Translations under genes and position numbers: made by a program | Notes under the pieces: model-generated | Told to the model about the DNA's origin: nothing | What the model saw: only the letters and a program-made list of their open reading frames with translations | Databases searched by the model: none | Virus record (IMG/VR): IMGVR_UViG_3300027808_002699 | From: an uncultured virus (IMG/VR IMGVR_UViG_3300027808_002699) | Lineage: Duplodnaviria > Heunggongvirae > Uroviricota > Caudoviricetes | Direction: 5' to 3' (one strand) | Length of the DNA: 20,000 bases | In this document: positions 1 through 20,000 of the stretch, piece after piece | Position numbering within the stretch: the first letter of the stretch is position 1 | Layout of the letters: each line of letters opens with the position of its first letter

Positions 1-1076
1 TTGTCTCTATCAAGCGTAGCGACTGAAGAAAGGTCATGTGAGTAAAAGGTGCTTGGGTCATCATCTAGCCTGTCAAAAGCCCTCTCAATGAGTGTGATGT
101 GGGGAAGCATTGTCTCACGCCAGAAAATGTCTACTTCAACATCGGCATTAGCAAATGTTCGTCCAGCAGCATTGCCCAGAATCGCTTCAGGAACACCAAA
201 GGCGATTAGGATTTCATCCTTGTTAAGTTGACGGGCTTCTGTATATTGAGCATCGCGCTGGCTAGTAGATGTATCAATCCATGTAGCGGCATCGGCAGAC
301 ATCACTGTTGTGCGACCAGCGCCACCAATGTTGTTTCCAGTTGTACCCTGAAATCTGCGACTAATTTCTTCGGCTTCAACATCGCCCATTTCGCCATTAA
401 CAACAAGAATTCCGCCTGGACGGTTGTCATTGACCACGAAGTTGCGGTTATAAATCTTTGAATAGTAATCGTATTCAAGTGCAAGACCAGCAGACTCAAG
501 TGGAGTTTGTCCCTTATATGGGTCCGTTGGGTGTGGAACTTTAATCCAGATAACTTGTTCGGGGGTAAGAATACGATTCTTTCCCTGTCCCATTTCGACT
601 ACATATCCAGTTACAAAATTAACTGGGTCTGGGATTGGGTATGTAATTGCTGGTGGCAAAAGATTAAAACTGATTACATCGCCAACTTTGTTCCTTACAA
701 CCTCTACAAATGCTCCCTTTTTTGACAACAAGATTTGCTGTGAAAGCATAAATCTAAAGGTGAAAGCATCTTGATATTCATTTGCCTTGTGATTAAGCAA
801 ATGAATAATTGGAGTATGTGGGAGAATCTCTCCGCTGCGAGGATTTTGCGAGCGAAGATTAATGCTCAATCTGGCGGCATTGGAGGCAATTGCGTATGCT
901 GCCTTATAAGCCCATGTGACCTTTTCGAGAGCATCTTCAATGCCTCGGTCGACATCCCAGCCGTCCTTGTATGGCTTTCCTGACTGCGAATATCCATTAG
1001 TAGGAATATAGACAGAGCGCTTAGATTCGAGAAAGCCATCAGATGTATGGCCAGAGAAAGAACTTAAAAATGGCAT
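1..1076 (-). CDS. Phage portal protein, HK97 family (3' end runs off the window)
   Basis: Not in the ORF track. Hand translation from ATG at 1076 is open to the edge: MPFLSSFSGH...AYAIASNAARL...LLNHKANEYQDAFTF...HPTDPYKGQTPLESA...NDNRPGGIL...EILIAFGVPEAILG...TFANA...FWRETMLP, which are typical HK97 portal motifs. Confidence 0.92.
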   Translation of the reverse strand, partial: MPFLSSFSGHTSDGFLESKRSVYIPTNGYSQSGKPYKDGWDVDRGIEDALEKVTWAYKAAYAIASNAARLSINLRSQNPRSGEILPHTPIIHLLNHKANEYQDAFTFRFMLSQQILLSKKGAFVEVVRNKVGDVISFNLLPPAITYPIPDPVNFVTGYVVEMGQGKNRILTPEQVIWIKVPHPTDPYKGQTPLESAGLALEYDYYSKIYNRNFVVNDNRPGGILVVNGEMGDVEAEEISRRFQGTTGNNIGGAGRTTVMSADAATWIDTSTSQRDAQYTEARQLNKDEILIAFGVPEAILGNAAGRTFANADVEVDIFWRETMLPHITLIERAFDRLDDDPSTFYSHDLSSVATLDRD

Positions 1077-1079
1077 TCA

Positions 1080-1322
1080 CTAACCTTTGTTGTCGTAGCC
1101 GAATAGTAGCGCAATAATTAACAATACTGCCGAAAGGCACAAAAAGCCGATAGCCTCGTTAATTAAAAATCCACCCAATGCCAGAAATGAACATCCGCCA
1201 AACAGGCAAGAGAGTGCAATATTTGCTCTCCATCTTCCTGTAACTACTTTTGGTGACACTGCACCAATAATCATAAATACCAGACATGGTATAATATACA
1301 ATAAATTAATCTTTGTTTCCAT
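1080..1322 (-). CDS. Small hydrophobic membrane protein preceding the portal
   Basis: METKINLLYIIPCLVFMIIGAV... has about three hydrophobic segments. ATG at 1322 is preferred over the track start at 1361, which lies inside a hairpin. Confidence 0.75.
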   Translation of the reverse strand: METKINLLYIIPCLVFMIIGAVSPKVVTGRWRANIALSCLFGGCSFLALGGFLINEAIGFLCLSAVLLIIALLFGYDNKG

Positions 1323-1351
1323 ATGTTCTTTCACTTTTATTTCTAGTGAAA

Positions 1352-1390
1352 TGGAAACCAACTAGTACGCATTGAACTAGTTGGTTTCCA
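1352..1390 (-). terminator. 15-bp perfect inverted repeat downstream of ssb, probable terminator
   Basis: TGGAAACCAACTAGT-acgcattga-ACTAGTTGGTTTCCA; followed by TTT on the minus strand. Confidence 0.65.
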
Positions 1391-1484
1391 CTCACCGAGA
1401 TAGTTCACCTCCTAGCCATTGCTATACCGTTTAACGGGTTAATGCAACAGTAAAAGGCTTTCACTGCCTAGGAAGAGTAATCTC

Positions 1485-1916
1485 CTAGAAAGGCTCTTCT
1501 TGGTCGTCCCATACTGGTTGCTTTGGTGCTTCTGAACGAGAATAGTTCCCGTTAGATTCATTCTTAACAATTTCAGGGACAGTTGCAAGGCGAAGTGATA
1601 CTCCGATATCTTCGGCAACAACAACGATTTTATTTCGCTTATCGCCATTCTTGTCTTGCCATGACTCTTGCTTCAGACGACCAACCACTACTACGCGGTT
1701 ACCCTTCTTTAGCGACTTGGTTGTATTTTTACCAAGTTCTGACCATGCTGTGACATCAAAGTAGGAAGTTTCTTCTTCCCACTCATCATTCTTATTTTTC
1801 CAACGGCGGGAAGAGGCTACGGAGAAACTTGTGATTGCTCCACCATTTCCTGTTGCCCGCTCTTCTGGGTCTCTTGTCAAGTTACCTACGATGGTAACGC
1901 TTGTTCCGTTGCTCAC
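1485..1916 (-). CDS. ssb: Single-stranded DNA-binding protein, actinobacterial type
   Basis: VTIVGNLTRDPE...FDVTAWSELG...LKKGNRVVVVGRLKQESW...IGVSLR and acidic C-terminal tail DDQEEPF. Confidence 0.97.
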   Translation of the reverse strand: MSNGTSVTIVGNLTRDPEERATGNGGAITSFSVASSRRWKNKNDEWEEETSYFDVTAWSELGKNTTKSLKKGNRVVVVGRLKQESWQDKNGDKRNKIVVVAEDIGVSLRLATVPEIVKNESNGNYSRSEAPKQPVWDDQEEPF

Positions 1917-1925
1917 TTTGTTCTC

Positions 1926-2471
1926 CTAGTGGCTAGATGTGCTTGTGCTGTTTTGTTTTAATTGCAGTAAAAACCAGTCATGTATCCACATGATTGCTAT
2001 TACTGAGTATCCAACAATATCAAGCCAAGTATCTTTGATTGGTTCAAAGAGGACTGGGCCATCATGATGTTGAAGATTTTTAAGGCGCTCGATTTTGTCG
2101 TTCAGCCTGATTACGATTCCTGGAAGTGCAAACCTAGCAATATTCTCTTGACCATACATTTTTTGCTTGGCTACAAGGGTATCGAAGATTTCATTAACAG
2201 CAATCCTTGTATTGGTTGCTGCTACTATAGCATAACCATGCATAGCATATGCGGCAATACTGCTAATAAGTTCTTCAATGCTTTCTGAATCTTTTTCATT
2301 ATTGGTGAAAATTTCTTCTACCAATTCATCAAACTGAGAAGAGATAACATCAAAGCAGTGTTCAATACCAGAGCAATCAGCGACTGCTGTTGATTTTGCA
2401 AGGTCAAAAGTTGAATCGATAACCATCGAAGCCGCTGTTTGCCAATTTCTGGGATTAGGTACTGTACTCAT
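1926..2471 (-). CDS. DUF1599-like (nucleotide modification associated domain 1) protein
   Basis: C-terminal KQKMYG..NI...GIVIRLNDKIERLKNL...EPIKDTWLDIVGYSVI pattern of this MazG-like helical family. Confidence 0.75.
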   Translation of the reverse strand: MSTVPNPRNWQTAASMVIDSTFDLAKSTAVADCSGIEHCFDVISSQFDELVEEIFTNNEKDSESIEELISSIAAYAMHGYAIVAATNTRIAVNEIFDTLVAKQKMYGQENIARFALPGIVIRLNDKIERLKNLQHHDGPVLFEPIKDTWLDIVGYSVIAIMWIHDWFLLQLKQNSTSTSSH

Positions 2472-3241
2472 AGAAGGCTTTTGTTAGCCACGGGAGCAAG
2501 TATAGCAGTTTTTGACTTGCGCTGCTCCCATTCAAAGATTCTCCTAAGGGACAAAAATGTATGAAATACATCATCATCAATTTTCAATGGCTGAAAAGCC
2601 CACTTGTCTGGACGAAGCCATAGTGCTGCTCCTGCATCAATGCGGGGCATTTCGATTTCTTCATTCTCATCATTAAACATGACATCTGCGCGAGCATAAG
2701 CAGCCAACTGCATTGCTACTTTTGAAGAGATTCCAGAGCGAGTTGTCTTAAAGTCGATAATGTAGTTCTTATCTTTAATTTTACAAATAGCATCAAAGGA
2801 ACCTGCATATAGGTGGGTTACCGAAAAGATTGGGCGCTCGATAAATAGCCACTCAGGTTCAAATCTGTCACAAAACTGATAGAAGCCATCTACATATGGC
2901 ATTAGGTCTTCTTCTACTTCAAACAATGGGTCGTTGATGAGGTCCTCAAGAACCTTATGGACCCTATCTCCCATGTCAGCCGCTTTGCTAAGTTCCCTAT
3001 CGGGAGCGCCCTTCAGCCACTCAATAGCACGAGTCTTAGACTTTGCCGCTACTTCATTCACATAATCAAGATTCTCTACTGCTGACATCGCCGTAATTTT
3101 GCTATTCCACTTGCGGAGGTAGGGAGCAGGCATCATGTCTAATACAGATGTGACGCTAGGCACTTTAAGATTCTTTTGTGTCGGGTGCTTGTAGAACCTT
3201 CGACCGTCAATGCTGACTGTTTCAATTTTTGGTGTTGTCAT
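2468..3241 (-). CDS. PD-(D/E)XK exonuclease (Cas4/RecB-like phage exonuclease)
   Basis: PSVTSVL, GDRVH, YAGSFDAI, IIDFKT and QLAAYA motifs. Confidence 0.88.
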   Translation of the reverse strand: MTTPKIETVSIDGRRFYKHPTQKNLKVPSVTSVLDMMPAPYLRKWNSKITAMSAVENLDYVNEVAAKSKTRAIEWLKGAPDRELSKAADMGDRVHKVLEDLINDPLFEVEEDLMPYVDGFYQFCDRFEPEWLFIERPIFSVTHLYAGSFDAICKIKDKNYIIDFKTTRSGISSKVAMQLAAYARADVMFNDENEEIEMPRIDAGAALWLRPDKWAFQPLKIDDDVFHTFLSLRRIFEWEQRKSKTAILAPVANKSLL

Positions 3242-3456
3242 TGTAATATTCCTTTGTGTTTAACTATTGACCAATCAGTGCTATAGACATAATGAGTACT
3301 TGATGTACCAATATACAGGCTTCTGCCCATATCTAATACATAATATTCCCATGTTGGGTAAGCAACATCCATAGTTTTTTTATCTAATGGACCGCCCGAA
3401 AGCGTAATTTCAATACTTGTTATTTTTTTTTCTTTATTAGATTTTGGTCTAACCAT
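3238..3456 (-). CDS. Hypothetical protein
   Basis: 72-aa ORF packed tightly against both neighbours; contains an LSGGPLD motif. Confidence 0.7.
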   Translation of the reverse strand: MVRPKSNKEKKITSIEITLSGGPLDKKTMDVAYPTWEYYVLDMGRSLYIGTSSTHYVYSTDWSIVKHKGILQ

Positions 3457-3458
3457 TA

Positions 3459-3668
3459 TTATTTATGTAGGTGCCAGTCAATATGACCGTCAAGCCTTTC
3501 AGACACAGAGTCTAGGCCTTCAACTACATTATCCAACTTCTTCATTACTTGACCGTGGTCTTCACGGTTTTCCTTGTGCATTTTCTTAAATGTGGAAATC
3601 ATTGCGATTCCGATTCCACTAATCCCTGTTATGAGTGAGGCAATTACCACCGACCATGCGTCATTCAT
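3459..3668 (-). CDS. Small membrane protein (N-terminal TM, coiled-coil, HIDWH end); possibly holin-like
   Basis: WSVVIASLITGISGIGIAMI followed by a heptad region; architecture common in actinophages. Confidence 0.7.
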   Translation of the reverse strand: MNDAWSVVIASLITGISGIGIAMISTFKKMHKENREDHGQVMKKLDNVVEGLDSVSERLDGHIDWHLHK

Positions 3669-3684
3669 ATTACAGCCCTATTCG

Positions 3685-4014
3685 TTAATCAGTTGCTTTG
3701 AGTAGATTATCGAACGCTATACGCAGTTCTTCGGTAAGAGCGAGTATCCTTTTAAGGCCTTCAGCATGAAGAGTTACTGTTTCTGAATCCGAATCAATTA
3801 CAAAAAGGGCGATTTCGTCATTAAGTGTCTTTAGTGCAGTTTGAGCACTTTTGGAATTTGTGTTGATTTGTTTAACTACTGCATCAAGATTCCTGCGATT
3901 AACGGAAGCAAATGGGTTAACAATTGTTTCGGCTGTATCTTTACCAGTCATCATTTTTCCTGGAATACTGAAAGGAGTATTCTCGTAATCCATGCCAGAT
4001 ATATTTTTCATCAT
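3685..4014 (-). CDS. Hypothetical protein
   Basis: 109-aa ORF tiling the minus-strand operon. Confidence 0.7.
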   Translation of the reverse strand: MMKNISGMDYENTPFSIPGKMMTGKDTAETIVNPFASVNRRNLDAVVKQINTNSKSAQTALKTLNDEIALFVIDSDSETVTLHAEGLKRILALTEELRIAFDNLLKATD

Positions 4015-4025
4015 AATATTTAGTC

Positions 4026-4553
4026 CTAACTAAAAGGATTTCCTTCTGCCCATGCTACTAGCGCCCATCGTTCACCAGAAGTTACTGGAGAAACCTCATA
4101 AAGAGTCCATGATGGCCACACAACAGCAATTCCGCGTTCTGGAGTTATAGCAATACTATCTGCTCCAGTATGCAAAAACACATCACATCCAGAATAATCA
4201 TCTTTTTCTGACAACTGAATTGTCATAAAGAGTTTTCTGCGGTTTTTACCTGCTGACCAATCTGTATGCGCTTCTTCGTAGTCGCCATCCCTATAACGAA
4301 TTATTTCAATAAATATATTGGTGTAGTAGAAATGAAGATAGTTTCCAACAACAAACACTTTTCTAATATGCTCATAGAGACCAGAAAACTTATTTTCGTC
4401 TATAGCAAATTTACGAGTCAAATTATTTGACTTATATGATTCTTGAGACTGAAGGGCAAGGGATATGATTTGTTCACATTCTTCCGATGTGAATACAGAT
4501 ATCTCGCTTGCTATTCCTACTAAATTGGGATTTTTTCTGTGTGTATGATGCAT
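4026..4553 (-). CDS. 2OG-Fe(II) oxygenase (PKHD/prolyl-4-hydroxylase-like), distal His replaced by Tyr
   Basis: FTSEECEQII, HTD (HxD), RKLFMTIQLS, GIAVVWPSWTLYEVSPVTSGERWALVAW. Confidence 0.85.
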   Translation of the reverse strand: MHHTHRKNPNLVGIASEISVFTSEECEQIISLALQSQESYKSNNLTRKFAIDENKFSGLYEHIRKVFVVGNYLHFYYTNIFIEIIRYRDGDYEEAHTDWSAGKNRRKLFMTIQLSEKDDYSGCDVFLHTGADSIAITPERGIAVVWPSWTLYEVSPVTSGERWALVAWAEGNPFS

Positions 4554-4900
4554 ATTGTTGGTATCGGTTCTGTTGTAAACCAGAGCATTGGAAGTCCTTC
4601 AAATGCTGCTAGTTGTGGTGCTTTATTAGAATGCTCGTCTAGTAAATCTAAGTCAATACTGGCAATATAAAAGTGGTCGTAATCACCGATTACTGGTATT
4701 TTATGAGTTTCTCCATTGAGTTCCATCTCAACAGTTTCATCAAAAATCTTAAATGTTCCTGCTTTTTTACCAGCATCACACGCATCTTCCTTTTCAACAA
4801 AGATTGCTATTCCTGAATCACCATATTTTTTATAGATGCCACTTTCTATAACGGCATCATATTCCCATACTGGTACATGAACGAATCCATAGTTTGTCAC
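4520..4900 (-). CDS. Hypothetical protein
   Basis: 126-aa acidic ORF overlapping both neighbours in operon fashion. Confidence 0.7.
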   Translation of the reverse strand: MTNYGFVHVPVWEYDAVIESGIYKKYGDSGIAIFVEKEDACDAGKKAGTFKIFDETVEMELNGETHKIPVIGDYDHFYIASIDLDLLDEHSNKAPQLAAFEGLPMLWFTTEPIPTICIIHTEKIPI

Positions 4901-6018
4901 TTATTCACCTTAAAACCCCAATTTGCAAGTCCACGGCCTTCATCATATAGAACTGCTGAAATTCTTACATTGCATTCAGGTTCTAACAAAGCGCTCATTT
5001 TTCCATATGGAGTATTGCATACTTGTGAGGTCAAAGTAGACCAAGTTGAATTAATTTGTAAAAGACCAGAGTCATATGAGGCAACCGCTTTACACTTCTT
5101 ATAAATGTTTGCTGGTGCAAGTTTACAGTTCCAGTGTCCACTTCCCTGCTTATAGTTCCATCCAATTGCTTTTGAAAGGCAACGAGATTCGCGATACATA
5201 ATGTATGAGTAAAGTTGAACTGGAAGTTCATATTTTTTAAGTAGTGGCTCCCATTCAGGACAACGCATTGTCTTGTCTGAAGGAACCCGCTTCATGGCCT
5301 GTCGAATTCTATTTCTTTCTTCAGTGCTTCTTTTAACTTGCACAGAGTTTCCAATAGAACTTTTGCTTACAGAACTTTTTTTAACATTATTATTTTGTTT
5401 TGAGTTTTCTGTCGCAGTTGGGCGGGTCTTCAGCCACTCAGTCATTCCTGCTTGGGTGTACCTATCTCGTGCAGGTTTGCGTGTTTTCCAGTTCACACAA
5501 TTCTTTCCCCAGTTCTTCATGCTTCTCCAACCAACTGCTGGTCGGAAGTAAGGATTTTTATTTAACTTGTCATCTAAAGTTCCAAAGGTATTCTTTGTCT
5601 GGAATCCAAAGAAAGCAGTACGGTTGGCAACAATAATCTGTTCTTCTTTAGTTGCCTTAGATGGGCGAGATGCAAACTGCTTGCCTCCGTAGTTCACCCA
5701 TACTGACTGAGCCATGCCAAGTCCGCCTGAGTAATAGCCACCATCATTCCATTTATGGTTGGTCTCACACCAAGAGACTGCTTCCCAAAATTTAATTGAG
5801 CCACCCTTTTTCGATTTTAGTTGATGCTGAAGTTCAACGGGCAATTCGACTAGACCCATTTGTTTCACTTTCCCAGAAAAGTCATTCTTGACTGAAAGTG
5901 TTGAAACCTGTGTTGTTATTGGTGTTGTAATTTTTTGTTCGGGTTTGTCAAATACTCCAGAGAGTAAAGTCAAAGTAGCGGTTAAAAGGGCAATGATAGT
6001 ACGGTAACTTAAAACCAT
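4897..6018 (-). CDS. Exported two-domain muralytic enzyme: Rpf-like transglycosylase plus SLT/lysozyme-like domain
   Basis: N-terminal hydrophobic signal; FWEAVSWCET...YYSGGLGMAQSVWVNYGG..FASRPSKATKEEQIIVA (Rpf-like); S/K/N-rich linker; IMYRESRC...DSGLLQINSTW...LLEPECNV (SLT-like). Confidence 0.85.
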   Translation of the reverse strand: MVLSYRTIIALLTATLTLLSGVFDKPEQKITTPITTQVSTLSVKNDFSGKVKQMGLVELPVELQHQLKSKKGGSIKFWEAVSWCETNHKWNDGGYYSGGLGMAQSVWVNYGGKQFASRPSKATKEEQIIVANRTAFFGFQTKNTFGTLDDKLNKNPYFRPAVGWRSMKNWGKNCVNWKTRKPARDRYTQAGMTEWLKTRPTATENSKQNNNVKKSSVSKSSIGNSVQVKRSTEERNRIRQAMKRVPSDKTMRCPEWEPLLKKYELPVQLYSYIMYRESRCLSKAIGWNYKQGSGHWNCKLAPANIYKKCKAVASYDSGLLQINSTWSTLTSQVCNTPYGKMSALLEPECNVRISAVLYDEGRGLANWGFKVNK

Positions 6019-6032
6019 ATGTTCTCCTTGTC

Positions 6033-6470
6033 CTACTGCGGCGGCAACCTTTTGGTAAGATTGAGACGCTCTGCCTCAGCGGGATTATCGTGTTTCCAGG
6101 TGTGATGCGCTCGGCACAACACCTGACAGTTGGATGCGTCTAAATGGGAACCGCCTCTGCCGCGTGGAATAATCTCATCGACATCTAATGGTCCCCAACA
6201 TTCTATTAAGTTTACAATATGCTTTGCTTGACATTGCATATGGTCTCTCAATAGAACTTCTATTCTAACAACTTCCCTATCTCGCATTTGCGATTTAGTT
6301 TTTTTGCTAAACATGTTGACTGGACCCCTTTTCATAGAAGAGGGGCGGTCTTCACATTCATACACTCTAGCGATTCCATCCGAATAAACACGCAAAGAAC
6401 CATAAATAGGGCAATTTTCTTTAGAACAGTTCTCTTTTCTGCCTTCACATTCACCTTTTCTTTTATTCAC
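6033..6470 (-). CDS. HNH-fold endonuclease adjacent to terminase
   Basis: RDHMQCQ...C...DVDEIIPRGRGGSHLDASNCQVLCRAHHTWKH. Confidence 0.8.
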   Translation of the reverse strand: MNKRKGECEGRKENCSKENCPIYGSLRVYSDGIARVYECEDRPSSMKRGPVNMFSKKTKSQMRDREVVRIEVLLRDHMQCQAKHIVNLIECWGPLDVDEIIPRGRGGSHLDASNCQVLCRAHHTWKHDNPAEAERLNLTKRLPPQ

Positions 6471-7795
6471 AATATGATTCTTACCTTTGTTTTGTTGTTT
6501 TTACCGACTAATGCCTGTATAGCGCCTGATACAGCATCAACTTGGTCATCGTGCGCACCATATGGGAATACTTCGCATTCGTCAATTAAAATGCTGTTCC
6601 ATCCTGCTCGCATAACAAATACATTTCCAGATTCAGATGCTGAAGAAAATACTGAAGCGCGTTCTTGTTTAGAACCAGATGCTCTGATTCCGCGAAAGTT
6701 ATAACCTTGTAAAACAGTTCGTGCGTAGTGGTCAATAACATTCACTCCAGATGAACCTGGTTCTTGCTCCATGATAATTGCTGTTCCAATTCCGTCACGA
6801 GATGCAGTTTGAGTAATCTTTTTTTCTACTTCGTATGGAGTACCACGCATACGCTCAATGTCCAAGATGAAGTATCTTCCATCCTTCATTCCAACAAGTG
6901 CGCCTACCGTCCAGTCAGGGTCATTGCTTTTTGTTTTTACAGTTGCCGCCAAGTCCCAGTATCTAACTGTTTTCATTCCTTCTGGAATATTGCCAGTGAT
7001 TTGAAACCAGTCACCCTTAAACATTCCGCCTTCTTCGCGGATGTCCCAGTTACCATCAAGCAGTCGTGAACGCTCTACATAGTCAAGTTCATTAAGACCC
7101 TTGATATACGCTTCGGCATCAAGAGATGGGTTATCACTAATTCTTGAAGGCATAAACTTTCGCTCTGTGCTTTTGTTAAGAATGAAACGCTCGTACACCC
7201 AGTTGTTTCCAGGACCACCTGGGTTTGTCGCTCCTCTTGTTCTAAGAGGAATGTCTGCTGCTGTTAATCCACAATCAGGACATGCTTTCATGTCTGCTTG
7301 GACTGCTGGCTTACGAACACGAGAGAACCCAACATAGCGATAAACGCGGTCAGTCTTCCACTGTGTTAATTCGTCTACTCCAACAAAGTGATAAGCAAAT
7401 GACTGGAACTTATAACGGTCCTCATCTCGTTCACAATGGTCAAAAGAAAGCATTGCTCCAGAGGGGAATGTCCAACGCTTATTGGTTACGGAATATGTAG
7501 CGCCACTTCCAGCAAGCCATTCGTTACAACGGTCGATAAAACCGTCTGGTCCAGAAAGTTGTGGGTATGTCTGACGCAAAAGAAGCGCCGAATACCCAGG
7601 GATACATACATACTGAAGAGCACTTAGTAGGAGAGTGTCAGACTTTCCACCACCAGCGGCTCCACCAAATAGTGCTTCTCTAGTCGTTCCCCATGTCAGG
7701 AACGCTGTCTGCTTCGGGTGAGGCGTGTGGGGAAGCCTCAGTGCGCACGGCTGTTTCCAGTCCGTTAGTGTCGATAATTGGTCCCGTGATGTCAT
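6467..7795 (-). CDS. terL: Terminase large subunit
   Basis: PHPKQ adenine motif, Walker A GGAAGGGKS, Walker B FVGVDE, ATNPGG coupling motif, nuclease motifs RYWDLA and HDDQVDA. Confidence 0.96.
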   Translation of the reverse strand: MTSRDQLSTLTDWKQPCALRLPHTPHPKQTAFLTWGTTREALFGGAAGGGKSDTLLLSALQYVCIPGYSALLLRQTYPQLSGPDGFIDRCNEWLAGSGATYSVTNKRWTFPSGAMLSFDHCERDEDRYKFQSFAYHFVGVDELTQWKTDRVYRYVGFSRVRKPAVQADMKACPDCGLTAADIPLRTRGATNPGGPGNNWVYERFILNKSTERKFMPSRISDNPSLDAEAYIKGLNELDYVERSRLLDGNWDIREEGGMFKGDWFQITGNIPEGMKTVRYWDLAATVKTKSNDPDWTVGALVGMKDGRYFILDIERMRGTPYEVEKKITQTASRDGIGTAIIMEQEPGSSGVNVIDHYARTVLQGYNFRGIRASGSKQERASVFSSASESGNVFVMRAGWNSILIDECEVFPYGAHDDQVDAVSGAIQALVGKNNKTKVRIIL

Positions 7796-8369
7796 CTATA
7801 ACCTCTGCATCAATAGTGCCGTCCCATGCATTAAGAACATTGTTTGGCAGGTCTCCTGCTTCGACAAGTGCTGCAAGTACGGCGCGTTTTCTATCTTCAT
7901 CTTCAACAAGAGAATGTCTCATCTCTGTTTGTATTGCTCCACCGCCAAGGCCAGTAAGTTCTACCTTGAGGGTATTTGAGTCACCCCATTCATCAGGCCA
8001 GCGCTTAGCAAGGAATGCTTGAGCGGCTTTCCAGTCGCCTTGACGGGCTTCTCTAAACCAAGAGACCACAAGACCTGCTTGTGCTTCTGCTTCGGCCTTC
8101 ATCATGCTTTGCACGAATTCAAGATATGGGGCTTCTAGTTTGGTTGGTGCTTCACCTTGTTCGATGCGCCACTGTTCTTCTGAACCGCGCTTAACCCATC
8201 CTGATACTGCTGACTTAGAAATACCTGCTGCCTGCGCGGCCATTGAAGGACGCATGCCTGCACGAATCAAATCCACAATGGTTGGACCCAAGATTTCACA
8301 AGTTGTGACTTGAACTCCACCAATTTTTCGTGGTGCAGCATCACCGACAGCCTTTTTCCGCTCAGCCAT
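7680..8369 (-). CDS. terS: Probable terminase small subunit (HTH)
   Basis: Directly upstream of terL and overlapping it by 116 nt; N-terminal HTH (AAQAAGISKSAVSGW), DWKAAQAFLAKRWPDEWG and VELTGLGGGAI motifs. Confidence 0.75.
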   Translation of the reverse strand: MAERKKAVGDAAPRKIGGVQVTTCEILGPTIVDLIRAGMRPSMAAQAAGISKSAVSGWVKRGSEEQWRIEQGEAPTKLEAPYLEFVQSMMKAEAEAQAGLVVSWFREARQGDWKAAQAFLAKRWPDEWGDSNTLKVELTGLGGGAIQTEMRHSLVEDEDRKRAVLAALVEAGDLPNNVLNAWDGTIDAEVIDDITGPIIDTNGLETAVRTEASPHASPEADSVPDMGND

Positions 8370-8623
8370 TATTTATCCGAAAGTTTCTGAATATACATTA
8401 AATTTCGAGGCTTAGGGACATGCGTTCTAACTTTAATATTGTGACGGGCTGCAGCCATGTATACAGCAGACCTCATCGATTCAATATCTGCATCGAAATC
8501 TTCACCTTGTTTGAGAAGCCAGACGCTTCCATCAAACCATTTGCTCCACGGATACTTCTCTTCGTTTGCTCGTGGTGGGAATCTAAGTTCTCCTAGAATA
8601 TCGTCACTCATCTTGTTCTCCAT
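8369..8623 (-). CDS. Hypothetical phage protein (KYPW motif), possibly DNA-binding
   Basis: KYPWSKWFDG...GEDF...MRSAVYMAA; stop overlaps the terS start. Confidence 0.75.
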   Translation of the reverse strand: MENKMSDDILGELRFPPRANEEKYPWSKWFDGSVWLLKQGEDFDADIESMRSAVYMAAARHNIKVRTHVPKPRNLMYIQKLSDK

Positions 8624-8960
8624 ATTGTTTATCTAATTCGCCGTTTATTGGTTTCCCAGGATTTTCTTTCATCCACTCGGAAACTACCTCTTTAAGTTCT
8701 TCTTCATTATTTCTAATGTTGTCTACGATTGTCGCAATCCATCCAGTAGTAAAACCAGTTGCCTGAGCAATTGCTTCCATAGAGCCACCACCAGTGCGCC
8801 ATACATTAAAAATGTCCCACCTAAGTTTCTTAGTGGCAATGTCTGCCTGATTCCTAAGAACTTCTACTGCTTGCCTGCGCCGTCCTAAGCGTTCTAAGTC
8901 TTCTTTACGGACTTGTTTAACTCGCGACACCTTTGGCATCTCGCTAACGCGCTTAGCCAT
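8604..8960 (-). CDS. Hypothetical protein with probable HTH
   Basis: GSMEAIAQATGFTTGWIATIV resembles a helix-turn-helix. Confidence 0.65.
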   Translation of the reverse strand: MAKRVSEMPKVSRVKQVRKEDLERLGRRRQAVEVLRNQADIATKKLRWDIFNVWRTGGGSMEAIAQATGFTTGWIATIVDNIRNNEEELKEVVSEWMKENPGKPINGELDKQYGEQDE

Positions 8961-8961
8961 G

Positions 8962-9186
8962 TCAGAGGCCTTGCGTCAGTTGCTTGTACACATCTGGACG
9001 ATTTGTGATAATCCAGTCCAATGCATCTCTCGCTACCTTTTGGAATTCGTACTGTGTTTCAGGCGAACCTGACCTACGGTACTTCTTCAGGTATTCACTA
9101 TTGGCCCGCTTGCAGTCTGGACACCTACACAGGTGCTTAATGTATGTAGTTCGATTGCCATGTCGAAGACTTTTATTAATATACAC
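8962..9186 (-). CDS. Small Zn-binding protein (HG-x3-Y-x4-CRC-x2-C)
   Basis: HGNRTTYIKHLCRCPDCKRAN, a motif type frequent in actinophage proteins. Confidence 0.75.
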   Translation of the reverse strand: MYINKSLRHGNRTTYIKHLCRCPDCKRANSEYLKKYRRSGSPETQYEFQKVARDALDWIITNRPDVYKQLTQGL

Positions 9187-9188
9187 AA

Positions 9189-9593
9189 TTACGCTTCTAG
9201 ATAGTTCTGAAGGTCACCATTGTATTCAGGACACAGATACATAATTGCTCCAGTAATTACTGCTGCGTACAATTCTCTGTCTGAAGTAGATTCTGCATAA
9301 CTGTTAAGCAATGCAACTACCTTCTGTACAGAATTGCCAGCATCAAGAGACTGACAAACCAAGTCACCAAATTCAATAACATCCGCCTTTGATTCACTAT
9401 TAGCCTGACCAGAGTTCTTGAGAACATGAGCGTAATAGTCGTCATACTTGTTTGTTACTGGTTCTTGATATTCAACTACCGTTGTGGGTGCAGACACTTC
9501 TTTAATAATTGTCTTTGTTCCACATCCCAACAGCAAGATTGCTGTAAAGAAAGCGATTACTGCTAGTCCAGTGATTTTTACTAATTTTTTCAT
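9189..9593 (-). CDS. Lipoprotein with DUF732-like domain
   Basis: Signal peptide with lipobox LLGC; GDLVCQSLDAG...GAIMYLCPEY cysteine pair typical of DUF732. Confidence 0.78.
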   Translation of the reverse strand: MKKLVKITGLAVIAFFTAILLLGCGTKTIIKEVSAPTTVVEYQEPVTNKYDDYYAHVLKNSGQANSESKADVIEFGDLVCQSLDAGNSVQKVVALLNSYAESTSDRELYAAVITGAIMYLCPEYNGDLQNYLEA

Positions 9594-9836
9594 TTATTTA
9601 TCCTTACATTCGTAACAGGTGTTCACAGTATCATTTTCGTAATCATGAACTGCATACATATCGAACAATGCAGTCACAATTTCTTTTAACCACATACTGT
9701 GTGGATGTGGTAGTTCTTTTTTGATTGGTGGTGGAGAAACAGCATGCCAGCCAAGCAACTGTTCTACTTCCATCTTTTCTAATAGGTCTGCTGGTGTGTA
9801 GACCACATTAGAAATTTTTTTTTGAATTTGGTCCAT
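9594..9836 (-). CDS. Hypothetical protein
   Basis: 80-aa ORF abutting the lipoprotein start; terminal H...CxxC. Confidence 0.65.
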   Translation of the reverse strand: MDQIQKKISNVVYTPADLLEKMEVEQLLGWHAVSPPPIKKELPHPHSMWLKEIVTALFDMYAVHDYENDTVNTCYECKDK

Positions 9837-9865
9837 TGTATATAATTTCTATTCACCCATATTCA

Positions 9866-9885
9866 CCTCCCCCTTCGGGGGAAGG
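9866..9885 (-). terminator. Short GC-rich hairpin downstream of the protease gene
   Basis: CCTCCCCC-TTCG-GGGGAAGG. Confidence 0.5.
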
Positions 9886-9892
9886 TTCCTAT

Positions 9893-10342
9893 TTATTTCC
9901 CTCGGTATGTAGGAAATTCGTAATTTATTCCTACCTGATTAAAGCACTCCTTGAGTCTGTTAGACCAGTGCTCTCCTGCGTACATCCGTACCAACTGTAG
10001 GTAAGTCCCTCTGAAGAGGTTCGTATGCCCTCTCTGTGGACTGGTGTGATGTGCTAACTCATGTAGTACTACCCACACCTGTGCTTTCCTACCTAGTACT
10101 ACTTCCTTAGTGTCATAGTAATAAGTAGACCTACTGCCCTTGTATGAGTTCTTCCATCTGAACTTGACATCTGTAATACCCAGGGTATGTGCAATGTCTT
10201 TAGCCTCTTGGAGAGTCTCTACTCTCTTACCTAGGTCTCTATTGGCCTTATTGGACTTATGGAAGCATAAGTGCTCTGCTGCGTAGGTTTTATTGGCAAA
10301 GAACGATGGCTCGGCCTCTTCTTGTATCTTTAATTCGAACAT
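9893..10342 (-). CDS. Zincin (SprT-like) metallopeptidase
   Basis: VVLHELAHH (HExxH) followed by GHTNLF (third ligand, H-x3-F). Confidence 0.8.
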   Translation of the reverse strand: MFELKIQEEAEPSFFANKTYAAEHLCFHKSNKANRDLGKRVETLQEAKDIAHTLGITDVKFRWKNSYKGSRSTYYYDTKEVVLGRKAQVWVVLHELAHHTSPQRGHTNLFRGTYLQLVRMYAGEHWSNRLKECFNQVGINYEFPTYRGK

Positions 10343-10350
10343 ATGTTCAA
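10335..10350. promoter_or_regulatory. LexA (SOS) box-like site overlapping the protease start codon
   Basis: TCGAAC-ATAT-GTTCAA versus the actinobacterial consensus TCGAAC-N4-GTTCGA. Confidence 0.55.
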
Positions 10351-10772
10351 TCTATCTCTTTCCCTCTGGACAGTTCTTCCTTTTTATCTGCCTCTCCATC
10401 ACGAATTTCGAACTTTCCTCTTGCTAACTTGCGAAAGGAGTTCGGATGGTCAGTAATGTATTTAACAGCAGTTGGGTATGAGAATCCTGAAATATCGGCA
10501 ACTTCTTGTGTTGTTATCTCGCTACCTACATTTTCCTTAATGTACTTATCGATGCTTGCATACTTAGCGGAACGCTTTTCTTTTTTTTCTGAGATGACCA
10601 CTTCGTCAAACTCATTCGCTCCTACTACCTTGATGTCAATGTTGTAGAACTGAGCAGCCTTAGATAGGGGCATTCCATCTCGCCTAGCAACATCTTTTAC
10701 ATATCCCCACCGTCTTGCCTCGTGTTCAAGACGGATATTTTCGAATTTAGGGATGGATGATGAATCATTCAT
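10347..10772 (-). CDS. HTH/winged-helix DNA-binding protein
   Basis: Start reassigned to ATG 10772 (SD AGAAAGGA); ITTQEVADISGFSYPTAVKYI HTH followed by beta wing. Confidence 0.72.
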   Translation of the reverse strand: MNDSSSIPKFENIRLEHEARRWGYVKDVARRDGMPLSKAAQFYNIDIKVVGANEFDEVVISEKKEKRSAKYASIDKYIKENVGSEITTQEVADISGFSYPTAVKYITDHPNSFRKLARGKFEIRDGEADKKEELSRGKEID

Positions 10773-10800
10773 GGTAATTCCTTTCTTTTTATAAGTTATT

Positions 10801-11058
10801 TTACAGAGACGAACATATGTCGCACTGGCAATGAGCATATCGCCCACCAGATGCAACGGAGCCGTTTTCACAAAATTGTGAACCGTGGTGGTTTTGTGCC
10901 GAAGCCCACCCAATTTCACAAATTGCGCAGTGATTTGTGTGAGAACAATCAGTCTTTTGTACGCGAATTTCAGTTGAACTGTTACCTGATTGGATAACAC
11001 GCTCACTTCCACACTTGCAGATTTCCACTACTTTTGCGCCATCTAGTTTTATGACCAT
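10801..11058 (-). CDS. Cys/His-rich small protein
   Basis: ATG 11058 preceded by GGAGGT; MVIKLDG...CKC...CAIC...HCQCDIC. Confidence 0.7.
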   Translation of the reverse strand: MVIKLDGAKVVEICKCGSERVIQSGNSSTEIRVQKTDCSHTNHCAICEIGWASAQNHHGSQFCENGSVASGGRYAHCQCDICSSL

Positions 11059-11083
11059 CTTTACACCTCCTGTTTGGGGTATG

Positions 11084-11112
11084 AATATAGCGTACCACAA
11101 CGGGTGTGTAAA
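11084..11112 (-). promoter_or_regulatory. sigma70-type promoter heading the leftward gene block
   Basis: TTTACA-17-TATATT on the minus strand. Confidence 0.6.
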
Positions 11113-11206
11113 ACCAACAGGGGTCAGGTGGATAGGACGGGTAGGGGACCTATACAGTGGTATTTCGTCAAAAATGTGTGTGGGACCCGCGGGCAGCGGG
11201 CGTTTG

Positions 11207-11275
11207 TAAGGTCAGCCTAACAAGGGTGGGGGGGGTATTAACCACGCAGAGTGATGGTAGGTCAGCCTAACAGAA
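11207..11275. promoter_or_regulatory. Two DtxR/IdeR-like iron boxes (11207-11225, 11257-11275)
   Basis: Direct repeat AGGTCAGCCTAACA; the 19-mers match TWAGGTWAGSCTWACCTWA at 14/19 and 15/19 by manual comparison. Confidence 0.65.
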
Positions 11276-11300
11276 CAGGCGTTCGGTCACTTAGAGTGAT
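11241..11300. promoter_or_regulatory. Two BldD-box-like palindromes (11241-11255, 11286-11300)
   Basis: ACCACGCAGAGTGAT and GTCACTTAGAGTGAT, each one mismatch from nTnACnCWGnGTnAn. Confidence 0.5.
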
Positions 11301-11317
11301 GAACGAACAAGCGTTCG
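11273..11317. promoter_or_regulatory. Two LexA (SOS) box-like sites (11273-11284, 11304-11317)
   Basis: GAAC-AGGC-GTTCG and CGAAC-AAGC-GTTCG. Confidence 0.65.
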
Positions 11318-11409
11318 CCAAGCGTGAGACGCTCTGTGTGGGCTTCTAAGACACGCTACCGATAGCCAGGCCTTGCCATAGCCTAGATACCGTGCAAGAG
11401 CGTAGGAGA

Positions 11410-11700
11410 GCGTTGGGGCGCGTGTGGTGGTGTCGCGTGTGTGCATGGTGGCACCGTGTCGGGTGCCGTGTGTGGCTCTGTTGTGTGCGCCTGTGTGCGC
11501 CTGTGTGCGGTGTCGCGGTGCGTGTGTGGCGCGTGTGTGCATTGTCGGGCATTGTCGGGCTTGTGGGGCGTTGTGGCGCGTGTGGTGGTGGCGTGTGTGT
11601 GGCGTGTCGCGTGTCGCGTGTGTGGGCAGATAGCAAACGACCCACACGCGCGAGGCGTGTGGGTCGTGTTGTGCGTGTCGGGTTGTGTGCGTGGTGTTCT
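11410..11700. repeat. Low-complexity GT/GC-alternating non-coding tract
   Basis: Very few A on the plus strand; recurring GCGCGTGTG, TGTGTGCGCC x2, CATTGTCGGG x2, GCGTGTC tandem. Confidence 0.8.
11637..11667 (-). terminator. Hairpin terminator candidate
   Basis: ACGACCCACACGC-gcgag-GCGTGTGGGTCGT; core shared with the hairpin at 12730-12762. Confidence 0.6.
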
Positions 11701-12097
11701 AGATATCTTCTGACCAAGTAAGCGCGTAGTCAGTCCACATGGCTAGCGCGTCTTCACCAAGCGCGGTGGCGCGTGTGTGTTGTTCGTGTAGTGCATTGAA
11801 CACCATCGCGCGTAGGTCGCTATCTTCGACAGTCGCCCAAGCGATAGCGAGAGCACCCGACATGGCGCGCGTGAGTTCGTCTGCCTTGCGTGTTGTGCGT
11901 GTGTTGTGTGCGCGTGTGTCTTGCGCGTTCAGGCTTGCGCGGTGTGCGTGTGTGCGTGAGTGGCGTACCGTGTCGCGTGGTGTGCGTGGTGTGCGTGTTC
12001 CGAATGTCTCGCGCAATGACCACGCGACTAGCACGATAGAGAGCGCGAGCATCGCGAACGCGAACGCGAGTGAGAGTGTGAGTGTTACAAGTTCCAT
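11699..12097 (-). CDS. Hypothetical membrane-anchored protein
   Basis: ATG 12097 after GAAAGAAAAAAACAA; N-terminal TM, T/R/H-rich linker, helical C-terminus. Confidence 0.6.
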   Translation of the reverse strand: MELVTLTLSLAFAFAMLALSIVLVAWSLRETFGTRTPRTPRDTVRHSRTHAHRASLNAQDTRAHNTRTTRKADELTRAMSGALAIAWATVEDSDLRAMVFNALHEQHTRATALGEDALAMWTDYALTWSEDI

Positions 12098-12211
12098 TTG
12101 TTTTTTTCTTTCGTTGTGTGCGGTGAGTACCACACGCTAGGCGCACCGATGCATGACCGATGCGCCTAGCGCGTGGTAGGCGCGCCGTGTGTGACGCGCC
12201 TACCGTGTGCG

Positions 12212-12547
12212 CTAGTTGGCGAGTAGTGCGCCTTCATAGTCGCGCTCTACCGAGCCGAACACATCGCTACGCTCTGACGCAAGGCGGGCGGTGGTTGCCT
12301 CTGCCATGAGTGACACGCGGAGCATTTCGCGCTCTGCAATGTTTGCCGAGTTGCGTTGTGCCTTCTTCGCAAGTGCGGTGAGTTGTTGCGTGGTGAATGT
12401 GACACCGCTAGCAAGTGCTAGGCGTTGCGTGTGGTTCATGCCTGCCGTTGGCAAGAATGACGCGCGGAGTGCCTCGCCTGCCGTGCTACTGATGCGAACC
12501 AGTACACCATTGCGGTACACCGTGACTTTGTTGGTATTTGTGGACAT
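12212..12547 (-). CDS. Hypothetical early protein (111 aa)
   Basis: MSTNTNKVTVYRNG..., SD GAAAGAGG; own promoter TTGCCA-17-GACAAT at 12596-12624. Confidence 0.72.
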   Translation of the reverse strand: MSTNTNKVTVYRNGVLVRISSTAGEALRASFLPTAGMNHTQRLALASGVTFTTQQLTALAKKAQRNSANIAEREMLRVSLMAEATTARLASERSDVFGSVERDYEGALLAN

Positions 12548-12729
12548 GACAACCTCTTTCGTGGTTAGCGTTTCGGCGGGATTGCCGATTTGCATATTGT
12601 CAAACTATCGGGGATAAGTGGCAATGTGGTGGATTGTTTGAGATTATTTATTTGTAGTGTGCAAGTATCGGCTCTGAGCCTTATGGCATAAGGGTTTGCG
12701 CTCTCAGATTATTTTTCCCAATAACGACA

Positions 12730-12762
12730 AAAGCCCCACACGCGCTAGGCGTGTGGGGCTTT
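12730..12762 (-). terminator. Intrinsic terminator
   Basis: AAAGCCCCACACGC-gctag-GCGTGTGGGGCTTT just after the stop at 12777. Confidence 0.75.
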
Positions 12763-12776
12763 CCGTGTGGGTTTGG

Positions 12777-12923
12777 TTAGTCGTATCGGTTCGAGTCCGT
12801 TTGGTCGTACTTGTCTTCTTCTTCCATGTCGTAATCGCAACAACCACAATCGCAATCTTCGTTGATTATCTCGTCAAACTCTCCTGTAAGACATTCGCCA
12901 GTTTCGTAGTTCATAGTTCCCAT
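12777..12923 (-). CDS. Very acidic Cys-containing micro-protein (48 aa)
   Basis: MGTMNYETGECLTGEFDEIINEDCDCGCCDYDMEEEDKYDQTDSNRYD; SD GAAAGAGG; promoter GTGGAA-17-TAGTAT at 12968-12996. Confidence 0.68.
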   Translation of the reverse strand: MGTMNYETGECLTGEFDEIINEDCDCGCCDYDMEEEDKYDQTDSNRYD

Positions 12924-13602
12924 TGTGTCGCCTCTTTCGTAGGTCACGGCGGAAGTGCCGTACTGACATACTAGGGCACACTCTCCCACATTCCACCATT
13001 CCACCCATGATTATTTTTCGGCGTGATTATCGGGGGCGCGAGACGGGCGAGCCGATACCCTGTGAGTGGGTAGCGTCACGGTAGGTGAGACCACACAGAG
13101 TGACGGCGTGGGTCGGTTGCGTTACGGTACGAGAAAACGCTGTGAGTGGTCGGAGTCGGTGGCATTATGCAACCTATTGGGTCGGTTTCATAAAAAGACC
13201 CGCATCCCCTGCGCGTGAAAAATGGTATTAAATACATAATAATCCCAAGTAAAATGATTTCCAGACCTCGGTGTGGGCCTCCCCCGCTTGTGGGTGGGAG
13301 AGCCTTCGGTCCTTCCTGTGCCCGCGTGTCGCTTTAGCCCCGCAGTTTCTCGTTCCTAAGTTGGAGTCCTGGGTTCGTTTGGCTTTTACCGCGGGTTGAA
13401 TCTCCCTCATCCCGCGTTTTTTTATTTCTCTTCCCGCGTTTTTGTTTTAAACCCGCAATCTTTATTTTAAAGTTGCCTCTCCACCGTCGGTCTGTCGATT
13501 TGTAATTGCTCTCAGGAGAGCGCCCTAGGCGATTGTCCTGCAATGTCTAATCCCTCAGTTGGCAAGTCCCTGAGTCGCTGTCCTCGTCCCTTTGGGATGG
13601 CT

Positions 13603-13680
13603 CTACAACTGCTTCACCCACCCATTGAAGGCGAAGATGGCGAAGGTCCAGGTTACGATATTGATTATAATGGTTGTCAT
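13603..13680 (-). CDS. 25-aa hydrophobic micro-protein
   Basis: Below the track cutoff: MTTIIINIVTWTFAIFAFNGWVKQL; strong promoter TTGCAT-17-TATAAT (with TG extension) at 13717-13745. Confidence 0.55.
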   Translation of the reverse strand: MTTIIINIVTWTFAIFAFNGWVKQL

Positions 13681-13848
13681 TTATTGTGAATGTTTTTCTG
13701 TTGTGTTGTTAATTATATTATAGCATGCTCCGTGGCAGGATGCAACCTGTCCTTGGTTCTTTATTTAGTCCTCGTCCCGCCGCCCTTGGCTCCACCCGCT
13801 GTCAGTTGTGTTAGACAACGGGTGAAACCGTTTGGCGAGAGAGTTTCG

Positions 13849-14031
13849 TTACAGTCCGCAGGCTGTGAGGAAGCGTGTGCGGTCGAAGGCTGGGTTGTCC
13901 TTCTTCAGCGTCACTGCAAGCGCGGTGACCACTGCGGTCATGCCCTCAACCTGTGAAGGGTTTGTGATGCGGTGGCAGTCAATCTCTGTCTTGATGTTCT
14001 CTGCCATTGCTACATAATCTTTGCGTGTCAT
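13849..14031 (-). CDS. Conserved small phage protein (MTRKDY...DNPxFDxxRF)
   Basis: Recognisable widespread phage motif; promoter TTGACA-18-TACAAT at 14093-14122; AGAGAAAG leader. Confidence 0.85.
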   Translation of the reverse strand: MTRKDYVAMAENIKTEIDCHRITNPSQVEGMTAVVTALAVTLKKDNPAFDRTRFLTACGL

Positions 14032-14353
14032 TTGATTGTTTCTTTCTCTGTTTGACCAAGGATGAATTTCCTAGGTCATTTCCTATAATTATATTGTATC
14101 ACGCTCTGCCATGCTCTGTCAAGCCGAAAGGCGTGATTTGTGATTCTTTCTCTCGGGCATAGGTTTCGTTAAGCAACTCACTAAGTAGATTGGTTTGCCA
14201 TTATCCCGCGCGACCCTCAGCCGAGAAATCCCTCTGCCCTTGGTCGGATAATCTTCCTCGGCCTCCAGATAGTTACGATGCCCTAGTTGGCAAGTCCGTG
14301 GCCCGAATCTCTCGGTGCCTCTCGGTGCGTATTACGGTATGCCCGCGAGCAGT

Positions 14354-14385
14354 GAGGGAGAGCCACCCCGCGGTGACCCTCCCTC
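14354..14385 (-). terminator. GC-rich hairpin after the 14393 gene; related hairpin at 14825-14853
   Basis: Minus strand GAGGGAGGGTCACC-gcgg-GGTGGCTCTCCCTC; the G-U pairs work only on the minus strand. Confidence 0.6.
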
Positions 14386-14392
14386 GTTCGCC

Positions 14393-14728
14393 CTAGTCCT
14401 CGTAGTCGTAGCCCTCGTCTACCGCGTTCAAGTCCCAGTCCACTGACTTGACTCGTACGATTGCCCTCAGTTGTCCTACGACTGGTGCTGTCTCGCCCGC
14501 CTCCCATGAAAGGTTGTGGGAGAAAGTGAACGATAGTTCGCCCTCTGCTCCGTCTTCCATAGGAACACATGTGAGCCATCCCGTGCTCGGTGCGGTGAAC
14601 TCTGTCGCGCCCGCTGCCTTGAGGATTGCAACGATGTCGCCGTAAGCCGTGGCTCCGAGACGGTTGTCGTACCACTCCGCGGTGATGCTTGCCCTCAGTT
14701 TGTTTGTCGTTGTTGTTGTCATGACCAT
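14393..14728 (-). CDS. Hypothetical acidic early protein (about 111 aa)
   Basis: MVMTTTTTNKLRASITAEWYDNRL...; promoter TTGCAC-19-TATACT at 14752-14782. Confidence 0.75.
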   Translation of the reverse strand: MVMTTTTTNKLRASITAEWYDNRLGATAYGDIVAILKAAGATEFTAPSTGWLTCVPMEDGAEGELSFTFSHNLSWEAGETAPVVGQLRAIVRVKSVDWDLNAVDEGYDYED

Positions 14729-14860
14729 ATTCTTTCTCTTGGTATATATACAGTATAGCACGGACTCGCATAGACCGTGCAACTTTTGGAACATTTCTTT
14801 ATGAAACTTCCTCGTCCCCTTGGGGGGAGAGCCGACCCTGTGTCGACCCTCCCTTTCCCG

Positions 14861-15043
14861 TTAGAGTCCGTGGCGTGAGTACGCTTCTTCTTGGAGCCAC
14901 TCCGCGATTTCCAGGAGTTCCTGTAGCGTTGCTTTGTTCAACTCGCGGGCGTTGTAGTAGTCCGCCATTTCTTGGATACCTAGGTCATCTTCCCATGACT
15001 GTGGTTTGTCGGGTGTTCCGTATGCGATTTCCCAATCATTCAT
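14861..15043 (-). CDS. Acidic micro-protein; C-terminal half paralogous to 17285-17380
   Basis: SD GAAAGAGG; -10 TACACT at 15092-15097. Confidence 0.75.
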   Translation of the reverse strand: MNDWEIAYGTPDKPQSWEDDLGIQEMADYYNARELNKATLQELLEIAEWLQEEAYSRHGL

Positions 15044-15403
15044 TTTTTGTGCCTCTTTCGTTTGGCTAAGGGCTTCTCCCTTATGTATTTAAGTGTACAC
15101 GCTATTGCACACTCTCCAACACGAAAAGGCAAGAAAGATAGTTGTAGTGTGCAAATAATTTCCCGCGCTTCTAAGCACCCGCGTCAGGACTAATAAGCCC
15201 GCAGTTGGCAATTCCCTTGGGCAAACTTCCTGGGTCGCCCTGGTGCGTCTCAGCCCACCCCGCGATTGTTTAGGAGGCGCTTGCGGGGTGGGAGAGAGTT
15301 CTTTTATCTCTTGGTTCTTTTCTTCCCGCGGTGCGTGTCGGTGAGAACCGACATACAGAACGCAGGGAGAGCGATGACTCCCGCTAGGAGGTACATGAAC
15401 CAC

Positions 15404-15622
15404 TCAAGAAGATACATTTGTGAGTTCCTCGCGGTCCGCGCGGTAAAGTTCGTGCATAACCGCTTCGACTGCCCGCAGTTGTTCAGGCGTGTCGAATGTC
15501 ATTCGGAACTGCAATGAGTCCGTGGTTCCGCCCGTGGGGCTTTCCGTGAAGACTTCGATAGTGGTGTTGGTTATTCCCGCGTATCCGATGATTTTGTTTC
15601 CGTTTAGTGTTGCCATTTTCAT
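15404..15622 (-). CDS. Hypothetical early protein (72 aa)
   Basis: MKMATLNGNKIIG...; SD AAAAGGA; promoter TTGCCC-19-TACAAT at 15661-15691. Confidence 0.75.
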   Translation of the reverse strand: MKMATLNGNKIIGYAGITNTTIEVFTESPTGGTTDSLQFRMTFDTPEQLRAVEAVMHELYRADREELTNVSS

Positions 15623-15739
15623 TTTTCCTTTTTCTCTATCAGGTATTTCCTGATACTTTAATTGTATCACACTCTTGCACAAAGCGGGCAAGATTTCGAG
15701 TCAGTTACTAAGTTTTTTTTAGCAACTGACTCTCGGTCT

Positions 15740-15907
15740 TTAGGCTGCGACTTGGATGATTTCGAATCCCGTGATTGCGTGGTCACGGTCGTAGCCGACT
15801 TGGTTCTTGCGGTGTGTGTGAACCGCGGTCAATGCTTCCCCGTATGTTGGGAAAGTTCCCAAGAATCTCGCGGTGTTGCCTTGCATGTCGATTGCTTCGT
15901 ATTTCAT
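15740..15907 (-). CDS. Hypothetical micro-protein (55 aa)
   Basis: Not in track: MKYEAIDMQGNTARFLGTFPTYGEALTAVHTHRKNQVGYDRDHAITGFEIIQVAA; SD AAAAGGA; promoter TTGCAA-17-TATAAT at 15945-15973. Confidence 0.75.
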   Translation of the reverse strand: MKYEAIDMQGNTARFLGTFPTYGEALTAVHTHRKNQVGYDRDHAITGFEIIQVAA

Positions 15908-15991
15908 ATTTTTCCTTTTTCTCTCAGGTTTTCCTGATAGTTATATTATAGCATGACCTCTCGGTCGTTGCAAGTTATTAGAGAGTTTTGT

Positions 15992-16225
15992 TTAGAAACC
16001 CTCGCCGTTGTTATTCAGCCCGCAAGACCCGCAACCGTCCCAGCAGATGCACTCCTCGGCAGGTGTGTCCTCGTCCCACAAGTCGCCTTCGGTTGCCCAC
16101 TCCTCGGCATCAGCGCCCGCGAACCGCTTGCCCTGGATTGTCTGCGCACGGAGACGGCGACCGTCTGCGAACTCTCGGCGCTCATCTGCGCCCCAGCGAT
16201 TTACTTGTTTTGTGTTCTTTCTCAT
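15992..16225 (-). CDS. Hypothetical protein, probably leaderless; basic N-terminus, acidic Cys-rich C-terminus
   Basis: ATG lies 6 nt after TATACT (16232-16237); MRKNTKQVNRWGADERR...CICWDGCGSC. Confidence 0.7.
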   Translation of the reverse strand: MRKNTKQVNRWGADERREFADGRRLRAQTIQGKRFAGADAEEWATEGDLWDEDTPAEECICWDGCGSCGLNNNGEGF

Positions 16226-16385
16226 AATAACAGTATAGCACACACTTCCACGCATGAGACACCAAACAGCAACATTCGTAAGTTTTTTTTAGCAACTGAC
16301 ATCCCGCGTGACGCTTGGGGATTTGCTTTGCCCTAGTCTTTTAGTCCCGTGAGCCACGCCCTGGAGCCGTCCTGGTGCGCCTTAG

Positions 16386-16415
16386 AGCCCGCGGAAGTGT
16401 CTCATTCCGCGGGCT
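16386..16415 (-). terminator. Hairpin terminator candidate
   Basis: AGCCCGCGGAA-gtgtctca-TTCCGCGGGCT; loop motif GTGTCTC shared with the hairpin at 18005-18040. Confidence 0.65.
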
Positions 16416-16425
16416 GGCGTTGTCC

Positions 16426-16632
16426 TTATGCTGCCACTTCTTCCCAGTTCCATTTTGCTGCTTCGGCTGGTGTGCACCAAAACTGCATGACGGATTTCGT
16501 TACGCCACCCTCTATGCCCATTTCGTAGCCTCTGACATAGACAGGTGAAAAGTCGCGCACTTCTATCACCATTACCGCCTGCGGGTCTTCCTTGTTCCAG
16601 TTGGTGACTGAATATCTAATATTTTTTTTCAT
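16426..16632 (-). CDS. Hypothetical early protein (68 aa)
   Basis: MKKNIRYSVTNWNK...; AGAGAAAGAGAAAAT leader; -10 TACACT at 16759-16764. Confidence 0.72.
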   Translation of the reverse strand: MKKNIRYSVTNWNKEDPQAVMVIEVRDFSPVYVRGYEMGIEGGVTKSVMQFWCTPAEAAKWNWEEVAA

Positions 16633-16822
16633 ATTTTCTCTTTCTCTTTGTTTTGGAATGTCTGCGCCCCGCCCTCTATGTAGCCTCCATCTTTCAACTT
16701 CAACAACTACTAGGTGACTAGGCAGTGGGCGCACTTTAGGTTCTTTGTCCTATAATCAAGTGTACACGCTCTGCAACAATATAGGACACAATTCCTCAAA
16801 CTATTTTTAATTTCTTTTTGAG

Positions 16823-16851
16823 TTGCATCCGACCCTAGTCCGTGCTATAAT
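16823..16851 (+). promoter_or_regulatory. Rightward consensus sigma70 promoter
   Basis: TTGCAT-17-TATAAT with TG extension; the only one of this family I saw on the plus strand. Confidence 0.75.
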
Positions 16852-16857
16852 GTAATC

Positions 16858-16946
16858 AAGGGTGGGGACTGCCTTCGGTTCCTCATCCCTAGGGGGTCGG
16901 TGGCTCCTTCGGTCACTCCCGCCGCCCTCTTGCCTCTTTCTGTTTT
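16858..16946 (+). ncRNA. Candidate two-hairpin small RNA
   Basis: Begins right after the promoter; stems 16859-16890 and 16891-16930, both with CCTTCGGT at the apex; U-rich tail; no SD/ATG. Confidence 0.55.
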
Positions 16947-16972
16947 ACGCGGCTCCCGCTCTTGCTGTTATC

Positions 16973-17152
16973 TCAGCAGAGTTCACACTCGAACTCTGCT
17001 GATTTTCCTGCCTCTTCGAAGTGGTAACGCTCGCTCGTGGTTCCTTCTGCGATGTGTGCATCACACAGGCATGAATAGTTGCTTGGCTCCCCAGGCTCGT
17101 CGGACATTTTATAGATTGCAATGATTGTGTTCATTATTTGTTCCTTTCTCAT
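16973..17152 (-). CDS. Cys-containing micro-protein (alternative start 17134)
   Basis: MRKEQIMNTII...CLCDAH...CELC; promoter TTGCCC-19-TATACT at 17159-17189. Confidence 0.72.
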   Translation of the reverse strand: MRKEQIMNTIIAIYKMSDEPGEPSNYSCLCDAHIAEGTTSERYHFEEAGKSAEFECELC

Positions 17153-17284
17153 AATAATAGTATAGCATGCCCTTGCACGAAGCGGGCAACATTTCTTCCA
17201 CATTCGTAAGTTTTTTTTAGCAACTTACCTGCGGTGGGTTGGGGTGTCTTTGCCTGTCAGCCAGTTTCACCCCAGTTCCGCGTC

Positions 17285-17380
17285 CTAGTCCTCGTGCCGT
17301 TCGTGGGCTTCATCGGCCAGCCATTCGGCTAGTTGTGCGAGTTCTTCCTCGGTGGCGTTTTCCAATGTCTCTGGGTTCAT
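17285..17380 (-). CDS. 31-aa acidic helical peptide
   Basis: Not in track: MNPETLENATEEELAQLAEWLADEAHERHED; SD GAGAAAGGA; promoter TTGCAA-17-TATAAT at 17411-17439. Confidence 0.72.
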   Translation of the reverse strand: MNPETLENATEEELAQLAEWLADEAHERHED

Positions 17381-17442
17381 GTTGTTTTCCTTTCTCAACC
17401 TGATAAGTATATTATAGCATGCCCTTGCGGGCTTTGCAACTC

Positions 17443-17631
17443 TTATTGAAGATTTGTTTTTGCGGAGATTTCCGCGACCAGTGAGGCGAGAACAGCCCAG
17501 CCGAAAAGCATCCCTACGGAAGCAATTGGGTTGATGTCCCGCGATGCCATGAGCGCAATGACTCCTACGAGTACTCCCACGGTGGCAAGACTCCCTGCCA
17601 CAATTCCCGCGATGATTAGAATATTTTTCAT
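17443..17631 (-). CDS. Two-TM membrane micro-protein
   Basis: Two hydrophobic segments; purine-rich leader; directly downstream of the 17648 gene. Confidence 0.75.
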   Translation of the reverse strand: MKNILIIAGIVAGSLATVGVLVGVIALMASRDINPIASVGMLFGWAVLASLVAEISAKTNLQ

Positions 17632-17647
17632 TTTTTTCTTTCTTTCC

Positions 17648-17821
17648 TTAGCGCCGATTTGGCGCTAGTTGTTCCGCCAGCATTTGCTGAAAGAGTGTTT
17701 GACCGCTTGCGAAGTTTCCGCATTGGCACTCGGTCAAGACGCTCGGCATATTGTCGGGGACTTCGGTTGCCCAGTTGCGGAGGCAGTCATCGCAATGGAA
17801 GTGGAGGAGTGTTGTTGTCAT
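17648..17821 (-). CDS. Zn-ribbon micro-protein (57 aa)
   Basis: MTTTLLHFHCDDC...ECQCG; SD GAGAAAGGA; promoter TTGCAC-19-TACACT at 17851-17881. Confidence 0.75.
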   Translation of the reverse strand: MTTTLLHFHCDDCLRNWATEVPDNMPSVLTECQCGNFASGQTLFQQMLAEQLAPNRR

Positions 17822-18004
17822 GTTGTTTCCTTTCTCAACTTGATAATAACAGTGTATCACATACTCGCACAGACCGTGCAACTTTTCAGACATTTCCCAA
17901 CAATTTTTTGGGAGCGCCCTGAGCCGTTTAGTGGGGTTTGGCATCACGATGCCCTAGTTGGCAAGTTCCGCCCGCGTCGCTTAAAACGCCGTGTGGAGCC
18001 TCTC

Positions 18005-18040
18005 AGCCCGTTCCGCAGTGTCTCGTCCGCGGAACGGGCT
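18005..18040 (-). terminator. Hairpin terminator candidate
   Basis: AGCCCGTTCCGC-N12-GCGGAACGGGCT downstream of the 18067 stop. Confidence 0.6.
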
Positions 18041-18066
18041 TTGAGTGGTCTTACCTCTCCTTTGGC

Positions 18067-18381
18067 TTATCCGTAGACAAGTTCTCCAAAGAAGCCATAC
18101 TGCCAAATGTTGTCATGGTCAAGGTGGTCTGTTTCGCATTCTGCGAGGTTTGACCAGTCGCCACCATTTTGGAGCCACAATTTAATTCCTCTAACAAGCG
18201 TTTCCGTGTTGAAGGTGAGTTTATCTTTTTCGTGCATGACTGTGATATCTCCGTTTTCGTCTGAGCCGACGGCATCAACTTCTACCCAGTAGCGGGTGCC
18301 GTTTTCTTCTTTGACATATTCGATGATTTCGTCAGTGAGCATTACCGTGTAGGTAATTTCAATTGCTGTTGCTGTTTTCAT
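18067..18381 (-). CDS. Conserved-looking acidic phage protein (104 aa)
   Basis: YW...RGI...D..D.I.Q...FGELVYG pattern; -10 TACACT at 18419-18424. Confidence 0.8.
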   Translation of the reverse strand: MKTATAIEITYTVMLTDEIIEYVKEENGTRYWVEVDAVGSDENGDITVMHEKDKLTFNTETLVRGIKLWLQNGGDWSNLAECETDHLDHDNIWQYGFFGELVYG

Positions 18382-18609
18382 TTTTTTCTTTCTACTTGGG
18401 CTTTCCCTTGTGTAATTAAGTGTACAGGATGAATATGCAATAATGACAGATTTAAGGGAGATATTTTAGATTTCTTTTTAGGGTGCGCGCTTTGCCCTAG
18501 TTGGCAAGTCTTTTGCGCATCGCTTAGAACGCGCCCTGGAGCGTCTCGCGGTTATTGGGCGAGCGGAGGAGCCGTGCAGGTGTCCACTCCCACACGGCTC
18601 CCGCCCTCG

Positions 18610-18783
18610 TTATTCTGCGATTATTTCGTTTTCGCAATTCGGGCATTGCGCGGTCTTGAACCATCCCTGAACGAAGCGAGTCTCTTGGTACTCCAGCGTC
18701 CCAGCGAATCCGCAGGTCCAGCCCATAGTTTCGTCTTGCATCTCGCAAACGAATTCTTCTGTTTGGATATCTGTGTTTTGCAT
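18610..18783 (-). CDS. Zn-ribbon micro-protein (57 aa)
   Basis: Not in track: MQNTDIQTEEFVCEMQDETMGWTCGFAGTLEYQETRFVQGWFKTAQCPNCENEIIAE; SD GAGAAAGGG; promoter TTGCAA-17-TATACT at 18813-18841. Confidence 0.75.
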   Translation of the reverse strand: MQNTDIQTEEFVCEMQDETMGWTCGFAGTLEYQETRFVQGWFKTAQCPNCENEIIAE

Positions 18784-18933
18784 TTTGTCCCTTTCTCGAA
18801 CTCAATAATAATAGTATAGCACACCCTCTCACGCTTTGCAACTATTTGAGAAGGTTTTTTTTAGCAACTGTCCCTTGCGGCTCCCGCCCTCGCGGTTCGG
18901 GGGTGGTTGTGGGGCTTTCGCCCCACTCGCTCC

Positions 18934-19158
18934 CTAGGCGTTTGCTCCCTCGTAATCGCGGGCGACTGTGCGGAAAGCGTTTGCGCGCTCGGTGGCAACA
19001 CGGGCGCGGATTGCGTCAGCGTCAATTACGATTTCAGCCTTTGAGCCGATTTCGTCAGGCAACCCACCCTGGCGGTCGAAGCGAAGAAACGCGCCTGTCG
19101 CGAGGTCGCTTACTTTGATTGTGGCGGTCTTGCCATATGGATATTTTGTGATATTCAT
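18934..19158 (-). CDS. Hypothetical early protein (74 aa)
   Basis: MNITKYPYGK...; SD GAGAAAGGG; promoter TTGCAA-17-TAAGAT at 19188-19216. Confidence 0.75.
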   Translation of the reverse strand: MNITKYPYGKTATIKVSDLATGAFLRFDRQGGLPDEIGSKAEIVIDADAIRARVATERANAFRTVARDYEGANA

Positions 19159-19265
19159 CTTGTCCCTTTCTCGAACTTGATATATATATCTTACAACACT
19201 CTCCCACACTTTGCAACCTTATTTTCATATTATTTTTAGAAAGTTACTTGTAGTGTGCAACTATA

Positions 19266-19281
19266 TGTTTCACGGGAAACA
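19266..19281. promoter_or_regulatory. parS-like site
   Basis: TGTTTCACGGGAAACA, one mismatch from the chromosomal parS consensus TGTTTCACGTGAAACA. Confidence 0.7.
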
Positions 19282-19336
19282 TTCCTAATCTTGCGGTCTA
19301 GCGGTCGGTTGTGTCAGAGTTATTATGAAACTGACC

Positions 19337-19421
19337 CTCACCCTCAGTGGTTAGCGCCTACCCTCAGTGGTCGTCACTCTCGGTGGTCGCTCACTACTCT
19401 CGGTGACCGAACCCTTGTTCG
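19337..19421. promoter_or_regulatory. Four tandem BldD-like YHAC-N5-GTGR boxes followed by a LexA box
   Basis: TCAC-CCTCA-GTGG 19338, CTAC-CCTCA-GTGG 19358, TCAC-TCTCG-GTGG 19374, CTAC-TCTCG-GTGA 19394; CGAAC-CCTT-GTTCG 19408-19421. Confidence 0.55.
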
Positions 19422-19539
19422 TATCATTGCATTATGCAACTGTCTGTCTCCTGGCCCTCAAAAATGGTAAGAAGTAATAAATAATCCCAGTAAAATGATT
19501 CCATGATGCCCGTGGCCCCTGCTCTTGAGAATACGCAAT

Positions 19540-19571
19540 GCCCCGCAGGGAGAAAGAGATACCTGCGGGGC
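19540..19571 (-). terminator. Hairpin terminator candidate
   Basis: GCCCCGCAGG-N12-CCTGCGGGGC after the 19583 stop. Confidence 0.6.
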
Positions 19572-19582
19572 TTTTCAGCGAA

Positions 19583-19810
19583 TTAAATTGTGAGTGAAAG
19601 TTTCTCGTGGTGTTTGTAAGCCCACTTGCGGGCGTACGACATTGAACTGAATCCCTTGGGGTGTTCGCTCTCTGTGGCGTTTTGACCGCCGTTGCGATAA
19701 ATATCTGCTTGGATTGTCACATGCCATTTAGCGTCACTGCCCTGGGATATTGTATAAACTCCGTTAATTGCGGGTGCTTCAAGTTCGACTGTTTTCATTG
19801 TTTCTTTCAT
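19583..19810 (-). CDS. Hypothetical early protein
   Basis: 75-aa ORF; ATG 6 nt after TATAAT (19817-19822); -35 GTGGAA at 17-bp spacing. Confidence 0.75.
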   Translation of the reverse strand: MKETMKTVELEAPAINGVYTISQGSDAKWHVTIQADIYRNGGQNATESEHPKGFSSMSYARKWAYKHHEKLSLTI

Positions 19811-19834
19811 AGTTATATTATAGCACGCTAATTG

Positions 19835-20000
19835 CTATTTTCCACCATGTTTTTGTTGCAATTCTTCCCATCGTGCCTTCGTCCCAATGAACCAGTGAGG
19901 CTTCGGTTCGTAAATCCCCTGCTCCTCAATTGCGTTATACAACTCATCGTCCGAGACTGTCGGCAGAAACTCCGTGCGCGACATAATTTCTTCGGCTTGT
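19835..20000 (-). CDS. 3' part of a hypothetical protein entering from beyond the window
   Basis: Open frame ...QAEEIMSRTEFLPTVSDDELYNAIEEQGIYEPKPHWFIGTKARWEELQQKHGGK*. Confidence 0.6.
   Translation of the reverse strand, partial: QAEEIMSRTEFLPTVSDDELYNAIEEQGIYEPKPHWFIGTKARWEELQQKHGGK

Follow-up and report, generated by a model that had tools for sequence, protein, structure and literature searches.

Putative host-regulator sites at a fixed landmark upstream of the terminase genes in uncultured freshwater phages

Control of phage promoters by host regulators has been described for CtrA in alphaproteobacterial phages, Spo0A in phi29 and LexA in GIL01 (PMC9437464), and host regulator sites in phages are usually read as signal inputs. 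In T5, DnaA boxes have been described and an injection-stop function has been proposed for them in silico (Davison, 10.1101/866236, in the available part of the report). At lambda cosB (R3-I1-R2), the I1 site is bound by the host protein IHF (PMC4856287, in the part of the text available). A comparison of the locus described here with related phages suggests that what counts is where a protein is bound and not which protein it is, which, if true, changes the reading of such sites.

The window, i.e. the whole 20,000-nucleotide stretch that was analysed, makes up the final 20 kb of a virus contig of 74.7 kb (62% complete; 44% GC), which encodes terminase subunits, a portal, an HK97-type capsid, siphovirus tail genes and WhiB. 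The phage occurs in freshwater metagenomes, and it is therefore, together with the genes it encodes, considered an uncultured lake actinophage. Nearly all genes in the window read leftwards.

Operator-like sites and their match to host regulons

Six operator-like motifs for three regulators and a G run had been predicted at 11207-11317, and all of them are present; they are listed here with the neighbouring features of the window.

11699-20000 (minus strand): early block of small genes with strong consensus promoters; scattered LexA sites at 14527 and 19408 and a BldD-like site at 13091
11637-11667 (minus strand): terminator-like hairpin, an inverted repeat that presumably closes the early block
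11330-11635: GT-rich non-coding tract (70% G+T; the sense strand is CA-rich), which separates the cassette from the last early terminator
11304-11317: LexA box 2, perfect match
11287-11299: BldD-like site 2, one mismatch to TNAC-N-CWG-N-GTNA
11272-11285: LexA (actinobacterial SOS) box 1, one mismatch to CGAAC-N4-GTTCG
11257-11270: IdeR/DtxR-type single-dimer site 2, 14-mer, one mismatch
11242-11254: BldD-like site 1, one mismatch
11228-11235: G8 run, followed by TATT
11207-11220: IdeR/DtxR-type single-dimer site 1, 14-mer, one mismatch, in the slot between the G run and the CCTATAC box
7680-8369 (minus strand): terminase small subunit (TerS), phrog_4102
6467-7795 (minus strand): terminase large subunit (TerL), phrog_979, psiM2 / Gordonia Chidiebere-group / Cantare-like

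Six sites fall within 120 bp, whereas the maximum was three in all 200 genome-wide local dinucleotide shuffles and four in 3000 shuffles of the surrounding 1.1 kb; these are consensus matches to IdeR, LexA and BldD strings that we take to be representative, from a motif set picked post hoc. The clustering thus exceeds the shuffled controls that the original prediction had named as its first check. Taken one motif at a time, LexA matches are enriched genome-wide (7 versus 1.2 in shuffles), and BldD-type matches alone are not (9 versus 15.7).

The two iron-regulator sites hold as 14-bp single-dimer sites (TTAGG-N4-CCTAA) and fit poorly as 19-bp two-dimer operators, the length originally proposed. 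The fit to the 19-bp operator consensus that we assume is poor, with 5 and 4 mismatches, 19-bp matches show no enrichment genome-wide (8 versus 9.5 in shuffles), and the second site read as a 19-mer would overlap the LexA box. A single-dimer half site consisting of two CCTAA motifs is reported to bind one dimer of S. erythraea IdeR in vitro with a KD of 78 nM (10.1101/2021.02.12.430932, in the available part of the report). The last five sites of the window stand 15.5, 15, 14.5 and 17.5 bp apart from centre to centre (about 1.5 turns), and the inter-site spacing across all cassettes is broad (10-40 bp), with no single period. A 22-nt segment (11258-11279) comprising the second IdeR site and a LexA half is also present in a lake phage from outside the TerL set (L044). 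Searches of cultured-phage DNA with the region or with the IdeR+LexA unit returned no match or two chance-level matches each, and no exact DnaA box was found in the window cassette or in the window's 9-kb part of the early block.

Comparison with host-lineage genomes bears out the predicted regulator assignments well for the IdeR-type and LexA sites and moderately for the BldD-like sites. When GTDB was scanned with the relatives' IdeR-type palindrome, 107 matches were obtained; among the 80 listed, 25 are Actinomycetota by title, 11 of which stand before an FTR1 iron permease gene and 5 before solute-binding proteins. The 20 nt at 11204-11223 of the window are identical to a site before the FTR1 iron permease in an Ilumatobacteraceae genome (L164), and the DtxR-family domain PF02742 is encoded in three of five host-lineage genomes. 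LexA boxes are present in all five (control, 0), including one locus before imuA' and one before an error-prone polymerase gene.

A BldD-like gene (PF21179) is present in four of the five host-lineage genomes. The encoded protein scores 138 bits against NF050110, which is under the equivalog cut-off of 250, and contains RXD-X8-RXXD, which we take to be the c-di-GMP motif. In freshwater Ilumatobacteraceae, loci for the BldD-like protein (L243:1210-1737) and for a BldD-like box upstream of a peptidoglycan hydrolase gene (L228:1500-2746) were identified, and the box holds the same intergenic place before this gene in eight genomes, with variable flanks (four genes checked). The box gave 13 matches in 11 of 36 genomes (control, 5), and the first BldD-type pattern performed no better than its control in 61 genomes of the family. 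Another Xre-family regulator may possibly bind the BldD-like sites. For the MerR-like palindrome of the relatives, matches in 6 of 36 genomes did not exceed the control, and no link with a host regulon emerged; the MerR-like and GntR-like labels are ones that we assume.

Because of the host-lineage matches and the lack of a LexA DNA-binding domain in all five (incomplete) phage contigs, the clustered sites are very likely host-regulator sites, as judged from sequence. Phage-encoded proteins might instead bind the palindromes, or the palindromes might be neutral copies of host DNA. Helix-turn-helix-like proteins are encoded by the phage (TerS and, by eye, ORF 10347-10772), and the contigs are only 43-79% complete; against these points, three unrelated palindrome types each match sites of host regulons, and the sites persist where the flanks diverge, in addition to the absence of the LexA domain, which renders both alternatives very improbable. 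ORF 10347-10772 encodes 141 aa with a helix-turn-helix-like segment and no Pfam or PHROG match, and its homologues lie elsewhere in relatives. A LexA-like box with one mismatch is present at 10336-10349, at the junction of this ORF with ORF 9893-10342.

The sites also provide a host clue for uncultured phages. Here they point to freshwater Ilumatobacteraceae as the host, an assignment that is somewhat more probable than its contrary, given that other freshwater actinobacteria may share the motifs. A TerL search of GTDB genomes gave no host-linked contig.

A fixed landmark and an interchangeable slot in related phages

The first IdeR site is enclosed by two short boxes that recur in related phages and are referred to here as the landmark. 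The corresponding features of the window are listed below.

11224-11239: landmark box 1, G-run + TAT (TerL-sense strand, ATACCCCCCC), invariant and shared by the window with 15 relative loci
11170-11193: A-tract and GGGACCCGCGGG inside the landmark; resembles, in sequence only, the region right of the record end of Arthrobacter phage Liebe
11149-11155: landmark box 2, CCTATAC (GTATAGG on the TerL-sense strand), invariant
11084-11112 (minus strand): sigma-A-like promoter of the operon leading to terminase, present at the landmark in 2 of 15 phages

The TerL search yielded 39 loci, one of which is identical to the window. Every non-identical locus that extends 3.99 kb or more upstream of TerL (13 loci) has the landmark, and so do L017 and L027; it is absent from L033, which extends 3.88 kb upstream. 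On the TerL-sense strand, its order is ATACCCCCCC, usually a T-tract, and then GTATAGG, with a distance between the boxes of 81-86 bp (mean 83.6 bp, or 8.0 helical turns). The pairing of box 2 with the C-run occurs once per genome scanned. The landmark stands where the early-gene block ends, and the TerL gene lies 3-4.8 kb downstream of it.

The original prediction had pointed to related phages as the place to look for equivalent cassettes, and these were found at the landmark in 15 relative loci. Counting the window, 16 of 16 phages have between one and five host-type sites within 110 bp upstream of the landmark, and in 15 of the 16 a host-type site occupies the slot just after the C-run. The phages do not form an independent sample, since TerL identity among several of them is 91-100%. 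The slot of the 15 phages contains an IdeR site in one, LexA in four, a MerR-like site in three, DnaA with a MerR-like site in one, and a BldD-like site in six, two of the last being hybrids with a LexA half. The slot sites differ even between L011 and L014, the TerL proteins of which are 98% identical. In L011-type phages, the gene that follows the window's promoter is approximately 2 kb away and the cassette remains with the landmark. DnaA boxes are present at this spot in 11 of the 15 relatives, in a variable arrangement, and the host-type sites persist while the flanks diverge. The identity of the sites at the landmark varies freely, and their place is fixed. Scans of metagenomes for the landmark returned mostly noise, with sites at 5 of the 80 loci examined. 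CCTATAC was also considered as a -10 element or late promoter and was rejected, as it has no conserved -35 and does not recur before late genes.

Several other repeated elements were observed in the early blocks. The palindrome TGATATATCA is repeated many times, often 27 bp apart, in the early blocks of L005, L011, L014, L020 and L026, and one copy is located inside a promoter spacer, so that the palindrome could be a genuine operator, perhaps one bound by a phage protein. In the window, early promoter modules of the TTGCAA-17-TATAAT type are repeated at 13200-13250, 15700-15975, 17400-17440, 18810-18845 and 19480-19790, and these repeats cause assembly joints between copies. A parS-like palindrome with one mismatch to the consensus that we presume for it is located at 19268-19279, and the contig additionally encodes proteins with ParB-like domains (L050:738-3604). 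GT-rich-like tracts are present in relatives and before the C-run of the cos-type phage G103.

Promoters, genome ends and the role of the cassette

The -35 element claimed at 11107-11112, approximately 95 bp from the cassette, is present. The proposal that the cassette is a logic element for the leftward operon is not sustained, because the slot is swapped among relatives, the relatives mostly lack a promoter at the landmark, the next gene after it is convergent in at least 6 of 14 relatives, and promoter cores are avoided. None of 103 sites overlaps the 64 predicted promoter cores in seven early blocks (104 kb), where 5.6 are expected under random intergenic placement (P=0.003), the promoters being pattern predictions and the site patterns being tuned on the phages under study. 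With the 61 clusters moved as blocks, 4.3 are expected (P=0.015); looser definitions in 15 phages place 1 of 185 sites in a promoter core, and none of 38 LexA sites lies in one. The copies of the motifs in host genomes abut -10/-35-like hexamers, unlike the phage sites.

Some promoter-linked role is still allowed, because 12 of the 103 sites precede a -35 by no more than 100 bp (7.4 under the null, P=0.059), six of them at 42-50 bp. Host regulators could tune promoters from a distance (about -80) or by roadblock, and in this manner sense iron, DNA damage and c-di-GMP. The position of the window promoter 95 bp from the cassette agrees with such regulation, and CtrA, Spo0A and LexA sites provide precedents in phages (PMC9437464, in the part of the text available). 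However, for 55 of the 64 promoters the 100 bp upstream are free of sites, no promoter core contains a site, sites of different regulators occupy the same positions, and most relatives have no predicted promoter at the landmark. A site overlapping a conserved promoter, or holding a fixed place at one, was not seen across the phages examined. Regulation at a distance is thus an unlikely explanation.

The sites might alternatively act as a sponge, in which tens of replicated genomes would titrate LexA, IdeR and the BldD-like protein, as well as DnaA in the relatives. This would induce SOS recombination, iron uptake and wall hydrolases and slow host replication, and the sites could stand anywhere in non-coding DNA. 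Titration fits the avoidance of promoters and the density of the sites, which are spread through the early block, half of which is non-coding, with 0.64-1.06 per kb versus 0-0.05 per kb elsewhere in all five genomes (at least 13-fold, a raw value that includes the larger non-coding share of the early block). The phage also encodes likely iron users, namely WhiB and 2OG-Fe(II) oxygenases. However, a decoy should keep its content and ignore place, whereas here the place is fixed in 16 of 16 phages and the content changes, and the window's 9-kb part of the early block has no exact DnaA box. Titration has some chance of being the explanation, albeit a minor one.

Occupancy is the most economical reading, because the place is conserved, the identity of the protein is not, and promoters are avoided. 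We tentatively favor, as the best reading, a landing pad that acts by being occupied and that probably marks a genome end or a site cut by terminase; host proteins would probably serve as a physical coat on the DNA and not as signal readers. Host LexA, IdeR and the BldD-like protein would bind the cassette sites, and dimers on alternating faces could coat about 75 bp over the last five sites. Regulators that respond to different signals would constitute a hedge, so that the spot is occupied in any host state. The landmark might be the recognition and cut site of terminase (pac or a terminal-repeat boundary), a weaker part of the proposal, and a dimer in the slot may bend or organise this site, as IHF does at lambda cosB. 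The upstream dimers may stop RNA polymerase that has started at the strong early promoters, or they may form a cap that protects the cut end from exonucleases. The purpose of the sites scattered in the early block may differ from that of the landmark cassette.

The landing pad was the second branch of the original prediction and is the better supported one; within it, end protection or organisation of a terminase site is plausible, and an injection ratchet is physically weak. With the force formula that we assume and c/Kd taken as 100, one site per kb would give a ratchet force of only about 0.06 pN, and about 3 pN would be reached only over the cassette itself. Counter-silencing of Lsr2 was likewise rejected: PF11774 is absent from all five (incomplete) host-lineage genomes, and the early block has 51% GC versus 43.5% elsewhere.

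The landmark has the pattern of a terminase site in that it is unique, non-coding, of fixed spacing, provided with an A-tract, and located upstream of terS and terL. Contig depth is flat across the site in two runs, both of assembled contigs, which cannot show ends. Among 17 truncated relative contigs, one (L006:1-20) begins right at the second landmark box, possibly by chance. A replication origin is not favored, given that an iteron-like TGACAG/CTGTCA array with C-runs, a probable replication origin, lies elsewhere in the relative G001 (L080:13290-13470), yet no iterons are evident in the rep gene of the window phage.

In cultured phages, record ends, including that of Liebe, were taken as physical ends. 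Liebe has a C-run before its record end; after the end come GCGGGTC and a T-run, and a DnaA box stands 34 bp from it. The DnaA pair of a relative matches 175 cultured-phage records, and the 60 listed include Wofford, Comrade and A3Wally. The pair lies 60 bp before the 11.2-kb terminal repeat begins in Streptomyces phage Wofford, before the right-end block of small genes in Comrade, and 1.75 kb inside the terminal repeat, off its boundary, in A3Wally. The ends of Coral and Kumao have G/C runs in other arrangements. In the five cultured phages closest by head genes, no exact matches to the C-run, LexA, IdeR or DnaA motifs were found, and 14 kb of psiM2 contained no matching landmark.

LexA+DnaA cassettes are present in 72 viral contigs (59 distinct). 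Of 44 other lake-phage records searched, 19 have a detectable TerL. In seven of these, which represent about four families, a LexA+DnaA or IdeR+LexA cassette precedes TerL by less than 3 kb; in the other 12, the cassette is farther than 3 kb from TerL or follows it. In the cos-type phage G103, the cassette is 1.8 kb from the C-run. Most sites are scattered over a 20-30 kb early block and are not at the landmark, and a packaging role leaves these unexplained. An unannotated non-coding gap of Comrade (121.5-122.9 kb; L074:5470-6940) contains a DnaA pair together with a perfect CRP-type palindrome and with palindromes of the AAGTTAC type that resemble the L005 ones, which makes Comrade a cultured phage with a mixed cassette. 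Other lake phages (L040:2850-3050; L430) have CRP-type TGTGA-N6-TCACA sites interleaved with LexA, IdeR or DnaA boxes.

Comparison with known systems

The T5 injection-stop region (IRD'-spacer-IRC') is similar in that host-protein boxes are placed where the early block of a large siphovirus ends, within a non-coding tract rich in repeats, and an entry signal of the T5 type has been considered for the present phages, in which the early block would enter first and bound host proteins would anchor the DNA or pause injection until early genes act. This anatomy of early genes, tract and boxes matches that of T5 (10.1101/866236, in the available part of the report). One T5 record has DnaA boxes beside a LexA-like palindrome, DnaA boxes recur at the landmark in most relatives, as described above, and the sites are confined to the early block. 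Against such a signal, LexA, IdeR and BldD are, to our knowledge, not membrane anchors, a terminal repeat can only be supposed, because the flat depth of assembled contigs cannot show ends, and a ratchet would be as weak as calculated above. The T5-like phages have a fixed DnaA-box pattern, whereas at least five interchangeable site types are found here, and the window cassette lacks DnaA boxes, and with them the T5 arrangement of box pairs within fixed inverted repeats. T5 has a long terminal repeat and two-step entry, whereas the window phage is known from contigs alone. The T5 model is itself an in silico proposal (10.1101/866236, in the available part of the report), and an entry signal is quite unlikely here.

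The landmark also resembles lambda cosB, in which a host-protein site and an A-tract lie between fixed phage boxes with set spacing, upstream of the terminase genes (PMC4856287, in the part of the text available). Lambda cosB has one dedicated bender and two copies of the TerS box, whereas here the two boxes are unlike each other, the proteins would be signal-responsive repressors, and the cut site is predicted only; TerL is phrog_979 and psiM2-like, so the landmark falls outside the lambda-type cosB. The phage promoters controlled by CtrA, Spo0A and LexA are comparable in that a phage genome carries what look like true sites of host regulators; there, the sites are tied to promoters and specific to one regulator, whereas here promoter cores are avoided and the sites are swapped among relatives. 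The DnaA pairs of Wofford, Comrade and Liebe are similar in setting, being host boxes in non-coding DNA at a repeat boundary, an end-proximal block or a genome end; they comprise one or two site types, are unannotated in the records, and accompany terminases unrelated to that of the window.

It is possible, and is proposed with more reserve than the landing pad itself, that any tight-binding host dimer, recruited through a swappable operator module, can serve as a structural part (bender, roadblock or end cap) at a DNA end or packaging site in several unrelated actinophage families, with the DnaA and LexA boxes of T5 as one case. A swap test of the sites is offered for the role of host proteins at the T5 injection-stop region, and for how large phages define and protect their DNA ends; Liebe, Wofford and T5 are cultured phages with simpler versions. 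A literature search, whose coverage left out most subscription journals, found no such arrays in actinophages. In comparison with the known systems, the fixed landmark, the interchangeable slot and the measured avoidance of promoters are new, and the locus appears to be a variant of host-protein boxes at phage boundary regions.

Follow-up and report, generated by a model that had tools for sequence, protein, structure and literature searches.

Why would a phage keep gene-free patches of its early region filled with sites for unrelated host DNA-binding proteins? The question is raised by a 20,000-nucleotide stretch (the window; all coordinates refer to it) of a 74,733-bp contig from an uncultured Caudoviricetes virus, in which a sequence-only reading had pointed out three cassettes, said to reuse one vocabulary of boxes. 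All of the boxes that it named were found in place. Cassette 1 (11206-11317), with two DtxR/IdeR-type boxes, two palindromes of the form YHAC-N5-GTGR (N5 palindromes) and two LexA boxes, is arranged as a putative iron box (11206..11221), a G run (11229..11238; a C run on the transcribed strand), a BldD-type N5 palindrome (11242..11254) that fits the published BldD consensus (PMC7374567) except at the outer positions, a second putative iron box (11257..11271) abutted by a LexA box with one mismatch (11272..11285), an N5 palindrome with a looser fit to the BldD box (11287..11299) and a predicted LexA box that matches perfectly (11304..11317). Upstream of it lie a terminator-like hairpin (11635..11671, minus strand; z -4.87) and, between the last early terminator and the cassette, a strain-variable low-complexity spacer that is C-rich on the transcribed strand (11400..11630, minus strand). 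Downstream are a conserved 10-bp element (11148..11157, minus strand) and a promoter with 10 of 12 consensus positions (11084..11112, minus strand), which heads a long co-directional gene block reaching the terminase genes terS (7680-8369) and terL (6467-7795). As a separate observation, a start codon and a LexA-type box overlap at 10336-10349.

Cassette 2 (13076-13262) has two N5 palindromes 15 bp apart (13076..13103), the second of which fits the BldD box, a 13-bp palindrome with one mismatch (13160..13173) and, leading it, a polar A/T-tract head element (13219..13262, minus strand) that has more copies upstream in the window lineage. The hairpin before it was not significant (z -1.05), and its downstream promoter (12968..12996, minus strand) was read by eye. 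In cassette 3 (19248-19503), a similar polar head (19460..19503, minus strand), preceded by a terminator-like hairpin (19540..19571, minus strand; z -4.19), leads a perfect 13-bp palindrome (19427..19439), a candidate LexA box without mismatches (19408..19421), four BldD-type N5 palindromes spaced by 20, 16 and 20 bp (19338..19406) and a parS-like site matching at 15 of 16 positions (19266..19281). A 13-bp element at its edge (19248..19260) probably belongs to the early promoter downstream (19188..19216, minus strand) and not to the cassette; it also occurs at 12652 and 15142, each time ∼30-40 bp upstream of a -35 element.

The three window cassettes are real and far above chance. In 500 dinucleotide shuffles of positions 11001-20000, none reached the nine N5 palindromes observed (shuffle mean 2.39), eight of which lie inside cassettes, and none reproduced the two perfect LexA boxes (mean 0.0), the parS site (mean 0.0) or the two copies of the 12-mer common to both 13-bp palindromes (mean 0.01); the two DtxR-type boxes (mean 0.09) were equalled in one shuffle. 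Perfect LexA, DtxR-type and parS matches were absent from the rest of the contig. The loose N5 pattern occurs 28 times in the whole contig with eight sites in cassettes, and is thus at background outside them. N5 palindromes occur in all three cassettes (two, two and four) and LexA boxes in cassettes 1 and 3, as reported; iron boxes are confined to cassette 1 and parS to cassette 3, and neither of these nor a LexA box is present in cassette 2. The head element common to cassettes 2 and 3 had been overlooked.

We infer that the hosts are Acidimicrobiia, and we examined five 2-Mb host-class genomes together with sets of 121 and 401 host-family genomes, the larger of which gave no terminase match that would link phage and host directly. 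Host gene context backs the proposed identities of the LexA, DtxR/IdeR, parS and GntR sites. The LexA pattern occurs 5-8 times in each of the five host-class genomes (reversed control, 0-2), where it precedes recA, lexA and DnaE-type polymerase genes; each phage contig carries 1-7 perfect LexA boxes. Perfect DtxR boxes number 1-2 per host-class genome, the same as the control (0-3), so that the evidence for them is gene context: the palindrome precedes FTR1 iron permease genes in four of the five genomes and a solute-binding protein gene in the fifth. Canonical parS was found in three of the five, and beside a parA gene in both of the two scanned. The GntR word of the phage cassettes precedes a GntR gene in candidate host genomes; the double box matched in 1 of 121 host-family genomes and the 10-bp form in one of five. 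The phage arrays use even the operator of this one-operon regulator.

The N5 palindromes are likely BldD sites, judging from their fit to the consensus and from a BldD orthologue in all five host-class genomes. The pattern lies at the bldD start in one of the five, with a similar word, seen by eye, in a second, and among 16 loci viewed it preceded a peptidoglycan-binding M23 gene in two genomes and lay in the matching spacer of a third. Its counts over the 121 host-family genomes were at control level. The 13-bp palindrome was present in 4 of these 121 without a common gene context, and the Lsr2 family, looked for with counter-silencing in mind, was not found in the five host-class genomes, all of which are incomplete.

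LexA and DtxR normally repress by covering the promoter core. In the window, distances of 94, 80 and 50 bp separate the nearest regulator box from the next -35 element downstream at cassettes 1, 2 and 3, and in relatives only 1 (or 3) of 139 boxes fell on predicted promoter cores when 14.7 (16.1) were expected, which bears out the earlier statement that the boxes stand clear of the adjacent -10 and -35 elements. Only 1 of 36 phage LexA boxes lay within -45 to +25 of a predicted start, in contrast to the overlap typical of a host LexA operator, and five host LexA boxes start 27 bp before an open frame, unlike the phage boxes. About one-quarter of all boxes precede a predicted start by 59-155 bp. 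Several promoter-proximal boxes keep a fixed 57-64 bp from it, and the majority of the 224 predicted promoters are without a neighboring box. A matrix trained on the family called no promoter inside the three cassettes; because this matrix also misses all three adjacent promoters, and because the interior of cassette 2 has three weak matches (9 of 12) to the promoter consensus, the cassettes may hide a weak promoter.

We compared related, partly partial contigs of uncultured lake viruses, nine for box counts and 11 for slot and parS scans. Their early regions are 27-30-kb arrays of 26-35 strong co-directional promoters, rich in hairpins, with modules gained, lost and shuffled between strains. 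The boxes recur in these relatives and are largely confined to early DNA: the nine contigs carry 176 boxes in 188 kb of early region vs 12 in 429 kb elsewhere, and, when spacers alone are counted, 65,939 bp of early spacer contain 114 boxes and the 48,052 bp of remaining spacer a single one. DnaA boxes (42 in the early regions of the nine) are among them, with none in the three window cassettes. The usual order on the transcribed strand is a hairpin, a polar head, 1-8 close-packed boxes, a gap of ∼60-300 bp and then usually a promoter. Boxes of one type are packed tightly, at 20 bp in four of six DtxR pairs and at 20-21 bp in four of five BldD-type pairs.

Homologous slots carry boxes for different regulators in different lineages, a result that is new here. 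In three contigs (G003, G004 and G009) a GntR box stands 123-137 bp ahead of the DUF932 gene; in three others (G006, G007 and G008) a DnaA pair takes this position. In every contig the slot of cassette 1, the last cassette, stands as the gate to the terminase block; its place and its homopolymer run are both kept in 11 of 11, the run being the sole element found in every one, and DtxR, DnaA, GntR and MerR-like boxes interchange in it (L007 included). The conserved 10-bp element follows 63-111 bp past the run in 8 of the 11 contigs within the slot scanned, and the C-rich Rho-type site before the slot is clear in the window lineage only. Compared with the window, one strain contig has 22 differences in 11351-11598 and none in 11184-11350 (24 of 27 differences listed). 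Positioning of the genome through ParB, which had been suggested as a purpose, is not a general role, because parS occurs only in the window lineage among the 11 contigs (G000 and the near-identical G001). G000 also encodes two ParB_N-domain proteins.

Most cassettes are preceded by the polar phage element, ∼70 bp long and newly recognized here. All 61 matches to the head pattern lie on a single strand; the pattern has 37 loci on 10 contigs, and each fully covered early region has 8-13 head copies, mostly 1-6 kb apart. The 300 bp after a head, 10.5% of early DNA, contain 97 of the 176 boxes, and the last slot contains 31 more; for LexA boxes the figures are only 8 of 36 and a further 10. Of 68 heads, 19 are not followed by any recognized box, and a promoter was called within 400 bp of only 38. 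Hairpins before heads are stronger than at random early DNA (34 vs 84 sites; p 3.5e-4, which like our other P values overstates independence because the contigs form only ∼7 lineages of ≤76% nucleotide identity). An RNA role for the head was considered and rejected, as neither strand gave a consensus fold.

Our preferred explanation, put forward tentatively, is that the cassettes may act as protein-loaded barriers or anchors on early DNA, and perhaps, with no greater assurance, that occupancy matters more than the identity of the protein and that replication later strips the patches. This reading is suggested by slot swapping, core avoidance and early confinement, by the clustering of boxes behind heads that follow hairpins, by the close packing of like boxes and by the use of a one-operon GntR operator and of LexA and DtxR boxes that are few per host genome. 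Soon after entry, a reliably tight-binding host protein (LexA, DtxR, BldD, DnaA, GntR or ParB, depending on lineage) would load the patches, and the head would probably be read by a phage or host protein. A loaded patch would partition the co-directional promoter array and block read-through, most of all at cassette 1, behind which the terminase and head genes lie, and might also hold or ratchet DNA during entry. As replicating phage sites came to outnumber those of the host, the patches would empty; this would serve as a timer set by copy number, and host SOS and iron genes would be derepressed as a by-product. Against this explanation, the fixed distances of 57-64 bp look like ordinary regulation, read-through is inapplicable to cassettes between divergent arms (as in small phages, below), and heads without boxes (19/68), the number of heads with a promoter within 400 bp (38/68) and the few LexA boxes behind heads (8/36) fit it poorly.

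Those fixed distances, and the quarter of boxes at 59-155 bp, would be expected if the boxes sensed the state of the host, controlling the next promoter from 60-150 bp upstream through blocked upstream contacts, looping or activation, or controlling weak promoters that we missed. Early or late genes would then be tuned to DNA damage, iron, cell cycle and nutrients as a multi-input form of lytic deferment, a possibility that we regard as rather unlikely. The gating of the terminase block by cassette 1 in all contigs, the LexA-type box on a start codon, like those that two small phages have at their first early gene, and the precedents described in the consulted parts of reports on phi29 (PMC2731898) and on CtrA phages (PMC9437464) speak for it; yet the same gene is preceded by boxes for unrelated regulators in different lineages, most predicted promoters have no box nearby, and the cores that LexA and DtxR would normally cover are avoided. 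Avoidance of promoters is as expected if the replicated sites instead soaked up LexA, DtxR, BldD, DnaA and ParB, thereby inducing SOS repair and iron uptake and bringing replication and division of the host to a stall. Such a decoy could draw on sites that match the best host sites in quality and rival the host total in number, on the phage's iron-dependent genes (2OG-Fe oxygenase, P450 and WhiB) and on the lack of phage LexA, BldD and GntR homologues by tblastn at E 0.01 in 11 partial contigs. We nevertheless consider it unlikely, and slightly more so than sensing. Pure titration fits confinement poorly, because a decoy would work anywhere but other spacers are empty (114 boxes per 66 kb of early spacer vs 1 per 48 kb of other spacer); the polar head and fixed slots are left unexplained, titrating a local GntR regulator brings no obvious gain, and the box set varies freely between lineages. 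The earlier proposal of host-protein recruitment is partly supported, by host-site matches, recurrence, early confinement and core avoidance; the boxes are candidate binding sites, and titration as their purpose fares less well.

The strict polarity of the heads (61/61), their 8-13 copies at intervals of mostly 1-6 kb, and the lack of a consensus RNA structure would also suit sites of DNA metabolism, with head and array forming origins, polar fork barriers, nicks or packaging or injection-pause signals, with phage proteins as the main readers and host boxes helping. We think this improbable. The heads are A/T-rich with DnaA boxes adjacent in relatives, but the three window cassettes have none, contig depth gave no terminal-repeat signal, and we know of no role for LexA, DtxR or GntR at origins. 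The 8 DnaA boxes in the injection-stop region of T5, as described in the portion of 10.1101/866236 consulted, favor it. That the boxes are merely neutral relics, left in a loosely constrained region after recombination picked up host operators, is very improbable: the early region does shuffle modules between strains, but the boxes are perfect and tandem and lack the flanking host sequence, they are found again in ∼7 lineages and in unrelated phages, and of the 24 differences listed for one strain none falls in cassette 1, against 22 in its flank.

Mycobacteriophage stoperators are intergenic, oriented roadblock sites away from promoter cores, built from one motif bound by the phage's own repressor. 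The cassettes resemble them in being intergenic, oriented and off promoter cores, and differ in having at least six motifs and no LexA, BldD or GntR homologue in the 11 partial contigs. As far as the consulted part of 10.1101/866236 describes it, the T5 injection-stop region is similar in its palindrome-rich non-coding early patches and proposed host-protein binding during entry, but there one host protein, DnaA, has its boxes in fixed order inside a terminal repeat, whereas here at least six interchangeable regulators share 8-13 headed slots, with DnaA boxes in early regions of relatives, none in the window cassettes and no terminal repeat in evidence. The excerpts of PMC2731898 present phi29 as a lytic phage with sites for two host DNA-binding proteins, parS included, but there the Spo0A boxes lie over promoters and origins, in the service of a single decision; in the cassettes, cores are avoided and parS occurs in one lineage. 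CtrA lytic deferment and LexA-controlled GIL01 (PMC9437464, in part) likewise show host-regulator sites enriched intergenically across unrelated phages, but with a single regulator at promoter regions, unlike mixed arrays upstream of cores with swapped content; one host regulator in promoter regions, as for Spo0A or CtrA, does not describe the cassettes. The T4-type PeSL cassettes (PMC2839356, in part) are comparable in that strong promoters and hairpins recur through the early region and modules come and go between strains. A PeSL consists of a promoter and a terminator, and by our matrix, which has false negatives, none of the three cassettes is a strong promoter plus terminator; box arrays and polar head are separate, rarer elements. 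The consulted part of PMC13330545 has nothing on ratchets by host proteins, and the literature searched yielded no description of such mixed host-box cassettes.

To our knowledge, phage use of host regulators has so far been described one protein at a time, at promoters. The mixed patches suggest what may be a new use of host proteins, to form barriers, anchors or decoys: if borne out, exchangeable arrays for at least six unrelated proteins, off promoter cores, would follow a different logic from single-regulator promoter control, with host proteins serving as generic building material or being drained in bulk by non-coding DNA. A clonable object of 100-300 bp bears on how DNA entry finishes and on the purpose of early-region repeats such as those of T5, and the box vocabulary offers clues to which hosts uncultured freshwater phages have and to host operators not yet described. 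As to entry, no terminal repeat of the contig was found, and four runs showed no depth doubling or step at the early region, so that the idea that this region enters first is unsupported; these are assembled contigs of unknown fraction, which cannot show ends.

Cultured relatives are distant (best terminase matches ≤46%), no match to cassette 1 was obtained by blastn among 50,697 phage records, and the gene-dense ChisanaKitsune and Cantare (30 kb each) have one and no boxes. Similar box arrays are carried by unrelated ∼38-kb phages and by low-GC viral contigs. Perhaps, and with the same reserve as for the preferred explanation, the cassettes belong to a convergent, widespread class of cis elements, polar-repeat slots filled with reliably binding host proteins that act by occupancy, as barriers or entry anchors cleared once phage copies build up, and drain several host regulons, in which case these other arrays could be the same strategy reinvented. 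In small phages, a single cassette sits between divergent arms, bordered by a similar homopolymer run, and in two of them LexA-type boxes lie at the first early gene.

The boxes that the sequence-only reading had placed in three gene-free cassettes were confirmed there (11206-11317, 13076-13262 and 19248-19503), above chance expectation, with cassette 2 the weakest of the three. The motifs were first given regulator names, which were afterwards tested against host genomes; MerR-, Rex-, Fur- and HrcA-like are candidate names. In one strain contig, none of the 24 differences listed (of 27) fell within 11184-11350 and 22 fell within 11351-11598, a distribution that hints at selection on cassette 1. 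A contig from sequencing run X4 matches cassette 1 only at 11258-11288 and then carries two DnaA-like boxes; it is another phage having cassette parts in common with the window.

A terminase search returned 39 loci, from which 10 contigs were taken on the basis of length or upstream DNA (G001-G010; G005 was analysed over 60,000 of its 60,647 bases). The contig set amounts to about 7 lineages at ≤76% identity, with G001, 99.5% identical to the window's own contig (G000), non-independent. A de novo spaced-palindrome scan recovered LexA and DtxR-type boxes with early enrichment (37 LexA boxes across 150,984 bp of the early regions versus 0 in 477,975 bp elsewhere, and 13 versus 0 perfect DtxR-type boxes), together with a new 10-bp palindrome (30 versus 1 in the same DNA). 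DnaA boxes were likewise common in relatives, and parS was confined to G000 and G001 among the family contigs. Eight motif classes, counted in G001-G009 with G000 and G010 excluded, gave 176 boxes across 188,058 bp of the early regions versus 12 in 429,041 bp elsewhere. This enrichment is not explained by free space, because in spacer DNA alone five motif classes gave 114 boxes where the spacers were early (65,939 bp) versus 1 where they were not (48,052 bp); 49 early and 11 other boxes lay inside called frames, and the frame caller over-calls in G+C-rich spacers.

A promoter matrix trained on the phage family made 224 calls, 205 of them on the gene strand, against 6 in shuffled sequence; a lower threshold raised these totals to 250 and 30. 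The matrix misses some promoters, among them the three after the window's cassettes. The claimed avoidance of promoter elements held at both thresholds, with 1 or 3 of 139 boxes lying within −45 to +25 versus 14.7 or 16.1 expected. About a quarter of these boxes sit 59-155 bp upstream. Inside the window's early region, a strong opposite-strand promoter at 16823-16851 (+) is followed by hairpins and is possibly that of a small RNA or antisense unit; opposite-strand promoters were found in relatives as well. Lineage-specific repeats, D6 (13557, 14285, 15203, 17956, 18499) and D7 (15715, 16285, 17213, 18857), lie upstream of early promoters, and two frames at 11699-12547, just ahead of the last terminator, have strongly C/A-biased, low-complexity coding sequence. 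A LexA-type box with 1 mismatch at 10336-10349 overlaps the start codon of a 149-aa frame (9893-10342) and may, unlike the cassette boxes, act as a conventional operator. In two small phages of a different group (G412 and G415), the first early start codon is overlapped by boxes like it.

The cassette anatomy as first described was correct in its boxes but overlooked an A/T-tract element common to cassettes 2 and 3, at their start in the direction of transcription. Relatives have a conserved version of this head of ∼70 bp, for which 61 of 61 pattern matches were on one strand, usually preceded by a hairpin; no RNA fold of the element was found. Each fully covered early region has 8-13 heads spanning 27-30 kb, excluding two weak outlying gene-strand matrix matches and one on the other strand. 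A box follows 49 of 68 heads, and 97 of 176 boxes lie ≤300 bp behind one. In the lineage of the window the head has diverged beyond detection by the relatives' matrix, and more copies of it lie upstream. Cassette 1 has no head and is the last slot, ahead of the block leading to terminase.

This last slot and its homopolymer run were present in 11 of 11 contigs, and the remaining content varied: LexA, DtxR and BldD-type boxes in the window; LexA, DnaA, BldD-type and MerR-like in G002 and G004; DtxR, LexA and DnaA in G005; LexA, GntR and MerR-like in G009; and LexA, BldD-type, DnaA-like and MerR-like, with no DtxR box, in a locus whose terminase is 86% identical (L007). Upstream of the DUF932 gene, three contigs have a GntR box and three others a DnaA pair at nearly equal distance. 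Entire promoter-gene modules (15369-15907, 17442-17649) are skipped or replaced in strain contigs, resembling PeSL-type shuffling.

The window makes up the last 20 kb of a viral contig that is 74,733 bp long. Its assigned genes, all on the minus strand, are ssb, exonuclease, 2OG-Fe oxygenase, transglycosylase, HNH, and the terminase large (6467-7795) and small (7680-8369) subunits; small genes, the majority each with its own strong sigma-70-type promoter, fill 11.7-20 kb. WhiB, a P450 and an HK97-type head module are encoded in the rest of the contig. We infer an actinobacterial host, probably of the Acidimicrobiia, because the better of 2 WhiB matches in genome contigs (46%) was an Acidimicrobiia assembly and the best P450 match in 401 Acidimicrobiia genomes, the one class compared, reached 41%. 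Parts of the region occur in 20 sequencing runs from 9 studies, the labelled runs being mostly fresh water. A P450 gene at L078:8312-9523 (+) lies on the opposite strand inside a tail-gene region, close to tryptophan-halogenase-like and glycosyltransferase genes, and L077:738-3604 holds a pair of neighbouring ParB_N-domain genes beside a methyltransferase.

Host-side matches were sought in five 2-Mb genomes of this class, with family-wide tallies over 121 genomes (G400, G223, G286 and G483, flagged unpublished, were counted only in genome-set tallies where sampled, and none of the claims depends on them). The LexA pattern occurs 5-8 times per genome and stands ahead of recA, lexA, the gene for a DnaE-type polymerase, whiB and a gene of the DivIC family; 9 of 23 scanned frames beside the boxes had no Pfam match. 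The DtxR-type box occurs 1-2 times per genome and in 4 of 5 genomes lies upstream of an FTR1 iron permease gene; canonical parS occurs in 3 of 5 and adjoins parA in both of those scanned. A 12-bp form of the new palindrome lies directly upstream of a GntR-FCD gene in each of the 3 family genomes (of 121) that have it and is therefore probably that regulator's operator; each of these genes has a divergent neighbour, and the one tested scanned as an FAD oxidoreductase. The N5 palindrome agrees with the BldD consensus quoted in PMC7374567, all five genomes have a BldD orthologue, and the box recurs upstream of a cell-wall peptidase gene, but its counts over 121 genomes were at control level, so BldD is only its likely reader. 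For the separate 13-bp palindrome, the host-family genomes yielded no regulator assignment. The genomes of the class sample that carry the BldD orthologues L219-L223 are small, at 1.5-2 Mb.

Interchangeable content, avoidance of promoter cores, close packing, early confinement and a polar head are best fitted by a function that would require some bound protein at a set place, whichever protein it is. Our favoured but tentative reading, which we hold at somewhat below even, is that bound cassettes would be barriers that insulate promoter modules from one another and gate the late gene block, that they may in addition anchor DNA as it enters, and that they would empty as copy number rises; we infer every step beyond the sequence anatomy. 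Sensing from a distance by the boxes is a less likely reading, supported by recurring distances of 57-64 bp. Slightly less probable again is the decoy role: titration would probably follow from any binding to the sites, but it accounts poorly for their placement. Should occupancy by itself turn out to be what the cassettes are for, this would be a new kind of system. The literature searched, which included few subscription papers, nowhere describes phage arrays that mix boxes for several host proteins. Compared with T5 (10.1101/866236), phi29 (PMC2731898), CtrA phages (PMC9437464) and PeSL cassettes (PMC2839356), the arrays appear to fall outside each known family tested, yet share their principle; PMC13330545, as far as consulted, says nothing of ratchets formed by host proteins.

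The interpretation given by the sequence-only reading is thus far partly supported, and the cassette system is conserved and convergent. A scan for tandem DtxR boxes returned 16 loci, 3 of them in G009. Six (L117, L119-L122, L127) share the spacer with LexA and/or GntR boxes and look like a different phage group; the remaining seven have this palindrome alone and may be unrelated operators. Terminase adjoins the array spacer in 4 of 5 loci checked, and four near-complete genomes of 37-40 kb have their boxes concentrated in a single spacer, immediately upstream of the first early promoter. Scans for LexA beside DnaA returned 12 loci, some outside the window's family, and for parS beside LexA three low-G+C viral contigs (L226, L227, L228), with a perfect parS adjoining a LexA box in spacers around 1501-1550. 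Four DtxR-like palindromes with other repeats and no LexA or GntR box occur around 3948-4094 in L112, L118, L123 and L126.
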